From Candidatus Pacearchaeota archaeon (GTDB taxonomy: Archaea > Nanobdellota > Nanobdellia > Pacearchaeales > GW2011-AR1), in contig JAAOYJ010000024.1 in NCBI GenBank assembly GCA_018221285.1, positions 13,156 through 77,155 of the forward strand: a DNA stretch of 64,000 nt, written 5' to 3'. The translations under genes were made by a program, and so were the position numbers. The number at the start of each line of letters is the position of its first letter. Within the stretch, counting starts at the first letter, position 1. Of the stretch, positions 1 through 64,000 are shown piece after piece. Below the pieces are notes generated by a model. The model searched no databases and was not told where the DNA came from. It saw only the letters and a list, made by a program, of their open reading frames with translations.

Positions 1-114
1 ACTTAGACTTCCGAACATTAGAGAAGGAGTTTTATTTCCAAGGGATAGGGATCGGTTGAGTCCCTGAGTTTTTAAGAAGGAAAGTTTTTTAAATAGAATA
101 AATCCAAGTGTTAT

Positions 115-447
115 ATGAGAATTGGAGATTATTGGACTTTAAGACCTTTAATAAAGAAACTTAAAGAAGAACCAAAAACTGAAGCGAGCGCATGTATGCA
201 GAATATCCTCAAAAGTTTTGCGTTTAGTGAGCTGTTTTTGAAAAAACTCCCTGATGAAAGATTAGAAGGTTTCAAGAAGGAATATGATACGTCATTCCTT
301 ACAAAAGTCTTTAGATATTTTGAAACACCTTTATTCGGGGAACCTATTGAATTTGTGGAAAAAGAAATAAAATATTTGTTAGAAGGAAGAGATGCTGTTA
401 GGAGATATGAGGCTGGAGAAGTTGTTTGTGGGATTTCTGGGTTTTAA
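115..447 (+). CDS. hypothetical protein (110 aa)
   Basis: ATG-initiated ORF from the track. No competing ORF and no recognisable motif. Confidence 0.4.
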   Translation: MRIGDYWTLRPLIKKLKEEPKTEASACMQNILKSFAFSELFLKKLPDERLEGFKKEYDTSFLTKVFRYFETPLFGEPIEFVEKEIKYLLEGRDAVRRYEAGEVVCGISGF

Positions 448-482
448 GATAATTTTAAAAATTGTTTCTGGTTGAAGGGTGT

Positions 483-1340
483 ATGAAATTGTTGGTTATT
501 GGGGATTTCCATGGTAAGTTTCCTAAGAAGTTACAGAATAGAATTAAGAAGGAGAAAGTTGATTTAGTTGTTAGTTTGGGAGACTATTCTTCTTGGTCTT
601 TGATAAGCGAATTTTTTAAACATTGTTATCGAAAGGATATTGAATTATGGGAGGTTGTTGGAAAAACAAAATACAAAGAATCAACTTTGAAAGATTTGAA
701 GACTGGCCAAAGGATTATATCACAATTAAATAATTTGCCTATGAAAGTAATATCAATTACTGGGAATCATGATTTTACCAAATGGAAGGAAGCCCATAAG
801 ATGTATGACAAGCCTGTTCGGAGTAAATGGAAATGGCCTTACAAAGAGAGATTTTCATCTTTAATTAAAAACTTCAAAAATATAGAAATCTTTGATTGGT
901 CTTATGTGAAATTTAGAGGATTTGTTTTTATTGGCTATCCAAATAGTAATTTTCCAGGCCATGTTCAAAGTAAGCAATACAGATTGCAGAGAAAGAAACT
1001 AGATAAACTTTTTAATAGATTTAAGAAAGAAAATAAAGAAGGCAAAGTTATTTTTGTTTCCCATAATGTGCCTTATGGTTCTAAATTAGGAGTAGTTACA
1101 GCTAAGACAGCACATGAAAAAGCAAGAGGGAAAAACCATGGTTCAAAACTTGCAAGAAGAATCATTGACAAATGGCGACCACGTCTTGTTCTTTGTGGAC
1201 ATATGCATGAACATCAGGGTACTGACAAAATTGGGAAGAGTTTAATTCTTAACTCTGGCCCTGCCTTCGAAAGCAAGGCAGTGGTTATTGATATTGATGA
1301 GAACATGAAGAAAAAGATTAAAGTTAAGTTTATCAAATAA
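483..1340 (+). CDS. calcineurin-like metallophosphoesterase
   Basis: Ordered motifs LLVIGDFHG, GDY, GNHD, SHNVP, CGHMHE. Start moved from TTG 462 to ATG 483. Confidence 0.75.
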   Translation: MKLLVIGDFHGKFPKKLQNRIKKEKVDLVVSLGDYSSWSLISEFFKHCYRKDIELWEVVGKTKYKESTLKDLKTGQRIISQLNNLPMKVISITGNHDFTKWKEAHKMYDKPVRSKWKWPYKERFSSLIKNFKNIEIFDWSYVKFRGFVFIGYPNSNFPGHVQSKQYRLQRKKLDKLFNRFKKENKEGKVIFVSHNVPYGSKLGVVTAKTAHEKARGKNHGSKLARRIIDKWRPRLVLCGHMHEHQGTDKIGKSLILNSGPAFESKAVVIDIDENMKKKIKVKFIK

Positions 1341-1370
1341 TTTTTTAAATGGCTTTCACGTGTTTTTTAC

Positions 1371-1730
1371 ATGAAGAATATAGAGCCAAGGATATTCCGG
1401 CAGAGAGTTACAATAGAGGCAAAATATCAAATAAAGGTCTCTGAAGTGATAATAAGAAAATTTCTGAGAGAACTTACGGCATTTTTAGGAATGAGGCCAT
1501 TAACGAAGCCATTTATTTTTTCCCCTAATAAGACTAAGCATCCTATTCATCATGGGATAGCTGGGTTTGTAGGATGGGCGGAGTCAGGAGGGTCTATCTA
1601 TACATGGGATAAATTTAACTTTTTGACTGTTGAGATATATACTTGTAAAAAATTCAATGCAAAAAAAGCCGCGGATTTTGTAAGTGAATTTTTTTCTTGT
1701 AAAGAGATAGTATTTAGCGAGGGGAAATGA
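1371..1730 (+). CDS. S-adenosylmethionine decarboxylase-like (class 1, pyruvoyl-type fold) protein
   Basis: GIAGFVGWAESGGSIYTWDKFNFLTVEIYTC aligns to the archaeal/bacterial AdoMetDC core G-V-T-G-x-V-x-x-S-E-S-H-I-S-I-H-T-W...V-D-V-F-T-C. The E-S cleavage dipeptide and the T-C cysteine are retained. Confidence 0.6.
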   Translation: MKNIEPRIFRQRVTIEAKYQIKVSEVIIRKFLRELTAFLGMRPLTKPFIFSPNKTKHPIHHGIAGFVGWAESGGSIYTWDKFNFLTVEIYTCKKFNAKKAADFVSEFFSCKEIVFSEGK

Positions 1731-2566
1731 CAAAAATTATCAATAAGATTAGCAATGAGATTGTTGAAAGACTAAGAGATGATAAAAATCTATTATCTTT
1801 AACCTTGGTGGGTTCTTCTTCAAATTACCCTAAAAAGTTAAATGAATTTAATGATATAGATTTTGTCTTTATCTATAATAATCTTAAGAGAGCAGATATT
1901 AAGAGATTGAAATATATCCAGAAATCTCTTGAAGAGAAATATTCTTCTAATAAAATAGGAATCACCCACACTTTTAAAATTGGTCCCATAAAGATAATTT
2001 CCAAAAAACCAAAAACGATAATGTTGCATTTCCTTGTTTATTCAAAGAATAATTATTTAAAATACGAGTCAAATCTCACTAGGTTCTCTTTTCAGCATCA
2101 CAGCCCTCTTTGTGGAAAACATCTGAATAAAATAAATTCATTAAAGAAAGTTAATTTCCAAGATTTGTTTAATGATATAGACGGAATTCCTGCAATGAAA
2201 GAGTGGATAGTTAAAAAGAAAGGGACCTATATAGAGCCGATAGGGAGGGATGTAAAATTTACAGATTTTGAATTGAAAGATAAGCAATATTTAGAGGTTA
2301 TTTTCTATTGTGTCCTAAATCTTACGATGAACATGGAGAGAGCAAAAAGAGGATATTTCAAGTTTAATAAAAATACACTTAATCAATTTGAGAGTGATTT
2401 CCCTCTAGAACTGAATGATTTTCCTTCTGAGATTTTTCTATTGAAGGATAAGTTGAGAAAAGGGCATAATTTTTCTTTAAAAGAGTTGGATAATATAAAA
2501 GATAAATCACTAAAGTTTATATCTCAATGTGAGTTGATTATTAAGGAAAATTATCTTTATGATTAA
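1727..2566 (+). CDS. Pol-beta superfamily nucleotidyltransferase domain protein
   Basis: LTLVGSSS...FNDIDFVFIY fits the G-S...D-x-D NTase signature. ATGA overlap with the upstream gene. Confidence 0.5.
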   Translation: MTKIINKISNEIVERLRDDKNLLSLTLVGSSSNYPKKLNEFNDIDFVFIYNNLKRADIKRLKYIQKSLEEKYSSNKIGITHTFKIGPIKIISKKPKTIMLHFLVYSKNNYLKYESNLTRFSFQHHSPLCGKHLNKINSLKKVNFQDLFNDIDGIPAMKEWIVKKKGTYIEPIGRDVKFTDFELKDKQYLEVIFYCVLNLTMNMERAKRGYFKFNKNTLNQFESDFPLELNDFPSEIFLLKDKLRKGHNFSLKELDNIKDKSLKFISQCELIIKENYLYD

Positions 2567-2618
2567 CCTCAAACCTGTCCTCTCCAATACCAAAACCAAA
2601 AACCTTAAATATATAATA

Positions 2619-2638
2619 ATTTATACAATTGTATAAAT
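2619..2638. promoter_or_regulatory. 20-bp perfect palindrome ATTTATACAATTGTATAAAT, candidate operator
   Basis: Perfect inverted repeat about 30 nt upstream of the wHTH-MNT gene. A third half-site, ATATACAAT, overlaps the ATG at 2668. Confidence 0.3.
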
Positions 2639-2667
2639 AAATAGTTAAGTGTAGAATAATATATACA

Positions 2668-3192
2668 ATGTTGAATCAATCATCTGAAGAGAAGATTTTG
2701 GGAGTTTTTTTTAATTTTCCCCTCGAGAAGTTTCATATACGTGAAATAGCGCGTTTGTCTAAGTTAAACCCCAACACTGTTCTTAATGTTTTGAGGAATC
2801 TTGAGAATGAAAAACTGATTATTCGGAAGAAGAAGTCACATATAGTTGAGGTGTCGGCTAATCTCAATGAAGGGTTTAAACGTTTGAAGAGGATTAATAA
2901 CTTAGAAAGAATTTATGAAAGCGGAATAGTTGATTTTCTTATGGAGAAATTTTCTCCTGAAGCAATTTCTGTTGTGGGGAGTTATTCTGCTGGAGAGGAT
3001 GTGGAGAGCAGTGATATAGATATTGTTGTAGTAACTAAAGGAAATTCAGAAATAAGTCTTTCCAAGTTTGAGAAGTTTTTGGGCAGAAAGATTCATTTGA
3101 TTATAACAGATTATAAGTCCATGTCAGAGGAATTTTACATAAATTTAATAAATGGTGTGGTGTTGTATGGGTATCTCGATAAAAAGAAATGA
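2668..3192 (+). CDS. wHTH + minimal nucleotidyltransferase (MNT-type antitoxin-like)
   Basis: N-terminal HTH-like IREIARLSKLNPNTVLNVLRNLENEKLI. NTase motif GSYSAGEDVESSDIDIVVV. Confidence 0.65.
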   Translation: MLNQSSEEKILGVFFNFPLEKFHIREIARLSKLNPNTVLNVLRNLENEKLIIRKKKSHIVEVSANLNEGFKRLKRINNLERIYESGIVDFLMEKFSPEAISVVGSYSAGEDVESSDIDIVVVTKGNSEISLSKFEKFLGRKIHLIITDYKSMSEEFYINLINGVVLYGYLDKKK

Positions 3193-3608
3193 AACCTTTT
3201 GAATATTATCTTAAAAATAAATTAGTAATGAAAGCCTCCCCAAATTTAGCTAGGGCAAGGTCTTTGATTAAAGATATAAATTTAAGATTGAAGTTCCTCA
3301 GGAAGATAGATATAAAGGAATTTCCTAAAATTTATTTTGAACATTTATATGATATTGTTCGGGATTTCTGCGACGCTATTTTATTTGCTGAAGGGTATAA
3401 GCCATCATCTCATCAGGCTTCAATTGCTTATTTGTCTAAAAAAGGATTTAATTTTACTTTAATTAAAAAGTTGGATTCATTTAGATACAAGCGAAATATT
3501 TCGAAATATCATGGAGAACCAATCTCATTGGAGGAGGCAAAGGATTTGGATAGGTTTTACAAAAGTATTAAAGATAGATTAAACAATCTTTTGAAAGATA
3601 TAAAATGA
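3189..3608 (+). CDS. HEPN domain protein (toxin-like partner of MNT)
   Basis: R-x5-H motif in RNISKYH near the C-terminus. About 140 aa and helical. ATGA overlap with the MNT gene. Confidence 0.6.
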   Translation: MKPFEYYLKNKLVMKASPNLARARSLIKDINLRLKFLRKIDIKEFPKIYFEHLYDIVRDFCDAILFAEGYKPSSHQASIAYLSKKGFNFTLIKKLDSFRYKRNISKYHGEPISLEEAKDLDRFYKSIKDRLNNLLKDIK

Positions 3609-3883
3609 CATCATTCTTATGGAAAAAGGTTTCTGAAAAAGAGAAAGAGGATATTCGTAAGCAGGCAAAGGGCATCATGGATGATTTTTCAGGTAAGCTT
3701 TCTAAAGTGAAGGGAGAGATGAAAGAGCCGTTGATTGAACGTGATGAGGGGGAACGTAAAGAGAGCGGAGAAGAATGTTGTGATGATTTTTCTAGAGAGA
3801 TTATGTTTAGGAATGCTCCTAATACCCTAAAGGGCACAAGTAAAAATGAAGATTTTATAATCGGGGAGCGGAAAGGATGGTAG
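3605..3883 (+). CDS. gatC: GatC-like subunit of Asp/Glu-tRNA amidotransferase (archaeal type)
   Basis: C-terminal ...FRNAP...EDFIIGERKGW resembles the GatC NAP...G-x-F-x-V-P tail. Lies in a chain of overlapping genes ending in gatA. Confidence 0.5.
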   Translation: MTSFLWKKVSEKEKEDIRKQAKGIMDDFSGKLSKVKGEMKEPLIERDEGERKESGEECCDDFSREIMFRNAPNTLKGTSKNEDFIIGERKGW

Positions 3884-4134
3884 ATAACGTATTAAATAGA
3901 ATGTATTTAGGACTTCCAATTAAAATGCAAAATTGCATATCTAATAATAGATTATCTCCTATCCAAATTTTATCTCAGAGGATTGCCCCTTTATTTGGAG
4001 GCCCTATTCCTACAAGATATACTTATGATGATTTTGAAGAAGTAAGGGATCAATGTAGTTTATTTAGTGAAGAAATTGAAATTGTTAAAATTAAATGTAG
4101 TGATTATCTAATAATGGCGATGGGATTAGGATGA
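3877..4134 (+). CDS. hypothetical protein (85 aa) wedged between gatC-like and gatA
   Basis: Start overlaps the gatC-like stop (ATGGTAG). Stop overlaps the gatA start (ATGA). Confidence 0.4.
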   Translation: MVDNVLNRMYLGLPIKMQNCISNNRLSPIQILSQRIAPLFGGPIPTRYTYDDFEEVRDQCSLFSEEIEIVKIKCSDYLIMAMGLG

Positions 4135-5507
4135 ACACACAACAAAAACTAAAAAAGTACCTTGCTGAGATTCAGAAGAATGATAAATCAGGCAAGAAGA
4201 TAAATGCAATCCTCCAACTCAACCCAAATACTTTAGCAGAAGCCAAAGCGATTGATGTTAAATCTAAGAAAGGAAAGTTGGCTGGCAAGATAATTGTTGT
4301 GAAGGCGAATATTAATGTTAAAGGTTTGAATGCTTCGTGTGCGTCGAGGGTTTTGGAGGATTATATTTCTCCTTATGATGCTACTGTGATTAAGAAGATT
4401 AAGGAAGAGGATGGATTGATTATTGGAATGGCGAATATGGATGAGTTTGCGTGTGGTTGGAGTGGGGAGACTTCTGCATATGGTCCTACGCGGAATCCTT
4501 GTGCCCCTGATTTAGTTGCAGGTGGAACGAGTTCTGGAAGTGCTGCTTCTGTTTCTGCAGGTTTTTGTGATATTGCTTTAGGGAGTGATACGGGAGGAAG
4601 TATAAGAGTTCCATCTTCTCATTGTGGAGTTGTAGGGATTAAGCCAACATATTCAAGTGTATCTCGTTATGGTTTGATTGATATGACTATGAGTTTTGAC
4701 CAAATTGGGCCTGCTGCAAAGAATGTTACAGACGCTGCTTTGTTGTTAAGTGTCATTTATGGAAGGGATGAATGTGATGCTATCTCGCAATCTCGCTCGA
4801 ATCCCGTGCCCTCCCGCCCGTCAGCGCCTTCGGCGCAGACAAAAGTTAGACTCGCGAAATCATCTAAGATAAACTTAGTGAATGTTCAAAAAACTCCTAA
4901 GAATCTTGTTGTTGGATTACTTGATTTTCCAGTGAATGATAAAAGGATTCAGAAATTGATTGATGATAAAGTTGAAAAGGCTTCGAAGAAGTATGGGTGG
5001 GAAATTAAGAAGATTAAAATTCCCTATCTTGAATTAAGTATTGCAACATATTTCCCAATTGTTTATGTGGAATTTTTCTCTGCTACAAGAAGATTTGATG
5101 GTAGAAGATATGGTAAGAAGATTGAAGATGCTGCGGGACCAGAGGTTTTGAGAAGGATTTTGGGAGGAAGCGAGATTTCAAAGGCAGAGCATCATGGAAG
5201 ATATTATAATAAGGCCTTGAAGGTTAGAAAGTTGATTAGTGAAGAATTTGCCAAAATGTTTAAGTCAGTAAATTGTATTATCTCGCCGACTGTTCCGCGT
5301 TTGCCCCATGAGATTGGTAGCAAAATTTCTAATGAGGATATGTACTCTTATGATGCTTTGACCCTCCCTTATAATTTGTATGGAAATTGTGCGATTTCAA
5401 TTCCTTGTGGGGAGATTGAAGGGATTCCTGTTGGAATGCAAATTGCTTGTGATAAGTTTGAGGATGAAAAGATGTTGGGGATTGCGAGGGCGATTGAGAA
5501 GATTTAG
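4131..5507 (+). CDS. gatA: Glu-tRNA(Gln)/Asp-tRNA(Asn) amidotransferase subunit A (amidase family)
   Basis: Amidase signature GGTSSGSAASVSAGFCDIALGSDTGGSIRVPSSHCGVVGIKPTYSSVSRYGLI. Confidence 0.9.
   Translation: MNTQQKLKKYLAEIQKNDKSGKKINAILQLNPNTLAEAKAIDVKSKKGKLAGKIIVVKANINVKGLNASCASRVLEDYISPYDATVIKKIKEEDGLIIGMANMDEFACGWSGETSAYGPTRNPCAPDLVAGGTSSGSAASVSAGFCDIALGSDTGGSIRVPSSHCGVVGIKPTYSSVSRYGLIDMTMSFDQIGPAAKNVTDAALLLSVIYGRDECDAISQSRSNPVPSRPSAPSAQTKVRLAKSSKINLVNVQKTPKNLVVGLLDFPVNDKRIQKLIDDKVEKASKKYGWEIKKIKIPYLELSIATYFPIVYVEFFSATRRFDGRRYGKKIEDAAGPEVLRRILGGSEISKAEHHGRYYNKALKVRKLISEEFAKMFKSVNCIISPTVPRLPHEIGSKISNEDMYSYDALTLPYNLYGNCAISIPCGEIEGIPVGMQIACDKFEDEKMLGIARAIEKI
4782..4857 (+). repeat. GC-rich repeat-like insertion, in frame inside gatA
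   Basis: A visibly GC-rich island in an AT-rich gene. It contains the CTCGC, TCGAATCC and TCCCGCCC words and a GCGCC-TTC-GGCGC hairpin, all shared with the intergenic repeat family. It encodes the P/S/A-rich linker SQSRSNPVPSRPSAPSAQTKVRLA. Confidence 0.45.
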
Positions 5508-5639
5508 CTCGCTGACGCGAGGATTGGTGAGAGTTATTAATGATTTAGCTTTATCCCACCCACCCGTGGGAGGAAGTAGTTAATAAAAAAGAACTTAATA
5601 TGTTGAGCAACTTAGCTGGTTTTTTGTTAATAGTTTTTT
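5508..5639 (+). repeat. mosaic intergenic repeat, copy A
   Basis: CTCGC-TGAC-GCGAG hairpin, AGAGTTATTAATGATTTAGC, CCCAC-CCACCC-GTGGG hairpin, core GAAGTAGTTAAT..AAGAACTTAATATGTTGAGCAACTTAG, tail TTTTTTGTTAATAGTTTTTT. Confidence 0.8.
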
Positions 5640-5713
5640 AATCATGAGCACATTGTGCGAATCTATTTTCCCATCACAACAATCTTTAAATTCTGTATCT
5701 TACTTTTCTCTTC

Positions 5714-6247
5714 ATGAAGTATGATAAAAATCAGGCGCATTATGTTGTTATTACTTGTATTCCTGTTAATGAAGAAGGAAAATATTTGATTGCAAAGAGA
5801 GCTGAGAAGGAGAAGGCATTTCCTGGTTTGTGGACTGTTCCAGGAGGGAAGTTGGAGGTTTTGGATTATGCGCTGAGAGAGAAGGACACGTCTGCTCATT
5901 GGTATAATGTTTTTGAGGATGTTGCAAAGAAAGAGATGAAAGAAGAAGTTGGATTGGAAGTTAAAAATATTGAATATGTCACTAGTATGGTTTATATTCG
6001 GAGTGATGGTGTTCCTGCGGTGATTGTGAGTTTGTGGGCAAAAGTTGTTGGAGATTCCACTAAAGTGAAACTTTGTCATGCTTTAACAGATTACAAATGG
6101 GTTACACTTGAAGAAGCAAAGAATTATGAATTGATTGATGGGATTTATGAAGAGCTTGAGATTTTGGATAGGAAATTGAAGGATGGGGGGAAGATGGGAG
6201 AGTGGAAGAAGAGTGATGGAGATGAAGGGTTGTTTGGGAGTTATTAA
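5714..6247 (+). CDS. NUDIX hydrolase
   Basis: Nudix-box-like GGKLE...AKKEMKEEVGLEV. Confidence 0.7.
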   Translation: MKYDKNQAHYVVITCIPVNEEGKYLIAKRAEKEKAFPGLWTVPGGKLEVLDYALREKDTSAHWYNVFEDVAKKEMKEEVGLEVKNIEYVTSMVYIRSDGVPAVIVSLWAKVVGDSTKVKLCHALTDYKWVTLEEAKNYELIDGIYEELEILDRKLKDGGKMGEWKKSDGDEGLFGSY

Positions 6248-6302
6248 CTGAAGAGTGATAACATATAGAAACACTTATAAAGTCTATTTCTTGGATTAGT
6301 TT

Positions 6303-6629
6303 ATGAAAGATAAAGATTCGTATACTTTGAAAGAAGTTGCAGAGTTTGTTAGTGGAGCTACTTTTGAATGTCTAACTAATGACTCAACCGCATCTATGAT
6401 GGGGTACTTAGAAAAAAACATGCCAAGTAAGTTATATTTTGAAACTCTTTATAAATTTGGAGAAAAGTTAAAAGAAAGTGGGAAGGATCCAAGATTGTAT
6501 AAATTAGGGGTACAATTGATGGGGACCTCTTTAGCACTAAGGCTAGAAGATAATTTTAATTCTTCGCTTAAATCTACAATTGATTCTGCAATTTCTATGA
6601 TAAAAAAAGATAGAGAGGCTAGAGATTAA
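6303..6629 (+). CDS. hypothetical protein (108 aa)
   Basis: ORF track. Shares a Y-x3-Y-x2-G-x-KLKESG motif with the ORF at 14175..14486. Confidence 0.4.
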   Translation: MKDKDSYTLKEVAEFVSGATFECLTNDSTASMMGYLEKNMPSKLYFETLYKFGEKLKESGKDPRLYKLGVQLMGTSLALRLEDNFNSSLKSTIDSAISMIKKDREARD

Positions 6630-6630
6630 G

Positions 6631-7032
6631 ATGAAAAACAAAAGGGAAAGAGTAATAGAAAGAAAAAATTATATCGATAAAGTTAGCTTGCCTAATGATA
6701 GGAATTTTAGAAATATGGCTTCAATAACAGGATTAGCATTGGCTGTAGACGCGTTTCAATCTTTATTTACTGGGGAGCTTTTTATTTATGGTAAACCTAT
6801 CGAACAAGCCATACAACCTGCTCTTTATGCTATGTCCTCTCTTGGACCTCTTTATGCGGCCAGAATGTCAGAGGAAGCAATTAAAGATTCTAAGAATAAA
6901 GTTAAAGCATTAGAATATGGATTAGATAAGAATGATTTTGATAGTTCTATGGTAGAAATGGCTTCTGATGGTCCAACAAATTGGAAGGAAGCTTTTTCAG
7001 ATTTCTTTTATGAGTTTAAGAAAGATAAGTAG
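6631..7032 (+). CDS. hypothetical protein (133 aa)
   Basis: ORF track. Starts 2 nt after the previous stop. Confidence 0.4.
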   Translation: MKNKRERVIERKNYIDKVSLPNDRNFRNMASITGLALAVDAFQSLFTGELFIYGKPIEQAIQPALYAMSSLGPLYAARMSEEAIKDSKNKVKALEYGLDKNDFDSSMVEMASDGPTNWKEAFSDFFYEFKKDK

Positions 7033-7083
7033 TTTAAGAGTTATTAACAAAACCCTTAAATATCTCTTGCAATTGTTTTTTTG

Positions 7084-7767
7084 ATGAAACTTAATGATGT
7101 TGAGATAAAGTGGTTAGGGCATGCTGGTTTTTTGATAAGGAATTCTTCTGTAATTTATATTGATCCTTATAAAATTGGTGATGGGTCTGAGAAGGCTGAT
7201 TTGATTTTGATAACACATAGTCATTATGATCATTGTAGTGTTGCTGATATGGAGAAGATTATCAAAGAGGGCACGCGGATTGTTATGACTGCTGATTGTC
7301 AGAGTAAGATTACGCGGTTTGATGTGCCGATTAGGATGGAGATAATTGAGCCTGGACAGGATTTGGAGTTTGGAGATGTGAAGATCTCTGCTTTGCCCGC
7401 GTATAATTTAGATAAACCTTTTCATTCTCAAGATGAGCATTGGGTTGGTTATTTAATTAAGATTGGAGAGGTTCTTATTTATCATGCAGGAGATACTGAT
7501 GTGATTCCTGAGATGCAGAAGTTGACAGGGCATAAGCAAGAAGGAAAGGAGTTTGTGGCGTTGCTTCCGATTGGAGGGAGATTTACAATGGATGTTGAGG
7601 AGGCTGTTGAAGCAGCGAAGATGATTAAGCCGACATTGGCAATTCCAATGCATTATGGAGATATTGTGGGAACAGAAGATGATGCTAAAGAGTTTTGTGA
7701 GATGTGTGGGGAAGAGGGTGTGAAGGCTAGGATGTTGGATGCCCTAAAGGGCACGAGGAAAGAATGA
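7084..7767 (+). CDS. MBL-fold metallo-hydrolase
   Basis: LITHSHYDH (H-x-H-x-D-H) plus downstream HAGDTD and PMHYG. ATG at 7084 preferred over TTG at 7081. Confidence 0.75.
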   Translation: MKLNDVEIKWLGHAGFLIRNSSVIYIDPYKIGDGSEKADLILITHSHYDHCSVADMEKIIKEGTRIVMTADCQSKITRFDVPIRMEIIEPGQDLEFGDVKISALPAYNLDKPFHSQDEHWVGYLIKIGEVLIYHAGDTDVIPEMQKLTGHKQEGKEFVALLPIGGRFTMDVEEAVEAAKMIKPTLAIPMHYGDIVGTEDDAKEFCEMCGEEGVKARMLDALKGTRKE

Positions 7768-8237
7768 GAATCGGAATAATTGGTCCAAGTAAGTTGAGAG
7801 AGAAAGATAAGATATCTCGGATAGCAAAGATTGTTGCTAATTTAGGGAAGGAGATTGTATTAACTCCTGATAAAGGTTCGTCCTCAGAGTTTTTTGCACA
7901 AGAGTATTTGGCTAATAAGGGGAAAAAAGTTTTTGAGATAGTTCCGTTAGATGATAAAGAATTTGGTTATGATTGGGTTAATTTGGATCTTGGAGAGAAG
8001 ATTAATTGTGGATCTTGGAGGAATCAGCCTGAAAAACTAAATGAAGAGTCAGATGTTCTTTTGTGTTTAGGTTATTCTACAGGAGGGATGATAGAAATTT
8101 GTTATTCTAAATGGTTTAAGAAAAAACCAGTTTATATCATTAATGAATTTATTGAAGACAAATTGCCTAAAGAGCTTGAGGAAAGTTTAGATTTAAAGTA
8201 TATCTCTATAGAGGATTTAGAGAAAGAACTAAAATGA
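7764..8237 (+). CDS. SLOG/LOG-like Rossmann-fold protein (tentative)
   Basis: MRIGIIGPS N-terminus and DVLLCLGYSTGGMIEI...KKPVYIIN resemble the LOG/TIGR00725-type layout. ATGA overlap with the upstream gene. Confidence 0.35.
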   Translation: MRIGIIGPSKLREKDKISRIAKIVANLGKEIVLTPDKGSSSEFFAQEYLANKGKKVFEIVPLDDKEFGYDWVNLDLGEKINCGSWRNQPEKLNEESDVLLCLGYSTGGMIEICYSKWFKKKPVYIINEFIEDKLPKELEESLDLKYISIEDLEKELK

Positions 8238-8842
8238 AAAACAATTTCTCTCAACGAAAACAATCAATCCTCTCGAAGGAGGATAAATCCTCGAGAGGGA
8301 AATGGGATGAGAAGATTGTTAAGTTGTGCGATAAGATAAATTCGTTTGAAGAATATTATACTACGTCGTCGTGTTCTGGAAGAGTTGTGATTATGATTGA
8401 CCAGGATAAAAAGGAGAGTGATTTGTTTTTGAAGGTTTGGCATGATTTGATTTCGTTAAGTCAGTTGAGAGAAGAATTGAAGGAGATTGATAAGGATTCG
8501 GTTAAATTTAAGCAAAAGCAAGACCAAAGATCTTCCATCTGTCCAAACTTAGTTAAGTTTAAACAGGAGCCATGCATACTTCATATTGATTGCAGGACTA
8601 TTGATGATGCTAAGAGATTGTTGGATAAAGCTAGATTAGCAGGTTGGAAAAAGTCAGGAATAATTTCTTTGGGAGAGAGGATAATTGTTGAATTGAATGG
8701 GACAGATAAGTTGGAGTTTCCGATTATGAAGAGTGGAAAGATATTGGTTGGAGAGGATTTTTTGGAAGTAATTGTTGAAAAGTCTAATGATAATTTGAAA
8801 AAGAGCTGGAGTAAGATTGGGAAGTTGAAGAATTTATTCTAA
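8234..8842 (+). CDS. taw3: tRNA wybutosine/wyosine-synthesizing protein 3 (Taw3/TYW3-like methyltransferase)
   Basis: DEKIVKLCDKINSFEEYYTTSSCSGRVVIM matches the TYW3 signature ...YYTTSSCSGR. Confidence 0.75.
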   Translation: MKNNFSQRKQSILSKEDKSSRGKWDEKIVKLCDKINSFEEYYTTSSCSGRVVIMIDQDKKESDLFLKVWHDLISLSQLREELKEIDKDSVKFKQKQDQRSSICPNLVKFKQEPCILHIDCRTIDDAKRLLDKARLAGWKKSGIISLGERIIVELNGTDKLEFPIMKSGKILVGEDFLEVIVEKSNDNLKKSWSKIGKLKNLF

Positions 8843-9048
8843 ATAAAATCCATCTTCTAACACAGAAATATTTATATAGAACAAGCTATTTAATTTATTA
8901 TAATATTAATTTTACTTGGCGGTTAATTAATATTTATGTAGGGAGGTGATTCCTCTTTTTCTTTAACAATAGTTGGAAGTTTGCGAACTATTTAAATATT
9001 TCGCTAAAGCAGGCCAACAAATAGAATTGAAAGGAGGTTAAAAAATAA

Positions 9049-10128
9049 ATGGTGTTAGATTTTGCAAAAGAAGCGATACAAAAAACAGAGAGCCACAGTA
9101 TTAACTTTGACGAGTTAAGAGCAGGGAAAGCCAACATTAAAGTTATTGGTGTTGGAGGATGTGGGAATAATATGGCGACATGGCTTTTTAATAAAGGAAT
9201 TATGGGGGCTACAATCTATGCAGCGAATACGGATGCACTTCACCTGAGTGTTACAAAAGCTGATGAGAAAATTCTTATTGGAAAGGAATTGACTAAAGGA
9301 TTGGGTGCTGGTGGACGACCAATGACTGGAAAGGAAGCTGCTAAGGAGGCTCTTGTAGATCTTAAGAAAGCTATTTCAGGAGCAGATATGATATTTGTTC
9401 TGGCTGGAATGGGTGGTGGAACAGGAACTGGAGCAGCACCTGTAGTGGCACAACTCGCAAAAGAGACTGGTGCGGTAGTAATTAGTGTTGTTACAATGCC
9501 TTTTGAAGCAGAGAAAGCTAGAATCGATAAAGCTGAATTTGGCTTGCAGGAACTTAGAGATGTGACTGATACATGTATTGTCCTTGATAATAACAGACTT
9601 GTTGATATTGCTGGGCAACTTCCGATTGAACAGGCTTTTGCTGTTGCGAACGAGTTGGTTAGTACAATGGTTAAAGGAATTGTAGAGACAATTACACTTC
9701 CGAGTTTGATTAACTTGGATTATGCAGATGTTTCTTCGATTATGAAGAACGGAGATGTAGCTGTGATTGGAATTGGTGAATCGAATACACAAGATCGTGT
9801 GAATGATGCTGTTCAGCAGGCCCTTACTCATCCTCTACTTGATGTGGATTATAAAGGTGCTACTGGAGCTTTGATTCATATAACTTGCGGCCCTGATTTG
9901 AAGTTAGAAGAGTTTGATGTAATTGGTCGGTCGGTTTCAGAGAATTTAAATCCAGAAGCGAATGTTATTATTGGAGCGAGAATCAGTAAGGATTTTATTG
10001 GGAAGGTTCGAGTGATTACAATAATGACTGGAGTTAAGTCTCCTTATGTAATGGGTAAGAGTATGGATGATCACACTTTACCTGTGTCCAGGGAGATGTC
10101 TGATTTAGGAATTGAGGTCTTGAGATAA
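9049..10128 (+). CDS. ftsZ: cell division protein FtsZ
   Basis: GVGGCGNNM and the tubulin signature GGGTGTGAAPVVA. Strong GGAGGT Shine-Dalgarno sequence upstream of the ATG. Confidence 0.95.
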   Translation: MVLDFAKEAIQKTESHSINFDELRAGKANIKVIGVGGCGNNMATWLFNKGIMGATIYAANTDALHLSVTKADEKILIGKELTKGLGAGGRPMTGKEAAKEALVDLKKAISGADMIFVLAGMGGGTGTGAAPVVAQLAKETGAVVISVVTMPFEAEKARIDKAEFGLQELRDVTDTCIVLDNNRLVDIAGQLPIEQAFAVANELVSTMVKGIVETITLPSLINLDYADVSSIMKNGDVAVIGIGESNTQDRVNDAVQQALTHPLLDVDYKGATGALIHITCGPDLKLEEFDVIGRSVSENLNPEANVIIGARISKDFIGKVRVITIMTGVKSPYVMGKSMDDHTLPVSREMSDLGIEVLR

Positions 10129-10146
10129 TTTGTTTTTATTATTTAT

Positions 10147-10176
10147 CCCCTCTTCGGAGGGGCTTTTTTCTTTTTT
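10147..10176. terminator. hairpin CCCCTC-TTCG-GAGGGG followed by a T-run
   Basis: Perfect 6-bp GC stem with a TTCG loop, then CTTTTTTCTTTTTT. Lies between convergent ftsZ and the 10202..10876 gene. Confidence 0.5.
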
Positions 10177-10201
10177 AGAATTTATTTGGTATTTCTTTTT
10201 A

Positions 10202-10876
10202 TCAAGTCGTTAGAAATAAACCATATAATAAACCCATTAGAAAAGGGATTATTATTAATGTTAAAATAATTACTGTGAGGCAAGCCCATGGGCCAACTCT
10301 TTTTTCGTTTTCCCTGTCGTCTATTATTCTATTTATTTCGTATTGTAAATAAAGAAAGTTAAATATTAGAGTAAAAAACCAAGAAGCTTTTCTTGTGCCC
10401 CCTTTATTTGTCATAGTTTGATTTAAGATTGTTCTTGTATTGAAAGCGAGTTTAAGGGACAAGTAAATTAATAAGATTGTAAATATAAACCCTATTGAGA
10501 GAAGGATTAGGCCTAAAGTAGTTTCTAAAAAGACATTAATTTTATCTTTAAAGAATAGATTAGCAATTTGGAGGATTATAATAATTATCATAAATATCAA
10601 ATAAGTTATCGCTGCTCCTTTACTTAATTTTTTTTGAGTTTTTAAATTATCAAATTCTGGTTTTCTTTTAATATACCAAATTGCAGGATAAATCCCAAGA
10701 GTTATAATGCTTAGAAACCAGAGCCAAACTACGCTCTTTTTCTGGGGAACTTTTGGACCTGGTTGAGTTTCTGTTTGGACCTTTTTTGTTTGCGGCACTT
10801 TTTTTAGAGGTTGTTGATTTGGAGGGGTTGTTTGAATCACCTTTTTTTTCACAACTTTTTTAATTTGATTATTCAT
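10202..10876 (-). CDS. multi-pass membrane protein (DUF4234-like motif)
   Basis: K/P/Q-rich N-terminus, then TM helices. LGIYPAIWYIKRK resembles DUF4234. Confidence 0.45.
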   Translation of the reverse strand: MNNQIKKVVKKKVIQTTPPNQQPLKKVPQTKKVQTETQPGPKVPQKKSVVWLWFLSIITLGIYPAIWYIKRKPEFDNLKTQKKLSKGAAITYLIFMIIIIILQIANLFFKDKINVFLETTLGLILLSIGFIFTILLIYLSLKLAFNTRTILNQTMTNKGGTRKASWFFTLIFNFLYLQYEINRIIDDRENEKRVGPWACLTVIILTLIIIPFLMGLLYGLFLTT

Positions 10877-10878
10877 CT

Positions 10879-11436
10879 TTAAACATCCAATGTTTTTGGA
10901 ACCTTCATTTTTTTGTTTTTGAATTTGTGGAAGTAAAGGACATTGTCCAAATCAATCTTTGCTTTTCGTGTTCGCTTTTTGTTGAATTCATACCCTATTG
11001 GAAAGATTGCTTCTACATGTATGTCCTTTGGGATTTTTACAGCCTCTTTTATTATCCTGTCTACGAAATGTCCTATCCAACAAGTTGCTAGTTTTTTCTC
11101 CTCGATTTTCAATAAGAAGTTTTGAATTGCTGCCCCTGCTTGCTGTCTACAATACCTTTCCCCTCTCTCCTCATAAGCATTTAATGTTATTCTTGGATCT
11201 GAGCAGACAACTACGACATATTTTACTTGTTTGATAAACTCTTGTTGAGATGCTTCAGCAAGTTTATTGATTGTTTTTTCGTCGTCAATTAGAACAAACC
11301 TCAATGTGAAACAGTCGCCTGCCATTGGGGCAAATCGCGCAGCATCAATACAGTCGATGATATCTCTCCAATCTGGCTTTTTATCTTTGAACTTTCTTGT
11401 GCTATGTCTTCCTTGAATTGCTTTGTCAAGTTGCAT
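10879..11436 (-). CDS. nitroreductase family protein
   Basis: N-terminal AIQGRHSTRKF motif. Length and layout fit NADH oxidase/nitroreductase. Confidence 0.7.
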   Translation of the reverse strand: MQLDKAIQGRHSTRKFKDKKPDWRDIIDCIDAARFAPMAGDCFTLRFVLIDDEKTINKLAEASQQEFIKQVKYVVVVCSDPRITLNAYEERGERYCRQQAGAAIQNFLLKIEEKKLATCWIGHFVDRIIKEAVKIPKDIHVEAIFPIGYEFNKKRTRKAKIDLDNVLYFHKFKNKKMKVPKTLDV

Positions 11437-11474
11437 GGTTGGGTTAAGAGAAATAGGTTAATAAATATTAGGGT

Positions 11475-11870
11475 TTAGGCTGCTAATCTTCTTATATAAT
11501 TCTGTTCGTAACTCAATGCTTTTTTTGATAAGTTACTACAAATGTCTCTGAGTTCAGGAAGATCTTTAGAAGAAAGTAAATTAATATCTTTTAATTTTTT
11601 TGCTAACAAACTTGTTTGCAAAGCAACTTCTTTAGAATGCCTTTGTTTTTTACCTAATGCTTCCCATATTATTAAGCTCTCTGAAATATCTCTGTGTAAA
11701 TATCCTTCTTTACTCTTTTGCCTAACCCCTTTTCTTAGATATGATGCTAATTTTTTAACATGTCTATAATCTTCTTTTGTTGCTGTCCCGAGAATATGAT
11801 TGTCAATCCCTAATGCTGCTCCAATAGCGAGCCATTTTAAGTCATATTCCATATTAATTATAATCTTCAT
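11475..11870 (-). CDS. hypothetical protein (131 aa)
   Basis: ORF track; no motif recognised. Confidence 0.4.
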   Translation of the reverse strand: MKIIINMEYDLKWLAIGAALGIDNHILGTATKEDYRHVKKLASYLRKGVRQKSKEGYLHRDISESLIIWEALGKKQRHSKEVALQTSLLAKKLKDINLLSSKDLPELRDICSNLSKKALSYEQNYIRRLAA

Positions 11871-11892
11871 CTATATTTAAGAATTGTTGTGT

Positions 11893-12132
11893 TTAATCTT
11901 CACATTGACTAACACTTGCATTGCAGCAAGAAGTGAATCCTTTGCAATCATATTGTTCAGGATAACTTTCCATAACTAAAAGTTGGCCCATGCAGAAGCA
12001 ACTCTTGCATTCTATGATTTCTCCCTCTGAGTTTATCTTGAATGGTTTGTAGTTTTGTATTAGGGCTTTGCTGATTAGAAGTCCTAGAATAATCCCCGCG
12101 ATTATGATCAGAGCAATTGTTTTTTTGTTCAT
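11893..12132 (-). CDS. small secreted/anchored Cys-rich protein (79 aa)
   Basis: N-terminal hydrophobic helix, then 8 Cys in about 45 aa. Confidence 0.4.
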   Translation of the reverse strand: MNKKTIALIIIAGIILGLLISKALIQNYKPFKINSEGEIIECKSCFCMGQLLVMESYPEQYDCKGFTSCCNASVSQCED

Positions 12133-12177
12133 AAGAGTAAGAGTTCTTATTAGTTATTAAATTTATTGAATGGTAAA

Positions 12178-12186
12178 CTTTAAAAG
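12178..12186 (+). promoter_or_regulatory. TATA-like box CTTTAAAAG for tRNA-Asn
   Basis: Centred about 28 nt upstream of the tRNA 5' end. The other two tRNAs show the same spacing. Confidence 0.45.
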
Positions 12187-12209
12187 ATAATGTACTTTCT
12201 AGTTTTTAG

Positions 12210-12324
12210 GTCCTGGTAGCTCAGTTGGTAGAGCGATCGGCTGTTAAGTACCATCAAGATGGTTCATTCCGTATCTTGAGATACAGAAACCGATAGGTCG
12301 TAGGTTCGAGTCCTACCTGGGACG
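12210..12324 (+). tRNA. tRNA-Asn (GTT) with an intron of about 41 nt in the anticodon loop
   Basis: Manual fold: acceptor GTCCTGG/CTGGGAC, D-arm GCTC-AGTTGGTA-GAGC, anticodon stem ATCGG/CCGAT, loop CTGTTAA, T-arm GTAGG-TTCGAGT-CCTAC. A T6 run follows. No encoded CCA. Confidence 0.85.
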
Positions 12325-12328
12325 TTTT

Positions 12329-13042
12329 TTATTTTGCAATTCCCCATAATAAATCAAAGTAATTTCTATAGCTTTTTGCTAACTTCTCACTTTCAATTAG
12401 AACAATTAAGATAGGTTCTTCGTGAATGAATATTGCTACTTTGTTTCCATAAATAATTGTGGCTGCAGGAGATTGGTATTCTTTTGGAAGAAATTTCACT
12501 TTGTTTAGTTTCCATAAAGGAGCTTCGGTTCCTTCAGTTGCGAGAATCTTTGCTCGTATATTTTTCTCTCTTCGCTGGCGTGCCCATTGCTCTGTATAAA
12601 GAGAGAGATCTTCTTTGAATTTTCCTTGAGACCCAAGCACATAAAAATCCTTTTCAGTATCAACAATATCTTTCATGATGTTTCTTTCTCCTTGGAATCC
12701 TACAAAAATTTGGGCTGGAGAAATTGATTTTGATTCGCCTTTGAGTGAATGAATTTTCTTAACTATCTCTTTAGCTAATTTATGTTTCTCCTTGGCTTTC
12801 TCTTCTTCTTCAAGTGCAATTTCTAATAATTTAGAGGGAGAAGTCGCAGAATATTCTTTTACCTTATTTTTTATAATAAAACTTACAAATCCTTTTTCAA
12901 GAAGCCGATCTAATACATCATATACTGTTGTACGATGAAGTTGAGTTTTCTTTATGAGTTCAGATACTAATGAAGAGCCAAGCCGAGTTAATGCAATGTA
13001 AACTTTCTCCTCGGTTTTTGTTAATCCAAATTCTTCAAGCAT
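12329..13042 (-). CDS. TrmB family transcriptional regulator
   Basis: N-terminal LEEFGLTKTEEKVYIALTRLGSSLVSELIKKTQLHRTTVYDVLDRLLEKGFVS is a typical TrmB wHTH. Confidence 0.8.
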   Translation of the reverse strand: MLEEFGLTKTEEKVYIALTRLGSSLVSELIKKTQLHRTTVYDVLDRLLEKGFVSFIIKNKVKEYSATSPSKLLEIALEEEEKAKEKHKLAKEIVKKIHSLKGESKSISPAQIFVGFQGERNIMKDIVDTEKDFYVLGSQGKFKEDLSLYTEQWARQRREKNIRAKILATEGTEAPLWKLNKVKFLPKEYQSPAATIIYGNKVAIFIHEEPILIVLIESEKLAKSYRNYFDLLWGIAK

Positions 13043-13097
13043 GTTGTCATGTTACATGACTACTATTGTTTAAATATGTTTCTAAGACAAGTTTGAT

Positions 13098-13268
13098 ATG
13101 AGAACACAAGGAGAAAACTACGTAAATGTAAAACAACTTGAAGAGGGAGTAGATGAGATTAGACGTAAATATGAGAAACCTCTTTTTAAAAAGGAAGAGA
13201 GAATGAATATCCTTTCTGATATTGGAGAGGATTGTAGGCAATGTTCATCGTGTCACGGGTGTAGGTAG
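13098..13268 (+). CDS. possible small ORF (56 aa) ending in CRQCSSCHGC
   Basis: Hand-translated; below the track cutoff. C-x2-C-x2-C-x2-C at the C-terminus. Stop lies 1 nt before the response-regulator ATG. Confidence 0.2.
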   Translation: MRTQGENYVNVKQLEEGVDEIRRKYEKPLFKKEERMNILSDIGEDCRQCSSCHGCR

Positions 13269-13269
13269 A

Positions 13270-13716
13270 ATGGAGAAAGAAAATAAATACTTAGCGAATG
13301 AAAGAATATTAATTGTAGATGATATTGAAGAGTGGTTAGAGATTACTAAGAATAATGCAGTGCATTATGGGGCACAAGATATTATTAATGCCAAAAATGT
13401 TAAGGATGGAGAAAGATTGTATTGTGAAGTTAGTCCAACAATCGTCTTTGCAGACATCAATTTTGATAAGAAAGATTTGGCAAATCAAGAAGGGTTGTCT
13501 TTGATTGAGAAAATATCCGAATCAAGATCAGAAGATTTGATTGCATTAGTTGCTATGTCTTCTTTACAAGCTATAGAAGATGCAACCAAAAAGACAGGAG
13601 CAGATTATTTCATAAATAAAAAATCATTTATGGAAGATTTTGATGGATTTATTGAGACTTATTTTCCAAATAATAATGATAGAACTACTCAAGAAAACAT
13701 ATCTCTTGAAGCCTGA
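13270..13716 (+). CDS. stand-alone response regulator receiver (CheY-like)
   Basis: ILIVDD, the phospho-acceptor-like FADINF, VAMSS and a conserved K (INKK) in canonical order. ATG 13270 preferred over the upstream alternative start. Confidence 0.7.
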   Translation: MEKENKYLANERILIVDDIEEWLEITKNNAVHYGAQDIINAKNVKDGERLYCEVSPTIVFADINFDKKDLANQEGLSLIEKISESRSEDLIALVAMSSLQAIEDATKKTGADYFINKKSFMEDFDGFIETYFPNNNDRTTQENISLEA

Positions 13717-14155
13717 AGATATAGAAATTGAACTGGATAAACATTATAAGAGATATCAAGAGATTCTTAATAGGACTAAGGAAATCTGGGAAGATATGAA
13801 TGAGGCCCGGGCGATTCTTTTTTTAACAGGACAAGTTTATTGCGAACAAATTGCTCCACAAGCAATAGAGAGAAGACTTCATTTGTTAAAAGAAAAAATG
13901 GAATTAGTTAAATTCTTTGAATTAATCGATAGTAATTCTGAACAACTTGAAGAATTGCGAAAAGATAGTTTATTTGTTGAATTGGAAAAGTTTTATAGAA
14001 TAATAAAAGAATATAAAAATAAATATGATAATGGTAAATTTTATCTTGATGAAGAGAGATTTATCAAAGTTTATAATTTGTTTAATCCAGATCCACAGGA
14101 TCTTGCAGGATATAAAGGAGAATTTGATAAGAAGAGTTTAGATTTTATGAAGTAA
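13643..14155 (+). CDS. hypothetical protein
   Basis: ORF track. The 5' end overlaps the receiver gene, so the true start is uncertain (ATG 13643 or 13676). Confidence 0.35.
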   Translation: MDLLRLIFQIIMIELLKKTYLLKPEDIEIELDKHYKRYQEILNRTKEIWEDMNEARAILFLTGQVYCEQIAPQAIERRLHLLKEKMELVKFFELIDSNSEQLEELRKDSLFVELEKFYRIIKEYKNKYDNGKFYLDEERFIKVYNLFNPDPQDLAGYKGEFDKKSLDFMK

Positions 14156-14174
14156 TCATCACTTCAAACCCATA

Positions 14175-14486
14175 TCAATAAGAACAAATCTTCATAATAG
14201 ATAATCTGTTTTTGGGGTGTACGAAATTATAGAAGGCTCCCTTTATATTCCCCCATGTTTGGCCACTTTCTTTTAATTTGGCCCCTATGTGATAAATTGA
14301 TTCATAAAATGTCCAATCCTTACGAGGTCTTTGAATACGTTCTTTTGTTGTTGATATTTCAACTCCATCAATCCCATCCCTAACTACTTCCTCTAAATCT
14401 GCCCAATTTGTTTTTTCTCCACGAGTAAGAATGTAATTAGTTAGGACCTTCCATTTAATTGAATCCAAAGCTTTTTTTAATTCCAT
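14175..14486 (-). CDS. hypothetical protein (103 aa)
   Basis: ORF track. Shares the KLKESG motif with the ORF at 6303..6629. Confidence 0.4.
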   Translation of the reverse strand: MELKKALDSIKWKVLTNYILTRGEKTNWADLEEVVRDGIDGVEISTTKERIQRPRKDWTFYESIYHIGAKLKESGQTWGNIKGAFYNFVHPKNRLSIMKICSY

Positions 14487-14534
14487 CCAATTTTGTTATT
14501 TTATTAATATAAAAATATTATTGTGATTAAGTCC

Positions 14535-15032
14535 TCATTTCAAACCCAAATCAACAGGATCTTTTATTTGGTTTCTTTCGAGAGTAGCGTAGACGTTTCC
14601 TTGTTTTGAGCCTTTGATTATTGAGATGATTGCTTCTTGTGCGTTTTCTATGAATTCTGGAGGGCCGATGATTCCGACGAAATTGTTTTTTATTTCGAAG
14701 TGGCAGTTTGTTAGATTACAAAGAGTTTTCAATGTTTTTCCTTTTGTTCCTATAATTCTTGCCTTGATTCTTCCCATATCTTTTTTTGTTGTGTGTTCTT
14801 TTATGTTTATTATTTCAAGTATGAAATCATGTTCTTTTATCTCCATAGTGTCAGAGAATGGAAAACCAAAGTTCAGGGCATCTATGACTTTCTCTGCAGT
14901 ATATTCGTCTTTTGGCTTGCCATTAATTGTGACTTCTTTACCCCTGTTAGTTATTTTAACATTCAGGATTTTCTCTAGCTTCTTTCTTGCTCTTGTTATC
15001 CTTGGGAGTTTTGGTGAGAGGATGGTTTTCAT
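14535..15032 (-). CDS. KH-domain RNA-binding protein (archaeal Dim2/Pno1-like)
   Basis: Two KH-like modules with IIGTKGKTLKTL (G-x-x-G). Size is typical of aDim2p. Confidence 0.65.
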   Translation of the reverse strand: MKTILSPKLPRITRARKKLEKILNVKITNRGKEVTINGKPKDEYTAEKVIDALNFGFPFSDTMEIKEHDFILEIINIKEHTTKKDMGRIKARIIGTKGKTLKTLCNLTNCHFEIKNNFVGIIGPPEFIENAQEAIISIIKGSKQGNVYATLERNQIKDPVDLGLK

Positions 15033-15063
15033 GGTTGGGTGAAGAGAAAGAGATATTTAAAAT

Positions 15064-15205
15064 GCTCGCTGACGCTACTCGCGACCTCGCACGAGTGATT
15101 AATTCTTAGCACTCTCTACCACGAAATCGCTAGGATTAATAAGAGTTATTAATGGAAAAGAACTTAATACGTTGAGTAACTATTTGATTTTTTGTTAATA
15201 GTTTT
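15064..15205 (+). repeat. mosaic intergenic repeat, copy B
   Basis: GCTCGCTGACGC + ACTCGCGACCTCGCACGAGT...CTCTCTACCACGAAATCGCT module + AGAGTTATTAATGGAAAAGAACTTAATACGTTGAGTAACTA + TTTTTTGTTAATAGTTTT. Confidence 0.8.
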
Positions 15206-15226
15206 AAGAATTATGAGTGGAACGAA

Positions 15227-15556
15227 TTAGAATTCACTCTTTTCATCTTTCAAATGACCATTCTTCTTTAGCCATGCAATTTGATTTGGCTTGTATTTTA
15301 GTAAAAGATCTCCTTTTGTATCGTCTAGTTCCCATGGCTGAACAATAACCACATCGTCTGGTCTAAGCCATAACCTTCTTCTTAGTCTTCCAGGAACCCT
15401 ACAGTTTCTTTGTTTTCCATCAAGACAATGAACCATCATTTTATTTCCCCCAAGCCTTTGCTCGATAATTCCAATAACTTCGCCTTGTTTTGGAAGAGGA
15501 GCTCTTATGATTCTTGGTTCGTCGTCAGGATTTGGTCTCTTGAAAGATTTAGCCAT
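15227..15556 (-). CDS. eif1a: translation initiation factor aIF-1A
   Basis: S1-like OB core GGNKMMVHCLDGKQRNCRVPGRLRRRLWLRPDDVVIVQPWE. Confidence 0.9.
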   Translation of the reverse strand: MAKSFKRPNPDDEPRIIRAPLPKQGEVIGIIEQRLGGNKMMVHCLDGKQRNCRVPGRLRRRLWLRPDDVVIVQPWELDDTKGDLLLKYKPNQIAWLKKNGHLKDEKSEF

Positions 15557-15606
15557 GTTAAATGAAAAAGAGAGAGGTTTATAAAATTAGGGGTTTTAAT
15601 TTTGTG

Positions 15607-16146
15607 ATGCAGCCAGTATCGAGGGGATATGGGAAATTGAAGTTTGCTTTGGAGAAGTTTAATATAGATTTGGAAGGGAAAATATGCGCTGATCTTGGTT
15701 CATCAACAGGAGGGTTTGTCCAGGTTATTTTAGAAGCTAATTGTAAGAAAGTTTATTCTGTTGAAACGTCAAAGAATCGTTTACATTTTGTTTTGAAGGA
15801 TGATTCGCGGGTTGTTGTTATGGATAAGACGAATGCGCTTCATGTTGATCTTCCTGAGAAGGTTGATTTTATTTCTGTTGATGTTGGATGGACAAAGCAG
15901 AAATTGGTTATTCCAAATGTTGTAAAGAATCTGAAAGATAATGGGGTTATTGTTAGTTTAGTTAAGCCACATTATGAGTCTGGTGAGAAGTTAGTAAAGG
16001 AAGAAGATTTGAAGAGTATCTTGGAGAAGGTTAAAGAAGAGATTAGTGAATATGTTAAGGTGATTGATATTGCTGAATCGCCGATTGTTGGAGCAAAAGG
16101 TAAGAATAAGGAATTTTTTGTGTTGTGTGAGAAGAAATTAAAGTAA
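15607..16146 (+). CDS. TlyA/FtsJ-like rRNA methyltransferase (no S4 domain)
   Basis: VSRGYGKL...ADLGSSTGGFVQV SAM-binding motif. ATG 15607 preferred because TTTATAAAATT sits about 25 nt upstream. The track start 15562 would lie 5 nt from the divergent aIF-1A start. Confidence 0.65.
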   Translation: MQPVSRGYGKLKFALEKFNIDLEGKICADLGSSTGGFVQVILEANCKKVYSVETSKNRLHFVLKDDSRVVVMDKTNALHVDLPEKVDFISVDVGWTKQKLVIPNVVKNLKDNGVIVSLVKPHYESGEKLVKEEDLKSILEKVKEEISEYVKVIDIAESPIVGAKGKNKEFFVLCEKKLK

Positions 16147-16437
16147 GACCAATGCAAACGGCACACCATCTATTTTTTTGAATCCGTCTTCTGGGATGAT
16201 CCCTGCTTTGATTGCGCAGTTTACTGATTTTTCTCCTATGATGGTGAATGTGGCGTCTTCCCTTGAGAAATTTTGCATAATCTTAATTACTTCTTCCTCT
16301 GAAGTCTCTTCTCCCCCAAAGAAGCTTTCTTTAACATCTAACTGGAATTTTCCTTCGTAGAATTTTTTATTGAGAAGTTCAGAATCACAAATAGCAACAA
16401 TCTCTCTATATGATTGGATTATTTTTATTAATATCAT
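16138..16437 (-). CDS. DUF424 family archaeal protein
   Basis: The pattern VAICDSELLNKKF...GVPFALVL is typical of DUF424. Confidence 0.55.
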   Translation of the reverse strand: MILIKIIQSYREIVAICDSELLNKKFYEGKFQLDVKESFFGGEETSEEEVIKIMQNFSREDATFTIIGEKSVNCAIKAGIIPEDGFKKIDGVPFALVLL

Positions 16438-16481
16438 TCTATAAAAAAGAAAAAAAAGAGCTTTAAAAAATTAATTAAAAT

Positions 16482-16673
16482 CTAAAAAGATTTTTTAGCG
16501 CCGTCTGCGATTGCTTTTTCTGCGTTGTCTTTAGACATCATTGCACACATCTTACATCCGCAAGCTGTACAAATTCCTTTCGCCATAAATCCGCCTTTTG
16601 CAGTCTGACAAATTTCTGGATCTTTCATCTCTTGTCCTTTTTTCTTACACTTAACACAATATCCTGTTACCAT
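16482..16673 (-). CDS. small zinc-ribbon protein (DUF5679-like)
   Basis: YCVKCKKKGQEMKDPE...KGICTACGCKM gives two CxxC pairs. Confidence 0.5.
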   Translation of the reverse strand: MVTGYCVKCKKKGQEMKDPEICQTAKGGFMAKGICTACGCKMCAMMSKDNAEKAIADGAKKSF

Positions 16674-16768
16674 TTTTTTTAATCCTCAGTTTAATTAGTG
16701 AATTCCGAAGAATTGCTTGATTTATAGAGGGAATTTTGTTTTATAAGGGTTTTGATTGGAAGGATTGT

Positions 16769-16858
16769 CTCGCTAACGCGAGGATTAGAGAAGAAGTAGT
16801 TAATGAATTAGCTTCGCATAATACGTTGGGTAACTTACAATATTCTTTTTTGTTAATA
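16769..16858 (+). repeat. mosaic intergenic repeat, copy C
   Basis: CTCGC-TAAC-GCGAG hairpin + GAGAAGAAGTAGTTAATGAATTAGCTTCGCATAATACGTTGGGTAACTTA + TTTTTTGTTAATAA. Confidence 0.85.
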
Positions 16859-16901
16859 AATCTTATCAATTTGCGAACACAGGTGAGCAAGTAGAATAAA
16901 G

Positions 16902-17309
16902 TTAAATCTTCCCTCTCACACTATGCTTTGCACCGCATGCAAGGCAATGAATGAATGTTAATCGGTCTTGTTTCTTAAGTTCTGTGTCTGGCTTTCCGCA
17001 TTCTTTACACAGTACAAACTCCTTGACGTATTGTTCTATCTTCTGATTTATCTTCGCGCTTGGAACTTTTATGTTTAGAACAAGCCTGTCACCGTCTTTA
17101 TGGCCTGAAGCTGCGAGTTCTCTTAACATGAATTTCTGAAAATGCTCTGGGTTTCTCCTTATGTGAGACACTATCTGAAAGAAGTTTGTCAAAATGGTTT
17201 TCTTTCCTTCAAAATGCCCTTCAACCTTTGGAATCTCAAACCTTCCACTAGCAACATCAACTTTCTTTACTTTCTTGTAAGCTTCATCAAGTAATTGTTC
17301 GTATGTCAT
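16902..17309 (-). CDS. eif2b: translation initiation factor aIF-2 subunit beta
   Basis: YEQLLDEAY N-terminus and a C-terminal CKECGKPDT...CLACGA zinc ribbon. Confidence 0.9.
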   Translation of the reverse strand: MTYEQLLDEAYKKVKKVDVASGRFEIPKVEGHFEGKKTILTNFFQIVSHIRRNPEHFQKFMLRELAASGHKDGDRLVLNIKVPSAKINQKIEQYVKEFVLCKECGKPDTELKKQDRLTFIHCLACGAKHSVRGKI

Positions 17310-17361
17310 GAGATTATCTATTATAGGCGCTTTAATAAGGTTTTGATATTTAGAAATAGTT

Positions 17362-17991
17362 CTAACCCAAATATCTTACTCTTCCAGGGCGAGGTTCAAA
17401 GATTATGCCTTCCTCGAGGAATTTTTGGATTTCTTGGTTTATGATTTCAGGAGAGATGTCTCTTAGATTCATGATTATTTTGTCGAGGTCGATTCCTCCT
17501 TCATCCTCTGAATTCTTGATTGTTCCGAGTATTTTGTCTTTTACAGCAGTTATTTGCTCACGTGGAACAGCTCCTGAGTTTTTGTTCCGCTCTTTTTCAA
17601 TTTCCAATTTTCTTACAAGGAGATATTTTGGATCTTGTGCTTTCATTATGTCTGGAGCAATATAAATTTCATTGTTCCAATATCTTAATAGTCCAATAAC
17701 AATAACTGTTTCACCTTGATTTATGTCTTTGAATTTAGGTAGGTCGTCTCCGAAAACCCTTAGCTTTATTTGGCCTGAACCATCATCCAGTGTCAAAGAT
17801 AAGAACTTGCTCTCTCCTTCGCTTTCATATCTGTCGACAATATTCCCTATGACATTAATTCTTACAATGTTTTTGCTTCCTAACTCTAGGAATTTGAATC
17901 TATCTTCTTCGAGAATTGGTTTTCCAATTAGGATATCCCCTATTCGTAATTTGTATGCTGTGTGTCTTTTGAATTGTGGTTGTTCTGTCAT
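17362..17991 (-). CDS. OB-fold + C-terminal winged-helix protein (RPA32-like, tentative)
   Basis: Central OB-like region (IVDRYESEGESKFLSLTLDDGSGQIKLRVFGD) and a wH-like C-terminus. Confidence 0.45.
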   Translation of the reverse strand: MTEQPQFKRHTAYKLRIGDILIGKPILEEDRFKFLELGSKNIVRINVIGNIVDRYESEGESKFLSLTLDDGSGQIKLRVFGDDLPKFKDINQGETVIVIGLLRYWNNEIYIAPDIMKAQDPKYLLVRKLEIEKERNKNSGAVPREQITAVKDKILGTIKNSEDEGGIDLDKIIMNLRDISPEIINQEIQKFLEEGIIFEPRPGRVRYLG

Positions 17992-18040
17992 CTTAGGAAA
18001 AATGAGAATTAGTTTTTAAAGATTTATGTGGGGGAGATAG

Positions 18041-18088
18041 CTCGCCGGAGGCGAGGTGTTGGGAGATGTTGATAATGGGAAAATTTAG
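18041..18088 (+). repeat. mosaic intergenic repeat, copy D (short)
   Basis: CTCGCC-GGA-GGCGAG hairpin + GTGTTGGGAGATGTTGATAATGGGAAAATTTAG, which parallels the 5' part of copy A. Confidence 0.55.
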
Positions 18089-18163
18089 TGTAAAAATATA
18101 CATTACTTCAATATCGTTTGAACTTATAAAAACATTTAAATATGAATCGTATTAAGATTTTAT

Positions 18164-18790
18164 ATGAACAACAAAACATTCATAAGCATTATCTTTGGGA
18201 TGATAATAATTGTCCTTTTTGGAGTTTATTATTATCAAACTTCTGCAATTTTTATTCAAACCCCGAATTTAGTTGATGCTCAAAATTTAAATGTTGAAGG
18301 AAAAATGATGGCGAATGATTTTGGCACCCATAATTATTCATTAATGTTGATAGAAAGAGCAGAATTAAGGATTTTGGAAGCTGAATTAAAATTAGGTGAA
18401 GCTAAAGAAAAAGACTTAAGCGACTATAGTTTTTTACATAGGCAATTTATTAATGAGATGATTAAAAAACTGAAAGGGATGCTAAGTGATTCAAAAGATG
18501 AGCTTGTGAAAGCAAAAGAAGAACTGGAAAAAGAAAATTATTGGAATGCTTCATCTCATTCTTATTTATCGGGGAATATTGCTATTTTAATTCCAATACA
18601 TGTTAAAAAAATCCTTGAAGGAAGAACAAAAGATGAATGGAATAGGGAGCAAGCAATCACTGGGCATGAATCAACGCCTATTAATTATACAATTGAAATT
18701 CCTGTTGATGAAAATGGAGAACCGATTCGAAATGTTACCCCTCCCTCAAATCAATCTGATTATCCTCCTACTACAGAAGAAGAGATGTGA
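18164..18790 (+). CDS. N-terminally anchored hypothetical protein (208 aa)
   Basis: One N-terminal TM helix, a coiled-coil-like middle and a P/T-rich tail. Confidence 0.45.
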   Translation: MNNKTFISIIFGMIIIVLFGVYYYQTSAIFIQTPNLVDAQNLNVEGKMMANDFGTHNYSLMLIERAELRILEAELKLGEAKEKDLSDYSFLHRQFINEMIKKLKGMLSDSKDELVKAKEELEKENYWNASSHSYLSGNIAILIPIHVKKILEGRTKDEWNREQAITGHESTPINYTIEIPVDENGEPIRNVTPPSNQSDYPPTTEEEM

Positions 18791-18808
18791 TTTTCATTTA
18801 ATCACATC
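18784..18808. terminator. 9-bp perfect hairpin GATGTGATT-TTCATTT-AATCACATC spanning two convergent stop codons
   Basis: The stem contains the TGA of the + gene (18788-18790) and the TGA of mcm (complement of 18802-18804). Confidence 0.45.
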
Positions 18809-20829
18809 CTCTGGATGTATCCTCTTTTGGGTTTGAAAATGTCTCCTGAGGCTTGTAGTTTATTTATTGCGTCCTCGATTTCATCTTTGCTTAATTTGTC
18901 TTCGAGCTCTTTCTCAACCTCTTCCATTGGAATTAGCTTTCCAAGTCTGCTCTCTAGATGGGTAAGGGTGTCCCGAACTGTGAAGATTTTACTTCTCTGG
19001 GAGGATGGAATTCCTGTAGAAATCCTGTCGATATCAATGGTTTTTGATTCGTAATCATAGCCTACTTGCATAAGATAATATTTCATTATTTCTATTGCTC
19101 TTTTTGCGTCGTCCTTAGTTACTTTTTCACTTAGTCTTAATTTTGCTGAGGCCTCTGATAGTCTGACTAGTGCCTGCAACTGTCTGGCAGAAATCGGAAT
19201 CGGCCTCATAGCACTCTCTGACGCAACAGGTTTATTTCTCAAGTCCACATAAAATTTCTTAATTTCTGAGACTGCATTGTTTGTTAATTCTGGCCTAATC
19301 CTTTGCTTGGCATATGCAACATATTTTCTAAAAATCTCTCTTGGGATTAACATATCTTCTCCTGCGCTTTGATGTTCTTGTAATACATGGCTCGCGATTT
19401 TTTCATCCTTATCTCTGCTTGGGATATCTCTTAGAGTGAAAATTACATCGAATCTGTTGATTAATGTTGGAGGCAGATCAATCTGTTGAGCAATTGATTG
19501 GTATGGGTCGAATCTCCCGAATTTTGGATTTGCTGCAGCTAGGACAGATGTCTCGCTTCTCAAAGTTGCTTGTACATTTGCCTTGGAGATTGTAACTGTC
19601 TGTTGCTCCATTGCTTCATGCATAGCACTTCTATCTGTAGGGTCCATTTTTTCTAATTCATCTATGCAAACCAATCCTTTGTTCGCCAGAACCATCGCAC
19701 CTGCTTCCAAGCTCCAACCCCTCAAATATTCATCTCTCACTACTGTTGCTGTTAGCCCTGCTCCTGAAGTAGATTTACCGACGACATAACGTCCTTTTGG
19801 AGAAATGGTTGCCATAAAATTTAGAGTAACACTTTTTGCCACTCCCGGATCTCCTATTAATAAAATGTGGATGTCTCCTCTGCTCTTCTGCCCGTCTGCA
19901 TGTGTTTTTTGTACGCCACTAAATAATTGAAGTACTAAAGATTTTTTGATTTCCTGATATCCCCAGACACTTGGAGTAATACTTTTTGCTAGTTTGTCAA
20001 ATATTTTTGGGTCTTCAGAAAGTTCGAGGATTTGTCTTTCATCTTCTTCGCTTATGTCAAGTTCTTCAAAAGTTTCTTCAAGAGGGATAAGGTTGTTTGC
20101 CTCAATTGCCAGTTCGAATCTTGTTGAGAGCCCCCCTGTTTTTAGAGGAACAGGAACTTCTTTCAGAACTCCGATAGCTTTTACTCTACTTCCAGGGGTT
20201 GTCTTTTCTTCCATCTTTGGTTCAACCAAATCTTCTTTTACAAACACGTGAATTCTTTTTGGTTGCTCTCCTCCTGAAAGAGATTCGGGGGATTCTTCAA
20301 TAACTAGTCTTTGAGTATCAACCATTTCCTTGCTTATTAATTTGAATCCTCCTCTTCTTCCGCAAGAACATCTTGAAGGTTCTCTGAATTTTTTCTCTAT
20401 TTGTAAAACTGAAATAACTGTTCCACAACTTGGGCACTCGAACTTTGCATTTACTACTTGGGGTCTAACATCAGATGCTTGCCGGATGATTCCTTCGAGA
20501 ATAATTAATTCATTTAAGTGTTTTGAACGAATATTTCTTACCTTTATTTCTTGGCTTTTTGGAAGATTGAATAATCTTACCCTGACATTGATGACCAATC
20601 CTGATTCTTCGATTGCTTGTTCAATTAGTCTTAGAGTGTCTTCTGGATTTGAGAGAATTTCATCTGAGAGTTTGTTTGAGAACTCTGTGAGTTTCATGAA
20701 ATCAATATAAATTACATTATTGCCTTTACGTAGAGAGTCTCCAAGTTCCTTTTTGTGGAAATCGAAGAAGTTCTTTGACTCTATTATTAGTTCCTCGTTT
20801 TTTGGCCTGCTAGGATTATCACCTTCCAT
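18802..20829 (-). CDS. mcm: MCM replicative helicase
   Basis: Zn finger CPSCG...CSCG, Walker A ILLIGDPGVAKS, Walker B CIDELEKM, arginine-finger region SRFD-like NRFDVIF. Confidence 0.95.
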   Translation of the reverse strand: MEGDNPSRPKNEELIIESKNFFDFHKKELGDSLRKGNNVIYIDFMKLTEFSNKLSDEILSNPEDTLRLIEQAIEESGLVINVRVRLFNLPKSQEIKVRNIRSKHLNELIILEGIIRQASDVRPQVVNAKFECPSCGTVISVLQIEKKFREPSRCSCGRRGGFKLISKEMVDTQRLVIEESPESLSGGEQPKRIHVFVKEDLVEPKMEEKTTPGSRVKAIGVLKEVPVPLKTGGLSTRFELAIEANNLIPLEETFEELDISEEDERQILELSEDPKIFDKLAKSITPSVWGYQEIKKSLVLQLFSGVQKTHADGQKSRGDIHILLIGDPGVAKSVTLNFMATISPKGRYVVGKSTSGAGLTATVVRDEYLRGWSLEAGAMVLANKGLVCIDELEKMDPTDRSAMHEAMEQQTVTISKANVQATLRSETSVLAAANPKFGRFDPYQSIAQQIDLPPTLINRFDVIFTLRDIPSRDKDEKIASHVLQEHQSAGEDMLIPREIFRKYVAYAKQRIRPELTNNAVSEIKKFYVDLRNKPVASESAMRPIPISARQLQALVRLSEASAKLRLSEKVTKDDAKRAIEIMKYYLMQVGYDYESKTIDIDRISTGIPSSQRSKIFTVRDTLTHLESRLGKLIPMEEVEKELEDKLSKDEIEDAINKLQASGDIFKPKRGYIQRM

Positions 20830-20946
20830 AGTAGGGAAGAGTTGCTATCCTTTTTATAAATTTATATAGATTATTGAGTGGTTTAAGAAAAGATGTGTTG
20901 GAAAATGTATAGATAATTTTAAAAGTTCACCACTATTCTCAAATAA

Positions 20947-22830
20947 ATGCCTAATCGATCTGAATTCCTGCGACTTTGTGAAGAGAATGAGTATTCTAAG
21001 AGAGAGATTGATCTTTTTAGAAAGGCTCTTGATTATTCAAAGGAGCAGTTTAAAGCTGAAAAGAGGTTATCTGGCGAGCTAGTGATGAGACATAATATTG
21101 AAATTGGAAAAATTTTGGTTAAGTCGAAACTTTTCCCAGAAGTTGTTGTGGCAGGTATTCTTTATGGGGGAGAGGGGAAAGTTCTTCCAACTGAACTTCA
21201 GAAAGAATTTGGAAAGGAGATTTCTGATTTGGTTTATGGCCAATCACAGTTAAAAGTTATTAAGTCAAAGAATGAAAATGTTGAAGCAGAGACTTTGAGG
21301 AAAATTTTGTTAGTCACTATCAAAGATGTTCGGATTATTTTTGTGAAACTCGCAGATAAGTTGGATAATCTTAAGACGATGAGGGTGTTACCTGAAAAAG
21401 AGCAGAGGAAAATTGCAGAAGAAGTTCTTGAAGTTTATGCTCCACTTGCAAATCGTTTTGGATTGGAGTATATTCGGCGTAGATTAGAAGAGAGGGCATT
21501 TAAGATTCTTAATCTTCGTAGATATAATGAGATTGTAAATTTTTTGAAAGATTCAAAAGAGAATAGGCAGAAGTTTGTTAAGGATTTTATTGGAGAGGTT
21601 AGTAAGAAGTTGGGGGGGAAAGCTAAGATAGTTGGAATTAAGGGAAGAGAGAAGCACATCTATAGTATTTATAAGAAACTTCACAGGGAGAGTTTACATA
21701 ATCAAAGAGATCATTTTGCGATTAGGATTATTGCTAAGTCTGTTGATGATTGTTATAAGGCTCTTGGGATTTTGCATGAAAATTATGAAGGGGGAAGGCT
21801 GAAAGATTATATTGCTTCTCCGAAACCAAATGGTTACCAGTCATTGCATACTACTTTGAATATTGTAGGAAAATATGTGGAAGTTCAAATTAGGACGCAA
21901 GAGATGGAAGAAGTTGCAGAGGAAGGTGTTGCTTCGCATTGGTCTTATAAGAAGTTGAAATCAGATGAGAATTTTGAAAAGAAAACTGCGTGGTTAAGGT
22001 CTGTTTTGGATTTGCAGGCTAATGAGAAGGATAAGGAATTTTTGAAGACAGTTAAGTTGAATGTTTTTGGAGATAAGATTTATTGTTATACTCCTCAGGG
22101 AAAGGCGATTGATTTGCCAAAAGGGTCGACGATTCTTGATTTTGCTTATCAGATTCATCAAGAGGTTGGGAATCGTGCTGTTGGAGGGAGGATTGATGGG
22201 ATTTATGCGTCGCTCAGGAAAGAGTTGAAAAACGGCGAGGTTGTTGAGATAATGACTAATAAGAACCAGAGACCGAGGAGAGACTGGGTTAAGTTTGTTG
22301 TATCTGCCCGTGCAAGAAGTATAATTAGAAAAGAAGTTAAGAGGTATGAAAAGATTCCTGTGGCTAAACATTATTCAATTAAGGAATCAGAGAAAGAGAA
22401 GTTTGATGATTTGACTTATTCTTTAGAGTTTCCTAATCATAAACTTTCTTTGGCAAAGTGCTGCTCTCCGATTCCAAAGAATGAAATTGTGGGAGTGATT
22501 AAATCTCATAGAAAGATTTCAGTTCATGTTAAGGATTGCAAGAGGATAAAGGAAGCGGTAGATAGAATTATTCCTGTTTTCTGGAAAGAGACTTTTAATC
22601 GTCCGATAAAGATTATTGTTGAGGCGTCTGATAGGTCTGGGATACTGGCAGATATGCTTAATACGATTTCTCGAGGAGGTTTTGTTGTGAAAGAAGCAAA
22701 TGCAAAGTTGATTAGTAATGGGGCCTCTGAATGTTCTTTTGTAATTGTTCCTCAGAAGCTTGAGCATATAGTTAATTTGATAAAAAGGATAAAGAAAGTT
22801 CGGGGTGTGCAGAAGATTTGGTTTGAATAA
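20947..22830 (+). CDS. long RelA/SpoT homolog (HD-like, synthetase, TGS, ACT); hydrolase motif degenerate
   Basis: Synthetase motifs GREKHIYSIYKKL, DHFAIRII, KDYIASPKPNGYQSLHT, VEVQIRTQEM, ASHWSYK. TGS region IYCYTPQGKAIDLPKGSTILDFAYQIH. ACT-like C-terminus. The position of the hydrolase LLHDxxEDT motif reads ILYGGEGKV. Confidence 0.85.
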   Translation: MPNRSEFLRLCEENEYSKREIDLFRKALDYSKEQFKAEKRLSGELVMRHNIEIGKILVKSKLFPEVVVAGILYGGEGKVLPTELQKEFGKEISDLVYGQSQLKVIKSKNENVEAETLRKILLVTIKDVRIIFVKLADKLDNLKTMRVLPEKEQRKIAEEVLEVYAPLANRFGLEYIRRRLEERAFKILNLRRYNEIVNFLKDSKENRQKFVKDFIGEVSKKLGGKAKIVGIKGREKHIYSIYKKLHRESLHNQRDHFAIRIIAKSVDDCYKALGILHENYEGGRLKDYIASPKPNGYQSLHTTLNIVGKYVEVQIRTQEMEEVAEEGVASHWSYKKLKSDENFEKKTAWLRSVLDLQANEKDKEFLKTVKLNVFGDKIYCYTPQGKAIDLPKGSTILDFAYQIHQEVGNRAVGGRIDGIYASLRKELKNGEVVEIMTNKNQRPRRDWVKFVVSARARSIIRKEVKRYEKIPVAKHYSIKESEKEKFDDLTYSLEFPNHKLSLAKCCSPIPKNEIVGVIKSHRKISVHVKDCKRIKEAVDRIIPVFWKETFNRPIKIIVEASDRSGILADMLNTISRGGFVVKEANAKLISNGASECSFVIVPQKLEHIVNLIKRIKKVRGVQKIWFE

Positions 22831-22836
22831 AAATAG

Positions 22837-22950
22837 GTTCGCTCCGCTCACGATGGGTGGCTTCGAATCCTCCTTCGGCAGGATTCTTCGCTGAGAGGTT
22901 GTTAATGAGTTAGCTTCGCATAGTGTGTTGAGAAACTATTATTGTTATTA
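22837..22950 (+). repeat. mosaic intergenic repeat, copy E
   Basis: GGCTTCGAATCCT-loop-AGGATTCTTCGC hairpin + TGAGAGGTTGTTAATGAGTTAGCTTCGCATAGTGTGTTGAGAAACTA. Confidence 0.8.
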
Positions 22951-23004
22951 CTTCTAAAAGATAACAGTAGGAAGATTTATAAGAGTGAAAAATTTACTAA
23001 ACAA

Positions 23005-24018
23005 ATGAATATTGAAATAATTGATATATTAGTTGCGAGATTAAAAGATGCCCCAGTTGAAAAGCATCTGTTAGAAGCCCACCAGGATTTTTTGTTAAGA
23101 ACAGGATTCAGAAAAGTTGGTGAAGAAGGTATCTCACAAGATTCTGGCGTACTTGCAATAAATAGGAGTATGTATGCAGTTCCAGTTGTAACTGATGTTG
23201 TGTTTCTTCCCTTTAGTCGTTTAGAAGAAACGAGCGAAGGATATTGTTTTGGTCCTGAAGATACTAATGCGATTCCAGTAAATATGTGGTACGGAAAATG
23301 GCAAGGAAATTTAGTAAGTAGAGTGGATCTTTTTGTTCCGAAGCATATGGATCCTTTTCTTTATATTAGTGAATCTCTCCCAGATTATACAGAAAGAGAC
23401 AGGAGTGAACTAGAAAGATTTGAAGTTAGAAAATTTATTAGAAGTAGGGAAAATATAGAAGCAGTATTCCCTAGTTTGTGTGAAAAACTTGAAAGAGTTA
23501 CTCAACCATTAGAAATGCAGGTTTCTGAATTTGACGAAATCAAAAGTAATATTTCAGATAACCTTGATCTTTTAGGAATTGATCATAAAATTATTTATAG
23601 GTCAAAAACAGTAGAAAGTGTTTTTAGTAAAGCTGAAAGGCGACTAGCTACCATAAATTCATATAACGATTTTACTTATGGAGATTTGGGGTGGTTAGTA
23701 GATAAGGATATACCTTCTCTTGAAGAGGTGGCTCTATATAGTCCAGACATAAATGGCATGAGAGTTATGGTTAAAAGTGCAGAAGAATGTTATAAGGCAC
23801 TTGATGTTTTATCTCAAGAATATAAAGTTGAGAGTGTTGAAAGAGATGATGGAACCCTATTTTATCGAATTTATGATTGTATTCCATTTCCAAAAAGAAC
23901 AGGGTTCCAGATGATAGGTTATTTTTCTGAGATTAATGGAAAAAGAATTCACTTTGAAATCCAATCCGAAAAGATGCAATCAAGGGCTGCTAATGACGGA
24001 TATCATCTGAGAGTTTAA
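23005..24018 (+). CDS. divergent RelA/SpoT-synthetase-like nucleotidyltransferase with an unknown N-terminal domain
   Basis: The C-terminal third parallels the neighbour's synthetase domain. YRSKTVESVFSKAERRL matches GREKHIYSIYKKL. DINGMRVMVKSAEECYKALDVL matches DHFAIRIIAKSVDDCYKALGIL. PFPKRTGFQMIGY matches SPKPNGYQSLHT. IHFEIQSEKMQ matches VEVQIRTQEME. ATG 23005 preferred because the track start lies inside repeat E. Confidence 0.5.
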   Translation: MNIEIIDILVARLKDAPVEKHLLEAHQDFLLRTGFRKVGEEGISQDSGVLAINRSMYAVPVVTDVVFLPFSRLEETSEGYCFGPEDTNAIPVNMWYGKWQGNLVSRVDLFVPKHMDPFLYISESLPDYTERDRSELERFEVRKFIRSRENIEAVFPSLCEKLERVTQPLEMQVSEFDEIKSNISDNLDLLGIDHKIIYRSKTVESVFSKAERRLATINSYNDFTYGDLGWLVDKDIPSLEEVALYSPDINGMRVMVKSAEECYKALDVLSQEYKVESVERDDGTLFYRIYDCIPFPKRTGFQMIGYFSEINGKRIHFEIQSEKMQSRAANDGYHLRV

Positions 24019-24101
24019 TCTTCAAAACCAATTCTACATAAGAACCATTTTCTCAATTACAATTAACAGACTTTTAGAAATCTGTGAGTTTACGAGCGCT
24101 A

Positions 24102-24674
<573 letters not shown>

Positions 24675-24715
24675 TTTATAATGATTTATACAAAAATTCT
24701 TTTATAAAGGTATCG

Positions 24716-24815
24716 AGGGTATTGCGCGAAACAAGTTCGCGATATTGATGGCTTCGCGTCGGACTTTGTCACGACGCTTCGCAGAGAGAAGTAGTTAATT
24801 GAATAGCTTGTTTAG
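24716..24815 (+). repeat. mosaic intergenic repeat, copy F (degenerate core)
   Basis: CGCGAA-ACAAG-TTCGCG hairpin, ATGGCTTCGC + GCGTCG-GACTTTGTCA-CGACGC hairpin + GCTTCGCAGAGAGAAGTAGTTAATTGAATAGCTTG. Confidence 0.7.
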
Positions 24816-24854
24816 TATAATAATTAATATAAACTAATTTTAATTCGAAGATTT

Positions 24855-25163
24855 ATGAAAGAAAGAGATTTTTATTTTCCAGCGATATTAAAAAATTACA
24901 TTGAATTTCTTGGATTTGATAAAAGGGAATTTAGTCTATTAGCTACCCCTTGGCATGGATTTGCAGATGAGGTTGTAGAAAAGTATGGGTTTAAATTAGA
25001 AGGAGTTGTTTTAGAAGGGGAAGGGTGTAAAACGTATACGTTAAGAGGATTAAAACAAGAATCTGGTCTTGTATTAATTGGAAAGGATTTTGGAGACGAG
25101 GTTACTTACTCTCAAGGATTGTGTAATGTGTTGAGGCATAAAGTTGTTAGCCTTCCTTCCTAA
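24855..25163 (+). CDS. hypothetical protein (102 aa)
   Basis: ORF track. The 3' end overlaps the convergent gene by 17 nt. Confidence 0.4.
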   Translation: MKERDFYFPAILKNYIEFLGFDKREFSLLATPWHGFADEVVEKYGFKLEGVVLEGEGCKTYTLRGLKQESGLVLIGKDFGDEVTYSQGLCNVLRHKVVSLPS

Positions 25164-26244
25164 ATCTATCTCCAACATATCCAATCAATTCACTGCCGCT
25201 TATTCGAATTGTTGAAGGTCCAGCTCTTATATAGAATTCTTCATCTTGAGGAGTTGGTCGCAAGAAGACTTGCTCGTTGCTTCTTCTACAATCTATTTTT
25301 AATACGGTTTTTCCTTCAATTAAAACTTGCTCAAAACTGATGAAGGATAAGTATTTCTTTCCAATTTTGGCTTTTATGAGATTCATTAGATGAAGGTTGA
25401 ATCTATCGTTGTTTTCGAATCTGTCTCTTTCTATTCCGATGATTTTGCCGTTGTTTGCCACACCAATTAGTAATGTTCCGCCATTTGAATTTAGAAGTGC
25501 GGTCAATGTTTTTAGGACAGAGTATTCAAGTCTTCTGTCAAGTTCATTTGTATGGAGATTCACCCTCAATGTTGATTTGAATTCTGTTTTTGCGTTTTCA
25601 CCTTTTTTGATTATCTCAAGGATTTCCTCAGGAGAATCTGTTTTTGTGAATAGTTTTGGATTTGTTCTTTTGAATTTATCTACGATTCTATTAAACACCT
25701 TTACTTTTCTTTTCATATAGATGTAACCGAAGACTGAAGCTATTGCTGCGCCGATTATTACATAAGTCATGTTCATCATGGTGAATGCGTAAATACCTGT
25801 ATGTAATTCATGACCAAGTATTAGTTTAAGGTAGAATTTTGCTAGTTCGATTAGGAACCCGATTGCTACAGAAAAGTTGAAGGAGAATAGGATTATTAGG
25901 AAATAGTTTTTCTTTATTTGGTTGCTTGAATATAAGATTAGTAAGATCATGAATCCTATCATGCCTGTTGCGATTCCGAAGAAGATTGGGATTATCTTTC
26001 CTCCTATCTCTCCAAGGAAGAAGGTCAGTATTACGAATACTAGAAGAAGCCATTCAAATTCTCGAGGAATTTTCAATTTGTATTTTTTGAATATCTGTGG
26101 AACAAACATTAAGATGAGTAGGAATATGTTTGTTGACATAATGTGCCAGAACTGAGAGTAGATTGCGTTGAGGATCGATAAAATCAAGATTAGTTTTATT
26201 GCGAGAGAGAGGTAATCTCCTATAGATGATGATTTTTTAGGCAT
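25147..26244 (-). CDS. polytopic membrane protein with a C-terminal AlbA_2 (Schlafen/AAA_4-type) domain
   Basis: About 5-6 N-terminal TM helices, then ENAKTEFKSTLRVNLHT...VLKTLTALLNSNGGTLLIGVANNGKIIGIE, typical of the AlbA_2 putative DNA-binding domain. Confidence 0.6.
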   Translation of the reverse strand: MPKKSSSIGDYLSLAIKLILILSILNAIYSQFWHIMSTNIFLLILMFVPQIFKKYKLKIPREFEWLLLVFVILTFFLGEIGGKIIPIFFGIATGMIGFMILLILYSSNQIKKNYFLIILFSFNFSVAIGFLIELAKFYLKLILGHELHTGIYAFTMMNMTYVIIGAAIASVFGYIYMKRKVKVFNRIVDKFKRTNPKLFTKTDSPEEILEIIKKGENAKTEFKSTLRVNLHTNELDRRLEYSVLKTLTALLNSNGGTLLIGVANNGKIIGIERDRFENNDRFNLHLMNLIKAKIGKKYLSFISFEQVLIEGKTVLKIDCRRSNEQVFLRPTPQDEEFYIRAGPSTIRISGSELIGYVGDRFRKEG

Positions 26245-26296
26245 GATTTAGAAAGGAAGGTGAAGTTTATAGGGATTTTGGTGTTTGGGGGGATGT

Positions 26297-26392
26297 CCCT
26301 ACTCGCGACTTCGCACGAGTCATGGAATGAGGGATTACTCTCTACCACGAAGTCGCTCTCCCACCCTTGCCCGTGGGGAGAGGGTTGTTAAA
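26297..26392 (+). repeat. mosaic intergenic repeat, copy G (truncated core)
   Basis: ACTCGCGACTTCGCACGAGT...CTCTCTACCACGAAGTCGCT (same module as copy B) + CTCCCACCC..GTGGGGAG hairpin + GGTTGTTAAAT. The TTA of GTTGTTAA is the stop codon of the minus-strand gene 26388..26756. Confidence 0.75.
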
Positions 26393-26756
26393 TATAATCA
26401 TAATGAACACTTTTATTGTAAGTATTATTATTTCTCGGATCAGTGTATGGATAATGAATTTCTATAGAATCTCCCTTATCTTTAGTCCGATCCTCCCCTT
26501 CAATAAATGTCTTTAGATCGATTTTCTTCAATTTAGGAGTTTTATTAACTCTAGTATCTTCCTCTGAAAAAGGATGTCTATAATTACAATGGGTTATCCA
26601 TTTGATATCCTCTATTCCAAAACGACCTTCTTTCTTAAAAAGGTTTCCAATAAATAAACTGAAAACTCGTTGATCTTTATGTTTAGAAATATATTGTCTC
26701 CATAAATGTATTTCTTGTCCAATATACTTTTTTAATCCTTTATTTGTAATTTTCAT
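26388..26756 (-). CDS. hypothetical protein (122 aa)
   Basis: ORF track; no motif recognised. Confidence 0.4.
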   Translation of the reverse strand: MKITNKGLKKYIGQEIHLWRQYISKHKDQRVFSLFIGNLFKKEGRFGIEDIKWITHCNYRHPFSEEDTRVNKTPKLKKIDLKTFIEGEDRTKDKGDSIEIHYPYTDPRNNNTYNKSVHYDYI

Positions 26757-26802
26757 ATCAAAGAAGACTATGAATCTTTTTTAAAGATTATTGTGATTAA
26801 CT

Positions 26803-28515
26803 TCAACCAAATCTCCAATTCCTCTTCTGATTCTTGAAGGCTTCTTCGATTTCTTTGGGGTCTGCGATTTCTTTAAGAGGTTTGTCTGGTCGAAGGGCTG
26901 TGAATCTTGGGAATCTCAAAGCCCAACCTGATTTGTAGTTTGGAGAACGTTGGACTTCTTGGTATGTTACTGATACAACTATTTTTGGTTTTATCTTTGC
27001 TATTTTTCCTTTCTCACTTGTGATTAAAGGTGTTAGGAGTTTTGTTAGAGAATCAAAAGTTATTTCATTATCTTTTTCTGCAATCCCTGTTCCGACTTTT
27101 CCAATCTCAAAATATTCGTCCTTCTTTTTCCCTCTGCATGAAAGAATGAAACTTGAAAGCCATCCACTTCTTTTTCCGGTTCCATATTCTGCGCCTGTGA
27201 TTACTAAATCTAAATCTCTTTCTTCAGGTTTCATCTTTACCATGTTTCCGACTCTTCTGCCAGGCCTATAATCTGATTTAAGATTCTTCATCATAACCCC
27301 TTCTTGATTATCTGCGAGGGCTTTCTTATAGAACTTGTCAGCTTTCTTTTCGTCGTCGGTTATAAGTTGTTTAGAAGCAAGGATCTTGTATTTTTTCTCT
27401 GTAAGAATTTTCCTTAGGAGTTTGCTTCGTTCTTCAAATGGTTTTTCTAGAAGGGATTTCCCATTGTAGTACAGGATGTCAAAGACATTAACTTCAACAG
27501 GTAGTTTTTCTTGGAGTTTTTCTATGTCGTACTTTCGCCTGATTCTCTGGCTTATTGCTTGGAAGTCTGTGTATTCTTTTGTTTTTTTATCAAATCCGAC
27601 TGTTTCTGAATCAAGGATGAATGAATTTCCTTTAACATGTTTTAGAATACATTCAACGACTTCAGGGAATTGTTTTGTAACGTTTTCTAACATCCTTGTG
27701 AATAGGAAAACTTCCTTTCCTTTTTTGTGAATTATCAATCTGAATCCATCATATTTGTATTCAACTGCACACGGAGAACCGACTTTTTCAAAACCTTCTT
27801 TGAAGCTTGTCGCTTTTTGAGCGAGCATTGCCTTGATTGGCTTGCCAATTTCCAAAGAGACTTTCTCTAACCCTTTCAGTTTACCTTTTCTTGCAATATC
27901 AAAAACTATTGCCAAATCATTTGCCTTATCTATTGCCTTCTGGATGGCCTCAGAAGCTTGTTTATCTCTATCAAAGAATGCTGCTGACATTGATTCCCTA
28001 ATTGTTCCTTCCTGCACACCAATCCTCAAGTCTCCAATTACAGTTCTTGTTAGATATTGGGCTTCGATTGGAGAAGCAGAAGTCATGAGTTCTGTTATTA
28101 ATGCTAGTTTTTTATTTACGGTTCCTTTTCCTACAAGCTCTGGAAGCTTCCTTAAATTCTCAATAACCTTCTCTGTTGTAAGGATATATGAATGAAGTGT
28201 GGATTGCTTTTTATTTTGAAAGAGTTTTTTAGCAACTTCTCCTAAATCCCCAATTGTCTTCCATTCTTTAGTAACCTTGTCAGGACTTATCCCTGTTGCC
28301 TTTGAAATTGCTTTAATCGCAAGCTGATTACTTATGCCAATTTTTCTATCATCATATTCTGGATAAATCATTCCCTCAAGAAGATACATGACATCTCTGT
28401 CCTCCTTTGGAAGAAACTTTAGAAATTTAGAAAGGATCTCAATCTTCTCAAGTCGCTTAGTTGTTGAGGATAAGTCTTCATAGAGTTGAGCTAGTTTTTT
28501 GTATTGCAAGTTCAA
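26803..28515 (-). CDS. lig: ATP-dependent DNA ligase
   Basis: Adenylation motif EYKYDGFR (KxDG), DSETV, the EGVMMK and LVITGAEYGTGKRSG motifs. The apparent start is TTG. Confidence 0.95.
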   Translation of the reverse strand: MNLQYKKLAQLYEDLSSTTKRLEKIEILSKFLKFLPKEDRDVMYLLEGMIYPEYDDRKIGISNQLAIKAISKATGISPDKVTKEWKTIGDLGEVAKKLFQNKKQSTLHSYILTTEKVIENLRKLPELVGKGTVNKKLALITELMTSASPIEAQYLTRTVIGDLRIGVQEGTIRESMSAAFFDRDKQASEAIQKAIDKANDLAIVFDIARKGKLKGLEKVSLEIGKPIKAMLAQKATSFKEGFEKVGSPCAVEYKYDGFRLIIHKKGKEVFLFTRMLENVTKQFPEVVECILKHVKGNSFILDSETVGFDKKTKEYTDFQAISQRIRRKYDIEKLQEKLPVEVNVFDILYYNGKSLLEKPFEERSKLLRKILTEKKYKILASKQLITDDEKKADKFYKKALADNQEGVMMKNLKSDYRPGRRVGNMVKMKPEERDLDLVITGAEYGTGKRSGWLSSFILSCRGKKKDEYFEIGKVGTGIAEKDNEITFDSLTKLLTPLITSEKGKIAKIKPKIVVSVTYQEVQRSPNYKSGWALRFPRFTALRPDKPLKEIADPKEIEEAFKNQKRNWRFG

Positions 28516-28597
28516 TCACCTCGAGGATAAGAAGGAAAAGATGTTTTTAAAATTGCTGCTTAGAAAGATTTAAATTATTCAACGGATTGATTATATT

Positions 28598-28765
28598 ATG
28601 AAGGATGTTGAAGCCAAGGTAGAAGAAGGGAGATTGGTTGTTCTTAATGAAAGACTATATTATATAATAGAAAGAGGAAACGGCAGGATTAGTGAACTAA
28701 TTTGTGAAAATGGGAAATGTGTAAGGGGAAAAAAGCATAAAAGAAGTTATTTTTTATCTGAATGA
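28598..28765 (+). CDS. possible small ORF (55 aa)
   Basis: Hand-translated as MKDVEAKVEEGRLVVLNERLYYIIERGNGRISELICENGKCVRGKKHKRSYFLSE. Fills an otherwise empty gap of about 250 nt. Confidence 0.2.
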   Translation: MKDVEAKVEEGRLVVLNERLYYIIERGNGRISELICENGKCVRGKKHKRSYFLSE

Positions 28766-28768
28766 TTA

Positions 28769-29143
28769 CTACTCACTTTTCCACAATCCATGCAAATTAC
28801 AATAGGCTCTTGCTTTGACATCTCTCTTGACAGGGAAGCTGGCTTCGGGTTTGTCGCCTGGTTTTAGGAACTTTTTTGATTCTCCCTTGTCTGTTGAGAT
28901 TTCAATCCATTCAATATAATGGTCGTCATCCATTGGGTGAGGATCTGAACCTACTTTGATAATTACTCCTTGTTCATCATTCTCAATTATTGGAACATGT
29001 TTTTCTTGAGAAGCATCTACTGTGTTTTCGCTTTGAAGTTTCATTGGTTGTCCGCAGCAGATAAGTTCTCCTTGTCCTGTGTGTAGAACTTCAACTATGT
29101 TTCCGCATACTTCGCATTTGTAGATTTGTTGGAGGTTTGTCAT
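28769..29143 (-). CDS. dfx: desulfoferrodoxin (2Fe superoxide reductase)
   Basis: Desulforedoxin-like YKCEVCGNIVEVLHTGQGELICCGQPM plus a C-terminal SOR domain with EKHVP...H...CNLHGLW. Confidence 0.85.
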   Translation of the reverse strand: MTNLQQIYKCEVCGNIVEVLHTGQGELICCGQPMKLQSENTVDASQEKHVPIIENDEQGVIIKVGSDPHPMDDDHYIEWIEISTDKGESKKFLKPGDKPEASFPVKRDVKARAYCNLHGLWKSE

Positions 29144-29364
29144 TTTTTATTCTTTTTGATATTATCTTTTATCAAGTAAATTCCCCCGATTAACATAAAG
29201 ATTACAAACAACCATGCAGGCATAAATCCATAACTTTGTAAATAAGCCTGTTCAAATCCAAAGTATCTCCATTCATTTATTAAATTAATCAATGAAAAAA
29301 TTCCTCCTAATGTTGCTACTATTCCTATAATTAAGTTGGTTGTGTTTCTTCTTTGTATTGTCAT
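29140..29364 (-). CDS. small two-TM membrane protein (74 aa)
   Basis: Two hydrophobic helices. ATGA overlap with dfx, and lies 7 nt downstream of rubrerythrin. Confidence 0.4.
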   Translation of the reverse strand: MTIQRRNTTNLIIGIVATLGGIFSLINLINEWRYFGFEQAYLQSYGFMPAWLFVIFMLIGGIYLIKDNIKKNKK

Positions 29365-29370
29365 TTTAAA

Positions 29371-29895
29371 TTATAATTCACAGAAATCCTCTGGTTCGAA
29401 ATATTCCCTTTCGTGTTTGCAAACAGGGCAAATCCCTGGAGGTTCTGTTCCTTCTCTAATATAACCGCACTTAGAACATTTCCATCTAATTGCTTTGTCT
29501 CTCTTATACACAGTTCCTTTCTCAACCATTTCCAATAGTTTCTTATACCTCTCTTCATGGTGCTCTTCAACTTCAGCTATTTCTTTAAATAACTTGGCAG
29601 CCTCGGCATTTCCTTCTTCTTCAGCATCTTTTTGCATTTGAGGATACATTTCAGAATGTTCATGATGTTCTCCTTTAATCGCTTCTTTTAAGTTTTCTTT
29701 AGTATCTCCAATTCCTTTTAGAAGTTTAAATTCTTCTTTTGCATGTTGCATTTCATTCAAGGCTGTTTCTTCAAAAATCTTGGCGATGTAATGATAACCT
29801 TGTTTCTGCGCGACCTTTGCAAAATAAGTATATTTGTTCCTTGCCTGACTTTCGCCTGCAAATGCTTTTAATAAGTTATCCTCTGTTTTGGTCAT
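29371..29895 (-). CDS. rbr: rubrerythrin
   Basis: Di-iron E-x-x-H helices (ESQARNKY, NEMQHAKEE, EHHEHSEMY, EVEEHHEERY) and a C-terminal rubredoxin CSKCG...CPVC. ATG 29895 preferred over TTG 29913. Confidence 0.9.
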   Translation of the reverse strand: MTKTEDNLLKAFAGESQARNKYTYFAKVAQKQGYHYIAKIFEETALNEMQHAKEEFKLLKGIGDTKENLKEAIKGEHHEHSEMYPQMQKDAEEEGNAEAAKLFKEIAEVEEHHEERYKKLLEMVEKGTVYKRDKAIRWKCSKCGYIREGTEPPGICPVCKHEREYFEPEDFCEL

Positions 29896-29982
29896 TTTGT
29901 TAAAAATGGGCAAATGAAAATCTTTGATTTACTTTTTGACATGTTTAGAAAATGGTTGAGATGGTTTAAATAAGTTTTGGGA

Positions 29983-30252
29983 TTATTTTTTAAATTTTTG
30001 AATGATAAAATACGCTCCCCAAGAAAATATTAATGAAGGAATTAAAAGGAATAATGCTCCTCCAAATCCTCCTATCAACCCTGATTGAAAATAAGGACAA
30101 CTACAAATATCTCTTATTCCTGTTTCAGGATTGAAAGGGCAATCACACATTAATCCTGAATATCCCCAATAAAATCCAATTATGAAACTCAATAAAATAA
30201 ATATTATAAAAGGCATCCAAAATGATTTGGATTTGAAAATTTTTAATACCAT
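29983..30252 (-). CDS. small membrane protein (89 aa) with a CDCP...CSCP motif
   Basis: Two TM helices flank a Cys-rich loop. Confidence 0.4.
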   Translation of the reverse strand: MVLKIFKSKSFWMPFIIFILLSFIIGFYWGYSGLMCDCPFNPETGIRDICSCPYFQSGLIGGFGGALFLLIPSLIFSWGAYFIIQKFKK

Positions 30253-30312
30253 ATTTGTTCTACAAAGTAAAAGACTATATAAATCTTATCAAAACCAGAT
30301 ATTTTTAAGAAA

Positions 30313-30906
30313 CTACTTCCCCTTCCGACCGCCAGCTCGAACTGATGGTCGAGATTTGTTAGCAGGATGTTTGCTTCGAAGTCCTCTGGACTTTTTCCCT
30401 GCGGAGGTTATTCCCCTCATTGTTCTTTTCTGGTTGACTTTCTTTGTTATCCAATTTATTGTCCTATCGTTTTTGATTTCTGGTTTACTTGGGTCAACAC
30501 AAATCACTTCATAGAAATAATGAACTCCGTCTTTTCCAATTAAATACGAGTTTAGGACTGTCAGGTTTTTGTATTTTCTCTCGACTCTTTGTTCTGCAAT
30601 CCATTTGTAAGACATCTTCAAGTTCTTTCTTGCATGAAGTCTCTTACTTCTTCTTCCCTTGTTCGGTCTTGGTCTTTTATGCCCTCCTCGTTTAAGTCTT
30701 ATCCTAATCATCACGAAACCTTTCTTATCTTTATATCCAAGTGCCCGTGCTCTGTCAAGCCTAAGAGGTTTATCAACTTTAACTTGTGCCTCAGATTTTC
30801 TCCATTCAATCATCCTTTCTCTAAGAGTTTTTTTATCAGGCTTTTTCCAAGCTTGTCTTAGATAATGATATAATCCTTTTACAGATTTATTTTCTTGTTT
30901 AGTCAT
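30313..30906 (-). CDS. rpl15e: 50S ribosomal protein L15e
   Basis: YHYLRQAWKKP N-terminus and a highly basic sequence typical of L15e. Confidence 0.9.
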   Translation of the reverse strand: MTKQENKSVKGLYHYLRQAWKKPDKKTLRERMIEWRKSEAQVKVDKPLRLDRARALGYKDKKGFVMIRIRLKRGGHKRPRPNKGRRSKRLHARKNLKMSYKWIAEQRVERKYKNLTVLNSYLIGKDGVHYFYEVICVDPSKPEIKNDRTINWITKKVNQKRTMRGITSAGKKSRGLRSKHPANKSRPSVRAGGRKGK

Positions 30907-30955
30907 GTGATACTGAGAAAAAATTTATTTTTAAAGGTTGGGGTTATTCACAAAA

Positions 30956-30965
30956 CTTATAAATA
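30956..30965 (+). promoter_or_regulatory. TATA-like box CTTATAAATA for tRNA-Ile
   Basis: Centred about 28 nt upstream of the tRNA 5' end. Confidence 0.45.
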
Positions 30966-30988
30966 ACCTATTCGCCCTAAATCTATAT

Positions 30989-31098
30989 GAGCCTGTAGCT
31001 CAGCCTGGTTAGAGCACTACTCTGATAATGGCCTAATCTTTAATTAGAATTGGGTATTGGTGAGGTAGGGGTCCACGGTTCAAATCCGTGCAGGCTCA
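30989..31098 (+). tRNA. tRNA-Ile (GAT) with an intron of about 36 nt in the anticodon loop
   Basis: Manual fold: acceptor GAGCCTG/CAGGCTC (perfect), D-arm GCTC-AGCCTGGTTA-GAGC, anticodon stem CTACT/GGTAG, loop CTGATAA, T-arm CACGG-TTCAAAT-CCGTG. Confidence 0.85.
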
Positions 31099-31162
31099 TA
31101 TAAACTGAATAGCACGTATATCAAAACTTTGTTTCGATGATGTGTGGGTTCATAATATTAAA

Positions 31163-32023
31163 ATGATTGATTTACATATACACACGACTGCTTCTGATGG
31201 ATCGCTTTCTCCTAAAGAAGTTATAGACAAAGCTATTGAAAAAGGCATAACTTGTTTGGCTATCACAGATCACGATACTATTGATGGGCTTAGGGAAGCT
31301 GTTGAATATGCGAAACAAAAAGACTTTGATCTTATCCTAGGGGTAGAAATTGGTTATGACGATTTTGAATCTGACATATCAGATATTCATATTATTGGTC
31401 TGGGAGTTGATTTTTTGAATAAAGAACTAATTGATGCGTGTGAGGAATTAAAGAAGAATCGTGTTTTACAAAAGAAGGAAATGGTGGGTAAATTAAACAA
31501 ACTTGGATACGAAATAACTTTTGAAGAAGTCCTGAAAGAAACAACTGGGACGAGTATTGGGAGGCCCCATATTGCAAGAGTCCTTATTAAGAAATATCCT
31601 GGCGAGTTCCAAGATATTCATGAGACTTTTGTAAAGTTATTGGATTCTGGAAAAAAAGCCTTTGTTTCTCAAAAGAAGTTTTCTCTCCAAAAAGTTATTC
31701 AACTAATCAATGATGCTGGAGGAATAACTATTCTAGCACATCCAGGATTATGCGAAAATGATGATGAAATAATAGAAAAATTTATTGCTGCAGGAGGGGA
31801 AGGAATTGAGATTAATTATCCTTATGAGAGATTAGGAAAAGATGAAAGATTAAATAATAAATATTTGAAGATTGCGGAGGAAAATGGCCTCCTTATTTCA
31901 GGTGGGAGTGATTTTCATAGTGATCAGGAATCCACAGAAATTGGAAGCTATGGTATCACAAAGGAACAATTTGAGGTCTTGAAGAAGAGGTTAATTGTTC
32001 AGGCCTCTCCCAATAAAATTTAA
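31163..32023 (+). CDS. PHP-domain phosphoesterase (TrpH/YciV-like)
   Basis: IDLHIHTTASDGSLSP, AITDHDT, LAHP and GGSDFH motifs. Confidence 0.8.
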   Translation: MIDLHIHTTASDGSLSPKEVIDKAIEKGITCLAITDHDTIDGLREAVEYAKQKDFDLILGVEIGYDDFESDISDIHIIGLGVDFLNKELIDACEELKKNRVLQKKEMVGKLNKLGYEITFEEVLKETTGTSIGRPHIARVLIKKYPGEFQDIHETFVKLLDSGKKAFVSQKKFSLQKVIQLINDAGGITILAHPGLCENDDEIIEKFIAAGGEGIEINYPYERLGKDERLNNKYLKIAEENGLLISGGSDFHSDQESTEIGSYGITKEQFEVLKKRLIVQASPNKI

Positions 32024-32047
32024 AAGAAGGGTTTTCCTGTAAGGTAT

Positions 32048-33997
32048 ATGAAAAGGGGCTTACTTGTTTTGTTATTGATAATTTTTTTGGGAATGCAATT
32101 TGTTATTTCTGATGGTTTGACAAGAGAAGTTTGTACTGATGTTCCTGGAGAAATATTGGAGTGTACAAAAACAAAGCAAGGTTGTGTATATGATTTTGAT
32201 GATGAATGTGATGGGTGGAGTAGAGGGCAAAGAACAGGAGATTGTGGGGGCTGGTTTGAATTCAAAGAGAGTTATATTTGTTTTGATGATTGGCAAAGTA
32301 GTTGTATATCAAATCCAACTTGTCCTGCAGGCTATTCTCAAGTAAGTTCTAGAGATTGTTCTGAAGAAGTTTGTGTTGAAGAGCCGATAGTGGTGGAAAT
32401 TCCTCCTGTTGATGAACCTTCCCTGCCAGAAATTGTTAATGATACGCCTGATGATCCAGATATTCCTGAAGAAAATAATACTGAAGAAGAACCTTTAGAT
32501 AATTCTAATAGATGGGGTGTTGAAATCCATCCTGTTGAAGATCCTCCATCACCAGAAGTTGTTAATGATTCTGAGGGCAATGAAATCAATCCTGTTGAAG
32601 AATCTCCTCCGCAGATTGTTTCTCAGGAAGAATTAGATGAATTCAAGATTAATTCAACTAATGATTCTGTTTCAGATGTTATTAGAGGGAATGGTCCACG
32701 GACAATTACTCAAGTAACTACTACTCCTGTTGAAGGAGGAGCTGAAATTTATGAGGTTAAAAGTGTACAAGAAGTTGAGACAGACAACGGTGTAATAAGT
32801 GTGGAGGTTACTGATGAAGTTGATTCTGAAAGTGGGGAGGTGACGGGTGTTGATAGAGTGATTAGGAGAGGGGATGTTGAGTTTAAAGAGGATGATAATG
32901 AAGTTATTTTTCTTCAGGATGGGGTGTTGGTAAAAGTTAGTGGAGTGGATGATAAGGAAGTTAAAATAGACAAAATGATGTCAAATTCTGTGCATCCATT
33001 AGTAACTCTTGAAAAGATTGTTATTCCAGGAGTTGTAAAAGGGGAGTGGGTCTTATTAAAAGTTAGGAAAGAGAGTTATTTTCCTGATTATGAGATTATC
33101 TTTGAGGCAGAGGATTATATTATTATTATTGTTAAAACAGATGATTTAGAGAGTTTGATTAATAATAGTGATGTTCTAAAGATTTCTGATGAAGAGAGTA
33201 AAGAAGCGTTTATTGAATATGAGGCGAAAGTTTTGCAGGAAGAGGCAGAGAAGATGATTGAAAAACAAGAACTTGAAAAGAGTTCATATGGTGTTGAGGA
33301 TATTGATAAGTTAGAAGAATATTTGGAAGCAGATGAGTGGGAGGTTCAGGAGGGTCATGAGTCTTATTATCAGCAATTTGTAACGCCAGATGAAGTTAAG
33401 GATTATATTGAAGATTTAAATGAAAAAGAATTGTATGAAAAGGTTACCTCTTTTGTTTGGATGCCTGATAAGGAATTGCATGGAATTCCTGAAAAATGGA
33501 TGACACCAGTAGAATTTTTAGAAGATTCCCAGAATTTGGATACTAACCCCTTAGGAGAGATTGCAAGTGATTGTTCAGAACAGGCGAATACACTTGTGTC
33601 TATGTTGAGGGCTTCAGGGGTTTCAGCAAAGGATGTGCGTGTTGTTCTGGGCAAGGTTAATTTTTCAGATGTTGTTGGAGGTCATGCGTGGGTAGAAATA
33701 AAGGAAGGTGATAAATGGATGGTTTTAGATCCGAGTCTTGGCCCTTTTTATGACGAGTATTTCAATATAAAATTAGAAAGAGACCCAATTAAGTATAATT
33801 ATTGGAAGTATCATGAGTATCCTTCTGTGGAAATTTGGATGTATTATAATGATGTATATTTCACTGACGAAGAAGCTGAGGTTGCAGAGGGTTGGTCGAA
33901 GAAAGCAGAAACAGCTTTGAGAAGTTCTATTTTTGAAAGTTTTGATAGGGGGATGTTTGCAAATTTTATTAAGTGGTTAAAGAATCTTTTTAGTTAA
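32048..33997 (+). CDS. secreted/anchored large protein with acidic repeats and a C-terminal transglutaminase-like cysteine protease domain
   Basis: N-terminal signal/anchor. Three imperfect repeats of about 20 aa (PPVDEPSLPEIVNDTPDD / HPVEDPPSPEVVNDSEGN / NPVEESPPQIV). C-terminal DCSEQANTLVSMLRASG...GGHAWVEI...LDPS supplies a Cys-His-Asp arrangement. Confidence 0.6.
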   Translation: MKRGLLVLLLIIFLGMQFVISDGLTREVCTDVPGEILECTKTKQGCVYDFDDECDGWSRGQRTGDCGGWFEFKESYICFDDWQSSCISNPTCPAGYSQVSSRDCSEEVCVEEPIVVEIPPVDEPSLPEIVNDTPDDPDIPEENNTEEEPLDNSNRWGVEIHPVEDPPSPEVVNDSEGNEINPVEESPPQIVSQEELDEFKINSTNDSVSDVIRGNGPRTITQVTTTPVEGGAEIYEVKSVQEVETDNGVISVEVTDEVDSESGEVTGVDRVIRRGDVEFKEDDNEVIFLQDGVLVKVSGVDDKEVKIDKMMSNSVHPLVTLEKIVIPGVVKGEWVLLKVRKESYFPDYEIIFEAEDYIIIIVKTDDLESLINNSDVLKISDEESKEAFIEYEAKVLQEEAEKMIEKQELEKSSYGVEDIDKLEEYLEADEWEVQEGHESYYQQFVTPDEVKDYIEDLNEKELYEKVTSFVWMPDKELHGIPEKWMTPVEFLEDSQNLDTNPLGEIASDCSEQANTLVSMLRASGVSAKDVRVVLGKVNFSDVVGGHAWVEIKEGDKWMVLDPSLGPFYDEYFNIKLERDPIKYNYWKYHEYPSVEIWMYYNDVYFTDEEAEVAEGWSKKAETALRSSIFESFDRGMFANFIKWLKNLFS

Positions 33998-34665
33998 TTC
34001 TTTGCTGCTAAATCGAGAACTATTTTTCCTTGTGAGAATTGATAGTTAACTATTGGAAGTCCGATTGGAATTATTTTGAAGTAAGCTTTGTTTTTTGCCA
34101 CAGCCTTGATTTCGATGCTGTTTTCAAGAGGAACAATTGAAACGTCTTTTACTGTTTTGACCCCAGGGATTTTAATTTCGTAACTGATTCTATCTGAAAG
34201 CCTTCTAACATTTGTTAAAGGTTCTTGTTGAGGCAGTTTTGAAAACCCTTTTAATTTTTCTTGTGGAAGTTTTAATGAAGGTGTTTTTTTGATTTGCTTC
34301 TGAACTTGATTTTGGTTAATTTGTTGAGAAGGCTGATTTAGAGGGATTCTTTGGCCGTTGATAAATAATTCCATATTTGTTTTTGGTTGGTCCTGTGAGT
34401 CTTTCATGCTTTTTTGCATTTCTTTTTCAATCATTTTCATTGCACTGTTGAACATTTTTCCAAACATTTTTCCACCAGCCCCTCTAAGAAGAGAATTAGT
34501 GAATTGTTCAAATTCATTTGCAGGAGCCATGAAATCGTTTTTCCCTAACATTCCAAAATCTTCATTTCTGGATTTTCCCTTTAGAGAACTTCCACAGCTA
34601 GGACAAAAATCATATTTGCTACTAATCTTCTTTCCGCATTTTTTGCAATCTTTTTTCTTAAACAT
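33994..34665 (-). CDS. zinc-ribbon protein with a C-terminal Hsp20/alpha-crystallin-like domain (tentative)
   Basis: CKKCGKK...CPSCG at the N-terminus. Beta-rich C-terminus ISYEIKIPGVKTVKDVSIVPLENSIEIKAV. Confidence 0.35.
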   Translation of the reverse strand: MFKKKDCKKCGKKISSKYDFCPSCGSSLKGKSRNEDFGMLGKNDFMAPANEFEQFTNSLLRGAGGKMFGKMFNSAMKMIEKEMQKSMKDSQDQPKTNMELFINGQRIPLNQPSQQINQNQVQKQIKKTPSLKLPQEKLKGFSKLPQQEPLTNVRRLSDRISYEIKIPGVKTVKDVSIVPLENSIEIKAVAKNKAYFKIIPIGLPIVNYQFSQGKIVLDLAAKN

Positions 34666-34705
34666 AGTTTATGGTAATTTGATTTTGTTTATAAGGTTTT
34701 TGGAG

Positions 34706-36088
34706 TTAATCTCTCAAATATTTCTGTATATGAATTATTTGATTGACTTCTTCGTGGATTGTTGGGGCGGCCCCTTTTAGAATGATTTCATTAAATGCTT
34801 GTGAAGATTTGAATTTTTTGGTTTTCCTTACTTCTCTCATTTTTGGAAGCCACCATAATGCAGCTATTGCTCTTGCAACACCCCCAATGATGAAGATTAA
34901 TAGTATTGGCTCAATGAAGTCAGTGTTTACGAATTTGATTAAAATTGCTCCTAAACCCGCACCGAAGAAAACTCCTAACCCCCAGAATAGGTTGTAATAA
35001 GATACGGCAAAACCTCGTTTTTGAGGACTGACATTATCATAGATGAAATTCTTTTCTGTTAAATGTAGTCCTGCCCATGCAAGGCCACTTATTGTTGAGG
35101 GGACTAGAATTAAGTAGATTGGATTTGTGTTTAAGATCCATAATATTGGGATTATTGTTATTAGTCCGGAAGCAATACAGAGAGTTATGTAGTTTCCATA
35201 TTTATCTGAAAACTTGCCCCATAATTCAAGGACAAGAAGAGATAAGGCTGTTCCTGCGAAAGTTATTATCATATAGATTGTATACGAAAACCCCAAATTT
35301 CTTAACAAATAAATTGCTAAGAGGGGACTTGAAATAGCGCAAGCAAAAGTGAAGAAGAATCTAAAGAGAGAGAATCTTCCAACATTGTTTTTGGGAGAGT
35401 TTATTAGAAAATCCCAGAAAGAAAAGTAAGACTCTTTTTTTAATTCTATTTTGGGTTCGTATTGTTTTTGGAAACTTCTCAAAGAGATTAACCTTGAAAT
35501 GAGGGCTAATGAAAACAAGATTATAAATCCAAACATGGTCCAGTTGTTTTTCTTGAAATAATCTAGGAAGATAGAAGCAAGAATTACTAATATAACAGAG
35601 ACAAAACCTGTTATTAAATTTCTTTTTGAAAACCATCGCCCTCTTTGTTTCTTATTTACAATATCTCCCATCCATGAGAACCATGCAGGATGTCCAATTC
35701 CTCCAAGTATTGAGTAAATCGCAAAGGATAATAAAAGTATGATTGGAAGTGTGCTGATTAGAATCCCCTTATAGAATAAAATTGCTATTGTTATGAAAGG
35801 GATCCACATTAATGCTTCAAGTGAAATTGTTTTGAGGAGGATTTTTTTCCGAGAATATTTTTCAGGAAGACGTGAGCCGAATACTTGGCTTAATGGTCCT
35901 AAGAGTCCAGCAATTGAAGTCAACATCGCGACCATTGAATTACTCGAATTAATCGCAATTGCAAAAGGAGAAACATAATGATGTCCGAATGAGTTTTTCG
36001 CTGTACAAAAGATACCTTCAGTTATGCTATGATTTCTTGCCTGATGTTTCAACTCCTTTATTTTTGGAGAGTCTTTTTTCTTCACCAT
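34706..36088 (-). CDS. MFS-type transporter
   Basis: About 12 predicted TM helices with inter-helix basic loops (KKQRGRWFSKRN) typical of MFS. Confidence 0.65.
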   Translation of the reverse strand: MVKKKDSPKIKELKHQARNHSITEGIFCTAKNSFGHHYVSPFAIAINSSNSMVAMLTSIAGLLGPLSQVFGSRLPEKYSRKKILLKTISLEALMWIPFITIAILFYKGILISTLPIILLLSFAIYSILGGIGHPAWFSWMGDIVNKKQRGRWFSKRNLITGFVSVILVILASIFLDYFKKNNWTMFGFIILFSLALISRLISLRSFQKQYEPKIELKKESYFSFWDFLINSPKNNVGRFSLFRFFFTFACAISSPLLAIYLLRNLGFSYTIYMIITFAGTALSLLVLELWGKFSDKYGNYITLCIASGLITIIPILWILNTNPIYLILVPSTISGLAWAGLHLTEKNFIYDNVSPQKRGFAVSYYNLFWGLGVFFGAGLGAILIKFVNTDFIEPILLIFIIGGVARAIAALWWLPKMREVRKTKKFKSSQAFNEIILKGAAPTIHEEVNQIIHIQKYLRD

Positions 36089-36171
36089 CTTTTATATAAT
36101 GAGAAGAGAAGATGGGTTAATAAATATTTTGAGAAGGTTAAGTTTTTATAGATTCTTTTTCTAGGGAAAAT

Positions 36172-37584
36172 ATGGCAAAGAAATTTTATGTTACGACACC
36201 GATATATTATCCGAATGATATTCCGCATGTTGGGCACGCGTACACGACAATTGTAGCAGATGTTCTCTCTAGGTGGAATAAGATTAGGGGAAAGGATGTT
36301 TTGTTTACAACCGGGGTTGATGATCATGGGATGAAGGTTCTTGAAACTGCAAAGGAAAATAATCTCCCCCCAAAAGAATTTGTAGATAAGATTGTTCCTC
36401 GATTTAAGGACGCTTGGGAAAAATTGAATATAGATTATTCAAGATTTATTCGGACAACTGATAAAGATCATAAGAAAATTGTCCAAAATATTTTGCAAAA
36501 GATTTATGATAAAGGAGAGATTTATTTGGGAGAATATGAAGGTTATTATTGTGTGGGGTGTGAAGCGTATTTAACTGAGAAAGAATTGGAAAATGGTTGT
36601 TGTCCGATCCATAAGAAAAAGGTTAAGAAGTTAAAGGAAGAGACCTATTTTTTTAAGATTCAAAATTATAAAGATAGGCTTTTGAAATTGTATGAGAAAG
36701 GGTTTATTCTTCCGAAGAATAAAACTAGTGAGATGGTTCATCGTGTTAAGGAATTAGATAGAGATTTGTCTATCTCTCGGACGAGTTTTGATTGGGGGAT
36801 TCCTGTGCCGTTTGATAAGAAACATGTGACTTATGTGTGGTTTGATGCATTGCTGAATTATTATACCTCGACACAAGAGAAAAATAGACAGGATTTTTGG
36901 CCTTGTGATTTGCATATCGTTGCGAAGGATATTTTTTACTTTCATGCTGTGATGTGGCCAGCAATTTTAATGGCAGCAGATTTGCCAGTCCCTAAAAATC
37001 TTTTTGTTCACGGTTATTGGACTTTTGGAAAGGAGAAAATATCAAAATCTCGGGGGAAAGTTATTAATGTTGATGAATTGATAGCACTTACCGGAAATGT
37101 GGATTCAGTAAGATATTTTTTATTGAGAGCAACTCCTTTTGGTAAAGACGGAGATTTTTCAGAGAAAGCATTGGTTGAGAGACATAATAATGAATTGGCT
37201 GATAAGTTGGGTAATTTGGTTTCGAGGGTTAGTGGATTGATTGAGAAGGAGGGATGTAAACAAAATAGAAAATGGAAAACCCCTTTTCTTACAGTAAACG
37301 TTAAGAAAGATGTTGGAGAACTTATGGAAAATTTTGAATTTGATAAAGTTCTTAATAGAATTTTTGCGTATGTAGACTCTTTAAATAAATGGGTTCAAGA
37401 TGAAAAACCTTGGGAAATTCATGAAGAAGATTTTAAGAGAGCTGTTTTGTATAATCTGAAAGAAGGAATTCTTTTAATTGCAGAATTACTTTGGCCGTTT
37501 ATCCCTGAAAGTTCAGAAAAGATAACTAAGCAGTTTAGTTCCAAGAATATAAAGAAAGGTGAGATATTGTTTAAGAAAGTATAA
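36172..37584 (+). CDS. metG: methionyl-tRNA synthetase (core enzyme only)
   Basis: PNDIPHVGHAYTT (HIGH), KISKSRG (KMSKS), and the CVGCE...CCPIH knuckle. Confidence 0.9.
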   Translation: MAKKFYVTTPIYYPNDIPHVGHAYTTIVADVLSRWNKIRGKDVLFTTGVDDHGMKVLETAKENNLPPKEFVDKIVPRFKDAWEKLNIDYSRFIRTTDKDHKKIVQNILQKIYDKGEIYLGEYEGYYCVGCEAYLTEKELENGCCPIHKKKVKKLKEETYFFKIQNYKDRLLKLYEKGFILPKNKTSEMVHRVKELDRDLSISRTSFDWGIPVPFDKKHVTYVWFDALLNYYTSTQEKNRQDFWPCDLHIVAKDIFYFHAVMWPAILMAADLPVPKNLFVHGYWTFGKEKISKSRGKVINVDELIALTGNVDSVRYFLLRATPFGKDGDFSEKALVERHNNELADKLGNLVSRVSGLIEKEGCKQNRKWKTPFLTVNVKKDVGELMENFEFDKVLNRIFAYVDSLNKWVQDEKPWEIHEEDFKRAVLYNLKEGILLIAELLWPFIPESSEKITKQFSSKNIKKGEILFKKV

Positions 37585-37585
37585 G

Positions 37586-37675
37586 ATGACAGACGGAATA
37601 GTTTCATTCGACGATTGGCAGAAGTTGGATTTTGAGATGGAATATAATAAAAGATTGCCGAGTTATGAGGATTGA
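37586..37675 (+). pseudogene. relic of the MetRS C-terminal tRNA-binding (Trbp111/EMAP-like) domain
   Basis: In the +1 frame, 1 nt after the metG stop: MTDGIVSFDDWQKLDFEME... resembles the domain start I-x-F-D-D-F-x-K-L-D-L-R-V-G. It then terminates after 29 codons. Confidence 0.3.
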
Positions 37676-38883
37676 TTTTTCTTCTTCTTTTTCTTCTTCT
37701 GTAATGGCTTGTAACTGATTGTTAATGGAACTAATTTTTTCTTATTATTTAGAATAGAATCAATTTTCAGATGTATTTTTGCAGCTCTTTTCTGTATTTT
37801 GTTATTTAATTTTTCTTCTTCTATCCAATGACGTTCATGAGCGTTTTTTTCTTTATCTCGGATATTCTTTAAATCTTTTATTGTAGTAAACAAATCTAAA
37901 AGTTCATTTTTATATTCAGGGCATATCAAGTATTGTTGGAGTTCTTTAGTTTTTTCTTCTATTTCCTCACCAGATAATCTTAACTTATGCGCTTCTACTA
38001 AAAACCCTCTTATTTGGCTCGCGATAATGTCTAATTTGGAAGAGTGTATTATTATAATCCCTTCTTTTTCACAGATTATCTTTTCTTTAGATGGGAAAAC
38101 GTTTGTAACGAGTAAAGCGTAATTTGCCTTGTGTTTAGTTTTTTGATCTTTTACTTGTTTTATAAATTTATTATCCCAATTTTTAGTATTTTTCACTTCA
38201 TAAACTATCAATCCTATTTTTTCTCCTTCGTATAATATTGTATGAAATATATCGCTACCGATTTTACCTCTTTTTGTTTCTTGAATTTCATCTCTTGGAA
38301 ATTTTCTGATTAAAATATCTAACGCTTCTTTTTGACCTGTTTTACCAAGTTCGTCTGAAGTTTTGTTTTCAAGTTTCCTAATCTTTTCTTGAAATTCAGA
38401 AATTAACTTTTCTTTATCTTCGTTATTTTCCCTTTTGGTCTTTATTAGTGTTTCTTTAAGGGCATCATTTTCTGTTTCATATTCTTCTATTTCCTTAATT
38501 TTTTCCTTATATTTGATTTCAAGTTTCTTTTCAATACCTTCTTTTTCAGATTCTGCTTCCTTAAGTTTCTCTTCCATAGAAGATATTTTTTCATTTTTAT
38601 CTTTTAGTTTTTCTTCAGATATCTTCTCAAAATCCTTTTTATTTTTCTCTCTTTCTTCCTCATAATTCTCTTTTAATGTTTTTTTAAAATTTTCAAATGT
38701 TTCTTTTTGCAGAATTAGTTTTTCTTCAGCTCTTTCTCTTTCGATTTTTGTCTTTTCTTCAAAATCCTTTTCAACTTGTTTTTTAATCTCCGATTCTTTA
38801 GCTTTAAAATTAGATTTAAATTTCTCTAACTTTTCCTTAGGAATTTCTCCCCCACAAAAGTTACACATGGCTTTCTTAACCAT
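37663..38883 (-). CDS. DUF2130-like coiled-coil protein with an N-terminal zinc ribbon and a nuclease-fold-like C-terminus
   Basis: CNFCGG N-terminus, about 170 aa of E/K coiled coil, then KRGKIGSDIFHTILYEGEKIGLIVYEVKNTKNWDNKFIKQVKDQ...ALLVTNVFP, typical of DUF2130. Poly-K tail. Confidence 0.55.
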   Translation of the reverse strand: MVKKAMCNFCGGEIPKEKLEKFKSNFKAKESEIKKQVEKDFEEKTKIERERAEEKLILQKETFENFKKTLKENYEEEREKNKKDFEKISEEKLKDKNEKISSMEEKLKEAESEKEGIEKKLEIKYKEKIKEIEEYETENDALKETLIKTKRENNEDKEKLISEFQEKIRKLENKTSDELGKTGQKEALDILIRKFPRDEIQETKRGKIGSDIFHTILYEGEKIGLIVYEVKNTKNWDNKFIKQVKDQKTKHKANYALLVTNVFPSKEKIICEKEGIIIIHSSKLDIIASQIRGFLVEAHKLRLSGEEIEEKTKELQQYLICPEYKNELLDLFTTIKDLKNIRDKEKNAHERHWIEEEKLNNKIQKRAAKIHLKIDSILNNKKKLVPLTISYKPLQKKKKKKKNQSS

Positions 38884-38913
38884 AATCTAAGGTATTATTC
38901 AAAGTATATAGAT

Positions 38914-39687
38914 TTATCTCTTACCAAAAGCCCTAGCTATCCTTTCAAATATTGTTTCTCTGTCTCTATCTGAATCGTATTCGATGTTGAGGAGTTTAGC
39001 TGCGATTTCTTTGTAAGCTCGAGCAGCATTGCTTTTTGGATGAGTGTGGACAACAGCGTTCTTTAAACTCAGTGCTTCTGAAATAGAAATATCTTCTGGA
39101 ACCATTCCAAGAATAGGAACCTCAAGCATTTCTTTTACTGTTTCAGGTTGTAATTCTATATGATTCTTCTTGACCCTTGTCATTATTACTCCTGTAATTG
39201 GCTTTTTCAATTGTTCTGCGAGTTTGATTGTTTTCAGTGCATCGGTGATCGCAGGCATCTCAGGATTTGTAATTATGATTATCTCATCAGCCATCTCAAT
39301 AACAGACTTTGCTTCCTCTCCAAGTCCTGCGGCACTATCCATAATCACGTAATCAGCGACCTTCTTGAAATCTTTTTTAAATTTTTTGATTACTTTTGGT
39401 TGTAATTTATTAAGTTCCTTTATTGATAATGAGGAAGGCATGATTTTTATTCCAGATTCATGTTCATAGACTGCTTCAAACACGTCTGATTCTTCTAGAA
39501 GGATGTTATTGAGGTTTACAGGAACTTCAGGAGATCCGAGATGGATTCCTACGTTTGGTGTTGACAAGTTTCCATCGATAACTAGAATGTCTTTGTGGAA
39601 ATGATTCATGGCCGCACCTAAATTTATTGCTGTGGTGGTTTTTCCAACCCCTCCTTTTCCTGATGTAATTACAATAACTTTTGACAT
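38914..39687 (-). CDS. minD: MinD/ParA-family P-loop ATPase
   Basis: Deviant Walker A SGKGGVGKTTTAINLG. ATG 39687 preferred over TTG 39699. Confidence 0.85.
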   Translation of the reverse strand: MSKVIVITSGKGGVGKTTTAINLGAAMNHFHKDILVIDGNLSTPNVGIHLGSPEVPVNLNNILLEESDVFEAVYEHESGIKIMPSSLSIKELNKLQPKVIKKFKKDFKKVADYVIMDSAAGLGEEAKSVIEMADEIIIITNPEMPAITDALKTIKLAEQLKKPITGVIMTRVKKNHIELQPETVKEMLEVPILGMVPEDISISEALSLKNAVVHTHPKSNAARAYKEIAAKLLNIEYDSDRDRETIFERIARAFGKR

Positions 39688-39734
39688 TTTAAGTTTCAAT
39701 GGAATTTAATGACGATCAGAAGTTTTTATTCTTC

Positions 39735-40175
39735 TTACTTCAATAGAAATTGCTTTGTAGTACTTATAAAGTTTTCTAACCTTTCAGCGTATAGCTTTAG
39801 TTCTTCAAGGTTGATATTGACTTCATTTCCTTGATACATTACTTTTAGGTTAACGTTTTTTCTGAATTCTCCAATCCTTTCTTTTCTCAAATCTTCAATC
39901 TTCCTAAACATTTCATACATCTCGATTACCTTTAGAAATTCTTTATCTTTTTTGAAGATTTTTCTTATTTGCTCGATTTTTCCTATAGGATTTGAAGAGA
40001 TTGAAGGAATTTTCTTCTTCTTTTTCGCGTGATTTAGGAGTGCGTCTATACTAGTTTCAATCATCTTCCTCCACCGAAGAATTAAATTAATTATGACATC
40101 ACATGTTTTTGTATATTTCATACTGACATAAAGTAGATGGTCTGCACTAATTTTTTCTTGGATTATTTTTTCCAT
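39735..40175 (-). CDS. hypothetical helical protein, paralog of 40225..40695
   Basis: Shares KIIQ..DHL(L/V)Y near the N-terminus and EF(R/V)... near the C-terminus with the adjacent gene. Confidence 0.45.
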   Translation of the reverse strand: MEKIIQEKISADHLLYVSMKYTKTCDVIINLILRWRKMIETSIDALLNHAKKKKKIPSISSNPIGKIEQIRKIFKKDKEFLKVIEMYEMFRKIEDLRKERIGEFRKNVNLKVMYQGNEVNINLEELKLYAERLENFISTTKQFLLK

Positions 40176-40224
40176 GGAGAGTTGATTCAAAATAGAACTA
40201 TATTTTATTAAGTTTAGATGCTTT

Positions 40225-40695
40225 TTATACTTTTCTTAGGATTATGTCTTCTGCCTTTTTTAAGATGTTTTTAGAAGTAACTATGAATTCCTTTGCTTTC
40301 TCAACTGTGATTGTTTTGTGGGTTGAATTATTGGACATAATGACTAACTTGTCTCCTCTTACAAACTCAAAAGGGCTTTGCATGTGGCTTTCAACTATGT
40401 CAAAGAGTTCAAGAATAGTTCTAATCTCTTCTCCTGTGATTCTGTACTTGGGCGCACATTTTTCTACGAATGTTTTGAAGTTTGTTTTTGGGCTGCTATG
40501 GAGTCTTATTCTTTTGTAGAGGTATTCGTACTGGAGAATTGAATTAATACAATTTGAGACAGCGGTTTTTGTCTCTTTGACGATTTTCAGGAGCAGTCTT
40601 TTGTCATTTACAATTGGAAGAGTCATGTAAACTAGGTGATCGACAGTTTGGATTATTTTTCCAGCTTCTTCAAGATATTCAATGAATTTCTGCAT
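40225..40695 (-). CDS. hypothetical helical protein, paralog of 39735..40175
   Basis: See the paralog entry; tandem arrangement. Confidence 0.45.
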   Translation of the reverse strand: MQKFIEYLEEAGKIIQTVDHLVYMTLPIVNDKRLLLKIVKETKTAVSNCINSILQYEYLYKRIRLHSSPKTNFKTFVEKCAPKYRITGEEIRTILELFDIVESHMQSPFEFVRGDKLVIMSNNSTHKTITVEKAKEFIVTSKNILKKAEDIILRKV

Positions 40696-40733
40696 AAATT
40701 AGAATGTGTTTGAAATATATAATGATTTGGATA

Positions 40734-41060
40734 TTAACTCAACTCTAAAATAGCCTCTGCCAAATCCCCCTTTACGCTTTCAAGAACTTTTTTTGCCTGG
40801 TCTTCTGTGCAATCTGTTTTCTCCATTACTGTTTTGACATCGTCCTCTGAGATTGAAGGGGCTTCTGATTCTTCTTGGACATCTCCTGTTATTTGAAATG
40901 ATTCTTTGCCTTGAACTATGATTTTCATTACAGAAGGATTATTGATTACAATGTTTCCGTCTGGTTTCTCGATTGTAACTTTCGAAGCTTCTATTTCGTC
41001 TTGGCTCATACCCATTTGTTTCATGAGTGCCTGCATTTTTTTTGGGTTTAGGTTCATCAT
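40734..41060 (-). CDS. nac: nascent polypeptide-associated complex protein (NAC + UBA)
   Basis: NPKKMQALMKQMGM N-terminus, a NAC beta-barrel region, and the C-terminal UBA-like TEDQAKKVLESVKGDLAEAI. Confidence 0.8.
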   Translation of the reverse strand: MMNLNPKKMQALMKQMGMSQDEIEASKVTIEKPDGNIVINNPSVMKIIVQGKESFQITGDVQEESEAPSISEDDVKTVMEKTDCTEDQAKKVLESVKGDLAEAILELS

Positions 41061-41061
41061 T

Positions 41062-41214
41062 TTAGTAGAACATTCCTAGAAAAAATCGGAATGCGATGAT
41101 TAGAATTATGAATAAGATTATATGGGTTGGTTTTAGAGGGAATCTACTAGCGTATTCTTCGCTGTATCTCATTAGCCCGCCGAATCCAGAGGGCATGTTT
41201 ACTGATTCTGACAT
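41062..41214 (-). CDS. preprotein translocase subunit Sec61beta (50 aa; not in the ORF track)
   Basis: Hand-translated as MSESVNMPSGFGGLMRYSEEYASRFPLKPTHIILFIILIIAFRFFLGMFY. The G-L-x-R-Y motif plus a single C-terminal TM helix is typical of archaeal Sec61beta. Stop lies 1 nt before the nac start. Confidence 0.6.
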   Translation of the reverse strand: MSESVNMPSGFGGLMRYSEEYASRFPLKPTHIILFIILIIAFRFFLGMFY

Positions 41215-41291
41215 TTGTTTTTGTGTTCCTTTTTATTGAAAATGTTAGTTACAAAATTTTTGATTTTGTAATCTGACATGGTTATTTGAAA

Positions 41292-41317
41292 GATAGATAG
41301 TTTTTAAAAGTTATTAT
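41292..41317 (+). repeat. direct repeat DR1 (GATAGATAGTTTTTAAAAGTTATTAT)
   Basis: 23 nt are identical (26 nt with 1 mismatch) to 42045..42070. Contains the TATA-like TTTTTAAAAG. Confidence 0.8.
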
Positions 41318-41367
41318 ATGGTCAAATAAACCGAAGAAATTAAATAGGGAACATTATTTTTATTAAG

Positions 41368-42060
41368 ATGAAGACAATAATTATAGGAGCAGGAGAAATA
41401 GGCTTAAGTTTGTATAAAATCTTTTCTAAACATTATAAAACAGAGATTATTGATTCTGATTCTAGTCTTGAGGGAGAATATGAAGTTATGCATGTCTGTT
41501 TTCCGTATTCAGATAAATTTGTAGAGAACGTTAAATCGTATAAAGAAAAATATAATACAAAATACACGATTATTCATTCAACTGTGCCTATCGGAACTTC
41601 TAGAAAATGTAATGCAATACATTCTCCTATTGAAGGGCTCCACCCTTTTTTAAGTAAAAGTATCCTAACTTTTACAAAATATCTTTCGGGAGGAGAAGCT
41701 GGAAAAATTGCAGATTATTTTAGAAGGGCTAATATAAAAATATATCTTGTGGATAAACAAGAATCAACAGAATTGATGAAAATAATGAGCACAACTTTTT
41801 ATGGCATACAAATAGAATTTACAAAAGAGATGAAAAGGCTTTGTGAAAAATATGATGTTCCTTTTGAATTATTTACCTTATGGAATATGAACTATAATGA
41901 ATCTTATGAAAAATTGGGTTTTCCGGAATATAAAAAACCTCTTCTTGTACCAATTATGAAAAAACAAGAGGGGCACTGCACAATTCCTAATGCATCTCTA
42001 TTAGACAATAAATTTACAGATTTTTTGAAAAAATTGAATAGTGAGACAGATAGTTTTTAA
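41368..42060 (+). CDS. NAD-binding UDP-glucose/GDP-mannose dehydrogenase-like protein (truncated form)
   Basis: MKTIIIGAGEIG Rossmann start, VMHVCFP, HSTVPIGTS, and the central helical STELMKIMSTTFYGIQIEFTKEM. Lacks the C-terminal UDP-binding domain. Confidence 0.45.
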   Translation: MKTIIIGAGEIGLSLYKIFSKHYKTEIIDSDSSLEGEYEVMHVCFPYSDKFVENVKSYKEKYNTKYTIIHSTVPIGTSRKCNAIHSPIEGLHPFLSKSILTFTKYLSGGEAGKIADYFRRANIKIYLVDKQESTELMKIMSTTFYGIQIEFTKEMKRLCEKYDVPFELFTLWNMNYNESYEKLGFPEYKKPLLVPIMKKQEGHCTIPNASLLDNKFTDFLKKLNSETDSF

Positions 42061-42070
42061 AAGTTATTAT
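42045..42070 (+). repeat. direct repeat DR2 (GACAGATAGTTTTTAAAAGTTATTAT)
   Basis: Partner of DR1. Includes the stop codon of the 230-aa gene and lies 14 nt upstream of the valS ATG. Confidence 0.8.
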
Positions 42071-42083
42071 CTTTGAGAAGGGT

Positions 42084-44477
42084 ATGTCAAAGAATCAGAT
42101 TGATTTTCATGCGATTGAGAACTGGAATGTTGAAATAGAGAGTGAAATAATTTCCAAATGGATGAAATCGGAGTTATTTAAGTTTAACAAAAATGCTAAA
42201 AAAATTTATTCTATTGATACTCCTCCGCCTTATATCAACGCTCCAATTCATATGGGTCATGCTGTTACCTATGCTTACCAAGATTTTTTTGCGAGATATA
42301 AGAGGATGAAAGGCTTCGAGGTTCTTTTTCCTTTAGGATTGGATAGAAATGGATTGCCAATCGAATTGGGTGCCGAGAAGAAATTTAATGTTTCGCCTTT
42401 TAAAATTGGGAGAGAGAAGTTTATTGAATATTGTGAAAAATTGTTAGACGAAACAACGACTGAATCAACAGACACGTTTGCAAAAATAGGAATTTCTTTT
42501 ACCTCTTATAAATATGGAGATCATATTGGGGCAGTTTATCATACTGATGCTCCAGAGTATAGGATTTTGACACAATCAACATTAATTAATTTATACAAGA
42601 AAGGATTGTTATACGAGGATGTTAGGATTAATAATTGGGATTCTAAGCTTCAGACAACAATTGCAGATTCGGAGATTGATTATGAAAATATCTCGAGTAC
42701 TTTTAACCATATTAGATGGAAAGTTAAAGAGATTGGAGAGGATATTATAATCGCTACGACACGTCCTGAATTAATTTGTACTTGTGGAAAAGTTATTTTC
42801 AATCCAGAAGATGAGAGATATAAACATTTAGAGGGAAAGACTGCGATAATACCTTTGTTTGAAAAAGAAGTTAAAATTATGTCTCACCCATTTGCTGACC
42901 CTGAAAAAGGTTCGGGAATTGTTATGATGTGTGCGGGAGGGGATTTGACAGATATTCAATTTTTTAGGGAACAAAAACTAAAGCCAATTATTGCAATTAG
43001 TAAGGATGGAAAGATGAATGAAAATGCTGGATTCTTAAAAGGTTTGAAAGTTAAGGAAGCTAGGAAAAAAATAAGTGAAAAACTCAAGGAAAAAGGATTC
43101 TTAGTTAAGCAAGAAGAGATTACGCACAGAACCCCTATTTCTGAAAGGTCTAAGGTGGAAGTTGAGTTTATTGAGATGCCAGAGTTTTATCTAAAACAGT
43201 TGAAATTTAAAGATGATGTTCGTAGGGTTTCAAAAAAGATGGATTTCTATCCAGAGTTCTCTAGGAAGATTTTGGATGATTGGATTGATTCAGTTTCTAT
43301 TGACTGGCCAGTTTCTAGAAGAAGATTTTATGCGACAGAGATTCCTTTATGGTATTGTAAAGAAAAAGGTTTAGTTGCTGTACCTCTGCCTGGAAAATAT
43401 TATCGTCCATGGAAAGATAAGGTTCCCAAAGATGCAGAGGTTTTTGAGAATGGAAAATTCGTAGGGAACGTTAGTGATGCTAAATTTAAAGAATTTAAAT
43501 GGGAAGGAGAAGAAAGAGTTTGTGATACTTGGATTGATTCTTCAATTTCTCAATTATACATTTTAAAATATAAGGAAGACCCAGATTTTTTTAAGAAAGC
43601 TTTTCCTGCAACTCTTCGTCCACAAGGAAAGGAAATTGTTAGAACTTGGCTTTATTATAGTATACTTAGAGGATTTTTAGAAACCGGAAAACCTTGTTTT
43701 AAGGACGTTTGGATTCATCAGCATATCTTAGATGGAAAGGGGAAAAAGATGTCAAAGAGTTTAGGAAATGTGATTGATCCTAATGAGATATTAAATGAAT
43801 TTGGGGGAGAAGCTTTGAGACTTTGGGGAGCGTTAGAGGGAGACATTTCAAAACAGGATTTGGCTTGCTCTAAAGAAAGGATTAGGGCGGAAGTTAAGAC
43901 TTTGAATAAAATACTGAATGCTTCAAAGTTTGTAATGTTATTTGAAAAACCTAAGAAGCCGAAGATAATTGTTAAAATGGACAAGTTGTTTATTGATTAT
44001 ATGGAAGATTTGACTGAAAGAATTGATAAGAGTTATTCTAAGTATGATTTTAATCGTCCTGCTCAGGAGTTGAGATGGTTCTTATGGGAGATCTTTGCTT
44101 CACATTATATTGAGATGATTAAGTCGAGAGCTTATAATCAGGATAATAAATTTAGTAAGGAAGAAAGCAGTTCTGCGAAATATACACTTCATTTTCTTCT
44201 TGAGCGGTTTTTGACTTTGATTTATCCGATTGTTCCGCAAATTACTACAACAATTGCAAGTGAGAAAGGAATTGATTTGTTGAAGATAGAATATCCAAAA
44301 GCGAAGAAGGGAAAATCAGATTTGAATTTAATTAAGAAGATAATGGATTTCAATAGCGAGGTTTGGAAAAAGAAGAAGGATAAAGGAGTTTCTCTAAGGA
44401 ATTCTATAGAAGGAATTAAAATTCCTAAGGAGTTAGAAGATTTTGCAGATTTAAAGGAGTGCCATAGTTTAAAATGA
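42084..44477 (+). CDS. valS: valyl-tRNA synthetase
   Basis: IDTPPPYINAPIHMGHAVTYAYQDFFARYKRMKGFEV (HIGH region, archaeal ValRS-like) and KMSKSLGNVIDP. Confidence 0.8.
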   Translation: MSKNQIDFHAIENWNVEIESEIISKWMKSELFKFNKNAKKIYSIDTPPPYINAPIHMGHAVTYAYQDFFARYKRMKGFEVLFPLGLDRNGLPIELGAEKKFNVSPFKIGREKFIEYCEKLLDETTTESTDTFAKIGISFTSYKYGDHIGAVYHTDAPEYRILTQSTLINLYKKGLLYEDVRINNWDSKLQTTIADSEIDYENISSTFNHIRWKVKEIGEDIIIATTRPELICTCGKVIFNPEDERYKHLEGKTAIIPLFEKEVKIMSHPFADPEKGSGIVMMCAGGDLTDIQFFREQKLKPIIAISKDGKMNENAGFLKGLKVKEARKKISEKLKEKGFLVKQEEITHRTPISERSKVEVEFIEMPEFYLKQLKFKDDVRRVSKKMDFYPEFSRKILDDWIDSVSIDWPVSRRRFYATEIPLWYCKEKGLVAVPLPGKYYRPWKDKVPKDAEVFENGKFVGNVSDAKFKEFKWEGEERVCDTWIDSSISQLYILKYKEDPDFFKKAFPATLRPQGKEIVRTWLYYSILRGFLETGKPCFKDVWIHQHILDGKGKKMSKSLGNVIDPNEILNEFGGEALRLWGALEGDISKQDLACSKERIRAEVKTLNKILNASKFVMLFEKPKKPKIIVKMDKLFIDYMEDLTERIDKSYSKYDFNRPAQELRWFLWEIFASHYIEMIKSRAYNQDNKFSKEESSSAKYTLHFLLERFLTLIYPIVPQITTTIASEKGIDLLKIEYPKAKKGKSDLNLIKKIMDFNSEVWKKKKDKGVSLRNSIEGIKIPKELEDFADLKECHSLK

Positions 44478-45562
44478 CAATCCTAACAAAGTACGAACTT
44501 GAAGAAGTCATTGAGGAGATTGAGACATATAAAGGGAGGCAGACAGAGTTGGTTAGTGTTTATGTGCCTGCAGGTTATGATGTGAATGCTGTGCAGAGGC
44601 AGCTTGAGGCAGAGAAGGGGACTGCGAAGAATATTAAGTCGACGTCTACTCGGAAAAATGTTTCAGAGGCGCTTGAGAAGATTGTTCGTTTTTTGAAGAC
44701 ATTGAAGAAGACGCCTGAGAATGGGTTAGCGATTTTTGCAGGAAATGTTGAAAGTTCAGAAGAGGGAGGGGGCATGCGGATATGGGAAATTGAGCCACCT
44801 ATGCCTTTGAAAGTTAGATTGTATAGGTGTGATAAAGAGTTTGTTCTGGAGACTTTGAAAGAGCAGCTTGAGGTTGATGAGATTTTTGCTTTGATTGTAA
44901 TGGATAGGAAGGAAGCTACGTTGGGAATTTTAGAGGGGAAGAGAATTGAGTTAATTAGGAATATGACTTCTGGGATTCCGTCGAAGGTTCGGGCTGGAGG
45001 GCAGTCGAGTCAGAGGTTTCATAGAATTACAGAAGGTTTGACAAGGGATTTTTATAAGAGGATTGCAGAGGAGGTTAAGAAGACTTTTTTTGATAATCCA
45101 AAGTTAAAGGGTATTCTTGTTGGAGGACCGATTCCGACAAAGGATGAATTCCTTGAGGGAGAATATATGGTTACAAAGTTAAGGGAGAAGGTTATTGGAA
45201 GAGTTGATTTGGGGGATAGTTCTGAATCTGGTTTGAAGGAGCTTGTTGAAAAGTCACAGGATATTCTCGCGAGCCAGGAGATTATCAAGGAGAAGCAATT
45301 ATTGGAAATGTTTTTTGAAACATTGGGGGAGAAGCCTGATTTGGCAAAGTATAAAGAGAAAGATATCAAGAAAGCATTGGAATTTGGGGCTGTTGATGTT
45401 TTAATTTTGTCAAAGGATTTTGATAAGAAGTTAGCAAAGGAGTTCAAGATGAAGGCACTTAGCATTGGCTCAACAGTTGAGATTGTTTCAACAGAGACAG
45501 AAGAAGGGAAGCAATTTTTTAATCTTTCTGGAGCAGGAGCTCTGCTCCGATTTAAAATTTAA
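44474..45562 (+). CDS. prf1: peptide chain release factor aRF1
   Basis: NIKS motif (AKNIKSTSTRKN) and GGQ motif (RAGGQSSQRF). ATGA overlap with valS. Confidence 0.9.
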   Translation: MTILTKYELEEVIEEIETYKGRQTELVSVYVPAGYDVNAVQRQLEAEKGTAKNIKSTSTRKNVSEALEKIVRFLKTLKKTPENGLAIFAGNVESSEEGGGMRIWEIEPPMPLKVRLYRCDKEFVLETLKEQLEVDEIFALIVMDRKEATLGILEGKRIELIRNMTSGIPSKVRAGGQSSQRFHRITEGLTRDFYKRIAEEVKKTFFDNPKLKGILVGGPIPTKDEFLEGEYMVTKLREKVIGRVDLGDSSESGLKELVEKSQDILASQEIIKEKQLLEMFFETLGEKPDLAKYKEKDIKKALEFGAVDVLILSKDFDKKLAKEFKMKALSIGSTVEIVSTETEEGKQFFNLSGAGALLRFKI

Positions 45563-45610
45563 ATTAAAAAATTTCATTCGTCAAAATCCACACAGTGATT
45601 TTACCGAGAC

Positions 45611-45661
45611 CAGTTTAATAATTTGTCAGGGGCTGGTGCGTTGTTGAGGTTTGTTGTTTAG
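45611..45661 (+). pseudogene. ghost copy of the aRF1 C-terminal 16 codons
   Basis: In the same frame as prf1: QFNNLSGAGALLRFVV-stop, versus the functional end QFFNLSGAGALLRFKI-stop. Most identically encoded residues use different codons. Confidence 0.55.
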
Positions 45662-45700
45662 GATATAAATTTTTATAAAGTGTTAAGAGATTAGGAACTT

Positions 45701-45973
45701 ATGTGGTATAAACACTTTAAAGCATTTATGGTAATGTTCGCAGGAGGATTAGCATGTGCCTCTGTTCTTTTAGGGGATAGGGCAACAACCCAATTTGAGA
45801 ATTCTTTGGAAGCAAATAGTAGTATTTCTCTTCAGAGCGTTGATAAGTGGGACTTAGTTGAAGATTTTCTTCCTTCTGGAGGAGATGGGGTTTTTGATTA
45901 TAAAGTAACAGTTAGGGAAAGTGGTGGAACTACTTATCAAACAAATGTTGCAGGTTATAATCTTGGTAGATAA
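45701..45973 (+). CDS. hypothetical secreted/anchored protein (90 aa)
   Basis: ORF track; N-terminal hydrophobic segment. Confidence 0.4.
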   Translation: MWYKHFKAFMVMFAGGLACASVLLGDRATTQFENSLEANSSISLQSVDKWDLVEDFLPSGGDGVFDYKVTVRESGGTTYQTNVAGYNLGR

Positions 45974-45975
45974 GT

Positions 45976-46173
45976 TTAAGCCATAGCCATATATTCTTTA
46001 TTCTCTAGAAATTGATTGGTTCTTCTTAATATTGAATCAATGCGATGCCCATTATAATCATTTCTTCCGAGGGGTCGCTCCTTCTTTGTTGGAGGTTTTC
46101 GCATTTCTAATTTAAGAGGTTTAGAAATGTTTCCACTTATATCTGCTAATCTTTCTAATTTTTCCTTTACCAT
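45976..46173 (-). CDS. hypothetical protein (65 aa)
   Basis: ORF track; basic, no motif. Confidence 0.3.
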   Translation of the reverse strand: MVKEKLERLADISGNISKPLKLEMRKPPTKKERPLGRNDYNGHRIDSILRRTNQFLENKEYMAMA

Positions 46174-46218
46174 GGTATATCTAACTATCCAGAGAATTTA
46201 AATTTTATTGTGATGTAT

Positions 46219-46288
46219 TGGCTCACTTTGTTCGCTTATTTAAGAAGTAGTTAATGAATTAGCTTCGCATAATATGTTGGGCAACTAT
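46219..46288 (+). repeat. mosaic intergenic repeat, copy H
   Basis: TGGCTCACTTTGTTCGCTTA + TTTAAGAAGTAGTTAATGAATTAGCTTCGCATAATATGTTGGGCAACTA. Confidence 0.85.
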
Positions 46289-46352
46289 TGGAAGAATTGA
46301 GAGATAGTATATATTCGATAATCTAAATCTTTTTATATGCTTGAGATATTTT

Positions 46353-46637
46353 ATGATGGAGATAGATGCATTACTTTCTCTTGGTAAAGGAAGATTAGAA
46401 GATTTAAGAGAAGAACGTCCAGAAACTCCTTGTCGAATTTTTTATATTGAAAATTCAATTGGTTTGGTCCATGTTGGAATTTATGAAGGAATTGAAGGAG
46501 AAAATATAAAGATGAGCAATACTAAAAGTGTAGATCATGAAATTGGAAGATTAGCTAAAAATTATCAAGAATGGCTAATTCCTACAAATTCTTTTGTTGA
46601 TTATGAGATTTGGCCAGAGAAGAATGTTGGGAGATAA
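46353..46637 (+). CDS. hypothetical protein (94 aa)
   Basis: ORF track; ATG 46353 preferred over TTG 46341. Confidence 0.4.
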   Translation: MMEIDALLSLGKGRLEDLREERPETPCRIFYIENSIGLVHVGIYEGIEGENIKMSNTKSVDHEIGRLAKNYQEWLIPTNSFVDYEIWPEKNVGR

Positions 46638-46680
46638 CCAAATTCTAAAATCTTATAAACAATATCTTATTCTCTAATTC

Positions 46681-47223
46681 ATGGTGATTAAAAGTGAAAC
46701 CATTGATGAGATTGATAGTGCGAAAGAGAAAAAGGATTTGAAGATTCTTGAGGCTGTGTTTTTTGTGTCTGGAAGGTTTTTGACAATGCAAGATTTGATT
46801 TCGCTTTCTGATTTGAATCCTGTGATTATTAAAGATTTGATTGAGAAGCTTAAAGAGAAATATGATAAGAGTGATTCTGCCATTGAGATTATTGAAAAAG
46901 GTGGTTCGTGGAAGATGGATGTTCGTGGAGAGTATTCTTATATAATTAATAAGTTGGCGACAGGAAGTGCAGAGTTTTCCAAGGCAGAGCAGGAGACTCT
47001 TGCGATTATTGCGTTTAAGCAGCCGATTAAGCAATCTGTTTTGATTAAGATTCGGGGGAACAAGGCCTATGATCATGTGAAGAAGTTTGCTGATCTTGGG
47101 TTGATTCGGAAGAAGAAAGTTGGAAGGACTAATGAGTTGAATCTTAGTGAAGAGTTTTATGATTACTTTAATATAACTGAGGGAGAGGGGAATCCTTTGA
47201 AGCAGGTTGAGGAGGATGAATGA
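46681..47223 (+). CDS. scpB: segregation and condensation protein B (ScpB)
   Basis: LEAVFFVSGRFLTMQDL and a second wH region ETLAIIAFKQPIKQSVLIKIRG. Confidence 0.8.
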   Translation: MVIKSETIDEIDSAKEKKDLKILEAVFFVSGRFLTMQDLISLSDLNPVIIKDLIEKLKEKYDKSDSAIEIIEKGGSWKMDVRGEYSYIINKLATGSAEFSKAEQETLAIIAFKQPIKQSVLIKIRGNKAYDHVKKFADLGLIRKKKVGRTNELNLSEEFYDYFNITEGEGNPLKQVEEDE

Positions 47224-47246
47224 ATGATGAACCAAATTAAAATTTG

Positions 47247-47276
47247 GACGCTCGTCGACGCAGTCACTTCGCATAA
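47247..47276 (+). repeat. mosaic repeat fragment, copy I
   Basis: GGACGCTCGTCGACGCAGTCACTTCGCATAAAG parallels the GGCTTCGC-hairpin-GCTTCGC module. The palindrome is CGTCGACG. Confidence 0.35.
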
Positions 47277-47291
47277 AGGGGGGAAGATTAA

Positions 47292-48527
47292 ATGGAGATT
47301 ATAACAATTGTTTATCTAACTTTAATGTTCATAGCTCTTTATATGTTCTCTTTTTTCGTAATAATAACCTTAAGGAATAAAGAAAGGTTGTTCGAATTTC
47401 CACATCCAAAGAAAATTTATTCACTAAGTATAGTAGTTCCTTGCTATAATGAAGAGGGAAGCATTGAAAAAAATATTAAATCGTTGCTTAATTCGGATTA
47501 TCCTGGCTTAGAGAAGATTATCGTTGTTGATGATTGTAGTAAAGATAATTCTTTTGAGATAATCAAAAAACTTGCTCAAAAATATCCAAAAGTTATGGCT
47601 GTGAGAACACCAAAAAATACTGGCAATGCAGCAGGATCCAAAAACTATGGCACAAAATTTGTAGAAACAGAGTTAATTGGTTTTAGTGATGCAGATACTC
47701 ATTCTAACAAAGATGCAATTAGTAAAATGGTTGGTTTTTTCAATGATCCCAAAATGTCTGCTGTAACATCCTTTGTCCGTGTTAGGAACAGAGACCAAAA
47801 CTTTTTTACGAAAGTCCAATCTTTGGAATATATGATTATGGGGTGGTCTAGAAAACTTTTGGATTTTGTAGATAGTGTTTATGTTACTAATGGGCCATTG
47901 AGTATATACTTAACAAAATATTTTAGAGAAGTTGGAGGATTTGATGAAACGAGCATTACCGAAGACATAGAAATTACTTGGAATATGCTTAATCATGGTT
48001 ACAAAACCGCCATGTCTCTTGATGCAAGAGTATCTACCATCACTCCCCACAAACGTGGAGAATGGTTTAGGCAAAGAACTAGATGGGGTCTTGGAGGTTT
48101 GCAAGCAATTTCTAAATATAGAAAAATGTTTTTCAAAAAAGGAATGTTTGGAGGTTTTATTTTGCCTTTTGTTTCACTTAGCATCATAGTAAGTCTCATT
48201 ACATTTTCATTTTCAAGCTATCTTATTATTAGATCTCTCCTTGTAAGAGGGTTGACAGCAACTTCGTCCCTCGCTTCTAATATTTCTATTTTCCATTTCC
48301 AAAAAATAAATCTTTATCCTTCAGTAATTATTTTCTATTTGATAGTTTTAGCTTCTTTCTCTCTTGTTTATTATAACTATGTATTATACAAAACAAAATA
48401 TGAAGAAAAACTAACAATCAAAAGATTTTTTAACCTTCTTTTTTATATGATGGTATACTCTGCAATGTATCCAACAGTTTGGTTTGCTTCAATTTACAGA
48501 TTTATAAAAAAAGATCACAAATGGTAA
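47292..48527 (+). CDS. family 2 glycosyltransferase, membrane-integrated processive type
   Basis: VVPCYNEE, DDCSKD, SDADT and QRTRWGLG (Q-x-x-RW), with N- and C-terminal TM helices. Confidence 0.8.
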   Translation: MEIITIVYLTLMFIALYMFSFFVIITLRNKERLFEFPHPKKIYSLSIVVPCYNEEGSIEKNIKSLLNSDYPGLEKIIVVDDCSKDNSFEIIKKLAQKYPKVMAVRTPKNTGNAAGSKNYGTKFVETELIGFSDADTHSNKDAISKMVGFFNDPKMSAVTSFVRVRNRDQNFFTKVQSLEYMIMGWSRKLLDFVDSVYVTNGPLSIYLTKYFREVGGFDETSITEDIEITWNMLNHGYKTAMSLDARVSTITPHKRGEWFRQRTRWGLGGLQAISKYRKMFFKKGMFGGFILPFVSLSIIVSLITFSFSSYLIIRSLLVRGLTATSSLASNISIFHFQKINLYPSVIIFYLIVLASFSLVYYNYVLYKTKYEEKLTIKRFFNLLFYMMVYSAMYPTVWFASIYRFIKKDHKW

Positions 48528-48528
48528 A

Positions 48529-49182
48529 ATGTTAGGAAATAAACACGCTTTTTGGCAAGCACTTGTAATTGCATTAATCCTATTTTGGTCTGGAATATTG
48601 ATAGGAGTTTTTTTTGAGAATTCCCGTACTGGAGAGTTAAAAAATTTTTATTTTGATTCTGAAACAGATCTTTTTGATTTTGAATTATCTTCGGAGATTG
48701 TTTATGAATCTAATCTTGATTGTGATCTAATTGTAGAAAAAAACATATTCTTTGCGGATAAAATATATCTTGAAGCGATTAAGATGGAAAAATATGATAA
48801 TTCTAATAAAATAACAGAGGAATTGTTATCTCTTCATCGAAGATATGATTTTCTAAGAACGCTTTTGTGGAAAGATATAATTGAAAACAAAGAAAAATGT
48901 GTTGGAGAGGTGAATACAGTAATTTATTTATATCAATATAAAAATCCCACAATAACGCAAAAAACAATCCAGGGAACAATGAGTAATTTTTTGATAGATT
49001 TGAAAGAAGAGCATAATGAAAATATAATCTTGATCCCAATAGCAGTAGATACAAACATAGAATCATTAGAAATCTTAAGGGAATTATATGGTCTAGAAAA
49101 TTTTCCAGCCATTTTTGTGAACGAAAAACATAAGTTTGAGACACTAGATTCTCTTGGAGATCTAGAGAGATATTTGGATTGA
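48529..49182 (+). CDS. N-terminally anchored hypothetical protein (217 aa)
   Basis: Starts 1 nt after the GT2 stop; one TM helix. Confidence 0.45.
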   Translation: MLGNKHAFWQALVIALILFWSGILIGVFFENSRTGELKNFYFDSETDLFDFELSSEIVYESNLDCDLIVEKNIFFADKIYLEAIKMEKYDNSNKITEELLSLHRRYDFLRTLLWKDIIENKEKCVGEVNTVIYLYQYKNPTITQKTIQGTMSNFLIDLKEEHNENIILIPIAVDTNIESLEILRELYGLENFPAIFVNEKHKFETLDSLGDLERYLD

Positions 49183-49231
49183 TGTTTTCTATCACAATAA
49201 TCTTAAAAAAGAGGAGATTGTTCTGATTTTT

Positions 49232-50185
49232 ATGGAATGTTTTAAGTGTGAGCTTCCGGGTACAAGAGTCCTTTTGTTTGATGCAATTTCTGATAAAGGG
49301 ATTGTGAAGATTTGTGAGAAGTGTTCTGAAGAAGAGGATATTCCTGTGATAAGGGCGCCAGGGTATAAGAAAGAGCAGAAGATCGATTTGTCGAAGTTGA
49401 GGAAGCCAGCGAAGAAGAGGTCTGTAGTTTATGAGAGGCTTTCGAGAATGTCTGGGATTGATATTAAGGAAGAACCAGTGAACGAGATTCTTGCTAAACA
49501 AGATGTTTCTTTGAAGGATATTGTTGAGCAGAATCTTAAAGAGAGAATAAAGAAAGAGCCTATGCCTAAACCTCATCTTGTTGATAATTTTCATTGGATT
49601 CTTATGAGATCGAGGAGAATGAGGAAGATGACTGCAGAACAGCTTGCAATGGAGATTGAAGAGCCAGAGCTTGCAGTTAAGATGGCTGAGAAAGGAGTTC
49701 TTCCAGAAGATGATCGGAAACTTATAGATAAACTTGAGATTAAGTTGAGGGTTAAATTGGTTAAGGATGAGTTTAGGATAGTGGAGAAGCCAGTTGAGAG
49801 ATTGGTTCAGGGTGTTGATTTTGAATTGGAAGAAAAAAGGGATTCTATTTCTTCAGAGATTGATTTTAAATCTGATAGGACAAAGAGGGTAACTATTTCT
49901 GATTTGAAGACTATGAGAAGAGATCGGGAAGAAATGTTATTTGAGGATGAACCAATGAATTTCAGGGAAGAGATTGTTTTTAATGAAGATGCCACAGAGG
50001 AGATGCCTGAGTTTGTGGTAAGGCAAAGTGGAACAGGGCCCGAGATGGATATGGCACCCAACCAAGTAGGTCATGGAGAGGGTATACCTTCTGACGAGGG
50101 CAAAGAGAAACCAAAGAAAGATTATTCGGGAAGACAAGATTTAACAGATAAAGAGATTGATGATATTCTTTTTGGTAGGGGATGA
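49232..50185 (+). CDS. MBF1-like zinc-ribbon + HTH protein with a long acidic C-terminal extension
   Basis: CFKCE...CEKC ribbon, then XRE-type HTH ILMRSRRMRKMTAEQLAMEIEEPELAVKMAEKGVLPEDDRKLIDKLEIKLRVKL, as in archaeal MBF1. Confidence 0.5.
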   Translation: MECFKCELPGTRVLLFDAISDKGIVKICEKCSEEEDIPVIRAPGYKKEQKIDLSKLRKPAKKRSVVYERLSRMSGIDIKEEPVNEILAKQDVSLKDIVEQNLKERIKKEPMPKPHLVDNFHWILMRSRRMRKMTAEQLAMEIEEPELAVKMAEKGVLPEDDRKLIDKLEIKLRVKLVKDEFRIVEKPVERLVQGVDFELEEKRDSISSEIDFKSDRTKRVTISDLKTMRRDREEMLFEDEPMNFREEIVFNEDATEEMPEFVVRQSGTGPEMDMAPNQVGHGEGIPSDEGKEKPKKDYSGRQDLTDKEIDDILFGRG

Positions 50186-50400
50186 AGATGGCTCCCTGGA
50201 TTATATTCGATGAATCTGATTATGTTGAGAGAGTTGTATATGAAGAACCAGTAGAAAAAGATTTAAGACGTAATGAAAATGTGCTTGGAGTTATGAAGAT
50301 TAGTGGTCAGCAAGCAGGAGAAATTGAGGAAGCATTATCTTTGAATCAAGCAGTTCCAAAATATCTGGTGGAGAGATATTCTAAGTTAGAGAATATATGA
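50182..50400 (+). CDS. hypothetical protein (72 aa)
   Basis: ATGA overlap with the upstream gene. Confidence 0.4.
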   Translation: MKMAPWIIFDESDYVERVVYEEPVEKDLRRNENVLGVMKISGQQAGEIEEALSLNQAVPKYLVERYSKLENI

Positions 50401-50443
50401 TTGTTAATGGAATGGCTTCGCATTATATGTTGAGTAACTAAAG
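50401..50443 (+). repeat. mosaic intergenic repeat, copy J (core only)
   Basis: TTGTTAATGGAATGGCTTCGCATTATATGTTGAGTAACTAAAG begins immediately after the upstream stop codon. Confidence 0.8.
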
Positions 50444-50482
50444 TATAATAATGTTTAAATATGGAAAATATAGAAGATAAAT

Positions 50483-50887
50483 ATGGGAAAAGTTAATCAA
50501 GAAATATTAGATATTAGGGAAGAGTTAAAGAGTAATGGCATAATTAGTTTTCTTTATGATGGGGATTTGGAAAGACATTATCCCTCCCGCCAAATGGAAG
50601 GATGGATTGAACACGAGGGTTTTCCAAAAGAGAGAGATGATGATTGGGCAAGAAGTAAACGAATAGGAGATTTGCAATTTGCCTATAGAGATTTAGAGAA
50701 AGTTTTTGAAGAGTTAATTGTATTTTATAAGCAAAGGGGATTTAAGTTAGGTGATTGGAATAAAGAATCTAAGATTATACTCTTCAATAAGAATGGTGGA
50801 GAAAGGGCAATTAACTATAGCCCTTTCAAACCTGATTTTCTCATAGCATCTTTTTATGGAGATGGGCATCATTTTCGATTAGAATAA
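50483..50887 (+). CDS. hypothetical protein (134 aa)
   Basis: ORF track; no motif. Confidence 0.4.
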   Translation: MGKVNQEILDIREELKSNGIISFLYDGDLERHYPSRQMEGWIEHEGFPKERDDDWARSKRIGDLQFAYRDLEKVFEELIVFYKQRGFKLGDWNKESKIILFNKNGGERAINYSPFKPDFLIASFYGDGHHFRLE

Positions 50888-50925
50888 TTTGTTAATAGTT
50901 ATATCAATCTCGCGACAGCGAGCTA
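50888..50925 (+). repeat. mosaic repeat fragment, copy N
   Basis: TTTGTTAATAGTT tail motif followed by the CTCGC-GACA-GCGAG hairpin. Confidence 0.45.
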
Positions 50926-50969
50926 ATCTTCAACCAAACTTTTATAAACCAATTTCAATCCTTCTTAAT

Positions 50970-51233
50970 ATGGATTTAAAGATTCTTAATAGCTCAAAGG
51001 ATGAAATTGAAGTTGAATTGGGTAGTTTGACGATTGCAGAGATTTTGAGAGTTTATCTTAATAAGGATTCTGATGTGATTTTTGCAGCTTGGAAAAGAGA
51101 GCACCCGACTCAGAAACCGATTCTAAAGGTTAAGACCAAGGGAAAGACTGCAAAGAAAGCGATTAATGACGCTGTTAGTTCTATAACAAAGGATTTAGAT
51201 AAGTTTGAAAAAGATTTTATTGGGATGAAGTGA
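50970..51233 (+). CDS. rpoL: DNA-directed RNA polymerase subunit L (Rpo11)
   Basis: LTIAEILRVYLNKDSDVIFAAWKREHPTQKPILKVKTKGKTAKKAINDA matches the RpoL pattern ...V-x-F-A-A-Y-x-x-x-H-P...I-K-T. ATG 50970 preferred. Confidence 0.7.
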   Translation: MDLKILNSSKDEIEVELGSLTIAEILRVYLNKDSDVIFAAWKREHPTQKPILKVKTKGKTAKKAINDAVSSITKDLDKFEKDFIGMK

Positions 51234-51267
51234 GTGGTTGACACAGGGAATAGTTCTGATAAATAAT

Positions 51268-51639
51268 ATGAAAACAATTTTAAAAGGAAGATATAAAAAT
51301 TATAAGTCTCACCTAGATTATTTTAGAAACCAGGAAAGGTTAGTTGGCCTATCCAGATGGGAATTGGTTCAAGAAGATTCAGCACTCTATAAGGCTTTGA
51401 TAAGGTCTGGGGAATTAGAAGAAGCAATTCCAGAAATTTATCCTGGGGGAAGGGGGAGACCGCCTTTATCAGAAGATAAGCAAAAACAAATCTTAGGTCT
51501 TCATGATAAATATGAGAGAAATGCTAGTAAAGTCGCTAAACTGGTTGGATGTTCTCCACCCACTGTTATTAGATATTGGGAAGGGAAGGATTTAGAGATA
51601 AGAAGTTGTGGAAGACCTAGATTAGATAATCAATCATAA
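51268..51639 (+). CDS. HTH-containing hypothetical protein
   Basis: C-terminal ASKVAKLVGCSPPTVIRYWEG is HTH-like. ATG 51268 preferred over TTG 51238. Confidence 0.35.
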   Translation: MKTILKGRYKNYKSHLDYFRNQERLVGLSRWELVQEDSALYKALIRSGELEEAIPEIYPGGRGRPPLSEDKQKQILGLHDKYERNASKVAKLVGCSPPTVIRYWEGKDLEIRSCGRPRLDNQS

Positions 51640-51673
51640 CAATCCTTATTAATTCTGATTCTTTTTGTTTTTT

Positions 51674-52405
51674 ATGTCACGGAATAAAATATCTGCTGGG
51701 AGTTTTGATTTTAATAAATGGCTTTATGGAGGTTATGAGAAAGGTGTTATTACGATGCTTGCTGGGCCACCTGGAAGTGGGAAGACGAACTTTGTGATTC
51801 TGGCTGCGTGTAGCCAAGCTAAGAAAGGGAATAGGATTATTTTTGTTGATACAGAAGGAGGGTTTTCTGTTGAGAGAGTTAGACAGATTGTCGGAGATGA
51901 CTATAAAGAGATTTTGAAAAATATTTTGTTGTTGGAGCCGACGAGTTTTGAGGAACAGCAAAGTGTTTTTTCTAATTTGGCTGGAAAGGTTAGTAAGAAG
52001 CATGCGAGTATGATTGTTGTTGATGGGATGGCAATGCTTTATAGGTTGGAGTTGGGAGATGCTGCGAAGTCAAAGGATTCTGAAAATGTGCGAGAAGTAA
52101 ATAGAGAAATGGCAAAGCAGATGAGGGTGTTGGCAGAGATTTCGAGGAAGCAGAATATTCCAATTATTATTACTAACCAGGTTTATGGTTCGTTTGTGTC
52201 TGAGGAGGATTGGAAGAAAGGAGTTCAGAGAGAAATGAATATTGTGGGAGGAGATTTGTTGAAGTATTGGAGTAAGTGTATAATTGAATTGAAGAATAAT
52301 AATGGAAAGAGAAAGGCTGTTTTGTTGAAGCATAGAAGTCTTCCGCAGAAAGAGCTTAGCTTTGAGATTAAGGATAAAGGTGTTTACAGGAAGAGATGGA
52401 TTTGA
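51674..52405 (+). CDS. radB: DNA repair and recombination protein RadB
   Basis: Walker A AGPPGSGKTNF and Walker B MIVVDG. About 240 aa with no N-terminal HhH domain. Confidence 0.8.
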   Translation: MSRNKISAGSFDFNKWLYGGYEKGVITMLAGPPGSGKTNFVILAACSQAKKGNRIIFVDTEGGFSVERVRQIVGDDYKEILKNILLLEPTSFEEQQSVFSNLAGKVSKKHASMIVVDGMAMLYRLELGDAAKSKDSENVREVNREMAKQMRVLAEISRKQNIPIIITNQVYGSFVSEEDWKKGVQREMNIVGGDLLKYWSKCIIELKNNNGKRKAVLLKHRSLPQKELSFEIKDKGVYRKRWI

Positions 52406-52416
52406 GTTGTTTTAGA

Positions 52417-53172
52417 TTATTCAAGAGCAGGAATTCTTGCTGTCGTTTTTGGAACATTAATTATTGAGTGTTTTTTTAAACCTGTTTCAACCCTATTATC
52501 TCCAAGATAGACAAACCAGTTACTAGGTCCTGGTCCTCCGATATATGGCCCTTCTCTAGAATAATCTTTATCCCATACATGTCCTGGTTTAGCTATTAGT
52601 GGTTTTGCCTTTTCTCCAATCTTATCTAATAATTTTGTTAGTTTTGAACTTTTAAGTAACCTGTCCATTATTCTTAATCTCTTAACTGGGAAGATATCAT
52701 CATTAATCCAAATAGCTCCTTCTCCACTTGCCCAATTTCTATTTCCTCTTAAACTTAAATCTAGTACTTGATGCTTCTCAACAGGAACATGCAAATATCT
52801 ATGAGTTCTTTTAACACTAAAGATTCCTTCTCCTGAGATAACTCCTGTCTCTAACATTTCATTTACTCTTACAGTTAACATTCTTTCGTTTTGTAATTCT
52901 TTAACTTGTCCAAGAAATTCATTTACTGCAGGAACTCTTTGATAAGCTTCTTGATCAAAATGTCTAAAGCAATAATCTAAGACAAGATCAGGATGTATTT
53001 CTTCATGATCTATTTGTAATTTATTAATTTCTCTATATGAGTCATTTCTACTTGTTGTTAATTGTCTTTGATTTTTTTCCAATTCTTTTATTTGAGCTTT
53101 TACATTATCTAAACTTGTTGATTTTTCTTTAAAGTTTATTACTGCTTTTTCTATTTCTGATTTAGATGTCAT
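52417..53172 (-). CDS. hypothetical protein (251 aa), N-terminal coiled coil
   Basis: ORF track; no motif. Confidence 0.45.
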   Translation of the reverse strand: MTSKSEIEKAVINFKEKSTSLDNVKAQIKELEKNQRQLTTSRNDSYREINKLQIDHEEIHPDLVLDYCFRHFDQEAYQRVPAVNEFLGQVKELQNERMLTVRVNEMLETGVISGEGIFSVKRTHRYLHVPVEKHQVLDLSLRGNRNWASGEGAIWINDDIFPVKRLRIMDRLLKSSKLTKLLDKIGEKAKPLIAKPGHVWDKDYSREGPYIGGPGPSNWFVYLGDNRVETGLKKHSIINVPKTTARIPALE

Positions 53173-53275
53173 TTATTTTTATAGGAATTATTTCTTTTTA
53201 ATAATTATTGTACTTAACCAACACATTTATTAATCATATTTACCACTTAATTTTAATTAAAAGAGGTTAAATGAA

Positions 53276-53497
53276 ATGTGTAATTGCAAAGGTACTGAGG
53301 TTGTTATTGGTTTAGTGATTTTAGTGTTTGCTTTATGGCCGACTCTATTAAGTGCGATGGCTGTGAAGTGGATATCTATTGTTGCTGCGGTGATTTTGAT
53401 TCTTCATGGACTTAAGTGTCCGAACATGTCAGAATGCGCTCCGATGGCAAAGAAACCTATGAGAAAGAAAGCAGCTAAAAAGAAAAAGAAGAGATAA
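53276..53497 (+). CDS. small membrane protein with a lysine-rich tail (73 aa)
   Basis: Two TM helices, then KKPMRKKAAKKKKKR. Confidence 0.4.
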   Translation: MCNCKGTEVVIGLVILVFALWPTLLSAMAVKWISIVAAVILILHGLKCPNMSECAPMAKKPMRKKAAKKKKKR

Positions 53498-53500
53498 TTT

Positions 53501-55849
53501 TTAATTTTTAATTTCTTCTGAAATTCTTTTTTTGTATTCTTTAATCCTTTCTTCATTAGTAGGACATTCTGGGTTGAAACAGAAAGTCCAAGGTCTTTTA
53601 CCTTTTCTTAAACTCATTAACATTGGGAACTGACATTCTTCACAGATTTTCCTTGTTCTTTTGATCATTCCATGAGGGGGTAGAGAAAAAGTTGTTTTAC
53701 AATCTGGGTAAGCATCACAAGCAACAAATTGCCTTTTTGTTTTTCTAGAATAGGTAATTCCTAAATGACCTTTCTTACACTTTGAACAAGGGTTTAGTTT
53801 GTTCTCTTCTTTTTGTTGTTCTCTTAATTTGATGTTTGCTGATAAGAGTTCTTTTCCAATTTCTTTCTCGTGCTTTTCAAAATCTTTTGAAATGTCTGCA
53901 ATAGTTTTTTTGGCTTTATTGATTATTTTTTCTTCTTTCTCAAGGAAATTATTTTTGGCTTCTAGGATAGATCCCATATCGTTCTCGAAACTCCTTGTAA
54001 GTTCTTCGTCGATGATTATTGGAGAATATTTTTCGAGTGTTGCGATTAAGGACATCCCTAATGGGGTGGCTTCTATACTCTTTTCCTTAACATAGTTTCG
54101 ATCATAAAGTGTTTCAAGGATTGATGAACGGGTTGATTTTGTTCCAAGGTTCTTTTTTTCGAGCTGAGAGATTATCGAGGCAGGAGAATATCTTTTAGGA
54201 GGTTGAGTTTCTTTCTCTTCTGTTCTTGAATCTGTGATTTCAACTTCTCCATCAAAATCAGGAATTTCAACTTCTTTTAATTTAGAAGGATAGATTTCCA
54301 TCCATGCTTTTTTTCTTACAGAAGAACCGTTTGCCGCGAATAACAAATCATCTACTTTTGCAGAAACCCTTTTTTTATCGACTATTGCATCATCGCAAAA
54401 TAAAGATAGGAATCTCTTGACAATTAGATTGTATATTTTCTCGTCGTCTCCAGCAAGGATTTGGGTTTCTCCTGTAGGGTAGATTGAAGGATGGGCAGGG
54501 TCTGTTTTTTTACCCTCTAAAGGTTTTTGTTTTGTAATTAATTTTTCTACCTTATGTTGCTTTGCTATTTTCTTTAGAATTGTTTTATAATCGATTGAAG
54601 TTGGAAGTTTCTGGCTTGAGGTTCTTGGGTAAGAGATTAATCCTGTAAGATAAAGTGATTGGGCGGCCCTTAAAGTATTGGAAGGGGTTATTCCGTGGAA
54701 CTTGTAGGCTTCTGTTTGGAGAGTTGTTAGATTGAATGGGGGGTTTGGAGGGATGATCTGTTCTGTTTTTTTAGTTGAGGCTGTTGTTGTTTGTCCTTTA
54801 ATGTTCTCAAATTTAGATAAATCTTTTTTGTCGAAGAGGTCTTTATTGTGTTTTAGTTCTAATTTATTTTTTCCATCTGAAATTGTTGCGAAAACTTGCC
54901 AATAAGGTTCTGATTCGAATGCCTGGATTTCTCGTTCTCTTTTGACAATTAAATTAAGAGCTGGTCCTTGGACTCTTCCGATTGACATGATCCTGAACTT
55001 CCCTGTTGTCTTTATGGCATTCATTAAAGCACGAGACAAATTTATTCCATAGAACCAATCAAGGTAGTGTCTTGTTTCTCCTGCAATTGCTTGGCCCCAA
55101 CTTATATGTTTTGATTTTTTATCATAAGCTTTGTTGAGTTCTGGAGAAGTCAGAGTTGAGAATTTCATTCTGCTTGCGTCCTTTTGGCCTGCCACGAATC
55201 TTACAACATTCAATCCAATTACTTCCCCTTCAATATCAAAGTCTGTTGCCACTGTCAGGCTTCCTGCATTTTTCGCCAAACTTAATAATGTAGTGTAGTA
55301 TCTTTTTGAGAAATCTTTTTTCCTTACTAAATAATTCGGGAACCAACTCACGTCAAATTCAGGTACTGCTGAACCGGGCTTGTTTTGCTTTAAGGCGAAC
55401 AAATGACCGACAGCGCAAGCAACGATTATTTTTCTGCCTTCCCTATCGATTTCGTAATATGAAACTTTGTTGAGGATTTTTTGTTTTGGGGTTCCTAGTG
55501 CAGAAGCAATTTTTGTAGCTGCTTGAGGTTTTTCTGTAATGATTAGTTCATAACCGTCTTTTTTTAGGTTTATCTTTGGGATTGAATAGGTAATTTTCTT
55601 CTTAGCCGATTTCTTTTTAGAAACCATTTTTTTCCTAGCCTTTTTCTTTGGTTTCTTGGTAGTAATTTTCTCAACAGTCTCAAGAGATTTTCTATCTGGT
55701 TTTTTATATTCTTTTTCAATTGTTTTTTTAAAATCTACAAGAGGTTCTTTAACTTCCTTAAGGGTTGCCCTATCTAAATCATCTTCATCCATTGGAAAGT
55801 ATTCCTCAGCGACTTTCTCTTCACGGGATTTTTTTTGTTTTTTTGGCAT
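53501..55849 (-). CDS. topA: DNA topoisomerase I (type IA) with C-terminal zinc ribbons
   Basis: Toprim ELIITEKPQAA, DFDIEGE, active-site region ISYPRTSSQ, and C-terminal CSKC...CDAYPDC and CEEC motifs. Confidence 0.95.
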   Translation of the reverse strand: MPKKQKKSREEKVAEEYFPMDEDDLDRATLKEVKEPLVDFKKTIEKEYKKPDRKSLETVEKITTKKPKKKARKKMVSKKKSAKKKITYSIPKINLKKDGYELIITEKPQAATKIASALGTPKQKILNKVSYYEIDREGRKIIVACAVGHLFALKQNKPGSAVPEFDVSWFPNYLVRKKDFSKRYYTTLLSLAKNAGSLTVATDFDIEGEVIGLNVVRFVAGQKDASRMKFSTLTSPELNKAYDKKSKHISWGQAIAGETRHYLDWFYGINLSRALMNAIKTTGKFRIMSIGRVQGPALNLIVKREREIQAFESEPYWQVFATISDGKNKLELKHNKDLFDKKDLSKFENIKGQTTTASTKKTEQIIPPNPPFNLTTLQTEAYKFHGITPSNTLRAAQSLYLTGLISYPRTSSQKLPTSIDYKTILKKIAKQHKVEKLITKQKPLEGKKTDPAHPSIYPTGETQILAGDDEKIYNLIVKRFLSLFCDDAIVDKKRVSAKVDDLLFAANGSSVRKKAWMEIYPSKLKEVEIPDFDGEVEITDSRTEEKETQPPKRYSPASIISQLEKKNLGTKSTRSSILETLYDRNYVKEKSIEATPLGMSLIATLEKYSPIIIDEELTRSFENDMGSILEAKNNFLEKEEKIINKAKKTIADISKDFEKHEKEIGKELLSANIKLREQQKEENKLNPCSKCKKGHLGITYSRKTKRQFVACDAYPDCKTTFSLPPHGMIKRTRKICEECQFPMLMSLRKGKRPWTFCFNPECPTNEERIKEYKKRISEEIKN

Positions 55850-55855
55850 TTTTAG

Positions 55856-56006
55856 ATTCGCTAGCGCTCATAATTAATGGCTCACAACTGGCCCTGCCAA
55901 GTTTTTCGCTTAGAATACTGTTAAGTCGATATCAGATTCTTTCGCGGGGAAATCTGACAGAGTCGATTTCTGAGCAACTAATCTCGAGCAAAGCGAGTTA
56001 ATTACT
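55856..56006 (+). repeat. mosaic intergenic repeat, copy M (expanded, highly structured)
   Basis: TTAATGGCTCAC...TTCGCTTA (as in copy H), GTTAAG...CTGAGCAACTAATC core variant interrupted by a CAGATT-loop-AATCTG hairpin, and the terminal CTCG-AGCAAAG-CGAG hairpin + GTTAATTAC. Confidence 0.6.
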
Positions 56007-56082
56007 AGTTTTAATTGAGAAGAAGGGTTTTTATTATTTTGTATTACCTAAATTCTTATAAAACTTGATTTTGAATTATGAG

Positions 56083-56415
56083 ATGGTTAGTAGGAAATTT
56101 AGAAAAGGATGGAAAGTTAGTACTAAAAGTTTGTTTGAGAGTTGTGTGGAAGAAGTTAATGTAGTGGATTTATCAAGTTGTATTGGAAGTGATTGTATAG
56201 ATTTTCCTTGTGGAGATTCAAAATATGCTATTGCGATGAGGAAATATAAAAGATTAATCAAATCAAATTCAAGATTATCTCCTGATGCTGTTTGGGCTTA
56301 TCTTGAAGGGGATAATCTCCAAGGAGATAATGAAGAACCAAAAGAAGGTAATAATTATTCCAAAGTTCCTGGGAATTGCTTTAGGAAACTAAATCCAGTT
56401 GATGATGGATTTTGA
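56083..56415 (+). CDS. hypothetical protein (110 aa)
   Basis: ORF track; ATG 56083 preferred over TTG 56065. Confidence 0.4.
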   Translation: MVSRKFRKGWKVSTKSLFESCVEEVNVVDLSSCIGSDCIDFPCGDSKYAIAMRKYKRLIKSNSRLSPDAVWAYLEGDNLQGDNEEPKEGNNYSKVPGNCFRKLNPVDDGF

Positions 56416-56422
56416 TTAAATC

Positions 56423-57280
56423 TTAAAAAACTTTATCTATTTCCTGTAACCTCTTCCTTGAATCTATTGATTTATTAAATAAATTCCAGAAAATTTTTGA
56501 TAGCCATCCTGACCATTCTTTATCCTTTATTGTGTAGAATATGAATATCTTTTTATCAAGTTCTTTTATCTTTCCAGTTGGTTCTTTTATCTTTCCAGTT
56601 GGTTCTTTTATCTCTTTTATCCTAAAAAATTTGTTATCAACTATAAATGCTCTTAGAGGATGTTCTCTGTGTCTGATTTCTATATTTTCTTTTCCATGTT
56701 TGAAATTCAAGGAAAGCAGTTTCTCTATGTTCTTTTTTCCTATAATATCTACTCTGCAGATTACTTTAATGTTTATACCTTTTTTGACAAGTTCTTCTAT
56801 TGTTTTGAAGATGTTAACATTACCTTTTTTTAGATTTATGAATGAGAGATTTCCAGAAAAGATAAGAAGCTGTTTTTTAGTTGCTTTGAGAAGATTATCT
56901 AGTTCTTTTAGTTTAGTTAGGCTTTCATCAGAAGTTTTTTCAATACTAGCTTTTTTGTTTTTGTCTGGAATATGCTGGAAGATATCAAAAGCTGAGAAGT
57001 CCTCCTTTTTTCTTGCTGTTTTGATTTCTTCTTCAAGTTTTTCTTGGAAGATAGAACTACTAACTTTTTCCATAGAAGCCCAATAAACTATTTTTAGTGC
57101 TCCTCTTGTGCCTCCTCTAAAAATCCTTGTTGCAAGAATTCCAAATTCTTTTTCTATTTGTTGAATATACCTGTCTGCTGTTCTCCAATTCTTTCCTATG
57201 TGGTTTGCTATCTCTTGTATACTCCTTGGTTTTGTATAAACAAAGTCCCCTATTTTCTTTATTGTTTTACTATCGAGCAT
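56423..57280 (-). CDS. wHTH regulator-like protein (TrmB-like architecture, tentative)
   Basis: N-terminal PRSIQEIANHIGKNWRTADRYIQQIE is HTH-like. Contains the duplicated heptapeptide KEPTGKI. Confidence 0.4.
   Translation of the reverse strand: MLDSKTIKKIGDFVYTKPRSIQEIANHIGKNWRTADRYIQQIEKEFGILATRIFRGGTRGALKIVYWASMEKVSSSIFQEKLEEEIKTARKKEDFSAFDIFQHIPDKNKKASIEKTSDESLTKLKELDNLLKATKKQLLIFSGNLSFINLKKGNVNIFKTIEELVKKGINIKVICRVDIIGKKNIEKLLSLNFKHGKENIEIRHREHPLRAFIVDNKFFRIKEIKEPTGKIKEPTGKIKELDKKIFIFYTIKDKEWSGWLSKIFWNLFNKSIDSRKRLQEIDKVF
56561..56613. repeat. 21-nt tandem repeat, about 2.5 units (TTCTTTTATCTTTCCAGTTGG)
   Basis: Two perfect units plus 11 nt of a third, in frame. Encodes KEPTGKIKEPTGKIKE on the minus strand. 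Confidence 0.85.
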
Positions 57281-57385
57281 AATTTAATAAATCCTTTGGA
57301 ATATTTAAGTATTTTTATTATGTACAACACTATGGACATTTTTTGTGCAGTAAAGAGTATATAGTTTACAAGTCATATAATATAT

Positions 57386-58159
57386 ATGATATTTGATTCC
57401 CAATTCTTAACAAAAGATGATCTGAAAGATTTGAAAAAAGACACCTGTGTTTTTTGTGATTATAAATTCAATATTAAGAAAGTTAGAGAAGAGGTAGGAG
57501 AAGAGTGGTTTGGGAGCCATGGTTATGAACATACAGCCAAGGTTTTGTATAAATCATATTTAATCTCAGATTTAAATCTCTATACTTTTAATTTTGAATT
57601 TGATGAAACAACTAAGGATTATTTTAAATCTAAAGAAACTGAACTTGTTGAGAAAATTAAGAGAGAAAAAGAGGAAGAATCTCCAAGATTGAGAAAAAAG
57701 CTTGAAGATAAGTTTTCACAGTATGACTTATCTGGGGAAGAAGCTAGGATAGCTGTAGATTCTATTATTAGAGATTATTTATCTGAGCTAAATCAAGAAG
57801 GTTTTTCCTCACAATCTCCTTTAGAAAAAAGAATTGAGAAATTATTTCATAATTTACAATTAGGAGATTTGAGGTTGGTCTTTAAAGATGGAGGGGACCC
57901 ATATAACTATAAAACTAAAAGAGTAAGTTTTAGTCCAAGAGGATTGAAGACTCATAAAACTTGTTGGCCGTTTTCTAGTTTTGATGATCCAACTTCTTTT
58001 AATGTGAAATTTCAGGAATTTTTTAAGTATCTTGAACAGAATCCAAGATTTGAAAATTATGAATCTTTATTTGAAGAATTTCCTGATTTATGGGAAGAGA
58101 TATTAGAATTGGATATTACATTAAACGCAAAAACCTATAATCCTGTGGACCATTTATAA
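57386..58159 (+). CDS. hypothetical protein (257 aa)
   Basis: ORF track; no motif. Confidence 0.45.
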   Translation: MIFDSQFLTKDDLKDLKKDTCVFCDYKFNIKKVREEVGEEWFGSHGYEHTAKVLYKSYLISDLNLYTFNFEFDETTKDYFKSKETELVEKIKREKEEESPRLRKKLEDKFSQYDLSGEEARIAVDSIIRDYLSELNQEGFSSQSPLEKRIEKLFHNLQLGDLRLVFKDGGDPYNYKTKRVSFSPRGLKTHKTCWPFSSFDDPTSFNVKFQEFFKYLEQNPRFENYESLFEEFPDLWEEILELDITLNAKTYNPVDHL

Positions 58160-58762
58160 CTAAATCTCAATAATCTTCCCTTTTCTTCCGACATTAATCA
58201 CCTTTGTTTTTCCTATTTTTTCTTCTATCCCTTCTGCTTCGTGGATGTGTCCTGCGAGGAATATGTCTGGTTTGAATTGTTCAATTGCTTTTCTTACCCC
58301 TGTGCTTCCACGAACTCCTGAGAATTCTGCCTTTGTGTTGGCAGCGTGAAGATGACTTACCATGATTTTCTTTTCTAAATCTTTGATTTTCTCGAATTCT
58401 TTTTTTAATTTTGCGAATGCTTTTTTCTCATTGAGATCTAATTGCCAGTCAGCACTTCCTATTCCAAAGACTCCTAGATTTCCGTATTTTACATAATGAT
58501 TTCCGACATTTTTTACCCCATAGAGTTTTGACAGAAATTCTGCTGTTTCAGAAGTATCCCAGTTTCCAGGAACAAATATTACTTTTTGATTTTTGTCTAT
58601 GAAAGGTTTCAATAGATTGTCTGAATCAAAAGGCCCTGTTATATCTCCTGCGAGTATAACTAAGTCTACTTTTTCCTTTTCAGCTTTCTCAGCTAGCTTT
58701 TTTGCAATTGTACTATTTCCATGGAAATCTCCTGCAGCGAGGATTTTTGTTTTTTTATTCAT
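58160..58762 (-). CDS. metallophosphoesterase (YfcE/MJ0936-like)
   Basis: ILAAGDFHGN, AGDITG, GNWD, SHLH and GHIHE motifs. Confidence 0.8.
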   Translation of the reverse strand: MNKKTKILAAGDFHGNSTIAKKLAEKAEKEKVDLVILAGDITGPFDSDNLLKPFIDKNQKVIFVPGNWDTSETAEFLSKLYGVKNVGNHYVKYGNLGVFGIGSADWQLDLNEKKAFAKLKKEFEKIKDLEKKIMVSHLHAANTKAEFSGVRGSTGVRKAIEQFKPDIFLAGHIHEAEGIEEKIGKTKVINVGRKGKIIEI

Positions 58763-58933
58763 ATATTCTAATAGCCATATTACTTAATAAATATTCTGAA
58801 ATGGATATTGTGACATATTTTTACTCATATATAGGAACGAAAATATATATCCCAAAACATTTAAAAGGACAACACTGTCTGAATATATACATTAAAACAC
58901 ATATATCTACATCACATATGTTCAGTAAATAAA

Positions 58934-59200
58934 ATGAAAGACAATTTTGACATCTTTTTCAGGAGAAAGCCGGCTTTGATGTTGGTTTCTTTGAAGAAGA
59001 ATTTAAGAATAAGATATGGTAGTCTTTTGGCTAAGGAAGTGGATTGCACTTATAGCCACGCAGTAAAGATTCTGCAGACTTTGGAAGTTCTGAAATTAGT
59101 TGAGTTTGAAAAAAAGGGGCGAATAAAACTAATTAGGTTGACCAAGAAAGGTCGAGAAGTCTCAGATGCGATTGAGAATATTCAGAAATTAATCAAGTGA
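58934..59200 (+). CDS. small winged-helix DNA-binding protein
   Basis: YGSLLAKEVDCTYSHAVKILQTLEVLKLVEFEKKGRIKLIRLTKKG is a typical wHTH. Confidence 0.5.
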   Translation: MKDNFDIFFRRKPALMLVSLKKNLRIRYGSLLAKEVDCTYSHAVKILQTLEVLKLVEFEKKGRIKLIRLTKKGREVSDAIENIQKLIK

Positions 59201-59267
59201 TTATAATTCTGTTAAAGACGCCCCTTGAAATGAAGAGATAGTAGTGGGTACGCTGAGATATCAGTAG

Positions 59268-59277
59268 TTTTTTAAAC
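59268..59277 (+). promoter_or_regulatory. TATA-like box TTTTTTAAAC for tRNA-Lys
   Basis: Centred about 28 nt upstream of the tRNA 5' end. Confidence 0.4.
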
Positions 59278-59300
59278 TTCTTCCTTTAATATTAATTAAT

Positions 59301-59416
59301 GGCTCTGTAGCTCAGCCTGGTCAGAGCACTAGACTCTTATGCACGACATGTCGTACGTTCTTTACGAGTGTCGCAAAGAAATCTAGGTGTCGGGGGTTCA
59401 AATCCCTCCAGGGCCA
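59301..59416 (+). tRNA. tRNA-Lys (CTT) with an intron of about 40 nt in the anticodon loop
   Basis: Manual fold: acceptor GGCTCTG/CAGGGCC (one G-U pair), D-arm GCTC-AGCCTGGTCA-GAGC, anticodon stem CTAGA/TCTAG, loop CTCTTAT, T-arm GGGGG-TTCAAAT-CCCTC. Confidence 0.8.
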
Positions 59417-60078
59417 TGTTTGTTTATGACTTCTAAAAGTTCTTCAATAGAATTAGTGTTAAACTGGGCGAGATTATGAACATTGGCATTAAAAGAGATG
59501 CTCACATCCGAATTATCTAACATTGTTTTATCTCCTAGGCTGTGGCCAATTCCAATTACTTTATGATTCTTTTTTAGTTCTTTAATGATATGTCCTTTAA
59601 GTTTATCTGAGATTACGAGTTGTGTGCCAGTTATTTTAGTGTTACCAAATATAAACTCTCCTGCGATTATGTTTCTTGAGTCAAAATCTATTTCACCTAG
59701 TTTAGCTTCGCAAATGTCTTTCATTCCAGAACTGATGAAAATCACAGAGTAATCTTTAGTTAGTTGTTTTATTAATTTATCAAACCCTTCTACCCAAGGA
59801 GTTTCTTCCACAATGTTATCGCGTAATTTTTTATATTCTTTTAGGTCATGCTCCCAGAACAAACTATTAAGATAACCTATTTCTTCAAATGAACAAGGGA
59901 TATATTTCTCTAATTCTTTTTTATCAATTGTTCCTGCTATTTTTTGAGTAACTTTTCTTACAAGATGAATTGGTATAGCAAGTTCATCAAAATCAAAAGC
60001 TAAGACAACCTTGTGTTTAAGGTTAAGTTCAGAAATTCTTTTATCTAAGAGTTTTAAGTTTTCTTCTTTAGTAAGCAT
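59398..60078 (-). CDS. HAD-superfamily phosphatase
   Basis: Motif I VLAFDFDE (DxD), motif II ISSG, and the GIGHSLGDKTML motif III/IV region. ATG 60078 preferred over TTG 60126. The last 19 nt are antisense to the tRNA-Lys 3' end. Confidence 0.6.
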   Translation of the reverse strand: MLTKEENLKLLDKRISELNLKHKVVLAFDFDELAIPIHLVRKVTQKIAGTIDKKELEKYIPCSFEEIGYLNSLFWEHDLKEYKKLRDNIVEETPWVEGFDKLIKQLTKDYSVIFISSGMKDICEAKLGEIDFDSRNIIAGEFIFGNTKITGTQLVISDKLKGHIIKELKKNHKVIGIGHSLGDKTMLDNSDVSISFNANVHNLAQFNTNSIEELLEVINKHGPGGI

Positions 60079-60128
60079 GTATGAACGTAAACAGTAAAAC
60101 TTAAAAACGTGTTGATTTTCATTCAATC

Positions 60129-60470
60129 ATGACTTTAAGGTTTTGTCACAAATGCAAAACTTTACAGAGACCCCGAAAAAAAGACGGGAAGATTATTTTT
60201 GATTGTTCTAAGTGTGGATTTTCTGAAGTTATTGACGAGAAAGATCATGTGATTACAAGTGAGAAAATGAAGAAGCCTGAGAAAAGAGGAAAGGGTTCTG
60301 TGGAGGATAAGGATGTGTTTGCAACGTATGAACATGTTTGTGAAAAGTGCGGGTATGATAAAGCAGAAGTAATAGATATGGGGATATTTTATTCAGATGA
60401 AGATAATTTGATTTTACTTAAATGTGGTAAGTGTGGTTGGTCTGAAAGGATTGGTCGGAAGGTATCTTAG
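60129..60470 (+). CDS. TFS/RpoM-like two-zinc-ribbon protein with a non-canonical acidic loop
   Basis: N-ribbon FCHKC...CSKCG. C-ribbon CEKCG...FYSDEDNLILLKCGKCGWSER, where canonical TFS has QTRSADE. Confidence 0.6.
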   Translation: MTLRFCHKCKTLQRPRKKDGKIIFDCSKCGFSEVIDEKDHVITSEKMKKPEKRGKGSVEDKDVFATYEHVCEKCGYDKAEVIDMGIFYSDEDNLILLKCGKCGWSERIGRKVS

Positions 60471-60566
60471 TCCCGCCCACCCACCCGTGGGGCGCTGACG
60501 CGCCAGTTGTTAATGAATTAGCTTCGCATAATCGTTTGAGTAACTTAACCTGTTTTTTGTTAATTA
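60471..60566 (+). repeat. mosaic intergenic repeat, copy K
   Basis: CCCAC-CCACCC-GTGGG hairpin, GGCGC-TGAC-GCGCC hairpin, AGTTGTTAATGAATTAGCTTCGCATAATCGTTTGAGTAACTTA, TTTTTTGTTAATTAC. Confidence 0.85.
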
Positions 60567-60598
60567 CTTTTTATTTCGAGCCTAAGGCGAGCAATTGT

Positions 60599-60907
60599 TT
60601 ATCTATATTCTCTCCAGGTGTGATTGCACTTTGTGCATTTGAAGAATTTAGTTTCTGCTTCGTCTCCTGCTCTTGTTTGAACAGTCCAGAAATAAGCATG
60701 TTTATTTTTGCACTTCTCGCAATCTTCCTTAACAATCGGTCTGACTTCAGAATCTTTTTCTTTTACCACAGTGATTTCTTTTTTATCATTAATCTTTTCG
60801 GAGATTATTACTTTTACTTTTTCTTTAGAAGAATAACTACATCGAGGGCATTTGCTTCCTTTCCCCCCTGACATCAAAATCGCACCGCACTTTGGACAAA
60901 ATTCCAT
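60599..60907 (-). CDS. tfs: transcription factor S (TFS)
   Basis: N-ribbon FCPKCG...CPRC. C-ribbon CEKC...WTVQTRAGDEAETKFFKCTKCNHTWRE with the canonical acidic hairpin. Confidence 0.85.
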   Translation of the reverse strand: MEFCPKCGAILMSGGKGSKCPRCSYSSKEKVKVIISEKINDKKEITVVKEKDSEVRPIVKEDCEKCKNKHAYFWTVQTRAGDEAETKFFKCTKCNHTWREYR

Positions 60908-60974
60908 ATTAAGATTAACACCTCATAAGCTAGGTACTTTTGTTCAGGTTGGTTTAAAAAGTTTTGGTTTATAT

Positions 60975-61080
60975 TGCTCGCTTCGCTCGGGATGAATGGC
61001 TCCGCGCCAGACTTTGTCGAGGCGCTTCACGAGAAGAAGTTGTTAATGGGATAGCTTCGCATAATCTGTTGAGTAACTTA
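60975..61080 (+). repeat. mosaic intergenic repeat, copy L
   Basis: CTCGCTTCGCTCGG, ATGGCTCCGC + GCGCC-AGACTTTGTCGA-GGCGC hairpin + CTTCACGAGAAGAAGTTGTTAATGGGATAGCTTCGCATAATCTGTTGAGTAACTTA. Confidence 0.85.
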
Positions 61081-61085
61081 ATCTA

Positions 61086-61796
61086 CTATTTCCTACAAAC
61101 AATCGTTATATCTTTAGGCAACCCAATTCTGTACTTGAAATAAGGAATCTTTTTTACTAATGATGGAGATGGTCTTGGTTCCTTAAGAGAGGTTATTACA
61201 AATCCTGCTTTTGTTAGAGAATCAAAATAGTCTTCGAAAGTCCAATGATAATCTTTAAAACTGATTAATGAACCGTCTACTTGTTTTGCATATGCAATCA
61301 TTTTTGCACCACTCATAAAGTAATGGAATCCCTTCGGTAGTTTGAATCTAGCATGGGTGATTGGATCAAAAGGGTGCATATCGCTAATAAATAATCTGCC
61401 ACCTTTTTTAAGAATCCGATAAGCCTCTTGAAACAATTTATTAATCTTAGTTTTAGATGGAATCTCTAGTAAGGCATAGATGATTACTGCGATGTCATAT
61501 CTGTTTGATTTTATTTTTTTAAGGTTTGTAAAGTCCCCTTTAAGATATTTGATTCCAAGAGATTTTCTTCCCTCTTCCTTTCTTGCAAGAGCCAATTGAT
61601 TTTCAGAGATATCTACTCCTGTGCAATCCGCCCCTCTTTGTGCAAAAAGTCTTGTCCAATATCCGCTACCACATCCGATATCAACCAATCTCTTTCCTTT
61701 TAAATTTCCAAGTTCTTTTAATGTATGTGGTTTTCTCAAGAATTCTTTACTATGCTCCGCTTTTGTGAATTTTTTACTATGTTTCTTTGTCCACAT
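61086..61796 (-). CDS. class I SAM-dependent methyltransferase
   Basis: Motif I LVDIGCGSGYW, followed by the post-I D (GVDISE). Confidence 0.8.
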   Translation of the reverse strand: MWTKKHSKKFTKAEHSKEFLRKPHTLKELGNLKGKRLVDIGCGSGYWTRLFAQRGADCTGVDISENQLALARKEEGRKSLGIKYLKGDFTNLKKIKSNRYDIAVIIYALLEIPSKTKINKLFQEAYRILKKGGRLFISDMHPFDPITHARFKLPKGFHYFMSGAKMIAYAKQVDGSLISFKDYHWTFEDYFDSLTKAGFVITSLKEPRPSPSLVKKIPYFKYRIGLPKDITIVCRK

Positions 61797-61826
61797 AAAC
61801 TCTAAAGGAAATAATGATTTATTAAA

Positions 61827-62489
61827 TTATCTTTCATCACAAAAACCTTTTTCTGATACTGGGCGAGAGGGTTCGTAGAAAGCTAATTTTAGCCAGCCTA
61901 TATAAGGAAGTCTTATTGGCAGCGCTTTTCCGACAAGTTGTTCAGATGAGATTTCTTTTTCAATACTTAATTGTCCATTGTTATTGTCTCCGATTGTTGA
62001 GAATGTATATTTGCCTTCGGTGTTTTCTATGGTTCTTATCCGATGGATGATTGGATTATTTCTGCCTGCATTGAAGATTATCACATCACCGACTTCTAGT
62101 TTTTCAGGTTTTGCTCCGACGATGAATAATATGTCTCCTTTGTTGAATCCGTTTTTGAATGCAAAGTCTCTAAAGTCAAGATCGTTTATTATGTAAGGAG
62201 CATATTTTGATTCGTGTTTATCCCACCATCCATCGAAGTTTGAGAATACGTTTCCGTCGTGATACATGCTGCATGATTCTACAATTGCGAGAGGTAATGA
62301 GGTTCCAGTCACTAAACTCAGTACAGGAAAGAAAATGAATTTAATGAATATGAATATAATTATGATTGAAACTACCCATCCTTGAGGGCTATCGTCTTTC
62401 CATGCGAAGTACCAAAATGCTCCGAGGAAAGTTATTATTGCTTTCCAATATTTTTCCAAAGATTTTTTTAGATCACCTTTCTTTTTCAT
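61827..62489 (-). CDS. signal peptidase I, archaeal/Sec11 type
   Basis: N-terminal TM, Ser box VESCSM, GDVIIFNAG...PIIHRI His box, and the GDNN box. Confidence 0.7.
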   Translation of the reverse strand: MKKKGDLKKSLEKYWKAIITFLGAFWYFAWKDDSPQGWVVSIIIIFIFIKFIFFPVLSLVTGTSLPLAIVESCSMYHDGNVFSNFDGWWDKHESKYAPYIINDLDFRDFAFKNGFNKGDILFIVGAKPEKLEVGDVIIFNAGRNNPIIHRIRTIENTEGKYTFSTIGDNNNGQLSIEKEISSEQLVGKALPIRLPYIGWLKLAFYEPSRPVSEKGFCDER

Positions 62490-62697
62490 GAGAGAAAGAA
62501 GAGATGAGGTTTTTTAAAATATATGTTTGAGTGGATAAATTCTTTTAAAGATAAGTTGGGTGAGTTAGTTAATTTTAAATATTCTCTTTTACTATACTTA
62601 TAATGGATACTAATTTAATTTTACTCCTTTTAGCTTTATTTTATTTTTTAATAATTTTAATTCCTTTACTTAGGAAAAAACCACGAAGAAGATAACG

Positions 62698-62940
62698 ATG
62701 GCTAAAATAAAAGAGAAAAAATCTACTAAGGCTGTTAAAGAGAAAGTAGATAATAAGAAAGAAAGGATAAGTACAAAAATATTAATTTCTTTTGTCGTCG
62801 GGGTTATGTTATTACTATTAGCTTATGCTATAAAAAAGGTTGTTGATTGTGGTTTAAGTGATTGTTATTTAGGTGGTGCTGGTGCTGGTTCATTAATAGT
62901 CACATTAATATGGTTATTCGTTGAAAGCCTAAAACCTTAA
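62698..62940 (+). CDS. small membrane protein (80 aa)
   Basis: Basic N-terminus and two TM helices. Confidence 0.4.
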   Translation: MAKIKEKKSTKAVKEKVDNKKERISTKILISFVVGVMLLLLAYAIKKVVDCGLSDCYLGGAGAGSLIVTLIWLFVESLKP

Positions 62941-62965
62941 ATATATTAAAAATTTTAAAATTAAT

Positions 62966-63319
62966 ATGGTGGAAAAAATTGAAGAGAGGCAACATGAGAC
63001 TATGGTCAGAGTTCTTAAAAATTATTTGGAAGAAAAAGGTTACAAAGTAAAAGTAGAACCAGAAACTAAATCATATGCGGGTGTTAAAGCAGACGTTGAG
63101 GCAACAAAAGGAAAGGAAAAAATATGTTTTGAAATTGTTAATGGAGAGAGAATTGATACTCCTGAAATAAGGGCTAAGTGGGAGGCTATATCAGGGAATA
63201 GAGAATGGGATTTTAGTTTATTTGTTCCTCAAGACAAAGAGAAAGAAATAAAAGAACTATTGGAAAAATGGGCTATTTATTTCAGATACTTATGGGTATA
63301 TGCTCCTCAATCATTATAA
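62966..63319 (+). CDS. hypothetical protein; possible PD-(D/E)xK-like core
   Basis: GVKADVEATKGKEKICFEIV loosely fits a D...E-x-K nuclease-fold pattern. Weak evidence. Confidence 0.3.
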   Translation: MVEKIEERQHETMVRVLKNYLEEKGYKVKVEPETKSYAGVKADVEATKGKEKICFEIVNGERIDTPEIRAKWEAISGNREWDFSLFVPQDKEKEIKELLEKWAIYFRYLWVYAPQSL

Positions 63320-63360
63320 TAGACTTTCTACAAACCCAAAATCCACGAAACATTTAAATA

Positions 63361-63385
63361 GTATACATATGTGTGTATACACATA
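63361..63385. other. 25-nt perfectly alternating purine-pyrimidine tract containing the 12-bp palindrome TGTGTATACACA
   Basis: GTATACATATGTGTGTATACACATA read directly. GTATAC occurs twice, with related TGTACA and TGTATG just downstream. Confidence 0.6.
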
Positions 63386-63464
63386 GAGTGTACATGCTTC
63401 TGTATGTATGCCTCTTTTCAACCCTCTGCTGCACTGTAATGGTGCAGCAATTATATTCGATAAA

Positions 63465-63668
63465 ATGAAACTTAAGGAAAGAATTAAACAAAGAGATTTT
63501 AAGAAAAGTATGTCTAATGTTTTACTTGGTCTTATTGTGTCATTAGGAATCTATTATCTATTTCAGTTTACTAACGCTTCTGCAGAAACTTGGACTTTTT
63601 TAATTGTAACACTTCTTTTAATAATCTATTTTGAGTTATGCGATGTAACTAAGGAGCTATTAAGATAA
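63465..63668 (+). CDS. small membrane protein (67 aa)
   Basis: ATG 63465 preferred over the upstream alternative start; two TM helices. Confidence 0.35.
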   Translation: MKLKERIKQRDFKKSMSNVLLGLIVSLGIYYLFQFTNASAETWTFLIVTLLLIIYFELCDVTKELLR

Positions 63669-63669
63669 A

Positions 63670-64000
63670 ATGCCAGAATTATTTGACAACAAGATTTTGT
63701 GTAAGAAATGTAGTAAACAAATGGAAAAAGCAAAACTTACTAAAAATGGATTTTTATTTCGTGCGATGGCGTGCCCTAAGTGCGATCACAAATTGATTCA
63801 TCCTGTAGACAAACAGGAATATGATAAGTTTAAAAATCTAAAAAATAAGGAATTTAGAGTTAAAATGAGATTAGTTGGAAATAGTTATGCGGTTTCAATC
63901 CCGAAAGAGATTGTGTCGTTTATGAATGCGCAGGAGAAAGCAATGAATGATATGGTTAGATTATGTTTTGAGGATTTTGGAAGAGTGAGTTTAAATTTTG
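63670..64000 (+). CDS. zinc-ribbon + AbrB/SpoVT-type DNA-binding protein (3' end outside the window)
   Basis: Hand-translated as MPELFDNKILCKKCSKQMEK...CPKCDHKL, then RLVGNSYAVSIPKEIVSFM (AbrB/MazE-like swapped-hairpin motif). The ORF runs off the window end. Confidence 0.55.
   Translation, partial: MPELFDNKILCKKCSKQMEKAKLTKNGFLFRAMACPKCDHKLIHPVDKQEYDKFKNLKNKEFRVKMRLVGNSYAVSIPKEIVSFMNAQEKAMNDMVRLCFEDFGRVSLNF

Follow-up and report, generated by a model that had tools for sequence, protein, structure and literature searches.

Directly downstream of a gene for a long RSH (P0002), the window, i.e., the whole analysed stretch of 64,000 nucleotides from a Candidatus Pacearchaeota archaeon, carries a second gene whose product (P0001) resembles RelA/SpoT synthetases. 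The locus raises the question of whether the RSH fold has here been turned to a new substrate, as in bacterial toxSASs, and whether the two neighbouring genes act together. The following features of the locus were considered.

20947..22830, + strand: neighbouring long RSH P0002 with HD_4, RelA_SpoT, TGS, and ACT_4 domains (Pfam/NCBIfam)
22892..22941, + strand: dispersed repeat, GC-richer, located after the RSH stop and before the P0001 promoter, and found at least 22 more times in the genome
22945..24065 (+/- 10 nt), no strand assigned: segment of about 1.1 kb, present here and absent from the same-genus genome G001 (ORFs of L007 and DNA alignment)
22976..22982, + strand: TTTATAA, TATA-box-like, putative leaderless archaeal promoter of P0001, 29 nt upstream of the ATG
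23005..24018, + strand, stop codon included: coding sequence of P0001, 337 aa (ORF listing and translation)

The gene product and its synthetase core

The P0001 frame is uninterrupted, of full length, and free of internal stops. Among 341 long ORFs of the host genome, 57 have a TTTAWA starting at -29 and 32 have one at -27; -29 is thus the modal box position, and both P0001 and P0002 have a box there. Because the TTTATA box lies exactly 29 nt upstream, at this modal position, the ATG at 23005 is taken as the start. Codon usage falls on the 81st percentile of the long ORFs of the host genome, GC content is 0.339 compared to a gene mean of 0.352, and the protein is acidic (pI 4.96). Judged from its modal-position TATA box, typical codon usage, and lack of internal stops, the gene looks native and expressed. 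A close orthologue of P0001 was not found.

The protein was divided into the following segments.

23005..23394, + strand: new N-terminal domain, residues 1-130, conserved in every family member
23395..23580, + strand: four-helix linker, residues 131-192 (profile alignment to E. coli RelA)
23581..24015, + strand: RelA/SpoT synthetase (SYNTH) core, residues 193-337 (PF04607, PDB profile matches, Foldseek)
23650..23745, + strand: P0001-specific insertion, residues 216-247 (32 aa), a gap in all other members and in canonical RSHs

Residues 199-324 match Pfam family PF04607 (RelA_SpoT) with 33.9 bits (E 4e-8), above the curated cut-off of 27 bits; the relatives of P0001 reach 62-64 bits. With the synthetase domain of the neighbouring RSH, BLASTP aligns 78 aa at 31% identity (E 2e-8). 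Together with the intact ORF, these matches bear out the claim of an earlier note that a second, divergent RelA/SpoT-like gene follows the long RSH. In NCBIfam just the generic TIGR00691 is matched (32.6 bits versus a cut-off of 499), and RelA_SpoT is the sole domain found in Pfam and NCBIfam, without HD, TGS, or ACT. Compared to the PDB, the family profile matches RelA (1e-15), Rel (9e-14), RelP (8e-9), and RelQ (1.5e-5). An AF2 model of P0001 was obtained with a pLDDT of 79.9 and a pTM of 0.82, compared to a pLDDT of 36 for single-sequence AlphaFold. In Foldseek all 31 PDB matches with E <= 0.001 are Rel, RelA, SpoT, RelP, or RelQ synthetases, a fold match that cannot count as entirely independent of the profile match, as the AF2 input alignment included RSH domains. 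The RelA_SpoT fold, on which the earlier note had staked its assignment, is thus found by both profile and structure searches, and the C-terminal part, as modelled, is shown to have the nucleotidyltransferase-like alpha/beta synthetase fold of the RSH superfamily. The core stops before the canonical AxHxxYK helix, so that the chain ends inside the SYNTH domain. Matches of residues 277-324 to proteins of 1000-2500 aa obtained with phmmer are spurious and due to Listeria-Bacteroides-type repeats ("PxRxGYxFxGWYT").

The N-terminus had been described as about 200 aa without a recognisable motif. This holds for about 130 aa, but not for residues ~150-190, which align to the pre-core helices of RelA: from position 152 onwards, the family profile aligns (positions 152-298) to residues 208-348 of E. 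coli RelA. The linker is homologous to the helices preceding the synthetase core in long RSHs, and its helices 133-189 are modelled with a pLDDT of up to 97. For the N-domain, two helices followed by about eight short beta strands are predicted in a model built on four sequences only (pLDDT 63-87). Its family-invariant residues are F35, G79, and L109-F110-x-P112, and its alignment is too variable for pattern scans. No match was observed in Pfam, PDB sequences, PDB folds, or viral folds, and comparison to full-length long RSHs by hhalign (probability 0.2%) revealed no relation to an RSH domain. We therefore regard it as a new, beta-rich domain of about 130 aa in place of the hydrolase domain of long RSHs. 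The insertion at residues 216-247 is acidic (pI 4.05) and of low model confidence (pLDDT 54-58).

Donor and acceptor residues

Active-site residues were compared in a MAFFT alignment of the family and 29 canonical RSH synthetase domains, which also reproduced all four motif pairings with the neighbour put forward in the earlier note.

23599..23631, + strand: donor (ATP phosphate) motif R199-x-K201-x3-S205-x3-K209, intact (alignment)
23746..23763, + strand: Mg-binding Asp motif D248-I-N-G-M-R253, intact (alignment)
23890..23919, + strand: remodelled acceptor motif P296-K-R-T-G-F301-Q-M-I-G305, canonical PKxNGYQSLH (alignment)
23950..23967, + strand: strand H316-F-E318-I-Q320-S321, canonical E-x-Q-I-R-T (BLASTP and MAFFT)

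On the donor side, R199, K201, S205, and D248 are invariant and K209 and R253 nearly invariant across the family and the 29 canonical RSHs; K297 is likewise among the conserved donor-side residues of P0001. The role of the donor motif at the ATP phosphates is taken from the RelP and RelSeq literature (PMC7983052), and the equivalents of D248 are the Mg-binding residues D264 of RelSeq and D90 of FaRel2 (PMC7983052; 10.1101/2021.04.30.441581).

The acceptor motif of P0001 is changed from Tyr to Phe301 and from His to Gly305, which affects the stacking Tyr and the His of the canonical GDP/GTP site. The latter change had been read correctly before, and the His of GYQSLH is missing from every family member. 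RxKD, part of the RxKD/ExDD acceptor site, reads R-I-Y-D in P0001 and is not kept in the family, in which QIRT is furthermore replaced by QIQT (QIQ(T/S)) and the C-terminal helix is absent. The register of the H316 strand is ungapped, BLASTP and MAFFT being in agreement, and by direct reading of the sequence the spacings from F301 to H316 (15) and from H316 to M324 (8) match the canonical ones. The formerly proposed replacement of R-T by E-K does not survive in this register; instead, the changes are Glu to His316, Gln to Glu318, Arg to Gln320, and Thr to Ser321.

Accordingly, the position of the catalytic Glu, which in RelSeq (E323) and RelP (E174) completes the Mg site (PMC7983052), is occupied by His316 in P0001, with Glu318 two residues on, at the Gln position. 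The relatives P0006 and P0009 have Glu there, and the copies of the Woesearchaeota genus g298 have Asp, in a mirror arrangement of the P0001 pair (Asp then His). His316 in place of Glu may abolish catalysis. As Glu318 stands beside it, probably on the same strand face, the activity of P0001 may instead be altered or weak. P0001 is the most deviant member, with 16 "odd-one-out" positions compared to 6-10 in the others; these substitutions are mostly conservative, and all 26 family-invariant residues are present.

Among known systems, the SYNTH domains of long RSHs (E. coli RelA 5iqr; B. subtilis Rel 6yxa and 8acu; S. aureus Rel 7oiw; RelSeq 1vj7) give the best profile and fold matches. They share with P0001 homologous pre-core helices and identical donor-site RxKxxxSxxxK, DxxxxR, PK..G.Q, and CY..L helix motifs. 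Unlike long RSHs, P0001 lacks HD, TGS, ZFD, and ACT domains and has an unrelated N-domain instead, and it differs from their SYNTH domains in the loss of the GYQSLH His, Tyr to Phe, QIRT to QIQ(T/S), the missing AxHxxYK helix and, in the P0001 copy, Glu to His. RelP and RelQ (6ewz, 6fgx, 5dec, 5ded) are likewise stand-alone synthetase folds without hydrolase or ribosome-binding domains, and the model superimposes on them with a target-normalised TM-score of ~0.5. Their sequence match (E 8e-9 to 1.5e-5) is weaker than that of long RSHs, and they have no extra N-domain, canonical acceptor residues, and at their end the C-terminal helix which the P0001 family lacks. It is through this helix that RelP and RelQ form tetramers. 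The toxSASs FaRel2, CapRel (8pu4, 7ztb), and Tas1 also have the RSH fold and use acceptors other than GDP/GTP (the tRNA 3' end, adenine nucleotides). CapRel is, like P0001, a single chain with an extra domain, which in CapRel is regulatory; among all RSH classes, FaRel2 and CapRel match the family profile least well (E 0.009-0.06). toxSAS modules (FaRel, FaRel2, PhRel, PhRel2, CapRel) encode an antitoxin in a conserved bi- or tricistronic unit or carry it as a fused C-terminal domain. In contrast to toxSASs, the extra domain of P0001 is N-terminal and unrelated, and neither an antitoxin gene nor a phage or defence context is present. Reportedly, Jimmy et al. named 30 SAS subfamilies in 2020.

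Genomic context and family

The hydrolase motif of P0002 is degenerate, the HD motif reading ILYG--GEGK, and the host genome has no HD_4 domain other than that of P0002. In G001 the RSH gene is directly followed by the TBP gene without a P0001 gene, and the intergenic distance is 196 bp compared to 1271 bp here, while the dispersed repeat is retained at the same place. A tRNA or att site was considered for this GC-rich stretch and rejected, since neither a tRNA nor an Rfam family is present. The ends of the 1.1-kb segment show no terminal direct or inverted repeats. The location of P0001 beside the RSH is best explained by an indel of a single 1.1-kb gene cassette, either gained here or lost in G001. 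The surroundings comprise MCM, TBP, and DNA ligase genes and no defence island. No small ORF adjoins the P0001 gene, and neither an antitoxin-like partner nor a neighbour conserved across the members was observed, which speaks against the toxSAS-like module suggested earlier.

The family comprises four clusters among 1.84 billion representative proteins, with three true homologues of P0001 that have both domains. Apart from P0001, its members occur in the three species of genus g298 and on two metagenome contigs. In the phylum sample, 4 of 401 genomes, including the host, carry the gene; the third g298 species stems from a separate sample of 201 genomes of that order. The copies of all three g298 species are in conserved synteny with RimK, and because dN/dS is 0.043 between two of them, the family is under strong purifying selection. 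Neither the sister species of the host nor any of 51 further genomes sampled from the same taxonomic family carries the gene. In word-indexed searches, whether the query was the protein or the family alignment, just P0001 and P0006 were recovered. When genome, metagenome, and viral collections were scanned with this alignment, ordinary long RSHs or nothing came up, and viral contigs carry no relatives. L123, a seeming match to the N-domain, turned out to be a normal RSH of 560 aa, and weaker PF04607 matches in sister genera belong to a different protein of ~360 aa. Hence, this two-domain family is real but very rare, found so far in DPANN archaea and uncultured samples.

The neighbours differ from member to member (RSH/TBP, RimK, a metallophosphoesterase, an amidase). 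Except for P0001, no family member adjoins an RSH; in the other genomes with a member, the long RSH is located on a different contig, so that co-occurrence of the gene pair, proposed earlier as a check, is not accompanied by adjacency. Co-occurrence as such is uninformative, because RelA_SpoT domains are present in 191 of the 401 sampled genomes of the phylum (~48%); long RSHs have been reported in 41.7% of Woesearchaeota (PMC8407392). In the tree, P0001 falls among the members of its rare family (SH-aLRT 89), apart from P0002 and outside the clade formed by the DPANN long RSHs, which are HD-SYNTH-TGS-ACT proteins of 620-700 aa. Given separate tree groups, a promoter for each gene, the repeat between them, and a congener without P0001, the tandem module proposed in the earlier note is not upheld: P0001 and P0002 are not one unit, neither operon nor duplication, and the impression of a functional RSH-SAS tandem is corrected to a pairing specific to one species.

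Proposed function and alternatives

With a confidence that falls a little short of even, we regard P0001 as functional, transcribed on its own, and cytoplasmic, and as an SAS-like pyrophosphokinase whose acceptor has changed. The protein would still bind ATP-Mg and transfer the beta-gamma pyrophosphate. Since the residues with which Rel and RelP hold their acceptor nucleotide are remodelled throughout the family, the acceptor of P0001 would differ from GDP/GTP. In the model, the N-domain sits tightly against the core, and it might supply acceptor binding or gate the active site. It is tempting to extend this reading to the whole family, as a new DPANN branch of RSHs which pyrophosphorylates a non-guanine target, be it a macromolecule or a new nucleotide signal, with a His/carboxylate pair replacing Glu/Gln in catalysis; this extension is possible, but rather doubtful. 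The proposed pair is H316/E318 in P0001 and D/H in g298.

Two suggestions of the earlier note, a synthetase with a different product and a pseudo-enzyme, are both live. The pseudo-enzyme, though unlikely, is the main rival. It would have kept fold and nucleotide binding and lost catalysis with the exchange of Glu for His316, serving as a sensor or partner, e.g., for ATP or for (p)ppGpp from the hydrolase-dead RSH, with the N-domain as output or interaction module. His at the catalytic position is indeed found in P0001 alone, the most deviant member, whereas relatives keep E or D, and the gene adjoins an RSH with a destroyed hydrolase motif in a genome lacking any other HD_4; the a-priori chance of landing beside the only RSH can be estimated at ~2 in 900. 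This adjacency is, however, not conserved in any other member, and the invariance of the Mg-binding Asp and of all phosphate-binding Arg/Lys residues would be unusual in a dead enzyme. Glu318 could replace the lost Glu, and the mirror pair of g298 is under strong purifying selection. Decay of a recently acquired gene without function in the host is quite improbable. Absence from the sister species and the 51 further genomes, the lost Glu, the low-confidence insert, and the highest number of odd-one-out substitutions would fit, but the full-length frame without stops, a native-type promoter at the exact modal spacing, fully host-like codon usage, and retention of all 26 invariant residues with mostly conservative substitutions argue against it.

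A fused sensor-toxin of the CapRel type, in which the N-domain would hold a toxic pyrophosphokinase acting on tRNA CCA ends or ATP in an off state, to be released by a trigger, e.g., a viral protein, has a low probability. The patchy, strain-specific distribution with presence or absence of 1.1 kb between congeners, the extra domain that packs against the core within one polypeptide (pTM 0.82), and the altered acceptor site are consistent with it, and toxSASs have no clear sequence signature (10.1101/2021.04.30.441581). On the other hand, partner gene, conserved neighbour, defence island, and viral relatives are all missing, PADLOC yields only E 0.016, and no RSH class is less similar in profile than CapRel and FaRel2. 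Moreover, the g298 gene is vertically kept with fixed synteny and low dN/dS, P0001 is acidic, unlike tRNA-binding toxSASs with their basic patches, and its catalytic Glu is missing. Origin as a tandem partial duplicate of the neighbouring synthetase domain that diverged in place, suggested by adjacency, same strand, and 31% identity, is refuted: N-domain and derived features are common to distant members not beside an RSH, with which P0001 also groups in the tree, and P0001 is no closer in identity to the neighbour than to CPR and other archaeal RSHs (23-29%).

In this DPANN phylum, RelA/SpoT domains are encoded by almost every second genome sampled (PMC8407392), although no archaeon has so far been found to contain (p)ppGpp (PMC8646023). 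With the P0001 family comes a further, distinct architecture, in which a new N-domain is joined to a synthetase core whose donor site is intact and whose acceptor site has been rebuilt. P0001 itself represents a small, soluble, and easily expressed candidate for probing the roles of RSH-fold enzymes in archaea.

The locus and its transcription signals

The genome that encodes P0001 (G000) is small and AT-rich (GC 0.346); its assembly comprises 863 kb on 43 contigs and is 82% complete. The gene lies on a contig of 113 kb, surrounded by genes of the archaeal core (eIF2-beta, MCM, TBP, ATP-dependent DNA ligase, and rubrerythrin). The host is a DPANN archaeon, since the nearest named relatives of one member of the P0001 family carry the annotation 'Candidatus Woesearchaeota archaeon' and the genome of that member falls into the class of G000. 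The locus comprises the following features.

20947-22830, forward strand: long RSH (P0002) with HD_4, RelA_SpoT, TGS, and ACT_4 domains
22892-22941 (within 22831-23004): GC-richer dispersed repeat after the P0002 stop and ahead of the P0001 promoter, present at 22 or more other places in the genome
approximately 22945-24065: cassette of ~1.1 kb with exactly the P0001 promoter and gene, present in the window and missing in a same-genus genome (G001)
23005-24018, forward strand: open frame of P0001, 337 aa

In 89 of the 341 long ORFs of G000, a TTTAWA motif starts at -29 (57 ORFs) or -27 (32 ORFs) relative to the ATG. Such a fixed TATA-to-ATG spacing is a signature of leaderless archaeal transcripts, which appear to dominate in G000, and it is usable for choosing start codons in this genome. 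TTTATA is situated exactly at -29 for P0001 (22976) and likewise for P0002 (20918); these boxes fix ATG 23005 as the start and define two separate transcription units. Codon usage of P0001 lies in the 81st percentile among the long ORFs of the genome, its GC content is less than 1 SD from the gene mean, and GC3 is 0.20 compared to 0.29 ± 0.06; the gene looks native and expressed.

In G001, the RSH gene (79% identical to P0002) is directly followed by the convergent TBP gene, with an intergenic region of 196 bp compared to 1271 bp in the window. No repeats bracket the cassette, which may have been gained in G000 or lost in G001; among 51 further genomes sampled from the taxonomic family of G000, not one carries the P0001 gene. 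The dispersed repeat, which has no match in Rfam and contains no tRNA, is retained at this position in the same-genus genome as well. A second small indel is located near the cassette: the spacer between TBP and a membrane AlbA_2 gene is ~260 bp shorter in the same-genus genome, and a 102-aa ORF situated there in the window (24855-25163) has no counterpart.

The earlier note had described P0001 and P0002 as a tandem of a long RSH and an SAS-like protein. A joint module is not supported, as the genes have separate promoter signals and their adjacency is kept in no other examined genome: G001 carries the RSH without the P0001 gene, and in two further genomes (G401 and G426) a long RSH and a P0001-family gene occur on separate contigs. 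Long RSHs in DPANN archaea have already been published, with RSH reported for 41.7% of Woesearchaeota (PMC8407392), which agrees with the phylum sample, in which 191 of 401 genomes encode RelA_SpoT domains; genome-level co-occurrence with the P0001 family is therefore uninformative. The hydrolase motif of P0002 reads ILYG--GEGK with a 2-residue deletion, compared to LLHDxxE(D/E) in most other examined long RSHs of the phylum, and is, judged by its sequence, destroyed. Due to this degeneration and the lack of any other HD_4 domain in G000, the genome contains no recognisable (p)ppGpp hydrolase.

A rare family under purifying selection

Among 1.84 billion representative proteins, scanned in full with HMMER, three are true homologues of P0001, namely P0004, P0006, and P0009 (278-313 aa). 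Homology spans the C-terminal domain as well as the N-terminal region, in which 'GF', 'SEG(Y/F)', and '(D/E)LF(V/I/L)P' are among the conserved features. The remaining matches were rejected as repeat proteins matched by accident. In phmmer searches, residues 277-324 (23833-23976, PFPKRTGFQMIGYFSEINGKR) repeatedly hit repeat proteins of the Listeria-Bacteroides type (1000-2500 aa), an accidental likeness that could mislead automated annotation.

With a profile of the N-terminal domain only, one other lineage with family members was detected among 400 sampled genomes of the phylum, the Woesearchaeota genus g298, and a separate sample of 201 genomes from its order returned the same genus alone. 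Scans of species-representative genomes, metagenomes, and viruses returned no family members, only ordinary long RSHs or nothing. In g298 the gene occurs in all three species with conserved synteny to a RimK-like gene, and two orthologues show a dN/dS of 0.043 (dS ~1); the family is therefore under strong purifying selection. P0006 and P0009 originate from short metagenome or MAG contigs and differ in their neighbours, a metallophosphoesterase gene (4-bp overlap) and an amidase gene. The former, calcineurin-like and located at 1013-1621 of locus L014, follows P0006 and overlaps its stop with its own start; both could form a make-and-break pair, but this is one instance only, from a contig of 2.2 kb.

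When 90 synthetase domains were placed in a maximum-likelihood tree, the five family members clustered (SH-aLRT 89), joined by a single extra sequence on a very long branch. P0002 and its orthologue in G001 lie elsewhere, on a long branch of their own, and both this branch and the family fall outside the main clade formed by long RSHs of the phylum. All these branches are long, so any deeper placement of the family would be tentative. P0001 belongs to a family and is not a local duplicate; given the position of this family apart from P0002, a tandem duplication of the P0002 synthetase domain was rejected as extremely improbable.

Sister genera harbour a different RelA_SpoT protein of ~360 aa (L111:1237-2352, L112, L113, L114, and L115; genomes G400, G386, G329, G311, and G069), with the domain at residues 89-198, canonical GYRSIH and EIQIRS motifs, and a C-terminal extension of ~170 aa, an architecture reminiscent of CapRel and other fused toxSAS proteins. 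G069 encodes an additional SAS-like protein of 247 aa (L116).

A RelA/SpoT synthetase fold: conserved donor site, new N-terminal domain

Residues 199-324 of P0001 match Pfam RelA_SpoT with 33.9 bits (curated cut-off 27) and TIGR00691 weakly, and P0001 shares 31% identity with P0002 across 78 aa (BLASTP, E 2e-8), which bears out the synthetase-like C-terminal part described in the earlier note. The AlphaFold2 model (mean pLDDT 79.9, pTM 0.82; input alignment of four family members and 29 synthetase domains) consists of two helices, ~8 short beta strands (49-122), four helices (133-189), and the alpha/beta core. A Foldseek search of the PDB returned RSH synthetases only, S. aureus Rel (7oiw, E 1.9e-6) being followed by RelA, Rel, RelSeq, RelP, RelQ, and SpoT with ~180 residues covered per match; a viral fold library gave RelA/SpoT and Tas1 entries. 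The family profile matches E. coli RelA (E 1e-15), B. subtilis Rel (9e-14), RelP (8e-9), and RelQ (1.5e-5), but CapRel and FaRel2 only with E 0.009-0.06. Since the match to RelA begins at position 152, the pre-core helices fall within the region homologous to long RSHs, which leaves ~130 aa of the unrecognised N-terminal region previously put at ~200 aa. This domain has no match in Pfam, PDB sequences, or fold libraries, and none of the domains in full-length long RSHs matches it (hhalign probability 0.2%).

R199, K201, S205, D248, C262, Y263, L266, D291, P296, K297, G300, and M324 are invariant across the family and canonical enzymes, and the nearly invariant K209, R253, and Q302 are present in P0001. 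In characterised enzymes, an Asp (RelSeq D264, RelP D107, FaRel2 D90) and a Glu (RelSeq E323, RelP E174) make the Mg site complete, the terminal phosphate is bound by two Lys, and the acceptor base stacks against a Tyr (PMC7983052; 10.1101/2021.04.30.441581). As far as residues can tell, the donor side of P0001 is intact. Family-wide changes concern the acceptor side: the GYQSLH His is lost, as noticed before for P0001 (H to G), the RxKD Lys is not kept, QIRT is replaced by QIQT, and the proteins end before the AxHxxYK helix. The stacking Tyr is Phe301 in P0001.

The four motif pairings between P0001 and P0002 proposed earlier were recovered when P0001 was aligned by MAFFT with 29 canonical synthetase domains, but the supposed change of R-T to E-K after EIQ is a mis-registration. 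BLASTP and MAFFT agree on an ungapped register of H316-F-E318-I-Q320-S321 against E-x-Q-I-R-T, and the distances seen in canonical enzymes (15 from Tyr to Glu, 8 from Glu to Met) match H316, not E318, so that the catalytic position is where the key change, Glu to His, falls. In this strand, P0006 and P0009 carry Glu-x-Gln and the three g298 proteins Asp-x-His. A His/carboxylate pair thus occurs on the same face of the strand in two archaeal lineages, with the order of its residues reversed, a pattern that in these few sequences speaks rather for remodelling of the site than for decay. P0001 is the most deviant member: at 16 positions it alone departs from a residue common to the other three (6-10 such positions in each of them). 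Most of these changes are conservative. It also contains an acidic insert of 32 aa (residues 216-247) of low model confidence.

Proposed function

In its working P0001 is predicted to be most like a small alarmone synthetase, with a core derived from the long-RSH type, but acceptor His and catalytic Glu, the defining features of (p)ppGpp-making SAS, are both missing, the latter in the P0001 copy. His316 at the position of the catalytic Glu and the adjacency to a hydrolase-dead RSH in a genome devoid of other HD_4 domains would fit a nucleotide-binding pseudo-enzyme, the main rival, which we consider unlikely. A decaying gene after recent acquisition is improbable, considering the intact frame, native promoter and codon usage, and the retention of 26 out of 26 family-invariant residues. 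Similarly improbable is a CapRel-like fused sensor-toxin or the toxSAS-like module formerly suggested: the partner gene that defines toxSAS modules is absent, as are a defence island and viral relatives, PADLOC gives E 0.016, g298 has passed the gene on vertically, and P0001 is acidic (pI 4.96).

The reading that we tentatively prefer, at somewhat less than an even chance, is that P0001 would bind ATP-Mg and transfer pyrophosphate from ATP to an acceptor other than GDP or GTP, and that the N-terminal domain may contribute to the choice of substrate or to gating. By comparison with long RSHs, RelP and RelQ, and toxSAS enzymes, the P0001 family would represent a previously undescribed and very rare architecture of the RSH superfamily.

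What the first reader, a model, noticed from the sequence alone, without database searches (positions are those of the whole stretch)
45512..45661. Diverged in-frame ghost of the aRF1 C-terminus 48 nt downstream of its stop codon
prf1 ends ...QFFNLSGAGALLRFKI-TAA (45512..45562). In the same reading frame, 45611..45661 encodes QFNNLSGAGALLRFVV-TAG. Thirteen of 16 residues are identical, yet most of those shared residues use different codons (for example TCT/TCA, GGA/GGG, GCA/GCT, CTG/TTG, CTC/TTG, CGA/AGG). By my hand count, nucleotide identity is only about 60 percent. That pattern is not a recent tandem duplication. Both copies must have evolved as coding sequence. This fits replacement of most of prf1 (perhaps with valS, which overlaps it) by a diverged allele through recombination with an illegitimate 3' junction, leaving the displaced native 3' end.
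Basis: seen in the sequence. Interest (0 to 1): 0.6.

Follow-up and report, generated by a model that had tools for sequence, protein, structure and literature searches.

The report
Displaced original end of aRF1 gene
Just behind the release-factor gene of a tiny DPANN archaeon lies a 54-base leftover of the gene's own original end, pushed aside when a short foreign patch (also present in a related species) was recombined in and took over as the working end; it is a clean scar of gene exchange, not a new kind of system.

Summary
The aRF1 tail (45512-45562) and an in-frame copy 99 nt downstream (45611-45661) share 13/16 residues but only 31/51 bases. No other 16-mer in the genome's six frames exceeds 8/16.

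Relatives explain it. Genus-level relatives (L043, L045, L049) end aRF1 with the ghost's codons: 40-41/54 identical to the ghost, about as similar as the gene bodies. The working tail plus 28 non-coding bases (45509-45590) is 78/82 identical to same-genus genome G001, against 82% for the gene body. G001's sister L045 (92% body identity) carries the ghost-type tail (33/54 to G001).

So a patch of about 82-99 nt spread horizontally. In this genome it was inserted exactly at the boundary codon, which left the native 18 codons intact downstream. In G001 it replaced about 780 nt. The working tail uses codons that are rare in this genome (CTG CTC CGA).

Best reading (about 0.7): homeologous recombination with one homologous and one illegitimate junction, that is, C-terminal displacement in a housekeeping gene. 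valS is separately a 36%-identical xenolog.

This is a new member of a known kind, of moderate interest.

The parts
42084..44477 (+). valS, 'type A' allele. Its stop overlaps the aRF1 start (ATGA). It is xenologous relative to the valS of the closest relatives.
   Evidence: NCBIfam PRK13208 ValRS equivalog. 66-76% aa identical to valS of L082/L007/L019 but 36% to L043/L046, whose aRF1 is 82-83% identical. It is the only valS in the genome.
44474..45508 (+). aRF1 (prf1) body, native to this lineage.
   Evidence: Pfam eRF1_1/2/3. In the tree it is sister to (G001, L045) inside the clade with L049, L043 and L046. Clade members are the best match in every 60-nt window.
45509..45562 (+). Resident (working) tail, 'class I': K QFFNLSGAGALLRFKI stop. 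This is the coding part of the foreign patch.
   Evidence: Patch 45509-45590 is 78/82 identical to G001 versus 81.6% for the gene body (Fisher p=8e-4). Similarity to L049 drops from 0.87 to 0.62 at about 45503-45509. It contains the rare codons CTG (4.5%), CTC (5.9%) and CGA (6.5%). GC hairpin GGAGCAG/GAGCT/CTGCTCC.
45563..45590 (+). 28 non-coding bases transferred together with the tail (ATTAAAAAATTTCATTCGTCAAAATCCA).
   Evidence: 28/28 identical to G001 directly after its stop codon. Homology ends abruptly at 45590. ATTAAAAAATT pairs with AATTTTTTAAT at the start of the tail.
45591..45607 (+). 17-nt junction filler of unknown origin (CACAGTGATTTTACCGA). It contains the in-frame TGA at 45596-98.
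   Evidence: Not shared with G001, which has a different 24-nt filler. No templating copy found in the window or genome.
45608..45661 (+). Ghost: the displaced native tail, 'class II': D QFNNLSGAGALLRFVV stop. The frame is intact, with no indels.
   Evidence: 41/54, 40/54 and 40/54 identical to the true gene ends of L043, L045 and L049. 32/54 to the resident tail and 29/54 to G001. Its codons TTG TTG AGG are typical of this genome and of the aRF1 body.
45662..45700 (+). A/T-rich TATA-like element (GATATAAATTTTTATAAAG) and short leader of the next ORF. This is the expected native context downstream of an aRF1 stop.
   Evidence: Read from the sequence. The same 19-mer lies about 20 nt after the aRF1 stop in G392/L061. 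Promoter function is inferred, not tested.
45701..45973 (+). orf90, an orphan ORF. It is the first gene of the about 1 kb variable segment between aRF1 and scpB.
   Evidence: No Pfam or PHROG hit. No homologue in 5.8 billion proteins apart from itself. No DNA match in 60 relatives.
46681..47223 (+). scpB, where the native backbone resumes.
   Evidence: 88% aa and 85.5% nt identical to G001 scpB. Homology resumes about 27 nt upstream of the start codon. The order aRF1-scpB-glycosyltransferase is conserved across the family.

Best explanation
The ghost (45608-45661) is the original 3' end of this organism's own aRF1 gene. A short piece of DNA from another Pacearchaeota lineage was recombined into the gene. 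That piece carried the last 18 codons of that lineage's aRF1, its stop codon and 28-45 bases of downstream sequence. The left junction lies at the end of the last well-conserved block (STETEEG, about 45503-45509). There the donor and recipient sequences stop being similar, so this is the homologous 'anchor'. The right junction is illegitimate: 17 filler bases join directly onto the native codon that is homologous to the first codon of the patch. No native base was lost, so the result is a 99-nt in-frame insertion. The gene now terminates in the foreign tail. The native tail sits 48 nt behind the new stop, untranslated and decaying neutrally. The same patch is present in the non-sister species G001. 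There the right junction instead removed about 780 nt: the native tail, one small gene and most of a second. Mechanistically this is homology-facilitated illegitimate recombination ('homologous recombination at the border'). The outcome is C-terminal displacement. The ghost itself most likely has no present function.

Shown: the two codon classes, the breakpoints, the shared patch and the codon-usage contrast. Inferred: the direction (ghost native, patch foreign), the recombination mechanism and the lack of function.
For: (1) The ghost matches the true gene ends of the closest relatives (L043 41/54, L045 40/54, L049 40/54). That is about as similar as the G000 gene body is to theirs (78-81%). 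It matches the resident tail at only 32/54.
(2) The body tree is (L043,L046,(L049,(G000,(G001,L045)))) with 94-100% support. Class I tails occur only in G000 and G001. L045, sister of G001, has class II.
(3) G001 versus L045: body 92.2%, tail 33/54 (p=1.4e-9). G000 versus G001: body 81.6%, patch 78/82 including 28/28 non-coding bases (p=8e-4).
(4) G000's own profile switches at about 45503-45509. Identity to L049 falls from 0.87 to 0.62. Identity to tails of other genera (L051, L083) rises from 0.60-0.63 to 0.82-0.83.
(5) The resident tail uses CTG CTC CGA (4.5%, 5.9% and 6.5% usage; 1, 1 and 0 occurrences in the aRF1 body). The ghost uses TTG TTG AGG, the commonest choices in the body.
(6) G001 shows an analogous junction: patch, then 24-nt filler, then a relic of the 3' end of another gene that is intact in L045.
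(7) The flanks on both sides are native backbone at about 81-85% nt identity to G001.
(8) Literature: homology-facilitated illegitimate recombination gives one homologous and one illegitimate junction with an insertion and a variable deletion (PMC3240628). Displaced 3' ends in Rhs and T6SS loci are explained the same way (PMC5361080; PMC2935791).
Against: No donor lineage carrying the class I tail followed by the 28-nt sequence was found in any collection.

No closer relative of G000 exists in the databases (best aRF1 hit 84%). The pre-insertion state is therefore inferred, not observed.

Tails are short, and tail identity between distant genomes is noisy (sd 0.07). The 'other genus' origin of class I is thus weakly supported.

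The resident tail carries Ala at the G-x-G position, like the ghost and the clade, whereas G001's copy of the patch has Ile. Three of the four patch differences lie in that one codon, which is unexplained.

The patch has the same left edge in two species, and in G000 it was inserted with zero deletion. That is tidier than typical illegitimate recombination.

Read-level support for the contig could not be checked.
Confidence: 0.7

Rival explanations
1. The reverse direction. The class I tail and the 28 nt after it are native to the G000 lineage. The ghost is foreign and arrived as the left end of the about 1 kb variable segment (ghost, orf90, orf98), imported from a class II relative and inserted illegitimately just downstream of aRF1. 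G001 later received its tail from a G000-like donor.
For: The segment 45591-46653 has no counterpart in G001 or in 60 relatives, and its ORFs are orphans. The region between aRF1 and scpB differs in every relative. The resident tail has the clade-typical Ala at G-A-G.
Against: G000's resident gene itself shows a breakpoint at about 45503-45509. Its tail is 32/54 identical to L049 against 79% for the body. It uses three consecutive codons that are rare in G000. The ghost would have to be truncated, by chance, at the very codon where G001's patch begins. The ghost is followed by a natural-looking downstream context.
Confidence: 0.1
2. A site-directed or selfish process. One form: a sequence-specific double-strand break at the STETEEG|xQF boundary of class II alleles is repaired from a cleavage-resistant class I allele (intron-less homing that aborted after about 100 nt). 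Another form: a mobile element that targets the aRF1 3' end, brings its own replacement tail, and was later almost entirely deleted.
For: Three boundaries coincide within about 18 nt or less: G000's breakpoint, G001's breakpoint, and the homologous start of the ghost. The same patch is in two non-sister species. The patch is recoded at nearly every synonymous site relative to class II. The region downstream of aRF1 is a hotspot of variable cargo, including a DNA methyltransferase in L046. Homing inteins are active in this very gene in relatives.
Against: No nuclease, integrase or recombinase is recognisable nearby. No direct repeat (att core) flanks the patch. No element body is present. The patch sequence is unique in the genome and absent from viral collections, apart from a coincidental 22-mer. 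The common left edge is also expected simply because donor-recipient homology collapses there.
Confidence: 0.1
3. Assembly artefact: a chimeric join or collapsed mixture of two co-occurring strains with different aRF1 ends.
For: The genome is a metagenome-assembled draft with 5.8% estimated contamination. Conserved genes are typical chimera points. Reads could not be inspected.
Against: The two tails share no long k-mer (31/51 identity) that could bridge a graph. The 17 bases before the ghost are not aRF1 coding sequence, so this is not a simple strain switch. The contig alternates native backbone, foreign valS, native aRF1, patch and native-type tail, which a single mis-join cannot give. An independent assembly (G001) has the same patch with its own illegitimate junction.
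Confidence: 0.05
4. The ghost is functional, or it arose locally. Options: an old 99-nt tandem duplication, a read-through extension, or an archaeal intron whose removal would restore the ghost as the real C-terminus.
For: The ghost is exactly in frame (99 nt) and has kept an open 18-codon frame with a stop at the homologous position.
Against: Two different stop codons (TAA, TGA) separate it from the gene. The patch ends do not pair into a bulge-helix-bulge-like structure. There is no Rfam hit. G001 has the patch but no ghost, so the class I tail must be the working one. A local duplication cannot explain why each copy matches a different set of relatives.
Confidence: 0.02

Closest known systems
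Homology-facilitated illegitimate recombination / 'homologous recombination at the border' (described for Streptococcus pneumoniae, Acinetobacter baylyi and Pseudomonas stutzeri; summarised in PMC3240628)
   Same: One junction lies inside homologous sequence (the conserved aRF1 body). The other junction lies in non-homologous DNA. Foreign DNA is trapped, with zero (G000) or about 780 nt (G001) of recipient DNA deleted.
   Different: Here it is inferred from genomes of uncultivated DPANN archaea, not observed experimentally. The insert is very short (about 99 nt). The donor is only about 80% identical at the anchor. No clear 3-10 bp microhomology at the illegitimate joint could be shown. The DNA uptake route in these archaea is unknown.
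C-terminal displacement in Rhs, CDI and T6SS effector loci (Jackson et al. 2009, PMC2935791; Kirchberger et al. 2017, PMC5361080)
   Same: A laterally acquired 3' end takes over at a fixed conserved/variable boundary. The old 3' end is pushed downstream, where it persists as a dissociated 'tip'.
   Different: The gene is an essential single-copy translation factor, not a polymorphic toxin. The new and old tails encode almost the same peptide. There is no immunity gene or other cargo, only 45 nt. There is a single ghost, not an array.
Integrative elements that insert into the end of a host gene and supply a replacement end (for example tRNA-gene integrating archaeal viruses and plasmids, or SXT in prfC; from general knowledge, not tested here)
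   Same: The target gene stays intact because incoming DNA carries a diverged copy of its end. The displaced native end remains as a partial duplicate.
   Different: There is no integrase, no att direct repeat and no element body between the new end and the ghost.
Short-patch or mosaic gene conversion between diverged alleles (for example discontinuous donor tracts after natural transformation, PMC13344027 abstract)
   Same: A very short donor tract lies inside an otherwise native gene. A second foreign tract (valS) lies nearby in the same locus.
   Different: Ordinary conversion replaces sequence and leaves no duplicate. Here the native segment survives next to its replacement.

Membership tests
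Homology-facilitated illegitimate recombination scar | One junction lies within sequence homologous between donor and recipient (the anchor) | tested here: met
   G000's breakpoint is at about 45503-45509, at the end of the conserved STETEEG block. G001's breakpoint is between 45491 and 45509 by comparison with its sister L045.
Homology-facilitated illegitimate recombination scar | The other junction lies in non-homologous DNA | tested here: met
   G000/G001 identity is 28/28 up to 45590 and then random. The fillers differ (17 nt versus 24 nt). G001 resumes inside another gene's 3' end.
Homology-facilitated illegitimate recombination scar | Foreign DNA inserted, usually with deletion of recipient DNA | tested here: met
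   G000: +99 nt, no deletion. G001: about +106 nt, and about 780 nt of L045-like sequence missing.
Homology-facilitated illegitimate recombination scar | 3-10 bp microhomology at the illegitimate joint | tested here: inconclusive
   A possible TCCA/TCNACA overlap at 45587-45592 is not distinguishable from chance. The native pre-event sequence is unknown.
Homology-facilitated illegitimate recombination scar | Identifiable donor lineage | tested here: not met
   No genome with the class I tail followed by the 28-nt sequence, other than G000 and G001, was found in metagenome, genome or viral collections. The nearest tails, L083 (44-47/54) and G187 (about 83%), have different downstream DNA.
C-terminal displacement (Rhs/CDI/T6SS type) | The new 3' end takes over at a fixed boundary and the old 3' end is retained downstream | tested here: met
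   The patch starts at codon K (45509). The ghost starts at the homologous codon (45608).
C-terminal displacement (Rhs/CDI/T6SS type) | Variable toxic tip with a cognate immunity gene as cargo; arrays of orphan tips | tested here: not met
   Only 45 non-coding bases lie between the new stop and the ghost. There is a single ghost. The tails are near-identical peptides of a housekeeping protein.
Site-specific integrative element at a gene's 3' end | Integrase or recombinase gene and an element body between the duplicated ends | tested here: not met
   48 nt separate the two ends. Neighbouring ORFs have no Pfam or PHROG hits.
Site-specific integrative element at a gene's 3' end | Identical att core repeated at both junctions | tested here: not met
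   No direct repeat flanks 45509-45607. The junction sequences GAAGAAGGG|AAG and TTTTACCGA|GAC differ.
Recent tandem duplication | Copies near-identical at the nucleotide level, diverging without regard to codon position | tested here: not met
   31/51 nt but 13/16 aa. Each copy matches a different set of relatives.
Archaeal bulge-helix-bulge intron or programmed read-through extension | Splice sites juxtaposed in a helix-bulge structure, or a single leaky stop before the extension | tested here: not met
   The fold of 45470-45650 does not pair the patch ends. There are two stops of different kinds.
Assembly artefact | Reads fail to span the junction, or show two haplotypes | not testable with these tools
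The contig is not on record in other assemblies.

The most novel reading that the evidence does not exclude
The tail-plus-hairpin module of about 82 nt (45509-45590) may be a discrete unit that spreads among Pacearchaeota species on its own merits. One possibility is that a site-specific break at the STETEEG|xQF boundary of ordinary alleles is repaired from this synonymously recoded, cleavage-resistant allele. That would be a minimal, nuclease-in-trans form of homing at an essential gene. Another possibility is that its nested stem (an A/U outer helix plus a GC hairpin built from rare codons, kept in two alternative versions in G000 and G001) is a selected 3'-end or terminator element.
Probability: 0.12. 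Interest if true: 0.65.

Novelty: new member of a known kind. Interest (0 to 1): 0.4.

Why it matters
DPANN archaea such as Pacearchaeota are uncultivated, so how they exchange DNA is known almost only from inference. This locus gives a base-resolved example. An essential single-copy translation gene has taken up a patch of about 100 nt from another lineage. The displaced original end is still present as an internal control, and the same patch sits in a second species. A deeply diverged valS allele (36% identity) has also replaced the neighbouring gene in situ. Together these show that conserved housekeeping genes act as homology anchors for short-patch, one-sided recombination between species in these reduced genomes. 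Practically, such ghosts can mislead gene callers and marker-based contamination estimates. They also offer a way to date recent transfers. The finding does not reveal a new molecular system.

Tried and rejected
Exact-protein look-ups of the G000 aRF1 and orf90 found no other assembly.

(2) Search for the donor lineage. The class I tail pattern gave 0 hits in JGI metagenomes and 0 in viral contigs. A BLAST of the patch against 400 genomes of the order found only tails at 84% identity or less, with unrelated downstream DNA. Proteins with an identical tail peptide (P0089, P0117) have other codons or other downstream DNA.

(3) The 22-mer from the 28-nt segment hit a viral contig and the 5' end of a Patescibacteria serS, reading NFIRQNP in both. 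G000's own serS lies on another contig and starts MIDIKLIRENPE, and no relative has serS next to aRF1. I treated this as coincidence.

(4) A second metagenome scan for close aRF1 relatives returned only hits of 75% identity or less, with no ghosts.

(5) A ghost of the native tail in G001: the alignment score is at shuffle level.

(6) A templated origin for the filler bases: no 11-mer source was found.

(7) Intron or RNA element: no bulge-helix-bulge pairing and no Rfam or tRNA hit.

(8) Mobile-element signatures: no att repeats and no integrase, nuclease or phage families in neighbouring ORFs.

(9) Pelota or a second aRF1 as the source of the ghost: the genome has no other eRF1_3 hit.

(10) Mosaicism inside the aRF1 body: none was detected.

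(11) A family-wide test for recurrent tail swapping: tail identity is too noisy at these divergences to be informative.

Full report
THE OBSERVATION.

The window comes from contig C9 of an 863-kb, 43-contig metagenome-assembled genome (34% G+C, 82% complete, 5.8% contamination). Public names given to homologous proteins place it among Pacearchaeota/Nanoarchaeota, that is, DPANN archaea.

aRF1 (44474-45562; Pfam eRF1_1/2/3) ends QFFNLSGAGALLRFKI-TAA. Ninety-nine bases downstream and in frame, 45611-45661 reads QFNNLSGAGALLRFVV-TAG. The two share 13/16 residues but only 31/51 bases. Ten of the 13 shared residues use different codons. TAA (45560) and TGA (45596) lie between them.

In 1.72 million six-frame 16-mers of the genome, the best unrelated match to the tail is 8/16. 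A genome-wide eRF1_3 scan finds only the gene and this ghost.

WHAT RELATIVES SHOW.

I collected aRF1 loci from 60 related genomes, from the closest database proteins, from 400 genomes of the order and from metagenomes. None of the other loci, about 75 in all, has a ghost.

A maximum-likelihood tree of the gene body without the tail gives (L043,L046,(L049,(G000,(G001,L045)))). Support is 100/98, 100/99, 94/90 and 100/99.

The last 18 codons come in two codon 'classes'.
- Class II (GAG/GAC CAG TTT AAT AAT TTR TCA GGR GCW GGK GCK TTG TTG AGR TTT ...) is the true gene end in L043, L045 and L049, and it is the ghost.
- Class I (AAG CAA TTT TTT AAT CTT TCT GGA nnn GGA GCT CTR CTC CGA TTT AAA ATT TAA) is the working end in G000 and in the same-genus genome G001 only.

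The ghost is 41/54, 40/54 and 40/54 identical to the ends of L043, L045 and L049. That is about the divergence of the G000 body from those genes (78-81%). It is 32/54 identical to the resident tail.

THE PATCH.

G000 and G001 are 81.6% identical over the aRF1 body. They are 78/82 identical over 45509-45590, including 28/28 non-coding bases after the stop. Similarity then drops to random (Fisher p=8e-4).

G001 and L045 are 92.2% identical over the body (0.88-0.97 in every window) but only 33/54 in the tail (p=1.4e-9).

G000's own profile switches at about 45503-45509. Just upstream it is 0.87 identical to L049 and 0.53-0.63 to L051, L082 and L083. From 45503 on it is 0.62 to L049 and 0.82-0.83 to the tails of L051 and L083, which belong to other genera.

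The resident tail contains CTG CTC CGA, codons used at 4.5%, 5.9% and 6.5% in this genome and 1, 1 and 0 times in the aRF1 body. The ghost's TTG TTG AGG are the commonest choices in the body.

The class I tail plus 28 nt is therefore a recently and horizontally spread patch. Its divergence between the two species is 1-5%, against 18% for the gene.

In G000 the patch, together with 17 bases of unknown origin (45591-45607), sits exactly in front of the native codon homologous to its own first codon. This is a 99-nt insertion with no loss.

In G001 the patch is followed by a different 24-nt filler. After that, sequence resumes that is 97% identical to L045 positions 2185-2223, the last codons of a small winged-helix-like gene. 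So about 780 nt present in L045 are missing, and there is no tail ghost.

MECHANISM.

The pattern has four elements: one junction at the end of the last conserved block, one junction without homology, trapped foreign DNA, and zero or several hundred bases deleted. This is what homology-facilitated illegitimate recombination produces (PMC3240628).

The same logic has been used to explain displaced 3' ends ('tips') in Rhs and T6SS loci (PMC2935791; PMC5361080).

The common left edge in the two species is expected under this model, because class I and class II differ at about 40% of positions from that codon on, so heteroduplex formation cannot extend further. The shared right limit (+28) needs no coincidence if one species received the patch from a relative of the other.

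I rate this reading at about 0.7.

The ghost is preceded by two stops and followed by an A/T-rich TATA-like element and the orphan orf90. It has an intact frame and only slightly more divergence than the gene body, which fits a recent displacement and no function.

ALTERNATIVES.

(a) The ghost is the import and class I is native (0.1). This fits the orphan, unalignable 1-kb segment and the clade-typical Ala in the resident tail. It is contradicted by the breakpoint inside G000's resident gene, by the rare codons and by the coincidence of truncation points.

(b) A site-directed or selfish process (0.1). This is suggested by three boundaries coinciding within about 18 nt or less and by the complete synonymous recoding. 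But no nuclease or integrase, att repeat or element body is present.

(c) Assembly artefact (0.05). The tails share no bridging k-mer. The filler is not aRF1 sequence. The contig alternates native and foreign tracts on a backbone that is 81-85% identical to G001 on both sides. G001 independently carries the patch.

(d) Local duplication, read-through or intron (0.02). These are rejected.

The aRF1 body is native: clade members are the best match in every window.

valS, however, is remarkable. G000's copy is a ValRS by NCBIfam but only 36% identical to the valS of L043/L046. It is 66-76% identical to valS of more distant family members (L082, L007, L019), where it also abuts aRF1 directly. It is the only valS in the genome. 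The 84-aa ORF that separates valS and aRF1 in G001 and L043 is absent.

So the gene upstream of aRF1 was replaced in situ by a xenolog, and aRF1 has foreign DNA on both sides. G001 carries the tail patch while the start of its contig holds a short stretch resembling the end of the other valS type. The two replacements are therefore separable.

UNEXPLAINED DETAILS.

Three of the four G000/G001 differences in the patch fall in one codon (GCA versus ATC), and the fourth is CTG versus CTA. Together they switch between two alternative GC hairpins, GGAGCAG/CTGCTCC and GAATCGGAG/CTCCGATTT. These hairpins are nested in an 11-bp A/U helix formed by the start of the tail and the bases just after the stop. 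The folds have z-scores of -2.8 and -3.4. This could mean the structure is under selection, for example as a 3'-end element. It is the basis of the 'novel case'.

VERDICT.

This is a real and nicely resolved recombination scar: C-terminal displacement of an essential gene's tail by a short xenologous patch in a DPANN archaeon. It is a known kind of event in a new setting and of moderate interest.

Noticed in passing
window 42084-44477 (valS), compared with L043:1269-3650, L046:1542-3914, L082:244-2628: Two deeply diverged ValRS alleles (36% aa identity, both NCBIfam PRK13208) occupy the same position upstream of aRF1 in this family. G000 carries the type found in more distant genera (66-76% identical), not the type of its closest relatives. 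It is G000's only valS. This looks like in-situ xenologous replacement.
   Followed up: partly
L088 219-2600 (-) = G034:C5; L089 217-1770 (-) = G020:C12; split hits also in G030, G018, G041, G045, G011: Inteins are inserted immediately after the catalytic GGQ motif of aRF1 in several relatives. G034 has a full-size one of about 430 aa with LAGLIDADG-like motifs (RAGGQ|CLSPETL...IVHN|SSQRF). G020 has a mini-intein of about 155 aa (GGQ|CLAPNSW...LVHN|SSQRF). G000's gene has none.
   Followed up: partly
window 46242-46289: A repeat of about 45 nt in the variable segment between aRF1 and scpB has 84-96% identical copies elsewhere in G000 (C9:29946, C9:36049, C42, C30, C26, C22) and several in G001. 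It belongs to an intergenic repeat family of this genus.
   Followed up: no
L004/L078 1536-1574 (G001) compared with L045 2185-2223: G001 carries its own gene relic. The last roughly 14 codons (PKLKKAIERGRE) of a small winged-helix-like gene that is intact in L045 sit directly after the patch and filler. This marks a deletion of about 780 nt.
   Followed up: yes
window 45563-45590, +2 frame; L077 1691-1712; L076 4144-4165: The 28 nt after the aRF1 stop read LKNFIRQNP in another frame. An exact 22-mer also occurs at the 5' end of a Patescibacteria serS (MLDINFIRQNPE...) and in a viral contig. G000's serS is elsewhere and differs, so this is probably coincidence.
   Followed up: partly
window 45530-45548 compared with L004 1451-1475: The G000 and G001 copies of the patch differ almost only in one codon (GCA/ATC) plus CTG/CTA. 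These changes convert one GC hairpin into a different, shifted one. Both hairpins are nested in an 11-bp AAUUUUUUAAU/AUUAAAAAAUU helix.
   Followed up: partly
L043 3704-3958, L004 100-354; L082 2667-2966: A small ORF of unknown function (84 aa in L043 and G001, 57% identical to each other) is inserted between valS and aRF1. L082 has a 99-aa ORF at the same position whose relation to it was not tested. No such ORF is present in G000, L046 or L007. The space downstream of aRF1 holds different cargo in every relative: a DUF2334 gene, DUF6309, a histidine phosphatase, an N6/N4 methyltransferase.
   Followed up: partly
It has only weak UDP-glucose dehydrogenase-family Pfam hits and is absent from L043/L046. 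It may belong to the same imported block as valS.
   Followed up: partly
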